DNA from: Leptonemataceae bacterium | Lineage (GTDB): Bacteria; Spirochaetota; Leptospiria; Leptospirales; Leptonemataceae | Length of the DNA stretch: 64,000 nucleotides | Direction: 5' to 3' | Assembly: GCA_965227295.1 (NCBI GenBank) | Contig: OZ245742.1 | Location: 2,528,001-2,592,000, forward strand | In this document: positions 1-64,000 of the stretch, piece by piece | How positions within the stretch are numbered: the first letter of the stretch is position 1 | Layout of the letters: every line of letters begins with the position of its first letter | Notes under the pieces: generated by a model | Seen by the model: the letters and a program-made list of their open reading frames with translations, nothing else | The model's database searches: none | What the model was told of the DNA's origin: nothing | Program-made: the position numbers and the translations under genes

Positions 1-533
1 CGCTGCCGCTGGGACTCATCGGCGTGAGCATCGGATTCCTGACGGCCGGCAAGGCGCTGAGCTTCTTCGCCATGATCGGCATGATCGGCCTCGCCGGGGT
101 GGTCGTGAACTCTTCGATCGTCCTCGTGGACTTCATCGAGCAACTGCAACGCGAGGGCCGGGATCGTTACACGGCGCTGAGCGAAGCGGCGGGCATTCGT
201 TTCCGGCCGATCCTGCTCACCACGCTCACGACCATGGCCGGCCTGTTGCCGACGGCCTACGGCATCGGCGGTTCGGATCCGGTGTTGATCCCCATGACGC
301 TCGCTCTCGCCTGGGGCCTGTCGACGGGCACGTTCGGGGCGCTAATATTAATTCCGTGTATGTTTGCGATCGGCTACGACATCCAGGATTTTCTCGGGCG
401 GCGCATGAACGGCGGAAGTGCGGGTGTGAGCAGCGCGCAGGTGAGTGCGATGAGTCAGGACGATGCGGGGGCGAGCCTGTACGATGAGCCGGCCAATCGC
501 GGGCGCGGACGTACGCCGCGCGCGGGGAAGTGA
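1..533 (+). CDS. RND/AcrB-family efflux transporter, C-terminal part (5' truncated by window)
   Basis: Frame is open from the window start (LPLGLIGV...). Motifs [19 protein letters not shown] and [18 protein letters not shown] are typical of the last AcrB-family TM helices. Confidence 0.9.
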
Positions 534-534
534 A

Positions 535-915
535 TCAACCCTCCGCGCTCTTCCGCTTACCCTCGATCTCCACCTGCCGCAAAAACAACGACAGCATCGT
601 GTAGATCGATTGCAGCAAACCTGCGTCTGCGTCGGCGAAACGAACGGAGATCATCCATCTGCCGTTTTCCCACCAGCAACGTTCGCAATGCGTGAGGCAT
701 TCGAAGTGCAGGCTGCGATCGTTGCGGGAGCGCAGGACCACAAAGACCGGTGTGCCGCGGCAGACACGGCCGTCTACGCCGAAGGTCAGGCCGCCGCAAC
801 GCGGGGCACGCCGACGTTCCGTCGGATGGACCCGGGCCGTGCCGCTTTCATCGATGCGATAGCGCACCGTAAAGACGGCGTCGACCTCGGGAAAACTTTC
901 GTTACCGAACATCAT
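535..915 (-). CDS. Probable stand-alone PilZ-like domain protein
   Basis: ERRRAPR (RxxxR) motif, beta-strand pattern and W-x-I-S-V-R-F near the C-terminus. The D/NxSxxG motif is not clear. Confidence 0.55.
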   Translation of the reverse strand: MMFGNESFPEVDAVFTVRYRIDESGTARVHPTERRRAPRCGGLTFGVDGRVCRGTPVFVVLRSRNDRSLHFECLTHCERCWWENGRWMISVRFADADAGLLQSIYTMLSLFLRQVEIEGKRKSAEG

Positions 916-1092
916 AAGCGAGACTCTGTGTGATTAGACGAATGCAAGCTCCACGGGATCGCCGCTTCGGTTCAAATTCTTCGTGACACGCGGGCCCTGG
1001 TGCGCCGCACTGGTGCGGCCCCGCAATTTCATATAAAAGTAACCGATCTGCAACGTGAAATCATTCCGAACAGTCGATACTTGCAATCATAG

Positions 1093-1506
1093 ATGATCCG
1101 TACTGTTTTTCCTTCATCTATTCTGGCCGCGGCGATATTGGCCGCGTTAGCTTTCCCGCTCTCCGTCTCCGCATCCGGCTGGGAGACCTGCCGTTCCGAC
1201 TGGCAGCGCTACTGCAACTCTGTCGGCGATCAGTACTCCGTCTTTCAATGTCTGCAAGAACGCGAGGAGGACCTGGCTCCCGTGTGTCGGCAGTTTCTCA
1301 GCAAGGAGCACGCCCGACTGCGGGCCGGTGCCCGGAAGTCCTGCGGTGACGATTACGCGCGACTCTGCTGGTATGTGGTGCCGGGAGACGGTCGCATCTT
1401 CCGCTGCCTTCAGGGACAACTGGAACGGTTGTCCTCGGACTGTCGGGCTCACTTCGATACGCTGCCGGATATCAGTGGATCGGCGGGCCACTTCTATACC
1501 CTGTAA
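1093..1506 (+). CDS. Secreted cysteine-rich repeat protein
   Basis: Signal peptide followed by two C-x2-D-x4-C...C-L...C repeats (CRSDWQRYC / CGDDYARLC). Confidence 0.75.
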   Translation: MIRTVFPSSILAAAILAALAFPLSVSASGWETCRSDWQRYCNSVGDQYSVFQCLQEREEDLAPVCRQFLSKEHARLRAGARKSCGDDYARLCWYVVPGDGRIFRCLQGQLERLSSDCRAHFDTLPDISGSAGHFYTL

Positions 1507-1620
1507 AATTGATAGTTTTACCGCGGACGCATTGCCTTTCGTTCAGGAACTACAAAGATTCGCGAAAATAAACGATTTTGTATTGAAACCAATGCCGCCT
1601 GAGCGGTATCACACCGGATC

Positions 1621-3678
1621 ATGAGGAGTTTCTTGCGTTCACTTCAGGGCCGGCTGGTTACGTACTTTCTAATTCTGAGCGTAGTCCCCCTGTTCATCGT
1701 CCTCGTTGCCACCACAGCCGGGAACCAACTTCTCATTCAGGCCACCATTCGCGAAGAGGTCGAAGTTCTGGCCGCCGCGAAACACCATTCGTTGAACCGC
1801 CACGTGGATATGATGCTGCGTCAGGCGGCGCAACTGGCGGACGATCCCGCGCTGCGCGGATGTGTGGCCGCGGATTTCGGCGGGGCGTCCTGCGGTGAGG
1901 CCGACGCCGCACTGCGTCGTTTCCAGGAAGGCAACTGGGGCCTGTACCATCACATCATGCTCGCCGACGGAAGCGGCCGGGTGCGCCTCAGTCCCCGGCA
2001 CGGCAGTCGCAACAATCATCATCTCGGCCAGGACATCAGTGTGGCCGAGGGTTTTGACGAGGGTCGTCGCACGCCCACCGTTTCCGGCTTCTTCGGTTTC
2101 GAAGAAAATGACCACTATCATCAAATGCTATTTTATCCGGTGCGCGGCGGCGCGGGCGTCCTGGTGCTTGAAGTGGAGATTCAGTTCATCTACGATATGT
2201 TGTTCGAAAGCTTTGCGTGGCGGGACTACGGTCGGCTCGTGTTGTTTACGCCGGACGGTCATCGGGTGGTGCGCAATCGTGAGGAGGTCGCGGGGGTTGC
2301 CGACCACGGAGGTCTGCACGCCATGCAGGAGATGCTGGACGAAAGGACGCGGAACAACAAGGTCGAAGCGGAGGAGGCCGGCGACGATACCATGCTGGTC
2401 GCCGGATCGTACCGCAACGAGAAAGGACAACGCGTCCTCGGTGCTTACGTCCGCGGGGATCGGCCCTGGATCCTCGCGGTGGAAATCGAAGAGGCGCGCA
2501 TCTATCGTCCGCTCTACTTCAGCGCGCTCATTGCTCTGCTCGTGTCTCTGGCGGCGACCGCGGTCATCATTACCGCGGTGTGGTACGCCAGCCGGCGTCT
2601 CACGCGACCGATTACGGCGCTGGCGGACCAGTTCCGGAACCTGGCCGCCGGCGAAAGCGATCTGCGCGTGCGCATCGAATCCAACGTCGGCCAGGCGGAG
2701 ATCGACGGTCTCGCCCGGGACTTCAACACGTTCCTGGAACAGCTCGGTGAGATCGTCCAGGACGTGCAGAATACCTCGGCATCGTCGATGGAAGCCGCGG
2801 AATCCTTAAGTGGTAGCGCCATGACATTAAAGAAGCGCGCCACGAGTACGGCGCAGCAGATCCAGGAAGCCGCCGCCACGGTGGAAGAGATATCCAGTTC
2901 GTTTGAGAACGTCGTCCAGCTCGTGGACCGCCAGTACGATTCAATCACCGTCAGTTCGCTGTCGACAAAGGAGATGGACGCATCGCAGCAGCACATCGGA
3001 AGCAACGTCGCCGAGTTAAAGAAACTCAGCGATCGCGCCGGAGAACTGGGCAGTCGCGGCGAGGGTGTGTTGCGTACGGCGGTGGAAAGTATCGCGGCGA
3101 CCCGCCAGACCGGCGAACGCATTCGCGAGATCCTGGGAATGATCGAAGAGGTTTCGGATCGCACGAACCTGCTGGCGCTCAACGCGTCGATTGAAGCGGC
3201 CCGGGCCGGGGAAGAAGGCCGCGGATTCGCGGTGGTGGCCGGTGAAGTCTCGCGCCTGGCCGATACGTCCGCGGAGTACTCCGGGGAAATCCAGGAACTT
3301 ACCGCGCAGACCCTGGAACACCTGCAACGCAACTCCGAGCGCATCGACGAGGTGAGCGAGGTCCTCACCGGCCTGGTCGAAGTCATCCGTTCGGTGGAGA
3401 ACTACGTGAGCGGCATCAACGAGGCGGTCAGTGCGCAATCGGAAAAGACCGGCGATCTGGGCGAGGCCATGGAGTCCCTGGAAAAAGACGCCTCGGATAT
3501 GCGCACGCTCAACCGCGAGCAACTGAAGGCGGCTCAGGACATCAACGACGGTCTGCAAAGTATTTCCGGCATCGCCGACGATCTTTCGCAGTTGTCCGCG
3601 AACCTCGACGAAACCGCCGGCCGCGTCACCCGTCTCGGCCGCTCCATCGAAGCGACGCTCCGTCGATTCGCGACGTGA
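1621..3678 (+). CDS. Methyl-accepting chemotaxis protein (TM-sensor-TM-HAMP-MCP)
   Basis: Two TM segments, HAMP, and signalling motif [30 protein letters not shown]. Confidence 0.95.
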
Positions 3679-3699
3679 TGATCCCCTTTGCTGACACGA

Positions 3700-3787
3700 C
3701 CCGATCTTAAGTATAAGTGGTCTGAAGTTAGGTCGGGCGCGGGGGCACGCCCAAGCTAACTTCAATTATTTTACCCTTAAGCTCGGG
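3700..3787. other. Long imperfect hairpin between convergent genes
   Basis: CCCGATCTTAAG/CTTAAGCTCGGG, TGAAGTTAG/CTAACTTCA and GGGCG/CGCCC form nested complementary arms. Confidence 0.7.
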
Positions 3788-3808
3788 GCATCCACGAACT
3801 ACGGATCA

Positions 3809-5689
3809 TCAATGCGACACTCGATTTCTGCCGGCGCGTTTGCTTTTGTACAGCAGACCGTCGATGCGTGAATAGAAGCCGTCCGTGCGTTCGCCGCGGG
3901 CGTGTTGGCCGCAGCCGATGGAAACGGTAACATGCAGTGAGCGGCCGTTAAAGGCGATGCTCAGCGCGGCCAGGCGCGAGCGGATTTTCTCGGCGGTGGT
4001 GACGGCCCCGTCCAGTTCGGTCTCGGGCAACAAAATCAGAAACTCCTCGCCGCCGGAGCGCGCGACCAGGTCGGCCTTGCGGGTGTGCTGCTGCAAACAT
4101 TCGGCTACGCGCATGAGCACCTCGTCCCCGGCCAGATGGCCGTGCTCGTCGTTGACTTCTTTAAAGAAGTCCAGGTCCACCATGAGCATGCTGAACGTGG
4201 AACTGTAGCGTTCCGCGCGTTCGATTTCCTTTTCAAGTTCCTGAAAAAATACGCGGCGGTTCCACAGGCCGGTCAACGGATCGGTGGCCGCGAGTTCATT
4301 GAGTTTCGCTTCGTAGCCGGCCTTGTACAATGAAGCGGAGAGCACGGGCGCGAACAGATCGATGTGCTCGCGTTCCTGTTCCGAGAAGGCATCACCGGCG
4401 GTGCGGAAAAAGTACACGGCACCGAGGATGCGGTTTTCGGACATGATCGGCGCACCGATAAACGTAAACGCGCCCAACTGCGTGAACTCCGGTTGCGAGA
4501 GGCGATGACCGGCGTAGTCTTCAATGATGAACGAATTCGTGTTGTGATAGATGAGGCCGTAGGGTGTGTCCAGGGCCGGCGTGCGAAATTCCTGGAAGTC
4601 CGCCATGACCTTCGGATCCTTACTGAACAGATGGGCGAAGCGCAGCGTATCGTCCTCGCTTTCGTGCAGAGCGATGACGGCCAGGTCTGCCGTGAGCAGT
4701 TCCGCCGTTCCGGAGAGCGCGGTTTCGATGGTCCGATCGGCGCCCTGTTCGGTGAGCAGGCGCGTGAGCAGGCCGTTGACGCGGCTGCTCAATTGGACGG
4801 TGGCGTCCAGGCGGCGGTCCGCGGCCCGGCGCGGTCCCTCGACTCCGGTAAAGGTCGTAATGATCATGGGCGCGGCGCCGCGTCCCAGCGGGCTTGAGGA
4901 AACCAGCATGTACCCACCGACGCTTTCCAGGTAATACACCTCCTCGTGCGGAGCGTTGGTGGCCAGGGAACGCTGGAACGGCGCGTCCTGAAAGGCCGTG
5001 CTCTCGTTCTCTTTGCGGGCGCGCCATTGGGCCGGGGGCAGCGGCCGGCCGCGGAGTTCCCGCGCGTCCTGTTCGCTGAGCTGCAACACCCGGCGCGCCG
5101 TAGCATTCATGCGCACCAGGTTACCGTTGGAATTCAACAACAGGATGCCGGTGGGAATGAGTTCGAAGATGCCCGTCAGCAGTTCCTCGCGCTGGCGTAG
5201 ATTGAGATCGAGCAACACGCCCGGCGTGAGATCGCGGCAGACGAGCAGGGCGCCCTCGACTTCGCCGCTCTCGCGGCTTTCCACGGGGATGGCGGTCAGC
5301 ACGGCATGCAGGCACTCACCGGTTTTATGGATCAACTGCACGTCGTCCGAAGCGACGATCTCCCCGTCTTCCAGCGCCGGGCCGTAGATGCGATCCAGGA
5401 TCTCCGCGTCCGAAAGCGCCGCGACTCCGGGATTCTTACGTTGTTCTGCCTCGCGATCCACCAGGATGAGGCCGCGAAAATCCCGACCGCGCAGTTCCGA
5501 GCGCGGCCGACCCAGTAAACGACACGCTGCCTGGTTGGCGTAGCTGATGCGATGCTCTCTGTCCACCGAGACGATGGCGTCGCTCACCGCGTTTAATAAG
5601 TAGTAGTTGGTTTCGAGTTTGTCCGGAGAGACGAACGTGAGTCCGACTGCATCCACGCGTCCTTCAGGTTGCCAGGCGTCATACTGCAT
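3809..5689 (-). CDS. Diguanylate cyclase with PAS, PAS and GAF domains
   Basis: ATDPLTGLWNRR, DLDFFKEVNDEHGHLAGD, RKAD I-site and SGGEEF active site. N-terminal PAS- and GAF-like segments. Confidence 0.93.
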   Translation of the reverse strand: MQYDAWQPEGRVDAVGLTFVSPDKLETNYYLLNAVSDAIVSVDREHRISYANQAACRLLGRPRSELRGRDFRGLILVDREAEQRKNPGVAALSDAEILDRIYGPALEDGEIVASDDVQLIHKTGECLHAVLTAIPVESRESGEVEGALLVCRDLTPGVLLDLNLRQREELLTGIFELIPTGILLLNSNGNLVRMNATARRVLQLSEQDARELRGRPLPPAQWRARKENESTAFQDAPFQRSLATNAPHEEVYYLESVGGYMLVSSSPLGRGAAPMIITTFTGVEGPRRAADRRLDATVQLSSRVNGLLTRLLTEQGADRTIETALSGTAELLTADLAVIALHESEDDTLRFAHLFSKDPKVMADFQEFRTPALDTPYGLIYHNTNSFIIEDYAGHRLSQPEFTQLGAFTFIGAPIMSENRILGAVYFFRTAGDAFSEQEREHIDLFAPVLSASLYKAGYEAKLNELAATDPLTGLWNRRVFFQELEKEIERAERYSSTFSMLMVDLDFFKEVNDEHGHLAGDEVLMRVAECLQQHTRKADLVARSGGEEFLILLPETELDGAVTTAEKIRSRLAALSIAFNGRSLHVTVSIGCGQHARGERTDGFYSRIDGLLYKSKRAGRNRVSH

Positions 5690-5813
5690 GTTCGGGGATG
5701 CTCACGTCCCGGTCACGGCGGAGTTCCGCGCCGGATCATACATCGTAGCATCGTCCTTCTGCCCGGCAAGTCTTTTGCAAAATCGCCCCGACCGCACTTT
5801 TTCGCTGGAACAA

Positions 5814-5859
5814 TATACGGTATCGTATAATTCTGACACAAGTTATACGATGCCGTATA
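5814..5859. promoter_or_regulatory. Tandem palindromic operators (TATACG-N4-CGTATA x2), probable TetR sites
   Basis: TATACGGTATCGTATA at 5814-5829 and TATACGATGCCGTATA at 5844-5859, directly before SD AAGGAGG (5861-5867) of an operon encoding a TetR regulator. Confidence 0.75.
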
Positions 5860-5871
5860 AAAGGAGGTCGA

Positions 5872-6396
5872 ATGCTGCTCGATCACTACTGTCCGGAGTA
5901 CGATTATAACGAGGTGCATGCCGGCCGGTTGCCGGGCACTCCGGCGGAGAACTACGCCCTCGTACGACGCCTGGACTTCAGTTCGTCCTGGATCATTCGC
6001 ATGCTCTTTTTTCTGCGCGGCCTCGACGCGAGCGCCCTCAGTCTGGATGCCATGCTGGCCGGAGACGAGTTCGGCATGTTGCAGGAAGATCCCCCGCACG
6101 AGTACGTCGTCGGCGGCCTGGTGAGCCCCCGGCTCAAGGCCGTGGCAATCACTTCGACCGAACACTTCCTGGAGTTTCAGGAGCCCGAGGCCATGAAGCT
6201 CGCCTGGAACTTTATCCTGAAGCCCGGCGACGGCGACACCGTGGTTACGACGGAAACCCGGGTGCTCTGTCTCGGCAGTAAGATGAAACGCAAGTTTGCC
6301 GTGTATTGGTTTTTCATTCGCCCGTTCAGCGGTCTGGTGCGTCTGGAGATGTTGCGCGGCCTGCGCCGGGAGTCCCGGCACCGGACAACGACATGA
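5872..6396 (+). CDS. Conserved hypothetical protein (DUF2867-like)
   Basis: Strong SD. AWNF...TETRV...KF.VYWFFIRPFSGLVR pattern. Stop overlaps the next start (ATGA). Confidence 0.7.
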   Translation: MLLDHYCPEYDYNEVHAGRLPGTPAENYALVRRLDFSSSWIIRMLFFLRGLDASALSLDAMLAGDEFGMLQEDPPHEYVVGGLVSPRLKAVAITSTEHFLEFQEPEAMKLAWNFILKPGDGDTVVTTETRVLCLGSKMKRKFAVYWFFIRPFSGLVRLEMLRGLRRESRHRTTT

Positions 6397-7007
6397 AAGA
6401 TCGCAAGAACGTCAGCGTCGAAGATTGGTTGTACGCCGGCTTACTGGCGTTTGCCGAAGGCGGTGAGGCCGGCGTGCGCGTGGAAAGAATCGCGCAGAGC
6501 CTGGGGGTCAGCAAGGGCAGTTACTATTACTACTTCTCGTCGCGGCAGGAATACCTTGAGCGCATGCTGGACTATTCTCTGCAAATCGGTACCCAGGACT
6601 TCATTGATCGGGCGTCCGGGGCCGGCGACCCTGTGGAGCGTCTGCGTGTGCTGACGCTCGCAGTCTTTCAGGATCGCCGCGAGCGGGACTTCGATTTTCA
6701 TCTACGTGATTATGCCCGCCGCAGCGAATTCGCCGCGCGTATCGTGAAGCGCACCGATCGGCAGCGCATCGAATTTGTACGGAACCTTTTGATCGAAGCC
6801 GACGTGGTGCCCGGAGAAGCGCTCTTGCGTGCGGAGATTTACTATAATTATTATCTGGGATGGTACCAACGACGCAAGGACGTGCAGCCGGGACGCCGGG
6901 AACTGCGAGCGCAGTTGGAGATCGTTGCCCGCATTGCGGGCGTGGACCTGACCGGCGCTCCGGACCCGGCGCGGCGAACCGCGGCACGCGGTCTCCAAAA
7001 GAATTGA
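6393..7007 (+). CDS. TetR/AcrR family transcriptional regulator
   Basis: HTH VRVERIAQSLGVSKGSYYYYF. ATG at 6393 overlaps the upstream stop. Confidence 0.92.
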   Translation: MKDRKNVSVEDWLYAGLLAFAEGGEAGVRVERIAQSLGVSKGSYYYYFSSRQEYLERMLDYSLQIGTQDFIDRASGAGDPVERLRVLTLAVFQDRRERDFDFHLRDYARRSEFAARIVKRTDRQRIEFVRNLLIEADVVPGEALLRAEIYYNYYLGWYQRRKDVQPGRRELRAQLEIVARIAGVDLTGAPDPARRTAARGLQKN

Positions 7008-7080
7008 CATACACCGTGCGATCCACTTCCGGCCGGCGGATCGGGTTGACAGAGAGCCTTCGTCGCCGTTCCCTGTCACC

Positions 7081-7944
7081 ATGTCTGACGTAACCATCGG
7101 TGTAATCGGCGGCTCCGGATTGTACGATCTGGACGGCCTCGAAGTCAAAGACGAGGTGTTCCCGGAAACTCCCTGGGGCAAACCCTCGGACTCCATCGTC
7201 ATCGGCGAGTTCGGCGGCAAGCGCCTGGCCTTTCTGCCCCGCCACGGTCGCGGTCACTTTTTGCCGCCGCACCAGGTTCCCTGGCAGGCAAACATCGCTG
7301 CCCTCAAAATGCTCGGCGTCGAAGAGATCGTCGCCTTCTCCGCCGTGGGTTCGTTGCGCGAAGAGCTGCCGCCCCGGGACTTCATCCTGCCAAATCAAAT
7401 CATCGACCGCACCAAAGGCATTCGCCCGTCGACGTACTATGAAGACGGCATCGTCGTGCACGCCACGTTCGGCGATCCCTTCAGCGACTATCTGCGCGAC
7501 ATCATCTGGGCCAAACGCGACGCCCTGGAGAACGCCACCATGCATCGAGACAAAACGCTCATCTGCATGGAGGGCCCGGCCTTCTCCACTCGTGCCGAGT
7601 CGAACATGTACCGCCAGCTCGGCGGCGACATCATCAACATGAGTTCCATTCCCGAATCGAAGCTGGCCATGGAACTGGAAATCAGCTATCAAATGGTCTG
7701 CATGTCCACGGACTACGACTCCTGGAAGATTGAAGAAGAAGCCGTGACCGCCGAGGAGATCATCCGTGTGCTGGGAGACAACTCCGCCAACGGAAAGAAG
7801 CTGCTCGCCGCGATCATTCCCGACCTCGGCACGCAGTCGAACCCGCGCAAGGGCAGCGTGAAAAACGCGGTCATCACCGCCCCGGACAAACGTAATCCCG
7901 AGACGGTCAAGAAACTCAATCAGGTCCTGCCCGGTTACTTCTAA
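7081..7944 (+). CDS. mtnP: S-methyl-5'-thioadenosine phosphorylase
   Basis: IGVIGGSGLY, PRHGRGH, AVGSLREE, EGPAFSTRAES, STDYDSW motifs. Confidence 0.95.
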   Translation: MSDVTIGVIGGSGLYDLDGLEVKDEVFPETPWGKPSDSIVIGEFGGKRLAFLPRHGRGHFLPPHQVPWQANIAALKMLGVEEIVAFSAVGSLREELPPRDFILPNQIIDRTKGIRPSTYYEDGIVVHATFGDPFSDYLRDIIWAKRDALENATMHRDKTLICMEGPAFSTRAESNMYRQLGGDIINMSSIPESKLAMELEISYQMVCMSTDYDSWKIEEEAVTAEEIIRVLGDNSANGKKLLAAIIPDLGTQSNPRKGSVKNAVITAPDKRNPETVKKLNQVLPGYF

Positions 7945-7945
7945 C

Positions 7946-8857
7946 ATGCCCGGCGCCGCTCGCACTACCCTATGCGTGCTAATTGTTAGTGCGCTTGTGT
8001 TAACGGCGCCGGCGTCGCTGCGTTCCCAGGCCTTTTTGCTGCAACCCGGCTCCGGGGCGGGGCTGCAGGGCGAAAAGTTCCCGAGTCCCCGGGACCCGTC
8101 CTACGTCGCGCCGGTCCTGCCCCAGGGCGTGCGCGAGGACGCCGGTGATTCCCTGGAAGACCCGGCGTTGCTGCTCGCCACCGGCGGCCTCGAAGGCGGC
8201 GGCGGGGATCTGCTGTCCGTCTTCACCGAGCGTCGTCGGCGCCAGCAGGAAGCCGCGCGCCGCAACGACCGCTACGGAGAACAGCGCGCCCTCGACCTGG
8301 AAGAGGCGGGCCAGGAACGCGTACTGGCCGAGCAGTCGGTGCTCAATCAATTCGGCGATCGTGGTTTCCCGCGGGGCCTCGGTTCTCCGCCGCAGTACAC
8401 CGAAACGCCGGCCCGTCGCTTTGGAATCATCTGGGGTCTTTCCATGCCCATTACCACCGGCTTCGCCGCCGCTCTCTACGAACTTGCCGGGCCCGGCATC
8501 CGTACCAACGGCGCGCCGGACTACGCGGCCCTGGGCGGCGTCTTCGCCGGCGGTGCCCTGCTGGCTGCTTTCATTGCGTACTACGATTACGATGAGATGC
8601 AGCAGCTCTACGCGCATCGCCAGGCCCACGCCGCGCACCGCCGTTATTTAATGAGCCGGGACGGGCCGCGCGGCGCCAAGGGCGCCCTGGGGGGCGACAA
8701 CAACGTCTCGTACCTGGAACGCGCGGAACGCCCGCACGCGAGCCTGGATGCAAGCGTCATCTTGAAGCAGTACTCAGCCGCTAACTTCCCCACCGTAGAT
8801 GTTAATCGAGGGCGAGACGAACACCGGGCCGCCCTCGGCTGGAGCTTTCGCTTTTGA
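7946..8857 (+). CDS. Hypothetical exported/membrane protein
   Basis: Signal peptide, two hydrophobic segments, C-terminal Phe. Tightly packed in the operon. Confidence 0.6.
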   Translation: MPGAARTTLCVLIVSALVLTAPASLRSQAFLLQPGSGAGLQGEKFPSPRDPSYVAPVLPQGVREDAGDSLEDPALLLATGGLEGGGGDLLSVFTERRRRQQEAARRNDRYGEQRALDLEEAGQERVLAEQSVLNQFGDRGFPRGLGSPPQYTETPARRFGIIWGLSMPITTGFAAALYELAGPGIRTNGAPDYAALGGVFAGGALLAAFIAYYDYDEMQQLYAHRQAHAAHRRYLMSRDGPRGAKGALGGDNNVSYLERAERPHASLDASVILKQYSAANFPTVDVNRGRDEHRAALGWSFRF

Positions 8858-9834
8858 TGCGTTTGTTTCGTTGCGCGGTACTGTTGGTGTTGGTGGGCAC
8901 GGCCTGCGGCCGGGCGGATGACGCAGCGATTCCCGTCGGTGATCTGGGGCCCATGCGCGTTCTGGCCTATAACGTGCAGTGTCCGTTCTGCAATTACGAT
9001 TTCATCTGGCCGTTTCGCTTACAGGAAATGGCGGTTTCGTTTTTCTTTCACCAGCCCGATCTCGTCGCCGCGCAGGAGTTGATCACCGACTACGACGCCG
9101 CGCATTTTCAGGACGCCCTGGGCTGGAATCGCGAAACCGGCGAACGTTATTTCGCCCGGATCTGCCGCGCGCACTGCGACAGTGCCATCTTTTATCGGAA
9201 GAGCAAGTATCGCGAGCTGGAGCGCGGCAGTGTGTGGCTCACGAACTGGCCGCCGCGGAAAATTCTCTGGGCCCGCCTGGAACAAAAGTCCAACGGCGCG
9301 CAGTTTATCTTCGCCAGTACGCACTTCGACAACCATCAACCGAATCAGGAACGCAGCGCCCGCCTCGCCGCGGCATGGGCCTTCGAGTGGCTGAACCGCG
9401 GTGTGCCGGTCATACTGGCCGGCGACTTCAACTCGTCGTTGTCCGGCCGCGCCACGGTCAAGGACGGTACCAGGGCCGCGTCCGCCGCCGGTTTCGCGCT
9501 GCTCGCCGGCACCTTCACGAACGCCTACGAACTTTCACCACGCTGCGAGATTCACACGAACCACACGGATCCCGCGACGAACGTCTTTCGATTTGAAGAG
9601 GCCATCGATCACATCTGGTTGCTTTCGCCGCACGGCGGAATACGGGACGCCGGCTGGAGCGTCGACAACTGGCTCGTCAACTATCGCTGGTTCCGCCATC
9701 CGCACGCCCCGCGGGTCTGGTATCCCTCGGATCACTGGCCGATCATGGCCGAACTGAGCTGGAGCGCGGACGATCGAAAAGCAACGCCGGCGGTTGCTAA
9801 GAGTGATTGCGTAATTGTTAAGACGGAGTTGTAA
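8854..9834 (+). CDS. Endonuclease/exonuclease/phosphatase family lipoprotein
   Basis: LAYNV, AQE, STHFD, LAGDFNS, IDHIW, SDHWP motifs. Lipobox-like VGTAC. Confidence 0.9.
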   Translation: MMRLFRCAVLLVLVGTACGRADDAAIPVGDLGPMRVLAYNVQCPFCNYDFIWPFRLQEMAVSFFFHQPDLVAAQELITDYDAAHFQDALGWNRETGERYFARICRAHCDSAIFYRKSKYRELERGSVWLTNWPPRKILWARLEQKSNGAQFIFASTHFDNHQPNQERSARLAAAWAFEWLNRGVPVILAGDFNSSLSGRATVKDGTRAASAAGFALLAGTFTNAYELSPRCEIHTNHTDPATNVFRFEEAIDHIWLLSPHGGIRDAGWSVDNWLVNYRWFRHPHAPRVWYPSDHWPIMAELSWSADDRKATPAVAKSDCVIVKTEL

Positions 9835-9957
9835 TTCGGAATTCTTCGCGCCACCGAGTGCGAAGCACGGAGGGGAACGCGCATACAAGCATTACTTTCC
9901 TATAAGTTAACGTTGCGTTTTTTGGCCTGGAATCATGGCAGAATTAAAGCGAGACTT

Positions 9958-10082
9958 TTTGGGCGCCTCGCCGCCTTCGGCGGCGACCGGGCTTTCCAGG
10001 GCTCCGCGCTACGCGCTTCGGTCCTCCGCTACGCTCCGGACTCGCGGCTGCGCCGCGACCCTTCCAATCCCTGGCGCGAAGA
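9958..10082 (+). repeat. Structured intergenic repeat, family C copy 1
   Basis: Shares TTTGGGCGCC, CGCTTCGGTCCT, CGGACTCGCG and ATCCCTGGCGCGAAGA with 34854-35005. Confidence 0.75.
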
Positions 10083-10239
10083 GATGCAAATTCGCGGGTA
10101 TCACTGTTTGATAGCGACATCGTCTCCCGCGACTTTTTGGTCAGCCCCCGCAGCGAAGGATCCCGGAGCGCGAAGCGCGGAGGGGAACATCACTCCGGCT
10201 TCGCCTGCGGTCCTCCGCTTCGCTCCGGGAGCAGTTTTG

Positions 10240-10647
10240 TCACGTCGATTCCTCCGCATCCTCCCCGAACGAAAGCAAATGCCCGTCCGGATCGCGCAGG
10301 CTGAACTCCAGCATTCCGTAGAACGTCGTCTCCAATGGCGTAACATCACATCCGCGTGACTTAAGCGAGGCGTGTAGAGCACGGACATCTTCCGGATAAA
10401 AGTAATAGATCGCGGAAAAATCGTGTTTGTCCCCGCCGGGGAGCGTGTGCGGGAGGGCCGGCCCCGCTTCGGTGCCCGCGAGCATGAGTAGCACCGGGCC
10501 CGCGCGGAGTTGGGCCCAGTTCCATTCGCGGATGGTGTCGGCTTCCGTGAGGACTTCGAAGCCCAGGGCGTCGCGATAAAAGGCGAGGCTGCGCCGGACA
10601 TCCTGCACGGCGATCATGGGAATCATGTTGCGGTAGGCTACGGTCAT
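10240..10647 (-). CDS. VOC/glyoxalase/bleomycin-resistance family protein
   Basis: VQDVRRSLAFYRDALGF and YGMLEFSLRDPDGHLLSF. Confidence 0.9.
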   Translation of the reverse strand: MTVAYRNMIPMIAVQDVRRSLAFYRDALGFEVLTEADTIREWNWAQLRAGPVLLMLAGTEAGPALPHTLPGGDKHDFSAIYYFYPEDVRALHASLKSRGCDVTPLETTFYGMLEFSLRDPDGHLLSFGEDAEEST

Positions 10648-10735
10648 GGCTCAGGCTGTGCTGCGGATTCGCGCCGTCCAGTACTTGCGGCATTTTGCTT
10701 GACCCGGCCGTCCCCGGCAGGGCCCCTGAAGAACG

Positions 10736-11236
10736 ATGGCGAGCAAACGCAAGAAGACCGGCAAGTCCACCGGTTCGAAAAAGAAAAAGTCTTCCACAAA
10801 GTCCCGGTCGTCGAAGTCCGGCGGATCGTCCCGGCCCCGGCCCCCGTCCCAGGCCGTGCGGGCCGCCCTGAAGGACGAAGGGATCGACGACATCACCCTG
10901 CTCAATGTCCACAAGTACCCGGAGTCCGTACCGTCCTCCGTCGTTTCCTTCGTGCGCAACGACCGCAATTCCCAGCGCCGGCTGGAGGAATTGATCAAGG
11001 GCCTGCCGGGCGGCAAGCGCGGCCAGAGCAGCTTCAATCAATTGTTCCAGCAAAAGATGGATGAGAACCCGGCACCGCCGCCGTCCACCCGCCGTTCCGG
11101 CGATGAAGAAGGCGACGAGAGTCAGGAGGAGGCCCCGGCCTCCGGCGGCGGCGACATCCAGCCCGCCGAGTATCGTCCCCGGGCCGGCGGGGAGTCCGGC
11201 GGCGTCGGCGGATTTTTACGGAAACTCTTTTCGTGA
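10736..11236 (+). CDS. Hypothetical low-complexity protein with C-terminal amphipathic helix
   Basis: Lys/Ser-rich N-terminus, acidic linker, ends GGFLRKLFS. Stop overlaps the hom start (GTGA). Confidence 0.65.
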   Translation: MASKRKKTGKSTGSKKKKSSTKSRSSKSGGSSRPRPPSQAVRAALKDEGIDDITLLNVHKYPESVPSSVVSFVRNDRNSQRRLEELIKGLPGGKRGQSSFNQLFQQKMDENPAPPPSTRRSGDEEGDESQEEAPASGGGDIQPAEYRPRAGGESGGVGGFLRKLFS

Positions 11237-12537
11237 AACCACTGGGCATCGGCATCCTCGGCCTCGGCACCGTCGGTCGCGGTCTGCTGCAAATCCTGCG
11301 CGAACAGGCGACGCTTCTGCGTTCTCGTTCGGGTCTTGAAATGCAGGTGCGTCACGTCTTCGATCGTTCCTGGCAGAAGAAGCTGGAGATCCTGGGCGAC
11401 ACCCCGGCCTCGGACAATCTCGAAGAAGTCCTGCGCCATCCGGACATCGACGTCGTCGTCGAACTCATCGGCGGCATCGAGCCGGCCTACGATTACGTAC
11501 GCGAGGCGTTACGTCGCGGCAAACACGTGGTGACCGCGAACAAGGCGTTGCTCGCGCGCCACGGTAACGAACTCTTTCAACTTGCATACGAACAAAAGCT
11601 GAACATCGGCTTCGAGGCGGCCGTGGCCGGAGCATTGCCGGTCATTCGTAACATGCGCCGATCTTTCATTACGGATAATGTCAGCACCATCGTCGGCATT
11701 CTCAACGGCACGAGTAATTTCATTCTCACGCGCATGATGGACGACGACATGGATTACGACGAGGCCCTGGCGCTCGCCCAGGAACGCGGCTTCGCCGAGG
11801 CGGATCCCACGTTCGATGTCGGCGGATACGACGCCGCGCAGAAGCTCGCGATCCTCGCGGCCCTGGCCTTCGATACTTCGATCTCCGAGGACGCGGTGGT
11901 GGTCGAGGGCATCGATCGCATTCGCCACATCGATCTCGACTTCGCCGCGGGATTGCGGCGCGTGGTGCGCCCGCTGTCCATCGCGAAACGTGACCCGGAC
12001 GGTCGCATCTCCCTGCGCGTGCATCCCGGAATGATTCCCGGAGACCATCCGCTTGCGACCATCGACGAAGAACGCAACGCCGTATTGATGGAGACGTCCA
12101 ACAGCGGACCCTCGTTGATCATGGGGCTGGGTGCCGGCGCGCGGCCGACGGCGGCGGCGGTGATCAGCGACCTGGTTTTTCTGGGCGGTTGTCATCCCGA
12201 GCATTCGCAGATCTGGTTATCCGGTTCCGAACCTCCGCAATTGGTTACGGAGTACGAGTATCGGTTTTATCTGCGCTTCGAAACGGAAGATCGTCCCGGC
12301 GTGCTGGCGGAGATTGCCGGCATCCTGGCGAAAGAGGATATCTCGATCGCCCAGGTGCATCAGAACGAAGCGGCGGAGCCGGCGAACATCGTCGTGGTCA
12401 CTCACTCCGCGGATGAGGCGGCGTTGTTTCGCGCCCTCGATACGATCAACGATCTCAGCTCGGTGCTGGCCCCGGCGACGTTCATTCGCATGAAAGAAGA
12501 TTTTCAGGAAGACTTCGAGGAAGATTGGAGCCCCTGA
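11233..12537 (+). CDS. hom: Homoserine dehydrogenase with ACT domain
   Basis: GLGTVG, VVTANKALLA, FEAAVAGALP, GILNGTSN, AEADPTFD, and C-terminal ACT DRPGVLA. Confidence 0.96.
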   Translation: MKPLGIGILGLGTVGRGLLQILREQATLLRSRSGLEMQVRHVFDRSWQKKLEILGDTPASDNLEEVLRHPDIDVVVELIGGIEPAYDYVREALRRGKHVVTANKALLARHGNELFQLAYEQKLNIGFEAAVAGALPVIRNMRRSFITDNVSTIVGILNGTSNFILTRMMDDDMDYDEALALAQERGFAEADPTFDVGGYDAAQKLAILAALAFDTSISEDAVVVEGIDRIRHIDLDFAAGLRRVVRPLSIAKRDPDGRISLRVHPGMIPGDHPLATIDEERNAVLMETSNSGPSLIMGLGAGARPTAAAVISDLVFLGGCHPEHSQIWLSGSEPPQLVTEYEYRFYLRFETEDRPGVLAEIAGILAKEDISIAQVHQNEAAEPANIVVVTHSADEAALFRALDTINDLSSVLAPATFIRMKEDFQEDFEEDWSP

Positions 12538-12905
12538 GCTTTCGCATTGTGCGCCATGACCTTCCGGACGGGTCCGCACACTTTGACGTCTTTCTGCTGA
12601 CGCCGGAAGATCCGCTGCCCACCCTGGAGCTGGCGGATGCGCCGCAACTCCGGAAACTCCTGGCCGACGGTGGGGCAGACGTCGGCGGGCCCTGGGTTGC
12701 CCGCGCCGTGGTGGGGGGCGACGCGGGTTTTTCCGCGGTCCGTAAGGCCGACCACCGGGGCATCTACCGGGAGTACCAGGGGCCGATTTCCGGCGGTCGC
12801 GGCGAAATACGCGAGGTCGGCCGGGGACGCTGGGAGGCGGCGGTTCCGGAAAATCCCGGCGACAGCGTGTGGATTTCCCTTGAATCGTTGCCTGGGATTG
12901 GCTAA
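12525..12905 (+). CDS. LigD 3'-phosphoesterase (LigD_N)-like stand-alone protein
   Basis: H...HFD and DHRGIYREYQG...RG...GRW resemble the LigD PE motifs (HxD; DHxxxYxxFEG). Confidence 0.6.
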   Translation: MEPLSFRIVRHDLPDGSAHFDVFLLTPEDPLPTLELADAPQLRKLLADGGADVGGPWVARAVVGGDAGFSAVRKADHRGIYREYQGPISGGRGEIREVGRGRWEAAVPENPGDSVWISLESLPGIG

Positions 12906-13010
12906 TTTTGGCGCGTGGTGCGCTTTTTTTATGGTGGAAGGGCCCGGATTCGATAAAATTCGACAGCCGACGTATAATTCTTTCGTCCTATTTTCTCAGC
13001 AGGTGATGGG

Positions 13011-13469
13011 ATGGGACTTCAATCAACCGCCGAAACCGGGGCGTCACGGCCGCCTCTGAATTCTCTGATGCGCGAAGCAGAATCGTTCTGGAACGGAGAC
13101 AGTCCGGGCAACCTGGTGTTCCCCGACTTGCAGCTCGCCTTCGAAAAGGGCGAGGGCGCCGCGAAGCCATGTCTTGTCGTGCACTTCATCGGCAAGATCA
13201 GCAACAGCAACTCCTACGAACTCAACCGCAAAACCCACGTATTCTTTGAACACCAGTATCCCATGATCTTCGACCTCTCGCGCCTCGAGTACATCAACTC
13301 CAGCGGCGTGGCGATCCTCTTCTCCGTCTTCTTTCGTTCGCAACAGAACGGCCACCGCCTCATCATCGGCGGTGTTCATCCCTTCCTCAAACGCGTGTTT
13401 AACTTAATGGATCTGCCGGACGGCCTCGTTGTGCTTGACAGCCTTGCCGAAGCCAGGGCCACGATCTAA
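13011..13469 (+). CDS. STAS-domain protein (anti-sigma factor antagonist)
   Basis: IFDLSRLEYINSSGVAIL. Confidence 0.88.
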   Translation: MGLQSTAETGASRPPLNSLMREAESFWNGDSPGNLVFPDLQLAFEKGEGAAKPCLVVHFIGKISNSNSYELNRKTHVFFEHQYPMIFDLSRLEYINSSGVAILFSVFFRSQQNGHRLIIGGVHPFLKRVFNLMDLPDGLVVLDSLAEARATI

Positions 13470-13495
13470 TCCGGCAAATTCGCCCCGGATTGTCC

Positions 13496-14605
13496 ATGCC
13501 CGTTCCCTTTATTGATCTCAAACGTCTCGAAGACGGCTTCCTCGATCGCTGGATGGAGAAGCTGCGAACCATGTCCGAAAACACCGCCTTCATCGGCGGC
13601 CCCGAAGTCGCACAGCTCGAAGACACTCTGAAAAACGAAAACAACGTCGCTCACGCGATCAGTTGCGCCAACGGCACCGACGCCCTGCAACTGGCTCTCC
13701 GTGCCGCAGGTGTCGGCCGGGGGGATACGGTCCTCCTGCCGGACTTCACGTTCTGGGCCACCTTCGAAGCCGTGGTCAACGTCGGCGCGGACCCCGTTAC
13801 CGTGGACATCGATCCCGCGGAAGTACACCTGGACTTCGATCTCTTCGCGCAGGCCATCGATGAGTACAAACCTAAAGCTGCGATGATCGTACATTTGTAC
13901 GGCTGGGGCCACTCGCGCCTCCAGGACTTCCGCACGCTCTGTAAGGATCGTGGTGTGGTTCTGATCGAAGACGGCGCCCAGGCTTACGGCGTTTCGTACC
14001 GCGGCGAGTCCATCTACAAAGACGCCGACATTTCCACGATCTCGTTCTATCCCGCGAAGGTCTTCGGAGCCGCGGGCGACGCGGGCGCGGTCCTCACGAA
14101 CAACGACGAGTACGCGAAGCGGGTGCGCAGCATGGCCAACCACGGCCGCAGCGAACACTACAGCTACGGCTACGTCGGCTGGAACTCGCGCATGGATTCA
14201 TTCCAGGCGGCGTACCTGAACCTGTCACACGAGTTTCTGGCGCAGCGTCTCGACAGCCGGCGCAAGTCGCAGCAGTACTATCGCGAACGTTTTAAGGACA
14301 GCGGGCTGCGCTGCATCGCCCCGCACTCCGACTACGTAGAGAACGGTTACCTGAACTTAATGCTCTACGATCCCGCGGAGCGCGAGCGCGTGGCCGCCGT
14401 GCTGAAAGAAAAAGGCATCGGCTTTGCGATGGTTTATCCGGGCGCCATGTCGAAGCAGGACGGAGCACAGGGAGAATTCAAAGCGGCCGTCGGCGGCGAA
14501 CACGCCGATCACGCGGCGAAGTCGGTTTTGAACTTGCCACTGTTTCCGTACATGAGCCAGGCCGAGCTGGACGAGGTCGTGGATGTCGTGTTATCGGTGA
14601 AGTGA
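13496..14605 (+). CDS. DegT/DnrJ/EryC1/StrS family PLP aminotransferase
   Basis: ANGTDALQLAL, IEDGAQAYG, SFYPAKVFGAAGDAG, GWNSRMD. Confidence 0.95.
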   Translation: MPVPFIDLKRLEDGFLDRWMEKLRTMSENTAFIGGPEVAQLEDTLKNENNVAHAISCANGTDALQLALRAAGVGRGDTVLLPDFTFWATFEAVVNVGADPVTVDIDPAEVHLDFDLFAQAIDEYKPKAAMIVHLYGWGHSRLQDFRTLCKDRGVVLIEDGAQAYGVSYRGESIYKDADISTISFYPAKVFGAAGDAGAVLTNNDEYAKRVRSMANHGRSEHYSYGYVGWNSRMDSFQAAYLNLSHEFLAQRLDSRRKSQQYYRERFKDSGLRCIAPHSDYVENGYLNLMLYDPAERERVAAVLKEKGIGFAMVYPGAMSKQDGAQGEFKAAVGGEHADHAAKSVLNLPLFPYMSQAELDEVVDVVLSVK

Positions 14606-14616
14606 CTGAAGTATTT

Positions 14617-14761
14617 TTTGCCACAGAGTCACAGAGAGCACAGAGGGAAGGATTGGCGGATAGGATAGATTTGCAGTGATAGCCCCCTTGCAATTTGCGA
14701 ACTCGATGGTAGTATCTCTCATCTAAACAAAACTCTGTGTTCTCTGTGACTCTGTGGCAAA
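14617..14761. repeat. Inverted-repeat intergenic element, family A (CCACAGAG arms)
   Basis: 29-bp arms TTTGCCACAGAGTCACAGAGAGCACAGAG / CTCTGTGTTCTCTGTGACTCTGTGGCAAA (1 mismatch) around an AT-richer spacer. Confidence 0.85.
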
Positions 14762-14783
14762 GAGAGCAGAAGGAAATATTTAC

Positions 14784-15140
14784 ATGCAAAACGTCACTTA
14801 CGCCCTGTTCGCATTCGCCTTCGCCGCTGCGGCGTTGATCGCCTGCGGTACGGGCATGACCGTGGAAGACCTTTCGAACATCAACGAGGACTCCCTGGAC
14901 TCGATCCCTTACCTCGACTCCATCAGCGAGAACTCCACCGAGCCCCTGGCCGACGGCTGCCTGGGTGTAAAGAAGGACGTCGTCGATCGTTTCCCGAAGA
15001 ACCAGCAGGGTGCGAAGGCCGTTTCGAAGATTTGCAGTCACGTGAACCGCAAGCCCTGCAATTCCGAGGATGAGTGCATTGAACGCTGCAAGGCCGCGTG
15101 CAAAGAAGACGCCCTGGCCAAAGCCCTGAGCGGCGGCTGA
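14784..15140 (+). CDS. Small Cys-rich lipoprotein
   Basis: Lipobox LIAC and six further Cys. AAGGA upstream of ATG 14784. Confidence 0.65.
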   Translation: MQNVTYALFAFAFAAAALIACGTGMTVEDLSNINEDSLDSIPYLDSISENSTEPLADGCLGVKKDVVDRFPKNQQGAKAVSKICSHVNRKPCNSEDECIERCKAACKEDALAKALSGG

Positions 15141-15317
15141 TCGGTGTCGTTCTCTGGATGTGTAAACCGAATCCATCTCGCCGCGCTTCGTGTAAGCATG
15201 TGAACATAGCGCGGAAACGCGGCGTCTATCGTCGTCGACTGCGCGAGCCTCGCTTGACGTAACTGTTCCCCTGAACGCTCAATTGTTGCAATTGAACGTA
15301 TTTTGAGGGAAGCCGTC

Positions 15318-17066
15318 ATGGCAAAGGCCTTACAGTCATCCACGTCACAGTCGAAAACCACAACAGCCGCCGCCCGGCGACCGGCATTCGTGCCGAAGAC
15401 GCGAGCTCCATCGGCGCATCGCTTTGCTCCGACCTTCCATGGTGAAGGGCAGGACGTTCAGAGCGAGAATCCGTCCTTGCGTCCCGGGCGGAACGGAGTC
15501 GTCCAGGCCCGCCTGAAGCTCGGAGCGTCGAACGACCCGGCGGAAGCCGAGGCGGATGCGGTCGCCGATCGAGTCATGCGGATGCCCGATGCGAACGGCA
15601 ACGGGACAGCGGAGGCGGTCAGCGAGACCGCCGTGCAGCCATTACGCCGTCAGTCGGACGGCGGAATCCGGCGGACACCCTGGATCCAGCGGGCCTGCGT
15701 GGGAAACTGCGGGGCATGGGTTCCGGATAAAGAGAAGGAGCAGGAGCAATCGTCGACGGTCCGGCCGAAACGCGACGGCGGTTTCGCGGGTGGTGGTACG
15801 TTGGGCGGTTCCGCGGCCGCTTCGATCCATGCGGCTCTGGATGCCGGAGGCAGTCCGCTGCCGGTCGCGGAGCGCCGGTTCTTCGAGCCGCGTTTCGGTG
15901 AAGACCTCAGTGATGTGCGCATCCATACCGGTGCGGGCGCCACGCGGGCGGCGGAGTCGATCCAGGCCCGGGCGTTCGCGTACGGAAACAACATCGTATT
16001 CAACGCGGGCCAGTACCGGCCGGGCTCCACGGAAGGGCGCCGGCTCCTGGCCCACGAGATTGCCCATACCCGCCAGCAAGGCGGCCCCGCCCGGCGTGCG
16101 CCGATCATCCGCCGCCAGGAGGACGGTGACACTTACGAGAAATACTCCGACGACAAAAACACAGGCACGAGCAACATTGCCGAAAAGGTTACTCCCGAGT
16201 GCGTGAAAGAAGCATACCGCGGGCGCATTCGTATGAATGTGAGCGAAGACAAAGGTACAATCCGGGTCACGCTGGACATGCGGCCGTGCGAGCTTGCTGT
16301 CAGTACGTACAAAAATTACCTGTTCTCCCAGGACCAGAGAATCTTCCGTAAGATTCTGGAAGAGTCTTATTCGGATCAGCTGGACGCGTTGCCCGAGCGT
16401 TTCACGGCGGGTGAGGGAGGGCCACTCATTGAGAGCCGTGAGCAGTTTCTAGACTACGCGGAGAAACATTTTGACAACCTTCCGATTCCGAATACGCAAA
16501 ACATCAGCCGCTACGCCACACTCGTGTTGGTCCGGGGCCCGAACAATACGTTCCAGGGAGTCCCGATCCAGAACGGAACCTGCCTTATTGTTGATAATAG
16601 CCCCACAATGTGGGATTCCACGGAACCGAACCATTTGAAGTTCTTGATCGAACAAGCCCTCGCCGGGCTGCCCGGGGGAGCGACTGTGCGTCTGATGCAA
16701 TTCGGCAGCACTTGCGATGGTCCGCTCCAGTCGTACAGCGGTAGCAGCCCGGTGGAACTCGCAGAACAGCTATACCCGAGACTCGGGCTTAGCAACGTAC
16801 AGAGTTCTTCCGCTGTCCCCCCCTCGTCCGATAATTGTGCCGGCGAGAGCGTACCGCTGGACGCAAGCGAGCAAGCGCTGGCCGGCTCCGGGACAGGACG
16901 AGGCTGCGCAGCCCGGGCGATTCATGATCCAGGCTGCAGCAATGTCTTCATATTCACGGACTTACTCAGAAACGCCGCAAACAGATGCCTCTGCGACGCG
17001 GTGGCCGGGGTCGAGAATGTTACTGTCTACAGTCTCAACTCCAGTGGAAACAGTTGCGAGCAATAA
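15318..17066 (+). CDS. DUF4157 (eCIS core) domain protein with C-terminal vWA-like domain
   Basis: NDPAEAEADAVADRVMRM, FFEPRFGEDLSDVRIH, ARAFAYGNNIVF, LLAHEIAHTRQQ. C-terminus has LIVDNSPTM...VRLMQFGS...IFTD. Confidence 0.85.
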   Translation: MAKALQSSTSQSKTTTAAARRPAFVPKTRAPSAHRFAPTFHGEGQDVQSENPSLRPGRNGVVQARLKLGASNDPAEAEADAVADRVMRMPDANGNGTAEAVSETAVQPLRRQSDGGIRRTPWIQRACVGNCGAWVPDKEKEQEQSSTVRPKRDGGFAGGGTLGGSAAASIHAALDAGGSPLPVAERRFFEPRFGEDLSDVRIHTGAGATRAAESIQARAFAYGNNIVFNAGQYRPGSTEGRRLLAHEIAHTRQQGGPARRAPIIRRQEDGDTYEKYSDDKNTGTSNIAEKVTPECVKEAYRGRIRMNVSEDKGTIRVTLDMRPCELAVSTYKNYLFSQDQRIFRKILEESYSDQLDALPERFTAGEGGPLIESREQFLDYAEKHFDNLPIPNTQNISRYATLVLVRGPNNTFQGVPIQNGTCLIVDNSPTMWDSTEPNHLKFLIEQALAGLPGGATVRLMQFGSTCDGPLQSYSGSSPVELAEQLYPRLGLSNVQSSSAVPPSSDNCAGESVPLDASEQALAGSGTGRGCAARAIHDPGCSNVFIFTDLLRNAANRCLCDAVAGVENVTVYSLNSSGNSCEQ

Positions 17067-20000
17067 CTACAAACCCTGGCCGCGCTTGTACTTGCCTTCG
17101 TAATAGTGGAACTGGATCTCATCGGCGAGGAACTTGAAGTACTGATACTTCTCGCTCCCCGGTAGCTGCTTCTCCGCCATCTCGTTCATGGCCTTGATTA
17201 AGTTGCGGCGCTTGAGTTCGTTGTTCCAATCTTTGCGCGGAAAACACACCGCCTGGGGCATGCCCACGATGCGGTTCGATTTCGGTACCATCACCGTCAC
17301 CGCCAGGCTGCTCTTGATGGCTTCGGCGGCGTGTTCGCGCTTTTGTTCCGGTTGTTTGCGCAGTTCGGGCATGGAGCGAATCTCTTCGAGCAGATCGTCC
17401 GGCGAAAGGGCCATGCTCCAGATGCCCTGCGCATCCCGGCTGCCCTTGAAGAGTTTTTTCTCGGCCCGGGTGGCGAGCTTTGCGATGGATACGGTTTCTT
17501 TTTTTTCCTTCTGCGCTTCTTTGCGGGCCTCTTCTTTTGCGGCCTTACGTGCCGCGCGTTCCTCCGGTGAACGGCCGAAGCTCAGCATGCCGCCGATGGC
17601 CCCGGCCAGGCGCTGATCCCAGCTTGCCGACGCTGTCTTCTTTTGCGAGTCGGCGGCTTTCTTGTTTGCGGCGGCTTTTTTCGAACCGCCCGCCGTTTTC
17701 GCCGCGCTATCCAGTTGCAGCGGCGTGTCCGCGTCGAAGCTCGTGTCCGGGACGGAGTCTTCTAAGTTATTTTCACTGTCGGTTAGCCCGACCGGTACGC
17801 TGCCGTCGTCCCAGGCGGGGGTGTCGATATCGTCCAGTACAGTCTCCTGGAAGGTTTCTCCCGCCTCGGTGACGATCCGGCGATGATGTGCGTCCTCCAG
17901 GTCTCCAGCCGGCGATGGTGCTCCGCCCGGTGGTGCCGCTCCGCCCGGTTGCGCTGCCTGCGGCGGAGCGCTGTTTCGCTGCGGCGATGACGTTGCGGTG
18001 TTGCCCCGGGCGGTGGTTTGAGCTATTGTCCCGGCAGGCCGCGTCGTCGGCGGACCCGCGCTACGCCGGGCCGCTTCCGCCGTCTGCGTATGCTGATTGA
18101 GTCGGGCGATGCGTTGCAGGACCGTGCGCTCCGCCGGCGAGGCGTGGGCATAGGCTTTACGCAATTCCTGCAGGGTCGGCGCGTGGTCGGACTTCAGTAA
18201 CTTTCCTACGTTAGAAGTTTGTGGCCGTCTTTTACCCGGCGCGGTGCCGGGGCGTCGACCGCGGGCGGCGCCGTAGCGACGCTGCACGACCTGGCGGAAC
18301 GCGGGGGCCACGGACTTCCGAATGAACTCCGGTGCCTCGTCGAGATTTTGCGCGTCGATCCAACCCTCGGCGGCGCCGGCTTCCAGGATGTGCAGGGCTT
18401 CCAGGGACGCGCGGTACTCGGCCGTATGTTTGCGCTCCCGCGCGAAGATCTCCGGGAAGACGGACGCCGGCGATTTTTTCCCGGCGATCAATCGCGGCAG
18501 TTGGGCGCCGTTGCGCAGAAAGAAACTGCGCGCGCCGCGCTTCGTATCGTCGAGGGAATCATGGGTTTGCGCCATGCGACGATAGCGATCGATGGCCGCG
18601 CGCAGACGGCGGTCGCGCTCGGGATTGAGGATGCGGCGGGAGTGGGCGATGGAATGCAGGGCGGTAAGCATGCGCGCCTTGTTGGCCGCCGTATGCGGGG
18701 CCGCCGTAATGGATGTAAAGGCCTCGTCGAAACGATCGTCGTGGCCGGCGCGCAGTTCCCGGCGCAACCCCTCGGGAGACTCGGGGTTATCCAGGAAAGA
18801 TTGAAAGAGCGTCTTGCGTTTGTCCCGGTCCTTTTCCTGGAGGGCCGTGCTGAGGGCCGCGGCGGCCGCGTTGCTGCGGCGTTCGCGTTCCACGGAACGG
18901 CGTTTTTCCGCGAAGCTTTCGCCGGGCAGATCGATGCCGGCCGCTTCGAATTCGGTAATGCGTTTGATCTTTGCGGCGTGGTCTCCGGCGCTCTCGACGG
19001 TCTGGTGAAAGAGATACGTCAACCCGGCCTGTTCCCGCCAGGGCTCCGGCGTATCTCCTCCGGCCGGCGGGCTCTCCGCTTCTTCTCGCAGGCGTTCCAG
19101 TACCGCCGCCCGCTCCGCCGGCGGCGCGGCGACGTCGTTTAGAATGCTTTCAGCAAATGTTAAGGCCTGCGCCGGATTTTCCACAAATAGCCGGCGGACC
19201 TCTTCGGCGCGAGCGCTGACGCTTTCGTCCGTAAGATTCGGCGGTGCCGGTTCGCCCGCGTCGAAGGCGGCGATTTCGTTGCGCACGCGTTCCACCGGAT
19301 CGTAGGCGTGGCTGCGCCGCAGGGTTTTCAGAACGCTGTCGATGTTCGGAACGGCGGGGGCGGCACCGTCCGTCTGGTCCGCATGTTGATCCTCCGCCTC
19401 TTCTCGATCCAGGCGTTCGCCCACGGCCGCCAGCTCCGCCCCGCGCAGGCGGGCTTCCACGGCTCTGCGCGCGCGGCTGTGTTCGGGCAGGCTTTCTTTC
19501 AGCGCCGCCAGGATGCGCTGTTGTTTATGCAACGGTTCCCGGGCGATTTCGTCGAAGACCCGGGCGTCGAACTGCTGCTCGACGATGTTTTGATAAATCG
19601 TAAAGATGGTGGGCCAGATGGACTGGAACGTTTCGTCCTGCAGGCGTTCGCGCAGATAGTCGAGTTGCGCGGCGATGACGTCCACGGGTTCGCCGCCGGC
19701 CCGCCGGATTTCCGCTAACTTCTGATGAATCATGTTTAACAGCCGCGGCGTTTCTTCGCGCAGGCTATTGCGATAGTTTACCAGGCGGGGAATGAGATGC
19801 GGCTCGCGTTCGCGAACGGCCGGATCCTTTTCCAGTTCGGCGATGAGATGATCCACGAAGGTGCGCATCTCGGGGATCGTGAGGCGGCGGGCCAACGAAG
19901 ACAGCAGGGCGAAGATGCGCGCAAAGAGTCCGTCGGCGTCTTCTAAGATTTCCCGGAGCTGCGGGTGATAGCGTCGATAGAGTTCGTCGCCGAGGCCGCG

Positions 20001-21197
20001 GACGGATCGGTCCGCGCGTTCGGCGGGGTCGTCCCCGGCGTGTTCCGGATGGGCGCCGCGCTCGTCCTCGGCCTGGATATCGGCCAGGTCCTGGTTCAGC
20101 TTTTGTTCGATCTCTTCCAGTTCGCCGCGTTTGCGTGCGAGATATTCCTGGAGCCTGCGTTCTTCAGCGTCCGGCCCGGTCGCTTCTTCCGGCGTGCTTT
20201 CGGCCGTAGTCTCCGCCGGTTCCGTGCTGTCCGATGGCGGTGCGCTTTCATTGTTTTCGTCCGCCGCAATCGCCGGATTTTCTTCCGGCGCAGCCGGTTC
20301 GGCATCCACCTCCGCGAAGGGGTGTTCTTCTTCATGTACTGCTTGTGCGGATTGCGCGGCCTCCGGTTCGGTTGCCGCCTCGGCGTCCAGGGCCGCCTCG
20401 AATGCCGAGGCGGCAGTGGAGGCAGACGCAGCGGCCGCATCATCTTGCGCAGCTTCCGTTGCGTCCGCTGCTAATGTGCTTTCTTCGGATGTTAACGCAG
20501 CGTCCTCGTCCGGATCGCGGGTTTCCAGGATCTGTCGGAGGTGCGGAACGTGCGGTTCGAGCACGGGGTCCAGTTCTGCGCGGGCGATGTAGGTGCGCCC
20601 GGAGTTCTTGTCGTGGGCCTCTACGTACTCGTGGAAGTCGCGCACCACGGATTCGCGGGCCTGGACCTGGTCATCGCGTTCCAGGTGTGCCAGTCCGGCC
20701 TTCAGATGATGGTGATCCTTTTCCAGTTCCAGGAGGTGGTCGGCCGTTTTGGCGGCCCGGGGGCGCACGGCTTCTTTGAGAAACAACAGAACGAACTGCG
20801 GTCCCTCGGTGTGATCCAGCTCCGCCAGAATGGGAATGAGTGTGGCGACGCCCAGGCGATCGCGATCGGCGAGGTCCTTGATGCGGCTTTCGTAACGCGC
20901 GGCACGTTCGCGGTAGTAGCTGCCGTAGTGGTAGTCCGCGACGGGATGCGAACTGCGTCCGGGATGCAGGCGCCGGGCGAGCAGCGTTTCGAATTCGTAG
21001 AGGGCGCCGAAGGGAACGCCCCGCTCACGCAGCGCGGTGGAAATGCTTCGCGCCCGTGGGATCAACGCAAGACGGTTGGTGTCCCGGATGAGCGCCGTGA
21101 TCATCGTCCGCCGGTTCTCAGTCGAAGAACGAGCGAACTCTTCGGCGAAGGCGGCGTTGCGCCGGCCGCCGAATATGCCGGGTAACCATTCTGCCAT
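17067..21197 (-). CDS. Large hypothetical protein (1376 aa)
   Basis: Long uninterrupted ORF filling the gap. Predicted helical blocks separated by acidic and Pro/Ala linkers. No motif recognised. Confidence 0.75.
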   Translation of the reverse strand: MAEWLPGIFGGRRNAAFAEEFARSSTENRRTMITALIRDTNRLALIPRARSISTALRERGVPFGALYEFETLLARRLHPGRSSHPVADYHYGSYYRERAARYESRIKDLADRDRLGVATLIPILAELDHTEGPQFVLLFLKEAVRPRAAKTADHLLELEKDHHHLKAGLAHLERDDQVQARESVVRDFHEYVEAHDKNSGRTYIARAELDPVLEPHVPHLRQILETRDPDEDAALTSEESTLAADATEAAQDDAAAASASTAASAFEAALDAEAATEPEAAQSAQAVHEEEHPFAEVDAEPAAPEENPAIAADENNESAPPSDSTEPAETTAESTPEEATGPDAEERRLQEYLARKRGELEEIEQKLNQDLADIQAEDERGAHPEHAGDDPAERADRSVRGLGDELYRRYHPQLREILEDADGLFARIFALLSSLARRLTIPEMRTFVDHLIAELEKDPAVREREPHLIPRLVNYRNSLREETPRLLNMIHQKLAEIRRAGGEPVDVIAAQLDYLRERLQDETFQSIWPTIFTIYQNIVEQQFDARVFDEIAREPLHKQQRILAALKESLPEHSRARRAVEARLRGAELAAVGERLDREEAEDQHADQTDGAAPAVPNIDSVLKTLRRSHAYDPVERVRNEIAAFDAGEPAPPNLTDESVSARAEEVRRLFVENPAQALTFAESILNDVAAPPAERAAVLERLREEAESPPAGGDTPEPWREQAGLTYLFHQTVESAGDHAAKIKRITEFEAAGIDLPGESFAEKRRSVERERRSNAAAAALSTALQEKDRDKRKTLFQSFLDNPESPEGLRRELRAGHDDRFDEAFTSITAAPHTAANKARMLTALHSIAHSRRILNPERDRRLRAAIDRYRRMAQTHDSLDDTKRGARSFFLRNGAQLPRLIAGKKSPASVFPEIFARERKHTAEYRASLEALHILEAGAAEGWIDAQNLDEAPEFIRKSVAPAFRQVVQRRYGAARGRRPGTAPGKRRPQTSNVGKLLKSDHAPTLQELRKAYAHASPAERTVLQRIARLNQHTQTAEAARRSAGPPTTRPAGTIAQTTARGNTATSSPQRNSAPPQAAQPGGAAPPGGAPSPAGDLEDAHHRRIVTEAGETFQETVLDDIDTPAWDDGSVPVGLTDSENNLEDSVPDTSFDADTPLQLDSAAKTAGGSKKAAANKKAADSQKKTASASWDQRLAGAIGGMLSFGRSPEERAARKAAKEEARKEAQKEKKETVSIAKLATRAEKKLFKGSRDAQGIWSMALSPDDLLEEIRSMPELRKQPEQKREHAAEAIKSSLAVTVMVPKSNRIVGMPQAVCFPRKDWNNELKRRNLIKAMNEMAEKQLPGSEKYQYFKFLADEIQFHYYEGKYKRGQGL

Positions 21198-21338
21198 AGC
21201 GTAGTTTTATGAGACGAAACGTTCTTTTGTAGATCGGTCCGCGGCGGCCAGGCGTCTACCGTTTTTGCCGCGAGTTTTCGCCAGGGATGCGACGCTGGAA
21301 AACACTTTACATACGACCGGTACACGGGAACATCCGGC

Positions 21339-23255
21339 ATGTCCAAACAGCGCGCGCTTCCGAAGTACACTGCCTATCATCTACTCACCGCCACCACGGA
21401 TCAGTGGCCGGACTCCATCGCTCAAAAGTACCGCCCCGATCCTGGAAAAAACTACGTCGACGTTACGTATCGTGAAATGTACGAAAACGTTCGGAACATC
21501 GCCCTGGGGCTTACCGAGATCGGTATGCAGCGCGGCGATCGCGTCGGCTTGATTGCCGACGTCGGCCACCTGTGGATGCAGACGAGCCTGGGCATTACCT
21601 CCGTCGGCGGCGTGGATGTCCCGCGGGGTACCGACGCCACCGAGGCCGACCTCAAGTACATCTTCGGCCACGCCGAGTGTCCCATCGTCATCCTGGAACA
21701 CGCGAAAGTCTTTGAAAAAATTCGGCCGTCCCTGGGGGAACTGGGCGGGATCAAGAAGATCATCTTCATGAACGATCCCGGCGAGCTTAATGTTTCCGGA
21801 CTGGAAGTTTACACTTTAAAAGAAGTCATGGCGAAGGGGGCCGCGGTGGCCGACGGTGAAGGCAAGTTCAAAGCGGCGGCCGAAGCCGTAAGCGAAGACG
21901 ATCTCGTTACCATCATCTACACCAGCGGCACCACCGGTTCACCGAAAGGCGTAATGCATACGCACAAGTCCCAGGTATGGGAAGTGGTGCATACGATTCA
22001 GGGCATTAAGGTGGATCCGAACGGGGTGACCATGGGATTCCTGCCGCCCTGGCATGTGGCCGAGCGCCTCATTGAAATGACGGCGTTGCGCACCGTAACC
22101 GCGGTGGCCTTTACTTCGGTGCCGACCCTCGCCAGGGACCTGGCCGCGGCGCAGCCGACGTTTCTTTTGAGTGTCCCGCGGGTGTGGGAAGCGTTTTATA
22201 ATCGCGTCATCGAAAACGTGAAGAAGGCCTCGCCGGTGGCGCGGGCGCTGTTCAATTTTTCGCGCTGGACGGCGCTTAAGTTTTCGAAGCAGTACGACGT
22301 TCTGTTCGGTCTCAAGTATCGCCTGCAACCGGAGTTCATCATCTTAACCGCCGCTGAAAAAGTCGCGGCCATCTTCTGGTTATTGCTGCTGCTGTTGCCC
22401 TACGGCTTCGCGCGAATCATTCTCGGTAAGGTGCGTGTCGCCCTGGGCGGTCGTGTGAAGTTCGCCATCTCCGGGGCGGGGGCGCTGCCGGAACACATCG
22501 ATCGTTTCTTTTACAGCATCGGCGTGCCCATTGTCGAAACCTACGGCATGACGGAAACCATGGGCGTCACCGCGCGCCGGCGTCTGCCGGGGCTCGTGGT
22601 GGGAACCGTGGGGCGTCCGTTCCCCGGCACGGAAATCAAACTCCTGGACGAGCAGGGCAACGAGGTGAAGGGCCCGTACGAAAAGGGCGTGGCCTGGCAC
22701 CGCGGCCCGCACATCATGAAAGGTTACTACAAAGATCCTGACAAGACCTCGCAAACCCTGGTCGACGGCTGGTTGAACTCCGGGGACATTCTTATGTGGA
22801 CCGTGCAGGGGGACCTCAAGTTCGCCGGCCGCGCGAAAGACACGATCGTTCTCTTCGGCGGCGAGAACGTGGAGCCGCTGCCCATCGAGGACGCGCTGAA
22901 TCAGAGTTCGTTCATCGCGAGCTGCGTCGTGGTCGGCCAGGACAAGAAGAACCTGGGCGTGCTGATCATTCCCGCGGTGGAACCGGTGCAGAAACACTTC
23001 GAAGACCAGGGCGTTAGCGTCGACGCGGACTGGACGAAGTGGAACGACGACGAAAAAGTCCGCGCGTTGATGAAGTCCGAGATCAAACGGCTCAACAGCG
23101 ACAAAAACGGCTTCAAGAATTTCGAACGCGTCTCCGCGTTTTACATTCTGCCGCGCGAGTTTCACATCGGCGACGAGCTGACCCAGACGCTGAAGATCAA
23201 ACGCAACGTCGTGTTGTACAAGTACGAGAAAGAAATCGAAGCGATGTACAGCTGA
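21339..23255 (+). CDS. fadD: Long-chain fatty-acid--CoA ligase (AMP-binding)
   Basis: IIYTSGTTGSPKGVM, ETYGMTET, GWLNSGD, GRAKDTIV, ELTQTLKIKR. Confidence 0.92.
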   Translation: MSKQRALPKYTAYHLLTATTDQWPDSIAQKYRPDPGKNYVDVTYREMYENVRNIALGLTEIGMQRGDRVGLIADVGHLWMQTSLGITSVGGVDVPRGTDATEADLKYIFGHAECPIVILEHAKVFEKIRPSLGELGGIKKIIFMNDPGELNVSGLEVYTLKEVMAKGAAVADGEGKFKAAAEAVSEDDLVTIIYTSGTTGSPKGVMHTHKSQVWEVVHTIQGIKVDPNGVTMGFLPPWHVAERLIEMTALRTVTAVAFTSVPTLARDLAAAQPTFLLSVPRVWEAFYNRVIENVKKASPVARALFNFSRWTALKFSKQYDVLFGLKYRLQPEFIILTAAEKVAAIFWLLLLLLPYGFARIILGKVRVALGGRVKFAISGAGALPEHIDRFFYSIGVPIVETYGMTETMGVTARRRLPGLVVGTVGRPFPGTEIKLLDEQGNEVKGPYEKGVAWHRGPHIMKGYYKDPDKTSQTLVDGWLNSGDILMWTVQGDLKFAGRAKDTIVLFGGENVEPLPIEDALNQSSFIASCVVVGQDKKNLGVLIIPAVEPVQKHFEDQGVSVDADWTKWNDDEKVRALMKSEIKRLNSDKNGFKNFERVSAFYILPREFHIGDELTQTLKIKRNVVLYKYEKEIEAMYS

Positions 23256-23355
23256 GGCGTCGCCGCTGCTGCACATAGTTACGTTTACGACTCTCCAGGA
23301 TCGCATTTCCGCACGAAAACCGTTGACGTGGTTTCGCGGATGAAGCATTTCCTGA

Positions 23356-23376
23356 ATTAAATCATCATGATTTAAT
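23356..23376. promoter_or_regulatory. Perfect AT-rich palindrome, probable operator
   Basis: ATTAAATCAT-C-ATGATTTAAT, 45 nt upstream of ATG 23422 and downstream of a TTGACG hexamer. Confidence 0.6.
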
Positions 23377-23421
23377 ACTGTTACGCGGGCGCTGCAAAGT
23401 CTTCAGCGTCCGGGAGAGCGT

Positions 23422-25053
23422 ATGAGCAGCCCTGGGATCGCCGCCGATGTGCAAATCGAAACTCCGCGGAGGTTTTCGCAGTCTTCGCTGTGGACGATCC
23501 AGCGCCGGTTCTTCGAAGAAGAAGGTATCTCCGCCTGGAGTTCCGGTACGGTTCCGCATTACATCACGTCGAACCCGTACATAGCCGGCGCCTATGCGCG
23601 GATGATCCAGGCTTATCTGCGGGACGTCGCGTCGACGCTGCAGGACGACGAGCCGGTCTATATCATCGAACTGGCCGCGGGTTGCGGGCGGTTTTCGTAC
23701 TATTGCGTGCGTGCCTTAATCGAACTGCTGCGCGGCAATGATCTGCAAAGGCCGCGGAACTTCGTCTACGTGATGACCGACCTCGCCGAAGCGAACGTCG
23801 AATTCTGGGACGAACACGAGAAGCTCAGGCCCCTGGTCGAGCAGGGACTGCTGGACTTCGCGCGCTTCGACGTCGAATCGGATCGCGAACTGAATTTACG
23901 CAAGAGCGGCACGAATCTTTCTTTCGATCGGCCGGTTGTGAATCCCGTGGTCGTCATCGCCAACTATTGCTTCGACTCGCTGCGCCAGGACGTTTTCGCC
24001 GTGAAGGACGGCGCCGTCCACGAGGGCCTGGTCTCCCTGTGGGCCGAAAACGATTCGATTCGCCCGGAGGAGGCAAAGGCCGAGGCGCTGCAGCTCATTG
24101 AACTAAAATACGATTATAAAAAGTTAACTGATGAAGATTACTACGGCGACCCGGAGCTGGACGCCATCCTGGCTTCCTACGCCGGCCGTCTCGGGGATAC
24201 CATCGTCGGCTTCCCGGAAAGCACGCTGCGTTTCTTGCGAGAACTGCGCCGGTGGTCCGGGGAGCGCCTGCTCCTGCTTACCGGCGATAAAGGTTTTGCA
24301 AACGAGGAGGATCTGCTGGACCGCCGGGAACCGGAAATCGTGGTGCACGGTTCTTTTTCCATGATGGTGAACTATCATGCCATCGGCGAGTACCTGCGCC
24401 GGCACGGCGGCGACCTGTGGAATCCGCCGCAGCAGTGTGCGAGCCTCAACGTCTGCGCCGGTTTGCTCGGCGGGGGCGAGTTTCCGGAAAGCCGTCGCGT
24501 CTTTGAAGAAGAGTTCGTCCGCCGCAATCCGGACGACTACTATTACATGCGCAAGAACTTCGCCCCGGTGCCGATTCTGCCTCAGGATGCGACGAACCCG
24601 GAGATGGTGCCGGAGCCGCGGCCGGATTTGCTCGCCATCCTCGCGTATTTGCGGTACGGCGGTTGGGATGCCGACGGATTCTTGAGCGTCTTCGAAGCCT
24701 TACGTGAAGCGGTGAAGGTCGCCGATGCGCGGCAGCGCCGGGAGGTGTGGTTCGTGTTGCGCAACGTCTGGGAGCATTACTACGCCATCGGCGAGGAGCG
24801 GGACCTGGCGTTTCACATCGGGATCATCTTGCACGAAATGGAGTTTTTTCCCGAGGCGGTGCAATTCTTCGAACGTTCGCGCCAGCGGCACGGCGCGGAT
24901 CCCAATACGGTCTACGACATCGCCGTGTGCTACTATCATCTACGGGATCTGGATTCGGCACTAAGGTACGTTCAGGAGACTTTAGTGATTGATCCGAATT
25001 TTGAGGCGGCGCGGTCGCTGCGGATCCGCCTGGAGCGAGAGCGCGAAAGCTGA
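23422..25053 (+). CDS. SAM-dependent methyltransferase (MidA/NDUFAF7-like) with C-terminal TPR
   Basis: YIIELAAGCGRF motif I and VVIANYCFDSL. TPR-like helices at the C-terminus (AVQFFERS...YDIAVCYY...IDPNF). Confidence 0.8.
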   Translation: MSSPGIAADVQIETPRRFSQSSLWTIQRRFFEEEGISAWSSGTVPHYITSNPYIAGAYARMIQAYLRDVASTLQDDEPVYIIELAAGCGRFSYYCVRALIELLRGNDLQRPRNFVYVMTDLAEANVEFWDEHEKLRPLVEQGLLDFARFDVESDRELNLRKSGTNLSFDRPVVNPVVVIANYCFDSLRQDVFAVKDGAVHEGLVSLWAENDSIRPEEAKAEALQLIELKYDYKKLTDEDYYGDPELDAILASYAGRLGDTIVGFPESTLRFLRELRRWSGERLLLLTGDKGFANEEDLLDRREPEIVVHGSFSMMVNYHAIGEYLRRHGGDLWNPPQQCASLNVCAGLLGGGEFPESRRVFEEEFVRRNPDDYYYMRKNFAPVPILPQDATNPEMVPEPRPDLLAILAYLRYGGWDADGFLSVFEALREAVKVADARQRREVWFVLRNVWEHYYAIGEERDLAFHIGIILHEMEFFPEAVQFFERSRQRHGADPNTVYDIAVCYYHLRDLDSALRYVQETLVIDPNFEAARSLRIRLERERES

Positions 25054-25093
25054 ACATCTTTACGCTTGCTAAAAAGCGGACGCCTGTCCAGAA

Positions 25094-26347
25094 ATGGCCA
25101 TGCGCATACTGAAAATCGCGGCGGGGTTGCTGGCGGCCCTGCTCCTCATCGTGTATCTTCTGCTGCCGGTGCCCGGAGCCGATCCGGAGCCGGTGCAATC
25201 CGGCGTGGATGCGGCGAGCCTGGATCTTTCGTACTTCAAGAAAGACTACGACGAAAGCCGCGCACACTTCCGCGAAATCACGGCGCGCCTCACAGAGCAG
25301 TATCCAGGTACGCGCAGCGGCGTGCTGAACGTGCCGTCGGCGGTGGACGATGATCTTACGATCGACTGGCTCTACGTACCGGCGCGATCGGCGCAAAAAC
25401 GTCTGCTCATTCTTACGAGCGGTTTGCACGGGGCCGAGGGGCCGGCCGGGGCCGCGGTGCAGCGCGCGTTCCTGGACCGACGCATGCAGGACGTGGATCT
25501 TAACAGCACCGGCGTGCTTGCGATCCATGCCATCAACGCCTACGGCTTTAAGTACTTCCGACGTGTTACCGAGAACAATGTGGACCTCAACCGAAACTTC
25601 GACGAGGACGACGCCCTCTTTGCCTCGAAGAACGAAGGCTATCACACCATCTACGATCTGCTCAATCCGCAGGGACCGGCGGCGGCGGCTTACATCGGCG
25701 AACGTTTGTTTTTTCTCGAGGCAGTCGGCAACATTCTCTACTACGGTATGCCGGCGCTGCGCCAGGCGGCGTTGCAGGGCCAGTACGAATTTCCCGAGGG
25801 CATCTACTTCGGCGGCCAGGCCTTCGAGCCGCAGAAAGAACTACTGACGCCGCTCCTCGTGGAAACCGCGCGAGCGTACGACGCGGTGGTGCTGGTGGAC
25901 TTTCACACCGGCTACGGAAGCCGGGGCGTGTTGCATCTTTTCCCGAGCGAGGCGGAAGACGAACGCATGCGCACGGCGACGACGAACCTGTACGAAGGTT
26001 ACACCATCGACTGGGCCGAAGAAGGCGGCGAGTTCTACAGCGTCACCGGCGAGTTTACGATGTACGTCGACGCTTTGCTGCGCGAAGATCAACTCTACAT
26101 TCCCATGGTCTTTGAGTACGGTACGCTGAACAGCGACACGACCACCGGTGCCATCGAATCGATTCATCGGACCATCATCGAGAACCAGGGCATTCAACAC
26201 GGTTACGCATCCGCGGAAGATGAGGCCGAGATCAAGCGTCGTTACCGGGAAATGTTTTATCCCACGAGTGAGGCCTGGCGCGCGAAGATTTTCAGCGATA
26301 CGGACGCGATGTGGGACGATGTCCTGCCGCGACTGAACGAACTGTAG
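25094..26347 (+). CDS. M14-like metallopeptidase (DUF2817), membrane-anchored
   Basis: SGLHGAEG, HAINAYG, VDLNRNF, DFHTGYG. Confidence 0.85.
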   Translation: MAMRILKIAAGLLAALLLIVYLLLPVPGADPEPVQSGVDAASLDLSYFKKDYDESRAHFREITARLTEQYPGTRSGVLNVPSAVDDDLTIDWLYVPARSAQKRLLILTSGLHGAEGPAGAAVQRAFLDRRMQDVDLNSTGVLAIHAINAYGFKYFRRVTENNVDLNRNFDEDDALFASKNEGYHTIYDLLNPQGPAAAAYIGERLFFLEAVGNILYYGMPALRQAALQGQYEFPEGIYFGGQAFEPQKELLTPLLVETARAYDAVVLVDFHTGYGSRGVLHLFPSEAEDERMRTATTNLYEGYTIDWAEEGGEFYSVTGEFTMYVDALLREDQLYIPMVFEYGTLNSDTTTGAIESIHRTIIENQGIQHGYASAEDEAEIKRRYREMFYPTSEAWRAKIFSDTDAMWDDVLPRLNEL

Positions 26348-26365
26348 CGCTCGAACGCGATCGTC

Positions 26366-27625
26366 ATGCGTAGATCCCGCTACTTACTGATCTTTTTGTG
26401 CGTCCTGGCCGGGGCCTACTTTCTTTTGCCGCGGCCGGGCGCGCCGGTGAGCGACGATACGATGAGCGGAGACACCTCGGTGGACGCAAAGTTCCTCGGG
26501 TACTTCCCGGAAAGTTACCGCGAAAGCCGCGAGCGTTTCCGTTCCGCCGTCGACCGGTTACGCGCGAAGGATCCTCGAGTGCAAAGCGGCGCGGTCGCCG
26601 TTCCCACCGGCGAACGGCTGAGCATCGACTGGCTGTATGTTCCGGCGCGCAGGCAACGCCGCCGGCTGATCGTGCTCACGTCCGGCCTGCACGGAGCCGA
26701 GGCGCCCGCGGGGGCGGCGGTGCAGTTGCACTTTCTGGATCACATCTATCCCGGTCTCGATCACGCGAGCACGGGCGTGTTCCTGGTGCACGCGATCAAT
26801 CCTCACGGCTACGCTAACTTTCGGCGGGCCACGGCGAACAACGTGGACCTCAATCGCAACTTCGGCGTTAACGAACAACTATTCGAACTTAAGAACCCCG
26901 GCTACGATCAGATTGACGATCTCCTGAATCCCCGGGGACCGGCCCGGGCCGGCCGTTTCGGGGAGCGTTTGTTTTTCATGAAAGCGATCAGTAAGATCGC
27001 CGTGCACGGAATCAACACGCTGCGCCGGGCGGCGTTGCAGGGCCAGTATGAACATCCGCAGGGCATCTACTTCGGCGGCGACGATTTCGAACCGCACGTG
27101 TCGTTGATGCGCGAGCTCCTGCGCGAACGCCTGCGTCGTTACGATGCGGTGTTCCTCGTGGACCTGCATACCGGCTACGGCGACCGTGGGGCCCTGCACG
27201 TCTATCCCGTCAACGAACCGGACGCGGACATGCGTCGGCGTATTGAGGACGTCTACGGAGCAGAGGGGGCCGGTTACGAGCTGGCCTGGGCGAACGAGCA
27301 GACCGGCTTCTTTCCGATTCGCGGGGACTTCATGACTTACGTCGGCTCCCTGCTGAAAGCGGAGCAGATCTATGTGCCCGTCATCATCGAGTACGGCACC
27401 ATGAACAGCCGCCGCACGGCCGGGGCGATCGAGTCCATTCATCGCACCATCCTGGAAAACCAGGGCGCGATGCACGGTTACGCCGCTAACAGCGACGAAC
27501 TGGAAATTAAGCGCCGCTACCGGGAAATGTTTTTTCCGTCCAGCGAACGCTGGCGATCAACGATACTGCGGAAAACGCGGGACTTCTGGGATCGCACGCT
27601 GCACCGGTACGGCGACGTGCGTTAG
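26366..27625 (+). CDS. M14-like metallopeptidase (DUF2817), tandem paralog
   Basis: SGLHGAEA, HAINPHG, VDLNRNF, DLHTGYG. Confidence 0.85.
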   Translation: MRRSRYLLIFLCVLAGAYFLLPRPGAPVSDDTMSGDTSVDAKFLGYFPESYRESRERFRSAVDRLRAKDPRVQSGAVAVPTGERLSIDWLYVPARRQRRRLIVLTSGLHGAEAPAGAAVQLHFLDHIYPGLDHASTGVFLVHAINPHGYANFRRATANNVDLNRNFGVNEQLFELKNPGYDQIDDLLNPRGPARAGRFGERLFFMKAISKIAVHGINTLRRAALQGQYEHPQGIYFGGDDFEPHVSLMRELLRERLRRYDAVFLVDLHTGYGDRGALHVYPVNEPDADMRRRIEDVYGAEGAGYELAWANEQTGFFPIRGDFMTYVGSLLKAEQIYVPVIIEYGTMNSRRTAGAIESIHRTILENQGAMHGYAANSDELEIKRRYREMFFPSSERWRSTILRKTRDFWDRTLHRYGDVR

Positions 27626-28656
27626 AGTTTTCCCTGGGTCGCCTCTTTGTATACGACGTACATCTGCGGCACGTCGGCCTTCAGGCGGTCCTCGTAGGCG
27701 CGCGCGCTTTCGCGATCATGGGCGTGAAAGCGATGATGATGCATGAGGCAGAGATAGAAAAACGCCAGCGTCGCACGGACGCGTTCTTTGTAGCGCTCCA
27801 CCACCTGATTCAGATCGCGACTGAGGCGCGCGGATTCGCTTTGTAAGTGTTGGATCTCGGCGGGGGACAGGCGGCGCAGGCCCTCGTAGTGAAAACAAAC
27901 GGCGTGCAACCGGGCGGGAAACCACTCGCGCGTGCGTTCGAGATCGTGTTCGAATTCTTGATACAACGTGCCGAAGATTCCGACCGCCGGTTGGGAGGCC
28001 ATGAGGCCGGGATCGATCTCCGTCGCGTTCACCAGGCAGGCGTCCCGGTAGAAGCTCACGCCCTTTACGCGGGCTTCGCGCGGAGTATCTTCGTCCTCGG
28101 AGAGCGGGCCGGCCTGGGAACACAAAGACTCGCCGAGTAAAAAGAAAAGCACCGCATCGCTGCGACCCTTGCGCCGGGCATAGAGTAAGATGTCCGCGGC
28201 ATTGGCGTAATCTTCGAGACGGATCAAACAAACAGCGAGGGTCTTCAACAGTTCGCCGTCCACCGCGGACGCGCCTTCTTGCTGAAACGCAGTGCGATAG
28301 TTCTCCGCCGCTTCGCCGAGCACGGCGCGCATGGTGGCACGAAACGATAAACAGCCCGTAAACTCGCGCTCCTCGGCAATGTTTTGAAAATCATCCCATT
28401 GCCGCATCAACCAGTCGGCGAGGCCGCGGCCCTCTTTCAAGGACGTGCGCCGATCCTCGCGATTGATCCACCAACCCGACGCGTAAAAACCGCAGGCGTA
28501 CTCCGGATCGTTGGGATCGTCGTTGGCCAGCAGATCGCCGAAGCGCGCCCGGGCCTCGCCGAAGTCGCCGGCCGCGAGAAAGTCCAGGGCCGCGCGAAAC
28601 CGCGCTCCGGCGCTGCCGGCGTCCGCGGCGTCCGGGCTTTCGGAAGCGTCACTCAT
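27622..28656 (-). CDS. TPR-like hypothetical protein
   Basis: Helical repeats (LAVCLIRLEDYANAADIL; LFFLLGESL). Coupled to yajQ by a 4-nt overlap. Confidence 0.7.
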   Translation of the reverse strand: MSDASESPDAADAGSAGARFRAALDFLAAGDFGEARARFGDLLANDDPNDPEYACGFYASGWWINREDRRTSLKEGRGLADWLMRQWDDFQNIAEEREFTGCLSFRATMRAVLGEAAENYRTAFQQEGASAVDGELLKTLAVCLIRLEDYANAADILLYARRKGRSDAVLFFLLGESLCSQAGPLSEDEDTPREARVKGVSFYRDACLVNATEIDPGLMASQPAVGIFGTLYQEFEHDLERTREWFPARLHAVCFHYEGLRRLSPAEIQHLQSESARLSRDLNQVVERYKERVRATLAFFYLCLMHHHRFHAHDRESARAYEDRLKADVPQMYVVYKEATQGKL

Positions 28657-29147
28657 CGATAGTTGTCGAAGGCGACGGCGAAGTCCAGGTCCGCGTCGCG
28701 CAACATCTTTTGCACGCGCTGAAGATCGTCCTTGCTCTTGCTCGAAACGCGCAGGCTGTCGCCGTTGATGCGCGATTGCACTTTGATCTTCGAGTCCTTG
28801 ATCATCTTGTTGATCTTCTTGGCCTGGTCCTGGGTGAGGCCGTTCTGCACGGGGATGCGCGTTTTGAAAACGCCGCTCACGTTCGTTTCGAATTCCGCGT
28901 CGAAGCCGAAGGCCTTGAGGTTCAGGCCGCGCTTGAGCATCTTCGTTTGCAGCACGTCGATCATTTGTTTCATGCGCATTTCGTCGGAGGCTTCGAGGGC
29001 CAGGATCTCGTTCTTTTCGAGTTTGATTTCCGCCGTGGCGCCTTTGAAGTCGAAGCGGTTCGCGATTTCCTTGCGCGCCAGATCGATGGCGTTGTTGAGT
29101 TCCTGCAAGTCTACTTTGCAGCCGATGTCAAACGAGCTTTCTGCCAC
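28653..29147 (-). CDS. yajQ: YajQ family nucleotide/c-di-GMP-binding protein
   Basis: SFDI...NRFDFKG...IKDSKIKVQ...LRVSSKSKDDLQ...FDNYR. Confidence 0.95.
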   Translation of the reverse strand: MAESSFDIGCKVDLQELNNAIDLARKEIANRFDFKGATAEIKLEKNEILALEASDEMRMKQMIDVLQTKMLKRGLNLKAFGFDAEFETNVSGVFKTRIPVQNGLTQDQAKKINKMIKDSKIKVQSRINGDSLRVSSKSKDDLQRVQKMLRDADLDFAVAFDNYR

Positions 29148-29161
29148 TTAAATATCCTTTG

Positions 29162-29362
29162 GCCACAGAGGCACAGAGAGCACAGAGTTGAATGTTGCTA
29201 TCGAAGCACTCTCACCGCGGAGGCGCGAAGGACGCGGAGAGATTACGTATGAGAACGGCGATTTGCAATTCCAGACCTTACGCTCGCTCTCCGTGGCCTT
29301 CGCGTCTCTGCGGTGAACACGGTACAATTGTAACAACTCTGTGTCCTCTGTGCCTCTGTGGC
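29162..29362. repeat. Nested inverted-repeat element (family A outer arms, related inner arms)
   Basis: Outer arms 29162-29190 / 29334-29362. Inner arms TCACCGCGGAGGCGCGAAGGACGCGGAGAG (29212-29241) / 29287-29316. Confidence 0.85.
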
Positions 29363-29367
29363 AAGAG

Positions 29368-32268
29368 TTACTTCAAGGCCGCCTTAAGATTCTCCACCGC
29401 CAGGTTCAGCGCCTCGTCCATTTTCGACGCGTCTTTGCCGCCGGCCTGGGCCATGTCCGGGCGACCGCCGCCGCCGCCGCCCAGTAACTTTGCCGCATCG
29501 CGGATTAAGCTCGAAGCGTTCGCGCCGGCGTCCACGGCTTTCTGATCGGCCATGAACAACAGCGTGGGCCCCTTGTCGGCGACGACGTTGCCCAACAGGA
29601 CGACGATGCCGCGGCTCTTTTCTTTGAGCTTATCGCCGAACTTCCGGAGCATGTCCGGGTTCTGGTCCTGCACGGCCAGTTTGACGATTTTCACGCCGCC
29701 GCTTTCTTCGGCGCCGGCCAGGGTCTCGTCCGCGGTTTCCATTAACTCGCCGACCTTTGCACTCTGCACGCCGCGCTCGAACTTTAACAGTTTCTTTTCG
29801 TTCTGCGCAAGCAGTTTCGTTGCCCGGGCGATGTCTTCGGCCAGCTTCGGTCCGTCCAGGGGCTCCTGCACGGCGGCCCCGGCGGAGATGGGCAGGTCGG
29901 TTTTTACGTGGAGGGCGCGCGCTTCATCACCGTGTTCGTCGATCAGGGCCTGGACCTTATCGTTGTGCGCGGCGATCTTAGCGTGCAGTTCGTCCAGGTC
30001 GTCCTGGAATCTGCGCAGGGCGTCGTCGCCGGTAACGGCCTCGATGCGCCGGTTGCCCGCGCCGGGGCTGGTCTCCCGCGTAATGTGAAAGACGCCGACG
30101 TCGCCGGTGTTGTCGACGTGGCAACCGCCGCAGAACTCAATCGAAAGATCGCCGCTTTTGCCCATGCTGACGACGCGCACTTCCTGGCCGTACTTTTCGC
30201 CGAAGGTCGCCACGGCGCCTTTCTGCTTCGCCTCTTCGATGGGCAGGACCTCCCATGCGACGTCGGCGCGGGCCTGAACGGCGGAGTTGACCTCGGTCTC
30301 GATTTTCGAGAGCAGGGCCTCGTCGATTTTTTCCGGATGCGAAAAGTCAAAACGCAGATAGTCCGGCGCGACCAGGGAGCCGGTCTGGATGATGTGATCG
30401 CCCAGTTTCTCCCGCAGCACGCGGTTTAACAGGTGCGTGGCGCTGTGATGCCGGGTGAGACCGCGGCGGCGTTCCACATCCACGAAGGCGTTCAGTTCGT
30501 CGCCGGTTTTCAGGATGCCGTTCTTCATGGCGCCCAGGTGTAAGTGATAGCCGCCGTTCTTTTGCGTGTCGTGCACTTCGAAGAGACCGCCGCCGTCGGA
30601 CGCGAGTTTACCGGAGTCCCCCAACTGTCCGCCGCCCTCGGCGTAAAAAGGCGTACGATCGAGGATCACTAATCCGCGTTGACTTTCACTTAATTCGGAC
30701 ACCACGTCGTAGGCGCCGTCGTTTTCCGCGACCAGGGCCAGGACCTTCGCGGCCGCGCCGCCGTCGTTCACGGCGTAGCCCGCAAACTCGGTCTCCGGAA
30801 TCGCCGGCAGGTCCGGCGGCAGCGTAATGCTGCCCCATTGATCGCCGCGGGAGGCGTTCTGTTGTTCCTGCATCTTGCGATCGAAGGCCGCCATGTCCAC
30901 GGAGAGGCCTTCTTTCTCGGCGAGTTCGATGGTCATCTCTTTCGGAAAACCGAACGTGTCGTAGAGCATGAAGGCGTCTTCGCCGCGGAAGACCTTCGCC
31001 TTGCGCTGCTTGTGTTCGGCCAAAAACTCGTTCCAGCGACCCAGGCCCTGTTCCAGCGTATGCAGAAAACGCTCTTCCTCGGAGCGGATGCGTTTTTCAA
31101 TGTCCTCCTGCTTTTTGCGCAGCTCCGGATAGAACTCGCCGTACAGCTTCGCCACCAGAGGAACCAGACGATGCAGGATCGTGGTGTACACGCCCAGTTC
31201 GCGGGAGAAGAGCAGGGCGCGCCGCAGCACCCGGCGGATCACGTAGCCGCGGCCGGTGTTGCCCGGAAAGATGCCGTCGGCGATGGCGAAACACACGCAG
31301 CGCACGTGATCGGCGAGTACACGATAGGGCGCGGCCGTAGCTTTTGAATAGGGAACCTTAGTGCGATCGTCGCGCAACTCAGCGCTCAGCTCTTCGATCT
31401 TGCCGATGATTTGCCGCAGCTCGTCGGTATCGAAGACGGAGTCCGAGTGGTTCAGGAGCGCGACGATGCGTTCCAGGCCGGCGCCGGTATCGATGCCCTG
31501 CTTCGGTAATTTGTGCAGCTTGCCCTGGGCGTCCTGGTGAAACTCGTTGAACACCAGGTTCCAGTACTCCATGTAACGATCGCCTTCGCCGCCGGGGCCG
31601 TCGTCCGGCCCGTACTCCGGACCGCGGTCCAGGTACAGCTCCGAGCACGGACCGCAGGCGCCGGTGTCCCCGGCCGGTCCCCACCAGTTGTCCTCTTTGC
31701 CCAGGCGGCGGATGCGGCTTAACGGCACGCCGATCTCTTCGTTCCAGATGCGTTCGGCTTCGTCGTCGTCCTGGTAGACGGTGATGTAGATCTTTTCCGG
31801 ATCCAGCTTCAAACGTTCCAGGGAAAACTCCCAGGCGAAACGAATCGCCTCGCGCTTGAAGTAATCGCCGAACGAAAAGTTGCCGAGCATTTCGAAGAAC
31901 GTTAAGTGGCGATCGGTCTTGCCCACGGATTCCAGGTCCGTGGTCCGCAGACATTTCTGGATCGTCGCCGTCCGCGGATGCGGTGGTTCTTCGGTGCCGG
32001 CGAAGTAGGCCTTGAACTGGACCATGCCCGCCGTGGTAAAGAGCAGCGTCGGATCACCGGCGGGAATGAGGCCGGCGGACGCCGTCTGGGTGTGATCCTG
32101 TTTCCGGAAGTAGTCGATCCACTCCCGGCGCAGACGGGCCACGGACCAGGACTCTGCCGGACTTGCCTTCGATTTCGGTGCGGTCTTCGTAACGTTTTTC
32201 ACGGATGCTTTCTTTGCCTTTGGGGATGATTTCACGGACTTTTTCTTCGTGCTCTTCTTCTTACTCAT
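29368..32268 (-). CDS. alaS: Alanine--tRNA ligase
   Basis: DPTLLFTTAGMVQFK, FFEMLGNFSFGDYFK, IDTGAGLER, HSATH, EFCGGCH, GGGGGRPDMAQAGG. Start placed at MSKKK (32268). Confidence 0.97.
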   Translation of the reverse strand: MSKKKSTKKKSVKSSPKAKKASVKNVTKTAPKSKASPAESWSVARLRREWIDYFRKQDHTQTASAGLIPAGDPTLLFTTAGMVQFKAYFAGTEEPPHPRTATIQKCLRTTDLESVGKTDRHLTFFEMLGNFSFGDYFKREAIRFAWEFSLERLKLDPEKIYITVYQDDDEAERIWNEEIGVPLSRIRRLGKEDNWWGPAGDTGACGPCSELYLDRGPEYGPDDGPGGEGDRYMEYWNLVFNEFHQDAQGKLHKLPKQGIDTGAGLERIVALLNHSDSVFDTDELRQIIGKIEELSAELRDDRTKVPYSKATAAPYRVLADHVRCVCFAIADGIFPGNTGRGYVIRRVLRRALLFSRELGVYTTILHRLVPLVAKLYGEFYPELRKKQEDIEKRIRSEEERFLHTLEQGLGRWNEFLAEHKQRKAKVFRGEDAFMLYDTFGFPKEMTIELAEKEGLSVDMAAFDRKMQEQQNASRGDQWGSITLPPDLPAIPETEFAGYAVNDGGAAAKVLALVAENDGAYDVVSELSESQRGLVILDRTPFYAEGGGQLGDSGKLASDGGGLFEVHDTQKNGGYHLHLGAMKNGILKTGDELNAFVDVERRRGLTRHHSATHLLNRVLREKLGDHIIQTGSLVAPDYLRFDFSHPEKIDEALLSKIETEVNSAVQARADVAWEVLPIEEAKQKGAVATFGEKYGQEVRVVSMGKSGDLSIEFCGGCHVDNTGDVGVFHITRETSPGAGNRRIEAVTGDDALRRFQDDLDELHAKIAAHNDKVQALIDEHGDEARALHVKTDLPISAGAAVQEPLDGPKLAEDIARATKLLAQNEKKLLKFERGVQSAKVGELMETADETLAGAEESGGVKIVKLAVQDQNPDMLRKFGDKLKEKSRGIVVLLGNVVADKGPTLLFMADQKAVDAGANASSLIRDAAKLLGGGGGGRPDMAQAGGKDASKMDEALNLAVENLKAALK

Positions 32269-32367
32269 GATCGTGGGTCTGCGCGCGAGCCGCGCCGTAG
32301 TATCTTTAATATAGAAACGTTTCTTCCAGTCAAAAAGCGCTGTATCCCCCGTCAATTCCGATGCCCC

Positions 32368-32799
32368 TTGCTTTGCTTTACACGATCGGCCCGCGGCAAA
32401 CACTGGCGCGTGCCGATTCTACGGAAAGTCGCTCTGGGCCTCTTCCTGCTGTGCGCCGGTGTGGGCTGTGCCGAGACGGGAGAGCAGGAGATGGACTTTC
32501 TCTGGGGGAAGGACGTTCTGAATCGGAGCCAGGCCAAAGAGCGGCTCCGCACCGGTGTTCGCATCAACGTCAACGTCTGCCCGCAGCACACCATCGCCGG
32601 CTGGTACGCCATCGCCTACAGCATCCCCGCGTTTTTGAACGAGGCACACTACGACGCGGCGGAAATCGACGCCTGCATGTTTCTGTTGGCCGCCGTCCCG
32701 TGCGGCTTCGACGTCGAGAACAGCCAGCCCTTCCGGCTGAACCTCTACAACGCCTTTCTTGAGGTATGCAGTCCGTCCAGCGTTGGCCCGTCTTTCTGA
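32368..32799 (+). CDS. Small lipoprotein-like hypothetical protein
   Basis: Hydrophobic segment ending GVGC, several Cys. Start uncertain. Confidence 0.55.
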   Translation: MLCFTRSARGKHWRVPILRKVALGLFLLCAGVGCAETGEQEMDFLWGKDVLNRSQAKERLRTGVRINVNVCPQHTIAGWYAIAYSIPAFLNEAHYDAAEIDACMFLLAAVPCGFDVENSQPFRLNLYNAFLEVCSPSSVGPSF

Positions 32800-33052
32800 A
32801 CGAGCAGTGACATAATCCCCGGGAGGAAGATTGTCCCGGCCTGTTGCCGAAAAAGTTCGTGCATTTCTAAAAAATTTCTGGAATGATCTGTCACGGAACC
32901 GTCGTACCGAAGAGGCGGTTCATCGGCGTATCCGGCGAAAAACTTCAGAAAAAACCGCCGCCGACAGAAAAGTTTGTCGGTTCATCCGCCGAAACTCTAC
33001 ATCAGGAAAGGACTGTGTTCCTTCCGGAGTTAACGAGGACACCGAGGACAAC

Positions 33053-33820
33053 ATGAAGAACTTCAGCGTTCTGACAGCGATTTGTGCGGCCATCGCCGCG
33101 GGAGGGCTCGTGCTGGTTCCGCCGGTCCAGGGCCAGCAGAATCCCCCGGAGCAGGGCTTCGAGGCCCCGCCGGTAAGCCGCAATGTCGTGAAGAAAAAGG
33201 CCACCGATCCCATGCGCCGTTGTCCGAACCGGGACCAGCAGCCGGATGTCCCGGAGGGCGAGCTGATCTTCTACTCCACGTCCTGGGGCAACAACCCGCA
33301 GGAAGGCCAGTACCGCCAGGAAATGGAACGTTTGCTGCGCCTCGAAATCAACAACGTGAAGTCGGCCCTGGAAGATGTGGCCGCCAAACATAAAGAACTC
33401 ATCCGCCTCTATCCGGAATTCGAAGACTACCAGGAGATCGTCCTTGAGGACGTTCCCGGTACCTGGCGCGACGGCATTTACGTAAACTCCAAGAAGATGA
33501 TCATCTTCCATTATGACGACAACAAGGAACTCGACTGCGTGGTCCTCGATTCCGTCACCCGGTCTATTTACGGGCCCAACCAGTGGACCCGCAAGCTCAT
33601 CCGCCTCTACTATCCGAACATCCAGACCATGGAACTCCAGACCCTCCGGCACAATTACAGCCTGGAGGAAACCCTGGAGAAAACCAGCCCCGAGATTCAG
33701 CTCCGCGCCCTGCGATTGATTTTCCTGAACCTGCGCACGGCCCTGTACTCCATGGACATGATGATCGCCGCGTTCTACGATCTGCGGAACAAAAAGAACG
33801 ACTGGCAGATCAACCTGTAA
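33053..33820 (+). CDS. Secreted hypothetical protein
   Basis: GAGG upstream of ATG 33053, signal peptide MKNFSVLTAICAA..., strongly GC3-biased codons. Confidence 0.75.
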   Translation: MKNFSVLTAICAAIAAGGLVLVPPVQGQQNPPEQGFEAPPVSRNVVKKKATDPMRRCPNRDQQPDVPEGELIFYSTSWGNNPQEGQYRQEMERLLRLEINNVKSALEDVAAKHKELIRLYPEFEDYQEIVLEDVPGTWRDGIYVNSKKMIIFHYDDNKELDCVVLDSVTRSIYGPNQWTRKLIRLYYPNIQTMELQTLRHNYSLEETLEKTSPEIQLRALRLIFLNLRTALYSMDMMIAAFYDLRNKKNDWQINL

Positions 33821-33835
33821 CTCCGGCAAATCCCG

Positions 33836-33954
33836 GGGCGCGGCATGATCGGGGGTGGCGACGCCCCCGTCGCGCGCGCATCCATGCGCGAGCGCCGGGG
33901 GAGCTTCGCCCTCCGTGGCTCCGCAACTACGCCACCCCCGACCACGCCGCGCCC
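33836..33954. repeat. GC-rich REP-like palindromic element
   Basis: 25-bp inverted arms 33836-33860 / 33930-33954 (2 mismatches) with an internal CGCGCATCCATGCGCG hairpin. Confidence 0.7.
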
Positions 33955-34096
33955 ACGGACCTGCCTACACTGTGCGGTTTCGATGTCATGGCACCCCCAA
34001 CCCCTGCCCATGCGCGTTCCGGTATTGAGATTGCCCTGGCTGGAGCACGGGAAAAGGCTTGCTCGGCCACATCGCCCGGGAAATTTGACCGTTACC

Positions 34097-34303
34097 ATGG
34101 CAGAAGAAGAAAAAACTGAAGCCCCGGCCGCCGCCGCGGAGGCGCCGGCGGAAGCAGGGGATACCAAGAACAAAAAGGTCAACAAAATGGACCTCGGCGA
34201 AGTCAGCGCCGCCATTAAGAAGACCGAAGAGAAAATGGGCGGCCTCACCAGCAAGTATGCGCTGGCCCTCCTGGCCCGCAAGAGCGAGCTGGAAGCCTCC
34301 TGA
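34097..34303 (+). CDS. Small hypothetical protein (68 aa)
   Basis: MAEEEKTEAPAAAA...KKVNKMDLGEV...MGGLTSKYA, typical codon usage. Confidence 0.65.
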   Translation: MAEEEKTEAPAAAAEAPAEAGDTKNKKVNKMDLGEVSAAIKKTEEKMGGLTSKYALALLARKSELEAS

Positions 34304-34407
34304 TCCATCCCGCGCGGCGGTCCCGGCGCGCGGAAAATCGCTCTTTCTTTCCACAAACACTTGTTTTTCGCGGCGGAATCGTCGAAAATAGAGGACGAGG
34401 ACACGCG

Positions 34408-34806
34408 ATGAGCACGAAGACCGTATATCTACTCACCATCCTGCTGATGCTGGGCCTGGCCACGGGCCTGCCCGCGCAAAACGAGGGCGGCGGCGATCAG
34501 CAGCAGCCCGGCATTTGTTTCCGGCCCATCGATTACCAGTACGACGTCTGCATCGACTTCAAGAAGAAGTGGTACTACCCATACCGTCTCTCCGAGTGGA
34601 TGGTCATCTACGTGCGGGACGCCTACTCCCCGGCCGCGTCACACATCTGGAATTCCGGCCAGTATCTCATGGATTTCGAGGAGTGGGAGAAACTGAAGTC
34701 GGCCCTCGCCGGCCAGGGCCTGCCGGCCGTGTGCGTGCATCCGGACTACCGGCTCAAGCCCGAAGAACGCCCGCTGACGCGCCGCGAATACTGTAAGTTG
34801 CAGTAA
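34408..34806 (+). CDS. Secreted hypothetical protein
   Basis: GAGG SD, signal peptide, four Cys. Confidence 0.7.
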   Translation: MSTKTVYLLTILLMLGLATGLPAQNEGGGDQQQPGICFRPIDYQYDVCIDFKKKWYYPYRLSEWMVIYVRDAYSPAASHIWNSGQYLMDFEEWEKLKSALAGQGLPAVCVHPDYRLKPEERPLTRREYCKLQ

Positions 34807-34853
34807 TTCAACGCCCCTGGAACCACAGGGTGAAGTAAATTCAATCAGCTTGA

Positions 34854-35005
34854 TTTGGGCGCCCCCGCCGCGTTGCGGCGGTCGGGCTGCCCGGTGGGGA
34901 ACCAACTGGCGCAGCCCCGACAAGCGGGGCTTTGCCGGCGTCCGCTGTCGCTTCGGTCCTTCGGACTCGCGCTACGCGCGACCCTGCACATCCCTGGCGC
35001 GAAGA
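34854..35005 (+). repeat. Structured intergenic repeat, family C copy 2
   Basis: Shares terminal and internal blocks with 9958-10082. Confidence 0.75.
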
Positions 35006-35015
35006 CACTTAATCT

Positions 35016-35627
35016 CTAACTTTTCCTTCTTCCCTCTGTGTTCTCTGTGGCAAAAGTTCCGAGAGCGAGCGCCTCGTCCAGCGACAGGACGCCGCCGTCG
35101 CTGTAATCGCCGATGGCATAGATCTTCGCCGGGCCCGGACCCATCGTCACGTGCACCCAGGCCGGCCGGCCCGCGCTGCCGTGTTCGTGGATGATTTCCC
35201 GCAACCGCAGCGACTCCGCGTGCAGAAGCGTAGCTACAAATAAGTAAAAGTTAGCGTTGGTATCTTTGCAGTCGCCGCCGTGTTTGCGGACGGCGGCTTC
35301 GATCGTCCGGCGAACGCGTTCCGTCGCCTGGTCCTCAAAGAACACGTCGTCGAGGACCAGGTCCACCGCCAGGCCGTGGATGTGCGGCGAGTCCGGCCGG
35401 CCGCCGACACGTTCGTTGAGCCGCGGAGAACGATAGCCGCTCGTGATGCGGGGCCGGTAGCCGAGGATGTCGCACAGGGGTTCCAGGCTCTCGCGGCGCA
35501 GCGTTTCCAGCGCGGCCAGAACATCTGCGGAGGGCCGGCGTTGGAGTTCGCTGAGCTGATCGTCCGCGCCGGCAATGTCCGAGCGCAGCAGGTCGTCGAT
35601 CGAATAGTGGGACGAAGTGGATTGCAT
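35016..35627 (-). CDS. Peptidase M15A family (D-Ala-D-Ala carboxypeptidase-like)
   Basis: ITSGYRSPRLNERVGG..SPHIHGLAVDL and WVHV. Confidence 0.88.
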   Translation of the reverse strand: MQSTSSHYSIDDLLRSDIAGADDQLSELQRRPSADVLAALETLRRESLEPLCDILGYRPRITSGYRSPRLNERVGGRPDSPHIHGLAVDLVLDDVFFEDQATERVRRTIEAAVRKHGGDCKDTNANFYLFVATLLHAESLRLREIIHEHGSAGRPAWVHVTMGPGPAKIYAIGDYSDGGVLSLDEALALGTFATENTEGRRKS

Positions 35628-35633
35628 GCGTGT

Positions 35634-36917
35634 TCAGTAGCGCTGCTCGCCCAGGCCGATGGTGTTGCGGATTTCTCCGGCGATGTACGCGAGGTCGTGG
35701 ACCGACGGCCCCTGGCCCGCGGCTATGAGATTCGACGCGTCCCAGAGTGACAGGCGTTTCAGTTTTTCCTCTTTGACGCCGCCGCTGCGTACGCCGCGCT
35801 GGAAGGGGCCCACGTTGTACATGAAACTGTTCGCAAAGTTCACGTCCCGGAAGTCCGGGGCCAGGCCCAGGGCGAGCCAGTAGTGACCCTCGTCGGAGCG
35901 ATTGATCTGCACGCCGCGCACCTGGTCGGCGGGGATTTCGATCTCCGTGCTGAAACGTTTCAGAAAGCGAAACTCAAGCCGGGCAATCAGCATGTCCGAA
36001 CGTAAGATGAGCCGGTAGGTTCGCAGCTGCATCAGAATCACCAGCCCGACGATGCCGTAGAAGATGAGGCAGAATGGAATCGCGAATACCAGGAAGATGA
36101 TGTCGCCCGGGCCGTCCCCCATTCCCGTGAAGGCCTGACCGAAGATGAGCACCGGCGCACCGAGGAACAGAGCCAGGGCCAGGAACATGATGAGGCGCGC
36201 CCCGGGGCTGGTGCGATTGGGGCGCAACGTCAGTACGCGCCCGTCGCTTTCGTAGGTTTCGTGATAGAAGTGCGGGTTCGGCGCCTGGAGCGGCACGTCC
36301 CGCGGTTCGTAACTTGCGCTCGCCTCACGTTTGTACCCGACCTCCGAATGTGAATCCACGGCGAAGCCGGTGTAGGCGGCGATGCCGTCGGCGACGTTCA
36401 CGGTGTGCTCTTTGGACCGCGAGCCCTCGATGATCAGCTCGCTGCCGTTTTTCAAGACGAGCAGGGCGCCGTAGACGTAGTGCCCCGTGCCGGACGTGCT
36501 GCCGCCGGTGGTGTTGGACGATTTGTACTCGCGGGTGATGTGCAGGCGCTCCACGTCTCCGAACGGTATGACGTACGGAACCATGTTCGCGCCGCCGTAA
36601 CTGAAACGAACCTCTTCGGCGTGTTTGTCGAACATCACGCTTTCGCGGAAGTCGCGTTTCCAGTTGAAGAAGGCGGCGTAGATGCCGATGACACCGATCA
36701 CCGTGGCGCCGATGCCGAAGCCGGTGAAGAAGAGATCGAACTCGTCGACGCTGTCGGGATTGAGGACGGGTTCCAGGGCCGCGAGCAGCACGACCAGGCC
36801 GATGAGCACGAAGATGCTTGCGAAGAGGCCGACGCCGACGAGCAGGCAGCCGATGCCGCCGCTGCGTTTTTTGACTTCATAGCCGTATTGATGGTCGAAA
36901 TGTTGCCAGTCTGCCAT
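35634..36917 (-). CDS. Hypothetical membrane protein
   Basis: Two pairs of TM helices, each followed by a soluble beta-rich segment. Confidence 0.7.
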   Translation of the reverse strand: MADWQHFDHQYGYEVKKRSGGIGCLLVGVGLFASIFVLIGLVVLLAALEPVLNPDSVDEFDLFFTGFGIGATVIGVIGIYAAFFNWKRDFRESVMFDKHAEEVRFSYGGANMVPYVIPFGDVERLHITREYKSSNTTGGSTSGTGHYVYGALLVLKNGSELIIEGSRSKEHTVNVADGIAAYTGFAVDSHSEVGYKREASASYEPRDVPLQAPNPHFYHETYESDGRVLTLRPNRTSPGARLIMFLALALFLGAPVLIFGQAFTGMGDGPGDIIFLVFAIPFCLIFYGIVGLVILMQLRTYRLILRSDMLIARLEFRFLKRFSTEIEIPADQVRGVQINRSDEGHYWLALGLAPDFRDVNFANSFMYNVGPFQRGVRSGGVKEEKLKRLSLWDASNLIAAGQGPSVHDLAYIAGEIRNTIGLGEQRY

Positions 36918-37026
36918 GGGAGGTCAGTCGGACTCTTTTTAGCTTTTTCCGCAACGGGAAAACGGCAGTCATACGCGCCGCCCCAATTCTGCTCGACGAA
37001 TTTTATACAGGGTGCATACCGATGCC

Positions 37027-37749
37027 ATGAAGGGCCGGTGTCTTGCTGTCGGTCGAATCATCTTGCCGGTCTGGCTGATCGCGGGTTGTGCCTACGGGCA
37101 TCCCCTGGTCGGGATCTATCCGGACGAGCCGGACAGGTCGGCGTTCCCCGTGGAATTGCTGGCCGGCCTCGGTCTGGCATCCGCCAACTGGCCGCTCTAT
37201 CGCAGCACGGCCTTCAACGGCCATGCCGGCCTGCAGTTCACCGGTACCGAAAACATCGTCGTCGATACGTCCGCCATCGTCTACAACGGCATGACGGTGA
37301 TTCTGGCGATTTACGCGGACTCGGCCGGCGGCGGGACCGGCGTGGTGGAACACCGCAACGCCGCCGATGTCGGTTCGTGGAGCATCTTACAATGCACGCC
37401 GCCGTGGGGTTGCGGCAGCGGCGGATTGCGCAATGAGATGATCGGCGCGCCTGCGTACGATACGCCGATTTTGAGTGATCAGTTTCGGATTCTAACGTTT
37501 CGCAACGTTCCGAACACCAGCCTGGATTATTACTGCGACGGCGGTTTCTTGAATTCGGACCCCGGCACGTATGCCGTCGCGAACAACGGCAACAATCTGC
37601 GCATCGGTTCGCGCTATACCGATACGGCCTACTTTATCGGCTACATCGCCGAGATTGCCTTCTACAATCGCAATCTGGAGAGCGAACGCCAGGCAGTGGA
37701 GAGTTATCTGAGTACGAAGTACGACATACTTCTCGACGGCGGTTGTTGA
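37027..37749 (+). CDS. Lipoprotein with partial LamG/concanavalin-like domain
   Basis: Lipobox LIAGC. P.Y....FNGHAGLQFTG and LRIGS...FIGYIAEIAFYNRNL...VESYLSTKY. Confidence 0.65.
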   Translation: MKGRCLAVGRIILPVWLIAGCAYGHPLVGIYPDEPDRSAFPVELLAGLGLASANWPLYRSTAFNGHAGLQFTGTENIVVDTSAIVYNGMTVILAIYADSAGGGTGVVEHRNAADVGSWSILQCTPPWGCGSGGLRNEMIGAPAYDTPILSDQFRILTFRNVPNTSLDYYCDGGFLNSDPGTYAVANNGNNLRIGSRYTDTAYFIGYIAEIAFYNRNLESERQAVESYLSTKYDILLDGGC

Positions 37750-37794
37750 GCCGGCACCCCACGGCCGCGGATGGTCCTCTCGCGCTGATCCTGA

Positions 37795-39324
37795 TTATTC
37801 GCGTTTACGCAGACTGCGCAGTAAGCCGAAGCTCGCCGTAAGCAGCAGCAACGCCATGGGCAGGCCCGACGTCAGTGAGGCCGTGCGCAGTGCCTGGAGT
37901 CCGCCGGCCAATAGCAGCGTTGCCGCGGTGGCACCCTCGGCCACGGCCCAGAAGACTCGCTGGGCCCGGGGCGGATGTGGATGCCCGCCCGAGGTGATCA
38001 TGTCGTCCACGAGGGAGCCGGAGTCCGAGGACGTTATGAAAAAGACGATGACCAGCACGGTGGCGAAAACCGTAGTAACTTCTGCAAAAGGCATGTTAGC
38101 GAGTAGATGATGCAACGACAGGGCCGCGTCCTGTTCGACCACGCTCTGCAACTCCGTGCGTCCGTCGGATTCGAAGTACAGCGCCGTCCCGCCGAAGACG
38201 CTCAGCCACAGCAACGTCGCGATGGTGGGGACCATGAGCACGCCCAGAACGAACTCGCGTACCGTGCGGCCTTTCGAGATGCGCGCCACGAACATGCCGA
38301 CGAAGGGGCACCAGGAAATCCACCAGCCCCAGTAGAAGAGCGTCCAGTCCTGCTGCCAGTCCGCGTCCGGGCTCAGCTCCATCCGCAGGCTCATCGCGGG
38401 CAACTGTTGCAGGTACTCGCCGGCGCCGGTAAAAAAGAGCCGCACCAGATAGTCCGTGGGGCCCGCGACGAAGACGAACAGTAAGAGCAGCGCGGCCAAC
38501 GCGATGTTCAGCATGCTCAAGCGGCGAATGCCGGCCTGGATTCCCAGAACCACGGAAACCGTGGCCGCCGCAGTGATGACGGCGATGATCAGAAACTGCG
38601 TAAATGCACTCTGGCTAACGTTCAGTACGGGAATGCTTGCGAGTCCGGCATTGATCTGCATGGCGCCGAAGCCGAGGGACGTCGCCACACCGAAGAGCGT
38701 TCCCGTTACGGCGACGACGTCGGTGGTGCGCCCGAATACGCCGTGAATGCCCGCGCGGCCCAGGAAGGGATACAGCAGAGAGCGCGGGGCCAGGGGCAAA
38801 TCGCAGCGGAAGTGATAGTAGGCCAGCGCCAGGCCGAGCAGGACGTAGACGGCCCAGGGCTGGAGGCCCCAGTGAAAGAAGGTCCAGCGCAGGGCCGTGA
38901 CGTGGCGCCGGGCCTCCGGAAGCGTGCCCGTATCCGCGGCGGCGAAGGGTGGTTCGTAGAAGTGCGTGATCGGTTCGGCCACCGCCCAGAAGACCAGGCC
39001 GGTTCCCATGCCGGCGCTGAAGAGCATGGCGAACCAGGCGAGGATCGAAAACGCCGGGCGCTCGTCGTCCTTCCCCAGGCGCAGCCCTCCGTAGCGGCCC
39101 AGGCCGAAGTAGAGGACGAAACCGAAGACCACGGCCGTCGTCAGCACGTAAAACCATCCCAGGGAACCCAGGATAAATTGCTGCATGTATTCAAAAAATG
39201 CGGCCGTGCTCGCCGTATGCACGGTGCCGGCGTACAGAAACGTGAGGATCACTCCGGCGGAGCCGAGGAAAACCGGCGGGTCCATCGCCGCGCTGAAGCG
39301 TTGCCAGTGCTCTCTGAGTCGCAC
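37795..39324 (-). CDS. BCCT family (betaine/choline/carnitine) transporter
   Basis: AWFAMLFSAGMGTG, FHWGLQPW, WTLFYWGWWISW, ARISKGRT, TSSDSGS. Confidence 0.95.
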   Translation of the reverse strand: MRLREHWQRFSAAMDPPVFLGSAGVILTFLYAGTVHTASTAAFFEYMQQFILGSLGWFYVLTTAVVFGFVLYFGLGRYGGLRLGKDDERPAFSILAWFAMLFSAGMGTGLVFWAVAEPITHFYEPPFAAADTGTLPEARRHVTALRWTFFHWGLQPWAVYVLLGLALAYYHFRCDLPLAPRSLLYPFLGRAGIHGVFGRTTDVVAVTGTLFGVATSLGFGAMQINAGLASIPVLNVSQSAFTQFLIIAVITAAATVSVVLGIQAGIRRLSMLNIALAALLLLFVFVAGPTDYLVRLFFTGAGEYLQQLPAMSLRMELSPDADWQQDWTLFYWGWWISWCPFVGMFVARISKGRTVREFVLGVLMVPTIATLLWLSVFGGTALYFESDGRTELQSVVEQDAALSLHHLLANMPFAEVTTVFATVLVIVFFITSSDSGSLVDDMITSGGHPHPPRAQRVFWAVAEGATAATLLLAGGLQALRTASLTSGLPMALLLLTASFGLLRSLRKRE

Positions 39325-39394
39325 CGATCTAACGTACTAACATTTCGTCTTTGCGCCGAACCCCTGGACGGAAAACCGGCGGGGTTCAGTCGCG

Positions 39395-40219
39395 TCAGCC
39401 GACCACACCGCCGGAAGTGGGGCCGAACTTTTGCTTGTTCTTGTTATACTCTTCGCGATCGGGGTTGACCTCGCGTTCTTCGATTCGCAGCTCACGTTGC
39501 TTATCCGGGGGGAGATTGCAAAGATCATGCGACCCGGCCGGGAGTTCGACGTGAACACCTTCCCGGAATTGGAGGACGATGCGGCCGCCTGGTGAGACGA
39601 CAAGGCGATCGTCTTTCGTAGCTTCGATGAAGCCGTGCTCCTTCAGATACTCCGCCAGAGGAATACCACCGTATGTTACCCTGCCACTGAAGGCCACCAC
39701 GGTGGCTTTGACGCCGCACCAGGCCCGTTTAATTTTTGGTTTGTCCGGTTCGGTCCGCCGGATCATCCGCCCCAATTGATTCTCGCGATCGGCCTGCAAC
39801 GTATGCGTTAACTCGTGGGCCATCAATCGGCGATCCGGAGTATTCGATCGGACTTCACTACGATCAACGAATACATCCTTGCCGATGGTGAATGCCCGTG
39901 CGTCGATGCTGCGTGTGATGCGATCCACGCCCGGCCCGATGTGCACGCGCACTGCATCGAAGTTGCGGCCGAAGCGCGGTTCGAAAAATGTACGCTCCGC
40001 GGTACTGAGCGGGCGTCCGCCGTTGCGGCGCAGTTGATCAATGCGGTGTTCCGTTGCGGCCAGGACACGCTGCGGCGCCTGAGCGGCGATCACGCCGCCC
40101 GCGTTCGCGGATCGTTGTAGTTGCGCGGAGGAGAGCGGTACCGGCTCACGTTCGGTCGCGGCCTGGCGGCGCGAACTGCTCCGGGATCTGCGATGGGTGC
40201 GTACGAATCTTCCAGCCAT
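39395..40219 (-). CDS. DUF4157 (eCIS core) domain protein with short C-terminal FecR-like segment
   Basis: GRPLSTAERTFFEPRFG...VRVH...ARAFTIG...LMAHELTHTLQ. Confidence 0.8.
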   Translation of the reverse strand: MAGRFVRTHRRSRSSSRRQAATEREPVPLSSAQLQRSANAGGVIAAQAPQRVLAATEHRIDQLRRNGGRPLSTAERTFFEPRFGRNFDAVRVHIGPGVDRITRSIDARAFTIGKDVFVDRSEVRSNTPDRRLMAHELTHTLQADRENQLGRMIRRTEPDKPKIKRAWCGVKATVVAFSGRVTYGGIPLAEYLKEHGFIEATKDDRLVVSPGGRIVLQFREGVHVELPAGSHDLCNLPPDKQRELRIEEREVNPDREEYNKNKQKFGPTSGGVVG

Positions 40220-40329
40220 GCCGAATCTTACGATGGAATCAAGAGAGATCAAGCCGGCCGCCCTCGCTGTGAGTTAAGACCGTAGTTTTTTCTAAGCTCG
40301 TGTAAGATGATGAAACGATTCGCCCGTGA

Positions 40330-40887
40330 TCAGAACGACTCTTCGCGAATGAACGCGTCCACGTGCAAGCCCGCGCGTCCGGTCTTTACATCGTCGAAGT
40401 AACGTTCGAGAGAAAACCGCACACTGCTGAACGCCAGATCTTCCCACGGAATCTCGTCCTCCGCAAACAAGCGTACTTCCAGAGACTCCGGCCCCGCGGA
40501 AAAATTCAGATTCTTAAGATCCGCGAGAAAGAGCATGTATACCTGGGAGATGTGCGGGATGCTGTAGACCGCGTGGAGGTTGCGGATCTCGACCTCGGCG
40601 TTGGCTTCTTCGCGCGTTTCGCGCAGACCGCCCTGTTCCACGGTCTCGCCGTTTTCCATGAAGCCGCTGGGCAACGTCCAGTAGCCGTAGCGCGGCTCGA
40701 TGCTCCGGCGGCAGAGCAGCACGGTGCCGTCCTCGCGCCAGACCGGCAGGCAGCCGACGATGATGCGCGGGTTGGAGTAATGGATGTGGCTGCACGTCCG
40801 GCAAATGTAACGCGGGAGATTGTCGCCGTCCGGAATCTTCCAGTCGAGGTCTCCGCCGCAGTGGTTGCAGTACTTCATGGTCGGCAT
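40330..40887 (-). CDS. NUDIX hydrolase with N-terminal zinc ribbon
   Basis: CNHCG...CRTC and [21 protein letters not shown]udix box. Confidence 0.93.
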
Positions 40888-40899
40888 TTAGAAGAGTGT

Positions 40900-41014
40900 T
40901 TTACTCCGAGGACCGAGGGAACGAGTTTTTGGGGAGAGTGGTCCTGGCGTGATTGCGATCGGGCTAAGATGACTCTCCTTCTCTATTTCTCGGTACCTCG
41001 TTCCTCGGAGTAAA
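40900..41014. repeat. Inverted-repeat element, family B copy 1
   Basis: TTTACTCCGAGGACCGAGGGAACGAG / CTCGGTACCTCGTTCCTCGGAGTAAA. Confidence 0.8.
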
Positions 41015-41132
41015 TCATCCTCCAAACTACCCGAACTCCACCGCGATTTCCATCGTATTTTAAAAAATTGCGTGCGGCGACCGGTGCCTGGATCGTGTCC
41101 CCTTTCCGCGCGAGAGCGTGTGGGAGGTGCGC

Positions 41133-42071
41133 ATGCCCGATTCCGTCAAACATCTGATCACCTGGAAAGACTGGGACGACGCCGAGATTCGTAAGATTCT
41201 CATGCTGGCCACCCGGGTCAAAAAAAATCGCCACTTCTACCAGGGCACTCTCTCCGGACGCACCCTGGTGATGCTGTTCCAGAAGACGTCCACGCGCACG
41301 CGGGTGTCCTTCGAGGCCGCCATGACCGAGATGGGCGGTCACGGCATCTACATGGACTGGAACACCACGAACTTCAAACTCTCCAAAATCAAATACGAGA
41401 CGGCGTATCTCTCGCGGAACGTCGCCGTGATCATGGCGCGCATGAAACGCAACGAGGATCTCCTCGAACTCAAAGAAGGCGCCACCGTGCCGCTCATCAA
41501 CGGCTGCGATAATCTCTACCATCCCTGCCAGGCCATGGCCGACATGCTCACCATTCACGAGGACCGCGGCCGCTGCGAAGGGGCGAAGCTCACGTACATC
41601 GGCGTGCACAACAACGTCGCGAACTCGCTCATGGCCGTCTGCGCCGCCCTGGACGTGCACCTTACCCTGGTGACGCCCATTCGCTCGAAAGAGAACTTCG
41701 ACGAGGAGCTGTTTGAAAGGCTTAAGCACAAGAAGTTAGTACGCGAAACCCTGGATCCAGTGGAAGGCGTCACCGGTGCCGACTACGTCTACACGGACAC
41801 CTGGGTGGACATGGAGTTTTTCGATAACCCCGACTTCGCCGACTTCAAAGAAGAACGCATCCGCACCATGATGCCGTATCAGTTGAACGCGGACCTGTTC
41901 AAGCACGCCCCCGAGGCGAAGATCCTGCACGACATGCCGATCCATCCCGGTTACGAAATCACCGAGGACGTTGTAGAATGCGAGCGCGCGCTGATCTTCC
42001 AGCAGGCCGAGAATCGTCTGGAGGCGCAGAAAGCGATCATCCTGTACCTGCTCCGTTCGTTGTGGTTGTGA
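41133..42071 (+). CDS. argF: Ornithine carbamoyltransferase
   Basis: FQKTSTRTRVSFE, HPCQ, NNVANSL, QAENRL. GGAGG SD. Confidence 0.9.
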   Translation: MPDSVKHLITWKDWDDAEIRKILMLATRVKKNRHFYQGTLSGRTLVMLFQKTSTRTRVSFEAAMTEMGGHGIYMDWNTTNFKLSKIKYETAYLSRNVAVIMARMKRNEDLLELKEGATVPLINGCDNLYHPCQAMADMLTIHEDRGRCEGAKLTYIGVHNNVANSLMAVCAALDVHLTLVTPIRSKENFDEELFERLKHKKLVRETLDPVEGVTGADYVYTDTWVDMEFFDNPDFADFKEERIRTMMPYQLNADLFKHAPEAKILHDMPIHPGYEITEDVVECERALIFQQAENRLEAQKAIILYLLRSLWL

Positions 42072-42078
42072 GAGCGCC

Positions 42079-43119
42079 GTGAACATACATCTGCTGAACT
42101 ACCGGCTGTATCTGTTTCTCGGCGCGTTTTTGATCGTCGCCTCCAACAGTCTGTGGATCGTGCGGTCGTCTCATTTTGCCGGCAACGCGGAATTGCTGTC
42201 CCTGGCCCTGACGATTGACCTGGCCGTCTTGATTCCGGCGCTGTTTTACCTGATCATGCGCAGAGGCGGCATCTCGGCTCTGTCCGTCATTCCGGTCTTT
42301 GTCGTGGCGATTGTTCTGGCGACGCTCATCATTCCGCCGGAGCATCATCGTTATCTCGACCTCGTGAAGCTTGCTCTGGTTCCGCTGGAGTTGTTTGTCG
42401 TGGCGTGGATTGCCTACCGGGCGTTTTTGATCATGCGCGACCAGTCGCGATCCGTGAATCCGGACTTCGTGGATTCGATTCGAACGGTCTTGCAGCGACA
42501 GATTCGCCCGGGTTTCGTTTCAAGCCTCTTCGCGAGCGAGATCTCCATGTTCTACTATGCCTTCTGCGGATGGGGGCGGCCCGCACAGGCCGGGGCGAGT
42601 GACGGGGCCTTTACGTATCATAAGAAAAGCGGTTATGCGGCGGTGGTGTGGGTGTTCGTCTTCTTGATTTTGATGGAAGCCGTGGTGATTCATCTGGTGT
42701 TGCAGCGCTGGAGCGTGGTCGCCGCCTGGGTGCTCACGATCTTAAGTATCTATGGATTGCTGTTTATCCTTGCCGATCTGAACGCGGTGCGCCTGCGGCC
42801 GATTCTCGTGGACGACGAGTTTTTATATTTGCGGATCGGCCTGCGCTGGAACGCGAAGATTCACCGCCGCAGCATTGCCGGTGTGCGCACGATTCGAAGC
42901 GTCGACGGCGACGCGGAAAATCTGAACGCGGCCCTGCTGGGTTTTCCCAACGTGGAGATTCGCTTCGAGGAGCCGCAGGAGATCGTCGGGCTCTACGGTT
43001 TTACAAAACGCGTGCCTGGCGTCAGCGTCGCCGTGGACGAACCCCGGGCGTTGCAGGACGTTTTGAAGAGTTCTGCCATCGAGGCACCGAGATTTCCGAG
43101 GGAAGATTTGGGAGAGTGA
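42079..43119 (+). CDS. Multi-pass membrane protein
   Basis: About 6 TM segments, FTYHKKSGY motif, C-terminal soluble domain. Confidence 0.7.
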   Translation: MNIHLLNYRLYLFLGAFLIVASNSLWIVRSSHFAGNAELLSLALTIDLAVLIPALFYLIMRRGGISALSVIPVFVVAIVLATLIIPPEHHRYLDLVKLALVPLELFVVAWIAYRAFLIMRDQSRSVNPDFVDSIRTVLQRQIRPGFVSSLFASEISMFYYAFCGWGRPAQAGASDGAFTYHKKSGYAAVVWVFVFLILMEAVVIHLVLQRWSVVAAWVLTILSIYGLLFILADLNAVRLRPILVDDEFLYLRIGLRWNAKIHRRSIAGVRTIRSVDGDAENLNAALLGFPNVEIRFEEPQEIVGLYGFTKRVPGVSVAVDEPRALQDVLKSSAIEAPRFPREDLGE

Positions 43120-43188
43120 TCGTGGCGGAACGGTTTCGGGCGCGGGCAATCTCTCCGAAAAAACACTCGGTCCCTCGGCCCTCGGAGT
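43077..43188. repeat. Inverted-repeat element, family B copy 2 (degenerate left arm)
   Basis: Right arm CTCGGTCCCTCGGCCCTCGGAGT. Left arm lies inside the upstream CDS end. Confidence 0.6.
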
Positions 43189-43202
43189 TTATTCTGTAGA
43201 GA

Positions 43203-43652
43203 ATGCGACTCCACCGACATGCAATCATCCTCGCGACCATCCTTACGGCCGGGCTCGCGTTCGCCCAGGACCCGCCCGGTAGCGTCCGCATTACGGTCAC
43301 CGGCATTGAGGGCGATGACGGCCGCATCATCTGCGCATTGTTTTCTTCTTCGAAAGACCGCGGTTTCCCGCTGGATGTCTCGGCGGCGAATCGGGTGCGT
43401 CGTTCGATTGACGGCCGCAGCGTGGTTTGTGAATGGACGGGGCTTAAGCGTGGTTACTATGCCGTCTCCGCGGCCCACGATGTGAACGACAACGGCAAGT
43501 GCGACGTGAATTTCCTCGGCGTACCGATCGAAGCCTGGGCCGCTTCGAACAACGCGCGCCCCGTGATGCGCGCGCCTGCGTTCCTCGAAGCCCGCTTCCT
43601 GGTTTCACCGGGCGATACCGTAACACAGAAAGTTCAACTGAAGTATCCTTAA
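43203..43652 (+). CDS. DUF2141 family exported protein
   Basis: GYYAVSAAHDVNDNGKCDVNFLGVPIEAWAASNN. Confidence 0.88.
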   Translation: MRLHRHAIILATILTAGLAFAQDPPGSVRITVTGIEGDDGRIICALFSSSKDRGFPLDVSAANRVRRSIDGRSVVCEWTGLKRGYYAVSAAHDVNDNGKCDVNFLGVPIEAWAASNNARPVMRAPAFLEARFLVSPGDTVTQKVQLKYP

Positions 43653-43655
43653 GGT

Positions 43656-44342
43656 TCAGCGGGAAGCGCCCGTCGTAGGGCGCGGCTGTTGTTTTGCGAC
43701 GACGTTGTTTTTCGCCGGTGGTGTCTGTTCCGATTCGGCATTCGCTTCGAAGCGTGCGGCCTCGCCGCGTTTGAGGACGAACTGTTCCTCCCACGCCTCG
43801 TAGCTCATGCCCAACTGCGCGGCGCAGCGCCGGCGATACTTGCGCATGAAGTAGACCGTGAGCGGATAACCGGCAACGGCGACGGGCACGGCGATTACGA
43901 AGCCGCCGATCAGCATGGGCCAGCCCAGTTCGAAGATCATGAAGCGGCCCCAGTGCAGCATGCCTTCCCACATACCCAGGGCCTGGGCCTCGGTGAGCAC
44001 GTCGGTGAAGTGTGCGAAGGTCATGGGAGTGAGCTGCGTGCCGACAGCCAGGAAGAAGTAGTACCCCGTCATGTAGAACGCATAGTACATGGGGCCCATG
44101 GTCACGGGGTTGCTGAGCCAGACCCAGGCCACGGCGATGACCAGATGATAGTGCAGACGGAAGAGGCGGAACAGAAACCAGTTCAGAGTGACCAGAATCA
44201 TTTGAATGCCGACGAGGGGCGTGAAGGCCCAGAAGAGACCGACGGCGCTCGCCAGGCCGAGCTCGGCCAGAGGATGATGGGATTCCCGAAAATGACGCAG
44301 GATCTTATCGTCGATGACGTCCTTGAGCTTCTGCCACAACAT
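43656..44342 (-). CDS. DUF2062 family membrane protein
   Basis: LASAVGLFWAFTPLVGIQ...WLSNPVTMGPMY. Confidence 0.85.
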   Translation of the reverse strand: MLWQKLKDVIDDKILRHFRESHHPLAELGLASAVGLFWAFTPLVGIQMILVTLNWFLFRLFRLHYHLVIAVAWVWLSNPVTMGPMYYAFYMTGYYFFLAVGTQLTPMTFAHFTDVLTEAQALGMWEGMLHWGRFMIFELGWPMLIGGFVIAVPVAVAGYPLTVYFMRKYRRRCAAQLGMSYEAWEEQFVLKRGEAARFEANAESEQTPPAKNNVVAKQQPRPTTGASR

Positions 44343-44423
44343 ACGAAGACGCGTCCCGAAGGATGCGGATAAGATATTTTCTCATTGCCTTCCTGTCTGC
44401 TCTTTTAATTGTCCCGGGATAAC

Positions 44424-44969
44424 ATGCAATCTATCCGGAGTCTTTTGTTCATTCGTCACGCCGTCGCCCAGGATCGCGAGGAATTCAGCGGCGACGACGA
44501 CCTTCAGCGCCCTCTCACCGAGAAGGGCCGCAAGAAAGCGCGCAAGGCCTTCGACGGCCTGTTGAATCTCTACGATCCGCCGGATCTCATTATCCACTCC
44601 GAGGCCGAGCGGGCCCGGGATACGGCGGAGATCCTGGGCCGGGTCTTTCCCTCGTCGCCGCTGCGCGAGAGCGCGCTGCTGAATCCGGGCGCCGACTACG
44701 AATCCCTGCGGAAGCTCCTGGCCGATCGCGACGTGCGCGGCGAGTGCGTCGCTCTGGTCGGCCACGAACCGGACTTCAGCGAGATGATCTCGGGTTTGCT
44801 CCAGGCCGGTCCCGGGGACGAAGACCACGCGGCGCACGCCTTCCTGCACCTCGACATCAAGAAGGCGTCGTGCGTGGAAATCAAGCTGGACGGCGAGGGG
44901 GCGGGCGAGTTACGAAACTTCCTGTCGCCGGGGGTGTTGCGATTGTTGCGGAAAGTGGAAGATATATGA
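44424..44969 (+). CDS. sixA: SixA-like phosphohistidine phosphatase
   Basis: IRHAVA, RPLTEKG, RARDTA, LVGHEP. Confidence 0.85.
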   Translation: MQSIRSLLFIRHAVAQDREEFSGDDDLQRPLTEKGRKKARKAFDGLLNLYDPPDLIIHSEAERARDTAEILGRVFPSSPLRESALLNPGADYESLRKLLADRDVRGECVALVGHEPDFSEMISGLLQAGPGDEDHAAHAFLHLDIKKASCVEIKLDGEGAGELRNFLSPGVLRLLRKVEDI

Positions 44970-45096
44970 CTCCGAGGACCGAGGTACCGAGAGAAGATAT
45001 GGGAGAATCCCGTAGTCTATACGCGATCATGCTACGAGCTTTTCCAAAAAAAGACTCTTCTCTATCTTTTCCTCGGTACCTCGGTCCTCGGAGTCA
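44967..45096. repeat. Inverted-repeat element, family B copy 3
   Basis: Perfect 25-bp arms TGACTCCGAGGACCGAGGTACCGAG (44967-44991) / 45072-45096. Confidence 0.88.
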
Positions 45097-45120
45097 AATC
45101 TCTTTGCGGGAGAGCAAACG

Positions 45121-45480
45121 ATGTACTATGACCGACACGTGTTCTTATGTGAAAACAAACGCGAGGGCGGGGACCGCGAGTGCTGTGCGGACAAAGACTC
45201 AAAGCGCCTGCGCAAAGTTCTGAAAGAAAAAACCAAAGCCGCGAAGCTGGATCAGCGCATCCGCATCAACGGCGCGGGCTGTCTCGATCGCTGCGAAGAA
45301 GGGCCGACCGTGGTCGTGTATCCGGAAGGTCGCTGGTTTCGTTTGAAGAACGAAGCCGACATGGATCGGTTCGTGGAGACCTACCTGAAAGACGGCAGCG
45401 TGGCCGGCATCGAAGACCTGGAGCTGCCGGACGAACATCCGGCGGATCGGCTGAAACAAGAGCAGCAGATGCAGCAGTAG
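45121..45480 (+). CDS. Thioredoxin-like [2Fe-2S] ferredoxin
   Basis: HVFLCEN...CC...AGCLDRCEEGPTVVVYPEG. Confidence 0.92.
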   Translation: MYYDRHVFLCENKREGGDRECCADKDSKRLRKVLKEKTKAAKLDQRIRINGAGCLDRCEEGPTVVVYPEGRWFRLKNEADMDRFVETYLKDGSVAGIEDLELPDEHPADRLKQEQQMQQ

Positions 45481-45570
45481 TTTTCGGCCCCCTTCGATAG
45501 TCAAAACACCCCCGGGTCGACGGCGACGGTTATTGCTGGACTAAATTATTGTATCTGTTAGAAATTAGTC

Positions 45571-45786
45571 ATGCGCCCGGAATTGCTTGATGAAATTCGT
45601 GACCTTCCCGCCGAGGATCGTCTCGCAGTTGCCCGGGCTGCTCTTGAAAGCCTTACCCAGGATCGTGCGCCGCTGTCCGCGGATTTCGTGCGGGAATTGG
45701 AGCGCGTGCACGACGATTATCTTGCGGACGGTGATGCCGGCAGTGATTGGGAAAGTGTAAAGGCGCGGATTCGCGCACGCACATGA
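45571..45786 (+). CDS. Addiction-module antitoxin
   Basis: LPAEDRLAVA..ALESL...ELER...WESVKARI pattern. Overlaps the toxin start. Confidence 0.82.
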   Translation: MRPELLDEIRDLPAEDRLAVARAALESLTQDRAPLSADFVRELERVHDDYLADGDAGSDWESVKARIRART

Positions 45787-46073
45787 TGATTACGATCCGC
45801 CGCCTCGCGGAAGATCAGATTTCGGAAGCCTATCAATACTACGAGAGTCAGCGCGGCGGACTCGGGGAGGAGTTTTTCTCAGCCTTCGAAGCCACCCTGG
45901 GAATCATCGAGCGCTATCCGCAGCTTTATCCGATTGCAATCCGCGATATTCGTCGGGCCGCCTTGGTGCGTTTCCCATACAGTGCTGTCTATGTGGTAGG
46001 CCCGTAGCGAATCGTAGTCCTTGCCTTCTATCATCACCGCCGTGTTACAGACGAACGGCTGGAAGACCTGTAA
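45783..46073 (+). pseudogene. RelE/ParE-family toxin interrupted by an in-frame TAG (46005-46007)
   Basis: AYQYYESQRGGLGEEF...RFPYSAVY, then TAG, then the same frame continues RIVVLAFYHHRR...L-TAA. Confidence 0.8.
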
Positions 46074-46102
46074 ACGCCCACAATCTCCACACCACACAAG
46101 GA

Positions 46103-46158
46103 GCAACGGGGGCCAGGGGAGACGCTCTCTTGCAAACCGCGTCCCCTGGCCCCCGTTG
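46103..46158. terminator. GC-rich hairpin between convergent transcription units
   Basis: GCAACGGGGGCCAGGGGA / TCCCCTGGCCCCGTTGC. No clear U-tract. Confidence 0.5.
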
Positions 46159-46164
46159 CGACGC

Positions 46165-46917
46165 TTACTTCTTACCCATATTCTCCATGAACGGGCGCAG
46201 TATTTCGATGGGGATCGGGAACACCGTCGTGGAGTTCTTGTCCGCCGCGACTTCGACCAGCGTCTGTAAAAAGCGCAGTTGAATGGCCACCGGGTGTCTG
46301 CCGATGACCTCGGCGGCTTCGCCGAGTTTCGCGGATGCCTGGAATTCACCCTCGGCTGCGATGACCTTGGCCCGGCGTTCCCGCTCGGCCTCGGCCTGCT
46401 TGGCCATGGCCCGCTGCATCTCACTCGGCAGATCGATGTGCTTAACTTCCACCATGCTGACCTTAATGCCCCAGGCGTCCGTCTGTTTGTCGATGACTTC
46501 CTGCAACTGCGCGTTGATCTTCTCGCGTTCGGACAGGATTTCGTCCAGCTCGGATTCACCGACGATGGAGCGCAGCGTGGTCTGGGACAACTGCGACGTG
46601 GCCACCAGGAAGTCCTCGACCTCGATGACGGCGCGCTGGGCGTCCAGGACACGGAAGTAGACCACGGCGTTGACCTTGATCGAAACGTTGTCCTTCGTGA
46701 TGACGTCCTGGGGCGGCACGTCCATGACCACGGTGCGCAGGCTGACCTTGATCATTTTGTCGAGGAACGGGATCAGCACGATCAGGCCGGGGCCCTTGAT
46801 GCCCACAAAGCGGCCCAGGCGGAAAATGACCGCGCGTTCGTACTCGCGGAGAACCTTGATGGCGCTCGACAGAAAGACGAAGAGCATCACGAGTATGAAG
46901 ACGATGTATGTAACCAT
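46165..46917 (-). CDS. Slipin/stomatin (SPFH) family protein
   Basis: [39 protein letters not shown]. Confidence 0.95.
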
Positions 46918-46967
46918 GTTTGTTTGACCTCTAAAGTATTGTTCTACGAAAACTAAGACAATTTGCG

Positions 46968-47093
46968 ACTCCGAGGAGCGAGGGGCCGAGAGAAGAAACG
47001 GGAGGGCTTACGGAGCCCGACAGCGTTCAGGCTATGCTCACTTTCCGAAATACTTCTTCTCATCTTCCCACTCGGTGCCTCGGTCCTCGGAGT
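46968..47093. repeat. Inverted-repeat element, family B copy 4
   Basis: ACTCCGAGGAGCGAGGGGCCGAG / CTCGGTGCCTCGGTCCTCGGAGT, between nfeD and slipin. Confidence 0.8.
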
Positions 47094-47121
47094 AAAAAAC
47101 TCTTCGCAACGAAAGACGCGT

Positions 47122-48534
47122 TCAGTCGGCCCGCTCCACGCGCAGGCTGAGCCCCTCTACGGCGACAACTTTTACGCGCTCCCCCGCGGGGATCGGCGCG
47201 CCGTTGGTGCGGGCCTGCCACAGTTCGCTGTGAATGAACACACTGCCCTGGCGCGCGTCGATCTCTTTGCGCGCTTCGCCGATGTCGCCGACCATGGACT
47301 CCTGTCCGCTGACGATCTGCTTGCCGTGCGACTGCGCCGCCAGGTAAACCAAAAAGCCCATGATGCCCGCCGTGAGCAGGCTCGTAAAGATGATAAATGC
47401 CAGTGATATTCCCACGAAAGCCGCCCCCGAGCGCATGAGCATGATCGACCCCAGCGTGATGCATAACGTGCCGCCGACGCTGAGCAAACCGTAGCTCATG
47501 ACATTGAGTTCCAGAATAAAAAAGACGATGCCCAGGCCGATCAACGCGAGCCCGGTGTAATCCACCGACAGCGACTGCAATGCGTACAGGCCCAGGATGA
47601 GACAGATGGCCCCGATGGCGCCCGGGAAGATGGCGCCCGGACTGTAGACCAGTTCCGCAAAGATGCCCAGCATGCCGAGGGACATGAGGATCATGGCCAC
47701 CTGGGGGCTCGCGATCAGGTCGAGCAGGTCACGGCGGAAATCCTTTTCGATGGTTTCGATTTCCGCGTCGGCGAAGCTCGCCAGTTCGTGGGGGCCGCCC
47801 ACCATGCGCACCGTGCGCCCGGAAATTTTTTCGAGCAGTTCCTGCTCGCTCTCGGCCATCACATCGATGACGTTTTTGCTCAGCGCTTCCTCGGACGTGA
47901 TGTTGTCCGCGTGGGTGACGGCACGGACCGCGAACTCCGCGTTGCGCCCGTGATACGAGGCCAGGGCGCGCATCTGCGCTTTTGCGTGGTTCAACAACTT
48001 GCGCTTCATGTTCAGCGCGTCGTCGGCGCCGGCCGTTTCCGGAATGCGATCGTCCTTCCCCGGTTCCGCGCCGCCGCCGCCGCCGGCCTGAACCGGCGTG
48101 GCCGAGCCGATGTTCGTCGCCGGCGCCATGGCCGCAATGTGCGAGGCGTACATGATGTAGACGCCCGCCGAACCGCAGGTGGATCCCGGCGGCGAGACGA
48201 ACGTAATCACCGGTACCGTGGACGCGAGGATGCTGCGATTCATCTCGTCCATGGACGAGACGAGGCCGCCCGGAGTATCCAGGATCACGAGCAGCGCGTC
48301 GGCGCTTTCCCGCTCGGCCCGGCGGATGGCCTGGGTGAGTGTCTCGAGCGCGGACGGTGAGATGGGACCGCGGATCTCCACACGCAGCAAACGAGCGCGC
48401 TGTTCTTCCAGGTTGAGGACCTCTTCCGCCGGCTCCTGAGACGCGAGGGGCAACGCGGACGCCGCCAGAACGAACAGGCCGGCGCCGCAGAGGATTACAG
48501 AAATACGAAACGAAGCCAAACGATGTGTGATCAT
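47122..48534 (-). CDS. nfeD: NfeD-family membrane serine protease (ClpP class)
   Basis: LDTPGG, SAGVYI, MAPATNIGSATP and C-terminal OB fold (SELWQA). Adjacent to slipin. Confidence 0.92.
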   Translation of the reverse strand: MITHRLASFRISVILCGAGLFVLAASALPLASQEPAEEVLNLEEQRARLLRVEIRGPISPSALETLTQAIRRAERESADALLVILDTPGGLVSSMDEMNRSILASTVPVITFVSPPGSTCGSAGVYIMYASHIAAMAPATNIGSATPVQAGGGGGAEPGKDDRIPETAGADDALNMKRKLLNHAKAQMRALASYHGRNAEFAVRAVTHADNITSEEALSKNVIDVMAESEQELLEKISGRTVRMVGGPHELASFADAEIETIEKDFRRDLLDLIASPQVAMILMSLGMLGIFAELVYSPGAIFPGAIGAICLILGLYALQSLSVDYTGLALIGLGIVFFILELNVMSYGLLSVGGTLCITLGSIMLMRSGAAFVGISLAFIIFTSLLTAGIMGFLVYLAAQSHGKQIVSGQESMVGDIGEARKEIDARQGSVFIHSELWQARTNGAPIPAGERVKVVAVEGLSLRVERAD

Positions 48535-48683
48535 GGGAACGTCAGGAGGAAGTTAAACAGAAAGCCGGCGGCGGCAAGCGATTCTTTTACGGATCTGCTT
48601 CAGAAAATATACTTGCATGGACACTGCTGCGTACGCCTGCATCATAGAGCCCTGCATGAAGCATTCCGGGACGGATCTTTCAT

Positions 48684-50513
48684 TTGTACAAACGCATCGA
48701 GGACTACGGCATCATCGGCGATTTGCGCACCGTGGCGCTGGTGGGCCTCGACGGCTCCATTGATTGGTGCTGTTTTCCGAACTTCGACTCGCCTTCGATC
48801 TTTGCCGCGTTGCTCGACGCCGGAAAGGGTGGTCATTTCCGCATTCAGGTCCCGCCGGAAATGAACGCGCGCCGCAAGCAGCTCTACATTCCCGATACCA
48901 ACGTTCTCGTAACTCGCTTTCTTTCGAAAGAGGGCGTCGGCGAGGTAACCGACTTCATGCCCGTGGAGACCGGGCGCGGCATCTGGGAAAGCGACGGCCG
49001 TCGACGCATTGTGCGGCGGGTCACCTCGGTGCGCGGTGTCGTGCACTTTCAACTGCATTGTTTTCCCGCCTTCGACTACGCCCGGCGCCGGCCCACGGTG
49101 CACAAGGTTCCGCACGGCTACGTCTTCGCGGACGATGCCGGTCCGCTGTCCCTGGAACTCCTGTCGCCGGTCGATCTTCAGGTGGACGAAGAACAGGGCG
49201 GCGTGCACGGGGTCTTCGAACTCTCGCCGGGGGAAACGATCGTCTTCGTCCTGCAAGAGCACGAAGAAGGGCGTTTGTATCCCACCGCCGATCCGGACAT
49301 GGATCAGGGGTACCTCAGCACGCTGCATTTCTGGCAGGACTGGTTGGCCCAGTGCAACTACCAGGGACGCTGGCGGGAAATGGTCCACCGTTCGGCGCTC
49401 GTTCTTAAGTTACTTACATTTCAACCTACGGGCGCCATCGTCGCGGCCCCCACGACGTCTTTGCCCGAGGTCATCGGCGGTCAGCGCAACTGGGATTACC
49501 GCTACACCTGGATTCGCGACGCTTCGTTCACCGTGTACGGTTTTCTGCGGATCGGCTTTACTGAAGAAGCCACGCAGTTCATGCACTGGCTGGAGGAACG
49601 ACTGCATCACCTGGGCAACAGCGGTGATCATCCGTTGCAGTTGATGTACCGCATCGACGGCTCGCGCGATCTGCACGAAGAAATTCTGGAACACCTCGAA
49701 GGTTACATGCAGTCCGAGCCCGTGCGTATCGGCAACGGCGCCTACGATCAACTGCAACTCGACATCTACGGCGCGCTCATGGACGCCATCTATCTTTTCG
49801 ACAAACACGCGCAGCCGCTGTCCTACGACCTCTGGAAATCCGTGCGGACGATTCTCGACTGGCTGTGCGAGAACTGGAACCAGCCGGACGAGGGCATCTG
49901 GGAGGTGCGGGACAGCCGGCGTAACTTCGTGTATTCGCGGCTCATGTGCTGGGTCGCCCTGGATCGCGGCATTCGTCTTTCGAACAAGCGCAGTTATCCC
50001 GCCGATCGCGAGCGCTGGATCGCCGTGCGCGACGAGATTTACCTGGAGATCATGGAACGCGGTTGGTCGAAAGAACGTCGCGCCTTCGTGCAGAGCTACG
50101 AAAACGACGCGCTGGACGCTTCGAACTTGCTCATGCCGCTCGTGTTTTTTCTATCGGCGCAGGATCCGCGCATGCAGTCGACGATCGACGCCGTGATCGG
50201 TGAGCTGGCGTCGGATTCTCTCGTTTATCGTTACATTGCGGATCACGCCCCGGACGGGCTGGACGGCGAGGAGGGTTCGTTCTCGATGTGCACGTTCTGG
50301 CTCGTGGAAGCGCTGGCCCGGGGCGGGCGCGTGGAGGAAGCGCGGGTCATTTTCGAAAAGATGATCGGCTACGCGAACCACGTGGGCCTGTACTCCGAGG
50401 AGATCGGCCCCTTCGGCGAGGCCCTGGGCAACTTTCCTCAGGCGTTCACGCACCTCGGCTTAATTTCCGCCGCGTTTAACTTAGACCGGGCGTTGGATCA
50501 TAAGAAAACCTGA
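48684..50513 (+). CDS. Glycoside hydrolase family 15 (glucoamylase/trehalase-like)
   Basis: [37 protein letters not shown]. Confidence 0.95.
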
Positions 50514-50525
50514 GCGAGTGCTTCC

Positions 50526-52060
50526 ATGAAAGGCCTGCTGCTCTTTTTCGTAACGCTCCTGTACTTCCTGTACGCCGCGGCCTGGGACTTCTCCGGGGAA
50601 CGGGTGAGTTTCGAGGGGGATCAGGTCCGCCTGGTCTACGACGTCGACGCCGTAGCTTCCGGCGATCGTAAGTTTACCGGGAGCTACAGCATCACCGGGC
50701 CGAATCATCCCGGTCCCCTGCACACATACCTGCTCGCCATGTTCTACATGTTCGACCGTGACATTCCCGCGCTCTACCGGCGGGCCGCGGCGCTCAAGAG
50801 CCTCACGTTCTTCCTGCTCGGTCTGTTTCTGCTGCGGGCCGGCGCCTCGTTCGGCCTGGCCGCGACGGTACCCTTTATGATCGCCGCGACTCACGGCGCG
50901 GACGTGTACCTGCGCATAATCTGGGGGCCGGCCATGTGCCTGCCCTTTCTTGCGCTCGCCCTGTGGGCGGCGCTGCGGCTGCACGAGTCGTCGGCGCAGG
51001 AACTCAGTCGGCCATTGCTTCTGCTGGCCGCGGCCCTCTCGTTCTTGCTGCAAACGCATACGTCGCAGTTGCCGTTCGTCCTGGGTATCGGCGGATGCGC
51101 CGTGGGGAGCCTCCTGTTGCGCCTGCGGGATGAGAGCGCGAGACGAGGCGTACGTCGGGCGGTGATCGGGGCCGTGCTCGTAACTTTGCTTTTGTGGATG
51201 TTACCGGTCTACGAGGCGGTAAAGAACGGCGGCGGGAACTTCGCCCGGCTGTTCGAGTATTACGTAGCGCTGCCTCTCTCGTCCTCCGGTGACGGCCTCA
51301 CGTTCGCGCGCTCCATAGAGCGACTGATGCTCGTCCTGCGTACGACGGCCGACGCTTTCGCCTGAGCGCGGCCTGGGTGGCGGCCGCCTTCGTGCTGCCG
51401 CCGTTGCTCGTGCGCTTTTTGCACGATCGCCGCCGGTACGCCTTCGCCGTGATGCTGGTAAGTACATCTGTCTTGCTGTTAGTGATCGCCCTGGTGTTTG
51501 TCCCGGAGCCGCTGCGCTTTCACTATTACTCGGGCGTTTATGTTCTTTTCGCGGCGGCGGCCGGTCTCGCCCTGGGCGGTCTCGTGCAACTCGTGCGCGA
51601 GCGTTGGACCTGGCTCGCCGCGTTCCCGCTCCGGGCCGTGTTCGTGTTGTCCGTCAGTGCGTTCGTAATTTCCGGTGTCCTCCAGCGCGTGCATGCGGCG
51701 GAGGAGCGCGAACTGCACGCCCCCCTCGCGGAAATGCAGGCGCTTGTCGCGGCCATGGACGCGGACTGCCCCGGTTGCAAAATCAGTGTGCACACGGTCG
51801 GGGAGAACGCCCCGGAGACGACGCCGGGTTTTCTGTATCTCTTAGAACGCAGCAATATGATGTTAGTGCTTCCCGGCACGGAAGAGGCACGCTACATCAT
51901 CGAAGCGCCGCGCGCAGAATCGCCGGGAGACGGCCGCGTGGTGTTTGATTCGAAGCGGTTTCGCGTGTTGCGAGTTCCGGTGCCGGCCCGTACTTTAGCG
52001 GTACACAGAGTGAGCGGGCGCACGTTTGCGAATTACTACATAGGCGTGGCGGAGATGTAG
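50526..52060 (+). pseudogene. Membrane glycosyltransferase-like (ArnT/PMT-type) gene split by a frameshift (ORFs 50526-51365 and ~51362-52060)
   Basis: GDQ...HPGPLHTYLL motif and continuous TM pattern. One added base near 51360 joins the frames (…DAF-x-LSAAWVAAAF…). Confidence 0.6.
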
Positions 52061-52482
52061 TTCTGCAACAGCTCGATTAACTTCTTCTGATCGCCGATTT
52101 CCTGTTTCACCAGGTCGCCGATGGATACGAGGCCGATCATGCGATCGCCGTCCATGACCGGCAGGTGGCGGATGCGTTTGTCCGTCATGATCGCGAGGCA
52201 GGCGGAAACGCTGTCGTGGGACGTAACGGTGGTGAGGTTGATGGACATGATGTCTTTCACCGGCGTGCTGCGCGAATTGCGTTCCTGAAGAATCACTTTG
52301 CGGGCGTAGTCACGTTCGGAGAACATTCCCACCAGACGACCGTCCTGCATCACCGGAATGGCGCCGACGCCGCGCTCGGCCATGAGCTTGAGCGCGTCGT
52401 ACACCGTGCGATGCGGCTCCACGGACAGGACATCGTGTCCTTTGTCTTTGAGGATGTCCTGGATGGTGGAGGAGAAGTCCAT
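52036..52482 (-). CDS. CBS-domain protein
   Basis: LVGMFSERDYARKV, IRHLPV, GLVSIGDLVK. Confidence 0.92.
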   Translation of the reverse strand: MDFSSTIQDILKDKGHDVLSVEPHRTVYDALKLMAERGVGAIPVMQDGRLVGMFSERDYARKVILQERNSRSTPVKDIMSINLTTVTSHDSVSACLAIMTDKRIRHLPVMDGDRMIGLVSIGDLVKQEIGDQKKLIELLQNYISATPM

Positions 52483-52657
52483 AGCGGGCCGAAGTCTACA
52501 GGCAATGCGAGGGAGGTCAAGGAATTCCGGGGGGGCCGTCGCTCCCTTTTTGCACCGTATCCGCCGGATCATCCGGGAAGGCGTCGTAGTCTTCGTCGTC
52601 ATCGTTCAAGAGTTGCAATGCGAGGAAGGGACATCCTCCTGTAAAAAACCCACCGCC

Positions 52658-53230
52658 TTAAAGGTCCGCAAGTACGACAGTACCATTGCCAGGAACGGCC
52701 AGAGCGTCGGAGAATCGAAAGCTTTCCCGATCGCGATAGCCGTCGCCTTCCGGGTTCCGGTAGACCTCGATGATGTTCGCGTCGGCGTCTACAAGCCAGT
52801 ACTCCCGAACACCGGCCGCGGCATAGACCGCGGCTTTTTTTCGATCGTATTCAGCGGAGGATACGGCGACTTCCACGACGAACTCCGCCGTTGTGGGATG
52901 GCCCTCGATGTAGTCATCCTCGCGTCGGTGGACCACGGCGACATCGGGCTCGAGTTCGGACTTCGTGAAGGTGAGCGGTTGCTCCTGGCGGACGTCAAGA
53001 TTCTCCGGAAGATGGGCGCGCAAAAAGCGAACGAGTTTCGCAACGAGAGCGGAGTGCAGGGGAGGCTTCGGCATCTTCTCGACGATCACTCCTTCGAACA
53101 ACTCGACCGGCTCTTTGATTTCCCCCGTGCCATAGAGAGAATGATAGAGAGCCACGCCGATGGGCAGTACCCTGTCGCGAATGTCTTGTATTTCAAGGGC
53201 GGCCACGGCCATGGCGAGAGCATAGGACAT
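52658..53230 (-). CDS. Uma2 (DUF820) family endonuclease
   Basis: ELFEGVIVEKMP, EPDVAVV, VVEVA.SS..YDRKKAAVYAAAGVREYWLVD. Confidence 0.92.
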   Translation of the reverse strand: MSYALAMAVAALEIQDIRDRVLPIGVALYHSLYGTGEIKEPVELFEGVIVEKMPKPPLHSALVAKLVRFLRAHLPENLDVRQEQPLTFTKSELEPDVAVVHRREDDYIEGHPTTAEFVVEVAVSSAEYDRKKAAVYAAAGVREYWLVDADANIIEVYRNPEGDGYRDRESFRFSDALAVPGNGTVVLADL

Positions 53231-53339
53231 CCGGGGGGCGGGTCAAATAGAAATTCGATGTCCTGTTGTTGCTTTAATTACAGGAGGACGCGAGGAAGCG
53301 AGAACCTCTCATCCTCCTGTGCAAATTCCGCATTAGCCC

Positions 53340-53780
53340 CTAACGTTTCGTCAGCTTCTGAATCACCTCGAGCAAATCCCGCCGGCTGATCATGCCCATC
53401 AACCGACCGTTGCCGTCGACCACCGGCAACTGCCGAAACGGGTTCGCCAGGAAGATGTCGACGATCTGGTAGACGTCCGTCTCGGGGCCGACGGTCTTGA
53501 TGCCCGTGGCCATGTCGTCGCGGACGTGGCGCTCGGGTTCCTCGTGGTAGTACGAACGTTTCGCAAGCAGCTTGAGGCAGTCTTTCTCCGTAAAGATGCC
53601 GAGCAACTGCTCGTGTTCCCCGACGACCGGGGCTCCGGTTACACCGGTCCGCAAAAAGAGTTTTACGGCGTCCGTGGTGTTCATGTCGGGAGTGAGCGTC
53701 GGATGTTTGCGGATCATGATGTCCGCGGCCTTCGGTGTCTCTTCGGCCACCGGTGGCTGAAGATCGGCGGAATAGTTCAT
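53340..53780 (-). CDS. CBS-domain protein
   Basis: GAPVV, GIFTEKDCL, LPVVD..GRLMGMISRRDLL. Confidence 0.88.
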   Translation of the reverse strand: MNYSADLQPPVAEETPKAADIMIRKHPTLTPDMNTTDAVKLFLRTGVTGAPVVGEHEQLLGIFTEKDCLKLLAKRSYYHEEPERHVRDDMATGIKTVGPETDVYQIVDIFLANPFRQLPVVDGNGRLMGMISRRDLLEVIQKLTKR

Positions 53781-54074
53781 GAGAGACCTCCTGGGCGTCG
53801 TGCGGCGCTGCGTATGCAGTGCGCTTCGTGCCGGAGCTATTATAGAAGGCAAGCCCGGTTAGGTTCAACCGAAAAAGCCGCCGAATGTTCACCTGTCCCG
53901 GCGGCCGATCGAATTCGAGACAGGCGTGGCCGAAAGTTTTCGCGCGCAGGTGCCGGGCACGACAAATTCCTCGTGCATTTTTCGGGGCCGCGAGACCTGA
54001 GGTAGCTACGACCGAAAAAAAAAGCGCTTATCTTGACAGTATGGCCGCCCATTCGCAGATAAGGACAGGCAGGT

Positions 54075-55472
54075 ATGAAAGTACATAAAGTCAGATCCGG
54101 CTACGACATCCCCCTCAAAGGACAACCTGATCCCTCCGCGGGCATTCAGGATGCTCCAAACCCGAAAACATACACAGTGCGGCCCGTCGAATTCGGCGCA
54201 CAGTTGAAACCGCGGCTCAAAGTTGAGACCGGCGACTCGGTGAAGATCGGCACCACGCTCTTCGTCGACAAACGCAATCCCGACGTATGCTACGCGAGTC
54301 CCGCCGCGGGAAAAATCACGGACATCCGGTACGGGCCGCGCCGTGTCATCGAAGCCATCGTCATCTCGCCGTCCGGTGAAGACGCCGAGCAGTTTCAGAA
54401 CTTTCGCTCGGGCGAAATCGCGAACCAGAAGCGCGATGATCTCGTGAAGCTGTTGCTTGAAGGCGGCATGTGGCCGTTTATTCGTCAGCGTCCGTACGAC
54501 ATCAACGCGAACCCGGAAGACACCCCGGCTTCCATCTTCGTGAACTGCATGGATACCGGTCCCCTGGCGCCCGATCCGGAAATCGCCCTGCGGGGCAAAC
54601 GTCCGGAGTTCGAAGCCGGCATTAATGCGCTGAAGGTTCTGGCCGGCGGGAATAAGATCCACGTCGTCATCAACGGCGGCAAGAAGCAAAGCCCCGACTC
54701 GGAGCAACTGTTCACTGGGCTCAGCGGCGTGGAGTACCACGCCTTCGCCGGCAAACACCCGGCCGGCCTGGTCGGCACGCACATCACCACCATCGATCCC
54801 ATCATCGGCTACGCGAACAACCGCAAGGTCATCTGGTATCTGAACGCCCGGGACGTAGTGAAACTCGGCAGTTTTCTTTTGGTAGGGCAGTATCCCACGG
54901 AAAACGTGATCGCGGTCGGCGGCCACGGTGTGAAAGCGGAGCGCCGGAAATACTTTCGCGTGCGTTCCGGCGCCGACATCGGCAGTCTGCTCGACGGTTA
55001 CCTTGAAGACGGCGAGCTGCGCATCATCAGCGGCAACGTGCTTACCGGTACGCAGATCAGCAAAGAAGAGGGCCTCGGCTTCTACGACAGCGTCATCACC
55101 GTCATTCCCGAGGGTCGCGAGCGACGCTTCATCGGCTGGATGCTGCCGGGCTTTTCGCGTTGGACCTGGTCCCGCGCCTACATGTCCGCGGCCGTCCCCG
55201 GTCGGCGCTACGCCATGGACACCAACAAGAACGGCGAAAAGCGCGCGTTCGTGAAGACCGGCGACTATCGCAAGGTCATGGGGATCGATGTGCTGCCGGA
55301 GTTCCTGGTCAAGGCCATTCTGGCCGAGGACATCGAACAAATGGAAGCCCTGGGCATTATGGAGTGTGCGCCGGAGGACTTCGCGCTGTGCGCGTACATC
55401 TGTCCGTCGAAGATCGAATTCACCGAGATCGTGCGCGACGGCCTGGAGATGATGCACAAAGAATTGGCCTGA
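54075..55472 (+). CDS. nqrA: Na+-translocating NADH:quinone reductase subunit A
   Basis: First gene of the cluster. HPAGLVGTHI, IISGNVLTG, EDFALCAYICPSK. Confidence 0.95.
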   Translation: MKVHKVRSGYDIPLKGQPDPSAGIQDAPNPKTYTVRPVEFGAQLKPRLKVETGDSVKIGTTLFVDKRNPDVCYASPAAGKITDIRYGPRRVIEAIVISPSGEDAEQFQNFRSGEIANQKRDDLVKLLLEGGMWPFIRQRPYDINANPEDTPASIFVNCMDTGPLAPDPEIALRGKRPEFEAGINALKVLAGGNKIHVVINGGKKQSPDSEQLFTGLSGVEYHAFAGKHPAGLVGTHITTIDPIIGYANNRKVIWYLNARDVVKLGSFLLVGQYPTENVIAVGGHGVKAERRKYFRVRSGADIGSLLDGYLEDGELRIISGNVLTGTQISKEEGLGFYDSVITVIPEGRERRFIGWMLPGFSRWTWSRAYMSAAVPGRRYAMDTNKNGEKRAFVKTGDYRKVMGIDVLPEFLVKAILAEDIEQMEALGIMECAPEDFALCAYICPSKIEFTEIVRDGLEMMHKELA

Positions 55473-55561
55473 CGACGGCGCGCACCGCTCTATCGCACTA
55501 ACCTTTGTTCTTGAAAACTTAGCGGCCCCGGTCGCTTTCCGTTGAAATCAGAGAAACGAAC

Positions 55562-56800
55562 ATGAAGTTCCTACAGAAACAACTCGAAAAGATGGACCCG
55601 CTCTTCGAAAAGGGCGGCAAGCTCGAAAAACTCCATCCCCTCTGGGACGCCCAGAGCACATTCCTGTTTACCCCGAAAGAGGTCACCGAGAAGGGTCCGC
55701 ACGTCCGCGATTCCATCGATCTCAAGCGGGTCATGATCACCGTGGTCATGGCGCTCATCCCGGTGGTGCTGTTTTCTTTCTATAATACGGGCTACCAGAT
55801 GGCCCGGGCCTACGGCGTCGAAGCGAGCCTGCCCTGGTGGCAGATGTTTATCAACGGAGCCATCACGAACCTGCCGATCATTCTGGTCAGCTACGCCGTC
55901 GGCGGTCTCTGGGAAGGCCTCTTCGCAGTCATTCGCCGGCATAAGATCAGTGAGGGCTTTCTCGTAACGGGCATGCTCTTTCCGCTGACTCTGCCGGCCA
56001 CGATTCCGCTGTGGCAGGTGGCCGTGGGCGTAAGCTTCGGCGTTGTGATCGGCAAAGAGGTCTTCGGCGGCACCGGCATGAACATCCTCAACCCGGCGCT
56101 CACCGGGCGGGCCTTTCTGTTCTTCTCGTTTCCGAAAGACATCTCGGGCTCCGATGTCTGGATCAAACATTACAACCCGTCCGCGTTCCCGTACCTCGAT
56201 AACTTCCTGCTGTGGGATCCTTCCTGGAAACTCGTCGACGGTTACAGCGGGGCCACGGCGCTGCTCCAGGCGGCGTCCACCGGCGCGGCGCAAAAACCGG
56301 TCGATGTCCTTACGAGCGGAGGCTACGCCCACTTCGACTGGTGGAATCTGTTTGTAGGTCTGGTGCCCGGCAGTATGGGCGAAACCTCGGCTCTCGTGGC
56401 GCTGATCGGCGCGGCGATTCTGATCCTCACCGGCGTCGGTAGCTGGCAGATCATAACGAGCTGCATTCTCGGTGCGGCGGCCATGGCGGGTTTCATGGGC
56501 ATCTTTACGGACGTCGGCCTGCCGGCGGTGCCCTGGCACTACCATCTCGTGATGGGCGGCTTCATGTTCGGCGCGGTCTACATGGCCACCGATCCGGTGA
56601 GCGCGGCGCATTCGGGCATGGGCAAGTGGATCTACGGTTTCTTAATCGGCGTTCTGTGCATCTTAATCCGGGTGTGGAACCCGGCCTATCCCGAGGGCAT
56701 GATGCTCTCGATTCTCTTTATGAACATTTTCGCGCCGCTCATCGATCATTACGTGGTAAAGGCGAACATCAACCGGAGGCTCAAACGTGCAACGGGGTAA
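55562..56800 (+). CDS. nqrB: Na+-NQR subunit B
   Basis: PHVRDSIDLKR, KEVFGGTG, FMN site SGAT, MATDPVS, PAYPEG. Confidence 0.96.
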   Translation: MKFLQKQLEKMDPLFEKGGKLEKLHPLWDAQSTFLFTPKEVTEKGPHVRDSIDLKRVMITVVMALIPVVLFSFYNTGYQMARAYGVEASLPWWQMFINGAITNLPIILVSYAVGGLWEGLFAVIRRHKISEGFLVTGMLFPLTLPATIPLWQVAVGVSFGVVIGKEVFGGTGMNILNPALTGRAFLFFSFPKDISGSDVWIKHYNPSAFPYLDNFLLWDPSWKLVDGYSGATALLQAASTGAAQKPVDVLTSGGYAHFDWWNLFVGLVPGSMGETSALVALIGAAILILTGVGSWQIITSCILGAAAMAGFMGIFTDVGLPAVPWHYHLVMGGFMFGAVYMATDPVSAAHSGMGKWIYGFLIGVLCILIRVWNPAYPEGMMLSILFMNIFAPLIDHYVVKANINRRLKRATG

Positions 56801-57680
56801 TGCTTATACATTCATCTTCGCGTTCATCGTCTGCATATGTTGCAGCGTGGCGCTGGCCTTCGCGGCCACCGGTCTGCGCGAAGCCCAGGACATCAGTGCG
56901 CGCCTGGACATCGTGAAGAACATCCTGCTCGTCGGCGGCTACGAACAAAAGGAACTCGATCGCATGGCCGCGGAGAGTCCGCAGCAGGTTCTGGAAATCT
57001 TCCGCAAAAACTTCGACGTCCGCCTCGTGAACGAGGACAAAGAGGAAGTGCCCCTGGAGTTTGTGAAGTCCGAGCTGAACAAGATCGGCTACCAGGACGA
57101 GCAGCTCGCCGCGATGCAGGCCTTTGAAATCGTCGACATCTTCAAAAGCAAGGTCAATCTTCTGGCGAAGGCAGCCGGTCAGTCCGTGGACGAGTACAAT
57201 CCCGGCCTCAGCCTCATCTACCTGCAGATGAGTTCGGGGGAAGGCGACGCGGAGCGAGAGGTCGTCGCTTACATTATTCCTGTCGAAGGTTACGGGCTGT
57301 GGGATATGGTCTATGCCTATCTGGCGCTTGAGGCCGACCTGGTCACAGTGAAGGATGTTGTGTTTTACTCTCATCAGGAGACGCCCGGTCTGGGCGGCGA
57401 AATCTCCACGAAGGCCTTCACCGATCAGTGGAAGGGCAAAAAGATCCTCGACGAGAACGGAGACCTTGTCAGTATCCAGGTGGTCAAGGGCGGCACGGAT
57501 GACGACAATCCCCACGGCGTCGACGGCATCAGCGGCGGCACCATCACCGGTGACAGCGTTACGAAGTTCTTGAAAGAGGACCTCGAACGCTACAACGCAT
57601 ACTTCAAGACCATCCGCGGCGGCGATAAAACCGGCGCGACGCAAGATCAGGCGGCCTTTGCCGCAGGAGAACGAAAATGA
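56787..57680 (+). CDS. nqrC: Na+-NQR subunit C
   Basis: GYGLW, ETPGLGGEI, VDGISGGTIT (FMN site). Confidence 0.94.
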   Translation: MQRGNAYTFIFAFIVCICCSVALAFAATGLREAQDISARLDIVKNILLVGGYEQKELDRMAAESPQQVLEIFRKNFDVRLVNEDKEEVPLEFVKSELNKIGYQDEQLAAMQAFEIVDIFKSKVNLLAKAAGQSVDEYNPGLSLIYLQMSSGEGDAEREVVAYIIPVEGYGLWDMVYAYLALEADLVTVKDVVFYSHQETPGLGGEISTKAFTDQWKGKKILDENGDLVSIQVVKGGTDDDNPHGVDGISGGTITGDSVTKFLKEDLERYNAYFKTIRGGDKTGATQDQAAFAAGERK

Positions 57681-58357
57681 GCGATACGGCAACAGTACCC
57701 GCGCCCCGGCAGGCGCAAAACGAACGCAAGCCGCTCTTCGGCAAGAAAGAGCGCTCCATCGTCCGCGATCCGTTGTGGGACAACAACCCCATCACGCTGC
57801 AGGTTCTCGGCATCTGTTCGGCCCTCGCCGTAACAACGCAGATGTCCACGACCATCGTCATGTGCCTGGCGGTGATCGCGGTGCTCTCGCTCTCGAACAC
57901 GATCGTTTCGTTTCTGCGGGACTTCATTCCGTCGAAGATTCGCATCATCGTCATGCTGGCAGTGATCTCATCGCTCGTGATCCTGGTGGACCAGATCCTT
58001 AAGGCCTACCTCTTCGAAATGTCGAAGCAGCTCTCGGTTTTCGTCGGTCTGATCATTACGAACTGCATCATCCTGGGCCGCGCCGAGGGTTTCGCCATGG
58101 CGAACAAACCCTGGCCGTCGTTCCTCGACGGAGTCGGCAACGCGTTGGGTTACTCGATCATCCTCATTCTTGTGGCCACCGGTCGCGAGATCCTGGGGAA
58201 CGGCACCTGGTTCGGCCTGGCTGTAATCCCGCAGTTTTTCTACGACATCGGTTACCAGAACATCGGCCTCATGAAGTTGCCCCCGGGCGCCTTCCTTATC
58301 GTAGGGCTTATCATCTGGGTCCAGCGTTCCATCTCGAAACAGTACGAAACGCACTAA
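57677..58357 (+). CDS. nqrD: Na+-NQR subunit D
   Basis: NNPITLQVLGICSALAVT, SVFVGLIITNCI. Confidence 0.96.
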   Translation: MSDTATVPAPRQAQNERKPLFGKKERSIVRDPLWDNNPITLQVLGICSALAVTTQMSTTIVMCLAVIAVLSLSNTIVSFLRDFIPSKIRIIVMLAVISSLVILVDQILKAYLFEMSKQLSVFVGLIITNCIILGRAEGFAMANKPWPSFLDGVGNALGYSIILILVATGREILGNGTWFGLAVIPQFFYDIGYQNIGLMKLPPGAFLIVGLIIWVQRSISKQYETH

Positions 58358-58390
58358 TCTACGTTACCTGAATACTAAGAGATAAACCTT

Positions 58391-59002
58391 ATGAATCTCG
58401 TAAACATCGCAGTCCAATCCGTCTTTGTCGAAAACATCCTGCTGGCGTACTTCCTCGGGATGTGTTCATTCCTGGCGGTCTCCAAGAAGATCGACACCGC
58501 CGTCGGCCTCGGCTTTGCCGTGGTCTTCGTGAACGGGATCACCGCCCCGGTGAACTGGCTCATCAATCATTATCTGCTGAACGACGGCGCCCTGGCCTGG
58601 GTCGGCCTGGCCACGGTGGATCTTTCGTTCCTGCGCTTCATCACCTATATCGCGGTAATCGCGGCCATGGTGCAGCTCGTGGAGATGATCATCGACAAGT
58701 TCTCTCCGACGCTCTACGCGTCGCTGGGTATCTTTCTGCCGCTGATCGCGGTGAACTGCGCCATCCTGGGGACCTCGCTCTTCATGGATACCAAAGGCTA
58801 CAACCTGGCCGAGTCCACCGTCTTCGGCCTTTCTTCCGGCCTCGGCTGGATGCTGGCCATCGTGGCGCTGGCGGCCATTCGCACGCGCATTCGTTATTCG
58901 GACGTGCCCCCGGGCCTGCGCGGCCTCGGCATGGCGTTCATTCTCACGGGACTCATGGCGATCGGTTTCATGTGTTTCGTGGGCATCAAAATGACCGAAT
59001 GA
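58391..59002 (+). CDS. nqrE: Na+-NQR subunit E
   Basis: [40 protein letters not shown]. Confidence 0.96.
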
Positions 59003-59050
59003 CGGACACTTTCGAAACGGCCTTTTCTTAACTATTACGGAGCAAATATT

Positions 59051-60283
59051 ATGAGCGGAATCGCAATCGTAGGACTCAGTGTTGCCGTCTTCACGTTCGT
59101 GATCATGGGACTGGTGACCATCATTACCCAGGCGGAGAAGCGCCTGGTCGCCCAGGGCGACGTGAAGATCAACATCAACGGCGACGAGGAGAAGTCCATC
59201 ACGGCGCCCGCCGGATCCACACTGCTGACGACGCTCTCGAACTCCGGCCTGTATCTGCCGTCGGCCTGCGGCGGCGGCGGGACCTGCGCCATGTGCAAGT
59301 GCCAGATCTTCGACGGCGCCGGGGACATTCTGCCCACCGAAGCGGGGCACTTTACCCGCAAAGAAATCAAGGAAAACTGGCGCCTGTCGTGCCAGGTAAA
59401 GGTCAAGGGCGATCTGGAAATCGGCGTTCCGGAAGAGGTGCTCAGCATTCAGAAGTTCACCTGTACCGTGCGCAGCAATCACAACGTCGCGACGTTCATC
59501 AAAGAGCTCGTCCTGGACATCGACGACGGCAAGGAAATGGACTTCGAGGCCGGCGGTTACATTCAGATCTACGTCCCCGAGTACGACATCGACTTCAAGA
59601 ACTTCGACATCGAAAAAGAGTACCACCCGGACTGGGATCAGTTTAAGTTGTGGGACCTGAAAGCGCGCAACGACGAGGAGATCTTCCGCGCCTATTCCAT
59701 GGCGAACCACCCGGCCGAGGGCAACATCGTTATGCTGAACATCCGCATCGCCACGCCGCCGCGGGGCATGGACGTGCCTCCGGGGATTTGTTCCAGCTAC
59801 GTGTTCAATCTGAAACCCGGCGACAAAGTCGAGGTGAGCGGACCCTACGGTGAGTTCTTCGCCAAAGAAACCGAGCGGGAAATGTGCTACATCGGCGGTG
59901 GTGCCGGCATGGCCCCGTTGCGCTCGCACATCTTCGATCTTTTCCATACCAGGAAAACGAACCGCAAGGTCACCTACTGGTACGGCGCACGCTCGCTGCG
60001 GGAGATGTTCTACGAGGACGACTTCCGCAAAATCGAAAAGGAATTCGACAACTTCAAGTTCCACGTGGCGCTCTCGGACCCGCTGCCCGAGGACAACTGG
60101 GAAGGCCCCACGGGCTTCATTCACCAGGTGGTCCTGGAAAACTATCTCAAGAACCATCCCGATCCCACGGAGATCGAGTACTACCTGTGCGGCCCGCCGC
60201 TCATGCTCGACGCCGTGCAAAAAATGCTCTACGACCTGGGCGTGGAGCGCGAAATGATCGACTTCGACGACTTCGGTAGTTGA
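59051..60283 (+). CDS. nqrF: Na+-NQR subunit F
   Basis: [39 protein letters not shown]. Confidence 0.97.
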
Positions 60284-60305
60284 GGGAGAATAGGAATCAG
60301 GACTA

Positions 60306-60417
60306 ACACCGAGGACCGAGAGACCGAGGTTTCCTGGAAGGGCATTCTTATTAGCAAGGCCGCGCGCAAGCTATGAATGCTCTCCGTTTTCGCCTCGCAA
60401 GACTCGGTCCTCGGAGT
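60306..60417. repeat. Inverted-repeat element, family B copy 5
   Basis: ACACCGAGGACCGAGAGACCGAGG / CCTCGCAAGACTCGGTCCTCGGAGT. Right arm overlaps the apbE 5' end. Confidence 0.7.
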
Positions 60418-61488
60418 CTATTCCTTCTTTTCCTCGCGTGCGCGTTCGCCTGCAAGCCCGCGGACGAATCGCTTACGTTGAAGGGCTACGCCCTCGGCAC
60501 CACCTATACCGTTAAGATCTACCCGCACGAAGTTAGCGAAGACGAAGCCTCGCTGCCTCCCGAAGACGAACTGCGTTCCGAAATCGAAGACGTCATTGCC
60601 GGCATGAACGCGGCCATGTCCAACTGGCATACGGACAGCGAAATCTCGCGATTCAATGCCCTGGAGGCCCCGGCAACCATCGAAATCTCGCCGGCCTTCG
60701 CGCGAGTCTTGGAAGCATCGCAGGAGATGCACCGACGTTCCGGCGGCGCTTTTGATCCGGGCCGCTCCAGGCTCTTTGATCTGTGGGGTTTCGGCGCCGA
60801 ACAAAAAGAGGACGCCGTGCGCAGCGTTCCGGACCAGGCGGACATCGAACGCCTGTTGCAAAACAGCGGCCTCGCATACGTGCGTCTGGAAATCAAACCG
60901 CATCCGGAAAATCTCGACAGTCACAGCCTCATCACGCTGCACAAAGAGCGCGACGATGCCGGGTTAAACGTGAGTGCTCTCGCGAAAGGTTACGCCGTGG
61001 ACCTGGTATTCGAGCGACTGCAGGAACACGGCGCCCGGTACATGATGGTGGAAATCGGCGGCGAGGTTCGTACCGGACCGGCGCATCCGCAGCGTGGAGG
61101 TTTTCACATCGGCATCGACGAGCCGCGGTACGACGGTCGCCGTTCGCTCTACGAGGTCCTCGAAGTTTCGGACGCGGCCGTGGCGACGAGCGGCAACTAT
61201 CGCAACTACTTTCGCGGCGACGACGGCCGGTTGTATTCGCACATCCTGGATCCCCGCACCGGTCGGCCGTCGGAGAGCGATGTCGTGTCGGCCACGGTGA
61301 TCGGCCCGGCCTGCATGATCGCCGACGCCCTGGCAACGACGTTGCTGGTGCTGAGCGAAGACGAAGGACTGGCCTTGATCGAAGCGATGCCGGAGTACGA
61401 GGCGTTGTTGTTAATCAAAGACGGCGAGAAGTTACGGGAAGTGCAAACGGCGGGGATGGCGCGGTTCAGGAATGGCTCGGGTCCGTAG
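60373..61488 (+). CDS. apbE: FAD:protein FMN transferase (lipoprotein)
   Basis: SEISRFN, AKGYAVD, EIGGE, ATSGNYRNY, SHILDPRTG, ADALAT. Confidence 0.95.
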   Translation: MNALRFRLARLGPRSLFLLFLACAFACKPADESLTLKGYALGTTYTVKIYPHEVSEDEASLPPEDELRSEIEDVIAGMNAAMSNWHTDSEISRFNALEAPATIEISPAFARVLEASQEMHRRSGGAFDPGRSRLFDLWGFGAEQKEDAVRSVPDQADIERLLQNSGLAYVRLEIKPHPENLDSHSLITLHKERDDAGLNVSALAKGYAVDLVFERLQEHGARYMMVEIGGEVRTGPAHPQRGGFHIGIDEPRYDGRRSLYEVLEVSDAAVATSGNYRNYFRGDDGRLYSHILDPRTGRPSESDVVSATVIGPACMIADALATTLLVLSEDEGLALIEAMPEYEALLLIKDGEKLREVQTAGMARFRNGSGP

Positions 61489-61501
61489 TTCCGGTGTGCC
61501 C

Positions 61502-61767
61502 TGAAGCTTGAGGTAAGTGCCCGGGAGGGAAAGTTAAGGGAAGTATGGGTACGGCTGGTTCCAGCCGGCGAACGGAGGTCGTGCCGGGGGACGTGGTAAG
61601 GCGGACCGGAACGGCGTCTTCGCCGCAAGAGACGCTGCCGAAGCTGAGTCGCTCTCCCGGCGTCCGGGTCGATGTGGACAATCTTAACAAAACGAAAAGC
61701 TACAACTCCCGCGAGCCGTAGCAAAATGATTCCCTTTACAATTCCTGAGCCAGGCTCTGTAGCTTCA
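61502..61767 (+). ncRNA. Candidate structured non-coding RNA, family unknown, strand tentative
   Basis: Multiple nested complementary segments in a ~315-nt gap between convergent genes (see findings). Confidence 0.45.
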
Positions 61768-61804
61768 CAGCTCCTGCCATGATTCCGAGGGCTCCCCGGG
61801 ATCG

Positions 61805-62056
61805 TCACATCAACCGCGACTTTTGCAGTGCCTGCTGTAGCTTGCTGTAATGCTGCGGCTCTTCTTGTTCGGCGTCGCACTTGTTCGGATCGCCGCCGCA
61901 GATGCTGCACGATTCGTCGCCGCCGCGGGTGATGGTCCCGTTCGCGGCGAGGCCGCCGCAGGAACCCTTCACGGGCCGCCCGAACATGGCGCCGATCGCG
62001 ATGCCGGCCATGCAAATGCCGAAGAGGGCGAGGGTGAGCAGCAGAATCTCGGTCAT
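61805..62056 (-). CDS. nqrM: Na+-NQR maturation protein
   Basis: Single TM helix, then KGSCGG...CSICGGDPNKC (4 Cys). Next to nqrF/apbE. Confidence 0.85.
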   Translation of the reverse strand: MTEILLLTLALFGICMAGIAIGAMFGRPVKGSCGGLAANGTITRGGDESCSICGGDPNKCDAEQEEPQHYSKLQQALQKSRLM

Positions 62057-62109
62057 TCTAATAAGTTAGTAAGATCGCGCGGAAAATCAAGTCTTTTGCC
62101 GCGCCGTGC

Positions 62110-62146
62110 AAAAGGAGCGGGCGCCGATTTTTCGGCCGCCCGCTCC
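62110..62146 (-). terminator. Intrinsic terminator downstream of the tuf paralog
   Basis: Minus strand GGAGCGGGCGGCCGA-AAAA-TCGGCGCCCGCTCC followed by TTTT. Confidence 0.7.
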
Positions 62147-62163
62147 ACGTTATACGCGGGATC

Positions 62164-63384
62164 TCAGTCCGGCGTTTCGCTGATCACCCCGCGACCCACG
62201 GTGCGGCCGCCCTCACGGAATGCGAAGGCGAGGCCCGCCTCGATGGCCACGGCGGTTTCCAGGTCCACATCGATCAGAATCGATTCGCCCGGGAGCGCCA
62301 TGTCGATGCCTTCCGGCAACTGCACGGAGCCGGTGACGTTCGTCGTGCGGAAGTAGAACTGCGGCCGGTAACCGTTGAAGAAGGGCGTATGTCGTCCGCC
62401 TTCCTCTTTGCCCAGAACGTAAACTTCCGCTCGAAAGAACTTACGGGCCCGCACGGAACCGGGCAGGGCCACGACCTGGCCGCGCCGCAGCGAATCTTTC
62501 TTTACACCGCGGAGCAGCAGACCCACGCTCTCGCCGGCCCGGGCCGTATCGCTTTCCTCGTGAAAGCTCTCGATGGCCGTCACCGTCGTGCGCCCGGTCT
62601 CACCGAAGCCGACGATCTCCACCTCGCGCCCGCTTTGCAAACGGCCGCGTTCCACACGACCGGTCACCACGGTGCCGCGACCCGGAATCGTAAGCACGCC
62701 TTCGATGGCCATCAGAAAGTCGCGGTCCAGGTCCCGCACGGGATCCGGCACGTGAGCTTCCAGGGCTTCGAGCAAGCGCACGATCGCGGCGAAACCCAGC
62801 TCGCTTTCCGGGGCCTCGCCGGCCGCCTCACGAACGGCGAGCAACGCCGAGCCGTAGACAATGGGCGTGTCCGCGGCGAAACCGTACTGCTCGAGCAACT
62901 CACGAATCTCTTCGCTCACGAGATCGATCAATTCCTCGCGCTCGTCCGGGTGAATCGCGTCGGCCTTGTTCAGAAAGACGACGAGATTCCGCACGCCCAC
63001 CTGACGCGCTAACAGCACATGCTCGCGAGTTTGCGGCATAGAACCGTCGTCCGCGGAAACCACCACGATGGCGGCGTCGAGGGACTGAGCACCGGCGACC
63101 ATGTTCTTTACGTAGTCGGCGTGGCCCGGGCAATCGACGTGGGCGTAGATTCTACGCGCGGTTTCGTAGCGCTGATGCGATACGTTGATCGTTACGCCCT
63201 TCGCACGTTCTTCCGGCGCCGAGTCGATGTCCTCGTAACGCACGGCGCGGTTCAGGCCGCCGTAGAGTTTCGCGGTGACCTGGGTTAGAGCGGCACTCAG
63301 CGTGGTCTTGCCGTGATCCACGTGTCCGATCGTACCCACGTTCACTCGAATCTTGTTTTCGTTTTTCAGAGCTTTGATGCTCAT
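62164..63384 (-). CDS. tuf: Elongation factor Tu, divergent paralog
   Basis: [76 protein letters not shown] before ATG 63384. Confidence 0.93.
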
Positions 63385-63445
63385 CGTTTTCACCTCGTTA
63401 TAGTTTGATCCGCCTGAGCGGATGGCGTGGGTTGTCACGGGCACG

Positions 63446-63480
63446 AAAAAACCCCCTCGCACCGGATGGTGGAGGGGGCT
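63446..63480 (-). terminator. Intrinsic terminator in the 5' leader of the tuf paralog (attenuator)
   Basis: Minus strand AGCCCCCTC-CACC-ATCC-GGTG-C-GAGGGGGTT running into a T6 tract, ~60 nt upstream of the tuf ATG. Confidence 0.8.
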
Positions 63481-63515
63481 TCGCGCAGGTACTATGACGT
63501 TATGATGCTACAAAC

Positions 63516-63608
63516 CTACAATCGCGCAAGCCCTCCCCGCGGGTCGCCTTGTTCCTGTTGTTCGCCGCTTATGCCGGCGAAAATCTTGTTGAAAATTCCG
63601 GAGAACAT
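63516..63608 (-). CDS. Putative 30-aa leader peptide MFSGIFNKIFAGISGEQQEQGDPRGGLARL
   Basis: ATG at 63608 to TAG at 63516, ending 35 nt before the terminator. No obvious SD. Confidence 0.45.
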   Translation of the reverse strand: MFSGIFNKIFAGISGEQQEQGDPRGGLARL

Positions 63609-63688
63609 CGATTAGATTTGACGAAGAAAACGCGCACCTTCGTGAAACTTTTTGTGAAAATCGTGCGCGTTCTTTTCGGAGTAACTGC

Positions 63689-63988
63689 ATGCTGCCGCCC
63701 ACATTCATCGCTTCGCTCATTGCCATCGGCGTTTTGCTGGTGTTGATCCTCACGTACGTTCTGGTCTCGCGGGAAGTGGAACGCCGCCGCCTCGATCGAG
63801 AGCGGGCTATCGCCGCGCAGCGTAAGAAAGAGCTCCTGGCCACCGAAGTCGACGAGCCCGCCGTGCCCGCGTCCATTTCCAAAAGCGAACACCAGGAAAT
63901 GATCGAAAACGCCCAGGCCATGGTCAAAGAAGACCCGGAGCGCGCGGCGAAACTCGTGCGTCACTGGCTCGACGACGGGGATCGGTAG
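63689..63988 (+). CDS. Small membrane protein with a FliF C-terminus-like motif
   Basis: N-terminal TM, charged helix, ends AQAMVKEDPERAAKLVRHWLDD. Confidence 0.7.
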   Translation: MLPPTFIASLIAIGVLLVLILTYVLVSREVERRRLDRERAIAAQRKKELLATEVDEPAVPASISKSEHQEMIENAQAMVKEDPERAAKLVRHWLDDGDR

Positions 63989-64000
63989 ATCGAGCACGCC

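Follow-up and report, generated by a model that had tools for sequence, protein, structure and literature searches.

A putative ribosome-mediated transcription attenuator upstream of an accessory EF-Tu gene in a Leptonemataceae bacterium

The window analysed here, a stretch of 64,000 nucleotides from a Leptonemataceae bacterium (genome G000), carries near its end a gene for a second, divergent EF-Tu, preceded by a short upstream open reading frame (uORF) together with an intrinsic terminator. An earlier note on this DNA had described a 30-codon uORF, a segment at 63538-63523, its pairing target at 63487-63471, a terminator and tuf, and all of these coordinates proved correct. Read in the direction of transcription, the features are as follows.

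63620..63623, minus strand: candidate -10 element (CGTC) of an ECF-type promoter; transcription would start at the uORF ATG or a few bases before it
63516..63608, minus strand: uORF of 30 codons, ATG to TAG, last sense codon TTG, without a Shine-Dalgarno (SD) sequence (from sequence)
63561..63598, minus strand: two small hairpins within the first half of the uORF (predicted fold)
63523..63538, minus strand: antiterminator segment, uORF codons 24-29, with an SD-like G-rich core (duplex with the terminator 5' arm)
63485..63519, minus strand: spacer hairpin that would place the antiterminator beside its target (predicted in both conformations)
63471..63487, minus strand: antiterminator target, overlapping the terminator 5' arm (pairing and folding)
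63446..63482, minus strand: intrinsic terminator, a G+C hairpin whose 5' arm is C-rich, followed by a run of six U (folding)
63391..63396, minus strand: SD of the EF-Tu gene (from sequence)
62164..63384, minus strand: accessory EF-Tu, 406 aa, monocistronic (TIGR00485, three EF-Tu domains)
62110..62146, minus strand: hairpin with a short U run that closes the EF-Tu gene, before nqrM (from sequence)

The terminator hairpin itself spans 63482-63448, its U tract ends at 63446, and tuf begins 62 nt further on; 37 nt separate the uORF stop from the terminator core. No letter differs across 63119-64000 in contigs from two DNA runs of one study, either of which may be the source sample of the window sequence. 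Two longer minus-strand frames also span the leader (60 aa from 63690, and an open frame ending at 63569), and we do not favour them because the promoter would have to sit inside the divergent gene. On the plus strand, positions 63689-63988 encode a stand-alone 99-aa protein resembling the C-terminus of FliF, which is free-standing in some relatives too; a promoter-like site for this gene (63589-63618) overlaps the uORF start on the opposite strand. An Na+-NQR operon with apbE occupies 54075-62056 of the window, with nqrM on the opposite strand.

The description of this gene in the earlier note as a backup EF-Tu holds, as it is a second copy: the housekeeping tuf of the genome lies separately in the str-S10 cluster (C1:574896-576092), and the window protein, which stands alone, is 62% identical to it. 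It scores 548.8 bits against TIGR00485 (cut-off 522.4), has three domains, retains the P-loop, T61, D80, H84, NKxD and SAL, and is on these features an EF-Tu. Its domain II carries D216G, F218L, G257A, M260S, R262H, K263E and N273S (E. coli mature numbering), with T93A and Q97S as further changes; the changed positions are nearly fixed among 85 housekeeping sequences, with the exception of R262 (65/85). The remodelled domain II positions are ones that we take to line the amino-acid and GE2270A/pulvomycin sites, while Y160 and the kirromycin positions that were checked are unaltered. To judge from its sequence, this EF-Tu has kept its GTPase core intact while its amino-acid/inhibitor pocket has been remodelled. 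Because the GTPase motifs are kept and the pocket is changed, the protein most likely substitutes for the main EF-Tu when the latter is inhibited or limiting, as EF-Tu3 of Streptomyces reportedly does. Bottromycin is a poor candidate for the benefit, since resistance at D216, a bottromycin-resistance position, is described as recessive (10.1101/2025.08.17.670399).

Paralogues of this kind occur in only two of 42 family genomes, G000 and G016, and the protein closest to the window EF-Tu (P0002) is 88% identical. In a tree that included G016 (42 rows, LG+G4, bootstrap not fully settled), the three paralogues formed one clade (support 100/99) nested within Leptospirales EF-Tu (87/99), making the G016 protein a probable orthologue of the window EF-Tu; all three also carry the three-residue insert of Leptospirales EF-Tu. 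In a 77-row tree lacking G016, the window protein formed a long branch that belonged to neither group. It fell outside the accessory clade of Myxococcota, described below, in both trees and has only two of 37 derived residues in common with it. An AU test did not reject a joint clade of the window and Myxococcota paralogues (p 0.29). Independent duplication of EF-Tu followed by convergence is the history we favour from these sequences. Further searches for relatives gave 593 metagenome matches, mostly housekeeping tuf with a best identity of 77%, which were used as controls; a plasmid tblastn returned 86 records, every one below 60%, and a 50%-cluster search added no closer relative. Two genomes of the same genus have a different gene beside nqrM and no EF-Tu paralogue.

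The earlier note had found no clear SD before the leader ORF, and indeed none precedes the uORF. A leaderless transcript is likely the simplest explanation, and leaderless initiation is suggested by the promoter-to-ATG spacing in Myxococcota leaders. In the window, CGTC ends 11 nt upstream of the uORF ATG, and this motif occurs within 50 nt before the uORF in 9/11 Leptospirales leaders versus 465/1993 ordinary genes (23%). It may be likened to the -10 consensus of ECF promoters; no conserved -35 was found in the Leptospirales leaders and no clear promoter before the window uORF. The same eight bases around CGTC as in the window leader lie ~20 nt before the start of rtcB (G000:C1:1037960-1039194), with neither a uORF nor a terminator upstream; by eye, neither rtcB nor the ABC-F gene of G000 has a leader of this design.

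The window uORF uses 14 of the 20 amino acids, with six scattered glycines and no run of control codons, and its codon adaptation is ordinary (24th percentile), a combination that fits a general sensor of elongation. An amino-acid-specific attenuator of the trpL/hisL type was rejected because the uORF lacks a single-residue run, and the idea of a leader that samples all 20 amino acids fails on the same count of 14. Inspection of the uORFs of the window, G016, the tRNA arrays and Myxococcota revealed no common motif of the kind expected for a SecM/ErmCL-type arrest peptide; since the leader peptides have no common sequence, a general elongation sensor is favoured over an arrest peptide. A nucleotide search of G000 for a second copy of the leader gave matches of 23 nt or less only, and no alignable homologue of the window leader was found.

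The terminator, called strong in the earlier note, folds at -26.1 kcal/mol (z -4.42), with none of 200 shuffles equally stable. It is absent from the list of a simple terminator scanner, which we attribute to its bulged stem. An antiterminator that is mutually exclusive with it overlaps the uORF: an imperfect 13-bp helix with one mismatch and one bulge, whose duplex energy of -26.2 kcal/mol bears out the competing pairing proposed earlier (p 0.005 with 200 shuffles, p 0.017 with 300) and which, folded as one strand, has a z of -2.46 (4/200 shuffles as good). As in attenuators of the whiB7/vmlR type, an intrinsic terminator stands between the putative promoter and the gene, with promoter-like motifs only upstream of it.

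Folding with a ribosome footprint reproduces, as a prediction, the attenuation logic that the earlier note had put forward. Before the terminator 3' arm has emerged, the 5' arm is predicted to be held upstream with a probability of 0.87 when the leader is ribosome-free or the ribosome is on codons 1-18, and to be sequestered at 0.16-0.41 with the ribosome on codons 21-30. In the complete leader the terminator prevails regardless of the ribosome (arm held upstream 0.10 and 0.01); with an equilibrium that favours the terminator, only a kinetic switch can work, and read-through would require a kinetic trap. In the window leader by itself, 4/60 shuffles equalled the contrast between codon 3 and the last codon. 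An anti-antiterminator of the trp kind, at the start of the uORF, is weak in the window leader (-11.0 against -26.4 kcal/mol), and folding suggests that its counterpart functions in most Myxococcota leaders. With so weak a protecting helix, failed initiation should also induce the window gene; loss of the uORF ATG would therefore give read-through in the window leader, in contrast to shut-off in most Myxococcota leaders.

We read the leader, with a probability of about 0.8, as a ribosome-mediated transcription attenuator acting on the accessory EF-Tu gene, in which a stall before about codon 19 leads to read-through. Transcription would begin at the uORF ATG or immediately upstream of it. A ribosome in pace with RNA polymerase would cover the G-rich segment while on codons 20-30, allowing the terminator to fold and leaving tuf off. 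If the ribosome were slow, absent or stalled on codons 1-18, the G-rich segment would be free to pair with the C-rich 5' arm while the 3' arm is still to be transcribed, and tuf would be reached by read-through; the conformations in this scheme are predicted, and the regulation would follow from them. The signal sensed would be a general failure of elongation, and if the paralogue restores elongation it would exert negative feedback on its own leader.

A catalogued riboswitch, T-box or r-leader was rejected as no Rfam model matches: there was no relevant match in 58000-64000 at E<=1, and seven related loci gave tRNAs only. The lack of Rfam matches also weighs against a switch without any ribosome on the uORF, in which the balance between helices would be shifted by a ligand or by a protein (some RNA-binding regulator or EF-Tu, for instance). 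The two uORF hairpins and the spacer hairpin could serve as binding sites, and Salmonella tufB is reported to be autoregulated (PMC6735719). However, no sequence or hairpin is conserved outside the switch core, and what is conserved is an open frame whose stop keeps its position, so that we regard such a regulator as the least probable of the accounts weighed here.

The same design recurs in this genome. Among 24 terminators of G000 with a C-rich 5' arm, seven have a uORF whose last 45 nt include a G-rich core, and these strict-class leaders are confined to tRNA genes and the window tuf: five sites lie in two tRNA arrays and one precedes a tRNA-Arg. The two arrays (L162, G000:C1:4547528-4559530) are inverted copies of 26 and 15 genes (41 in all), ~82-90% identical, in an island of lower GC (47-55%); each has a bidirectional leader region, and between the arrays lie a long tandem repeat of a 13-nt unit and a group II intron reverse transcriptase. 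The lone tRNA-Arg(UCU) (L160, G000:C1:285687-286300) has a VWA-domain gene upstream of its uORF-terminator leader and a ThiF-family gene after it. A further leader, passed by a looser filter described below, precedes an RNA ligase (PF09414; L161, G000:C1:3964857-3966050) and consists of a uORF of 23 codons with a strong terminator; its antiterminator duplex is not significant. An EF-G paralogue in pieces (L194, G000:C1:117789-119216) is preceded by CGTC and a 20-codon uORF ending GTG-TAA, in a leader that is structured and has no clear U tract. As the design stands before the accessory tuf and also before spare tRNA genes, slowing ribosomes would probably lead the cell to bring in a reserve set of translation components. 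One leader design on both tuf and the tRNA arrays suggests a backup-translation response that is distributed, each transcription unit having a sensor of its own.

Across the family, the terminator pattern matched seven of 42 genomes (a reversed control gave one match). Outside G000 there are seven distinct hairpins, two without a uORF and five with one; the five precede tRNA arrays (G001, G002 and two in G008) or the G016 paralogue. A tRNA-like gene in the G002 array (L183:2817-2892) drew a four-base anticodon call (ctaa). The G016 leader comprises a 36-codon uORF whose stop lies 29 nt before a matching terminator, with an antiterminator at p 0.003, and, the switch core apart, its sequence shows no recognisable likeness to that of the window leader. 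The uORF stop falls 23-37 nt before the hairpin in every one of the 11 Leptospirales leaders, and the antiterminator duplex is significant in eight of them and not in the other three. The antiterminators prefer their own terminators (mean residual -3.1 kcal/mol, permutation p 0.0007 over 11 leaders, two of which are close homologues). The alternative pairing invoked by the earlier note is therefore kept in homologues: leaders of the G016 paralogue and of tRNA arrays, unrelated in sequence, preserve a leader-specific complementarity.

This cognate pairing, together with the tight stop-to-hairpin spacing in 11/11 leaders, is difficult to reconcile with a terminator that acts as a fixed throttle or marks the end of a small RNA, with an incidental uORF and alternative helix and with control at the (ECF) promoter only. 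The finding that strict-class leaders occur only before tRNA and EF-Tu genes and the frame-specific codon bias of the Myxococcota analogues point the same way. Such an arrangement would suit the missing SD, the lack of peptide conservation and the dominance of the terminator at equilibrium, and loose look-alikes are common: a relaxed uORF-plus-duplex filter, whose hits are mostly noise, passes 89 of 498 terminator-like hairpins in G000. We consider it very unlikely.

Analogues in another phylum were found by scanning 185,579 genomes with an EF-Tu domain II protein motif alone, which yielded 47 loci (L033-L079), nearly all named Myxococcota or Deltaproteobacteria; a housekeeping tuf was also present in five of five such genomes tested. 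The same terminator core as in the window precedes the Myxococcota paralogues. Among 45 Myxococcota loci with enough upstream DNA, which are kin to one another, 41 have a terminator, 38 a uORF as well and 35 a C-rich arm in addition, as against 5, 1 and 0 of 97 housekeeping tuf loci, an easy control because these genes lie inside operons. That 35/45 of these paralogues show every element, uORF and terminator included, supports the reading of the earlier note, ribosome-mediated attenuation. Using a strict terminator pattern, five Myxococcota genomes gave three matches, two of them at the EF-Tu paralogue, and no wider regulon. The domain II signature recurs in an EF-Tu encoded on a very large viral contig from IMG/VR (L195, 618,736 bases), where TTGACA, an ORF of 29 codons and two tRNA-like genes lie upstream of the gene and inspection by eye showed no terminator.

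In 42 Myxococcota leaders, with the uORF start picked by eye in 22, predicted arm sequestration averages 0.20 ribosome-free, 0.73 when the ribosome occupies codon 3 and 0.27 when it occupies the last codon, compared with 0.36, 0.36 and 0.32 for shuffled uORFs in the same three states, and a switch score above 0.4 is reached by 22/42 leaders versus 5.4% of shuffles. Duplex energy alone is significant (p<0.05) in 6/38, and no cognate pairing preference was detected among the Myxococcota leaders (p 0.26). The best sign that these uORFs are translated is the frame bias of TCA, which is suggestive of in-frame selection: 104 occurrences in frame versus 5 and 2 in the other frames, or 94.5 per thousand in frame versus 0.1 in the adjacent tuf genes. 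The peptides are 25% serine, with serine runs. Upstream, TTGAC lies 34-44 nt before the ATG in 20/42 leaders and a GTCA..CGTC motif is present in 19 others, forming two mutually exclusive promoter classes; a promoter-like motif thus stands at leaderless-type spacing in 39/42, and an SD-like sequence in 1/43.

The in-frame selection of TCA implies that the 5' half of these uORFs is read, which argues against a sensor made up of the SD-like antiterminator core and a terminal start-stop pair (TTG-TAG in the window). There, free or post-termination ribosomes parked on the pair would hold the gene off, so that the leader would measure ribosome availability or termination instead of elongation along the 30 codons. 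A start-type codon stands directly before the stop, behind GGAGG, in four of the six distinct G000 leaders; the penultimate uORF codon alternates between ATG and GTG in an Archangiaceae-type group, and the uORF before the broken EF-G paralogue has an ending of this kind too. Yet the pattern was noticed post hoc, none of five leaders of relatives ends so, only 14/42 Myxococcota uORFs have a start-type codon among their last three, and GGAGG is required anyway by pairing with the terminator arm. We therefore think this sensor very unlikely.

The mechanism class is already known. Leaders of whiB7/wblC and of ARE ABC-F genes (vmlR, lmrC, msrD, vgaA) are described as combining a uORF, a premature intrinsic terminator and an antiterminator (PMC10274678; PMC12421871), and there, as proposed for the window leader, stalling gives read-through. 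uORF sequence is reported to vary between species and its composition can be biased, towards alanine in whiB7 and, in the Myxococcota leaders, towards the serine codon UCA. Unlike in the whiB7 type, the targets here are a paralogue of a core elongation factor and tRNA arrays, each target has its own leader with no transcription factor between sensor and gene, the predicted stall range of the window leader extends over ~18 codons, and by prediction a window leader left untranslated would give read-through by default. A search of the openly available literature listed no report in which a uORF attenuator sits immediately upstream of tuf or of a tRNA array.

Comparable genes are controlled differently, as far as the cited texts describe them. 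Streptomyces tuf3/EF-Tu3 (actEF-Tu2) is reported to be stress-expressed and resistant to EF-Tu inhibitors including GE2270A (PMC4342817, PMC7157823, PMC12309360); compared by description, it is likewise a divergent extra EF-Tu alongside a housekeeping copy. Unlike the window tuf, it is reportedly activated by WblC at the promoter, and the window protein differs from EF-Tu3 in having the Leptospirales three-residue insert; in the best tree, whose rows did not include tuf3, it groups with Leptospirales EF-Tu. As a clearly distinct EF-Tu duplicate, a survey of the translational GTPases names the actinobacterial subfamily only (PMC4342817). The Anabaena trn operon is a silent tRNA array induced by translation stress and co-regulated with an RNA ligase (PMC10272220); its control is ascribed to the repressor TrcR, and the string 'attenuat' is absent from the main text of that paper. 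In Salmonella tufB, EF-Tu output is tied to transcription termination, as here (Brandis 2016, cited in PMC6735719), although that system is described as Rho-dependent and acts on a housekeeping copy, whereas the window has an intrinsic terminator and a separate uORF.

Taken together, the two groups allow a wider and more tentative reading, which we put forward as possible rather than probable. At least two lineages, Leptospirales and Myxococcota, may have duplicated EF-Tu independently and converged on the pocket changes M260S/A and R262H and on the same leaderless uORF attenuator, which would read the supply of ternary complex. In Leptospirales this would amount to a backup-translation regulon without a regulator, comprising EF-Tu, tRNA arrays and perhaps an RNA ligase; in Myxococcota the leader would respond above all to UCA, a rare serine codon, which would hint at a specific natural attack that targets tRNA-Ser or EF-Tu. 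Production of the paralogue would limit itself, since the protein would speed ribosomes along its own leader and so shut its gene off.

The window and Myxococcota genes add further divergent EF-Tu duplicates, and their leaders would be a direct RNA-level sensor for turning them on and would form a short feedback loop between the speed of elongation and the supply of EF-Tu. They would also connect an accessory EF-Tu with tRNA arrays, a kind of locus for which the Anabaena repressor is the main known example of control. Finally, the leaders could be used as reporters for the natural inhibitors or tRNA-damaging agents that accessory EF-Tu proteins answer.
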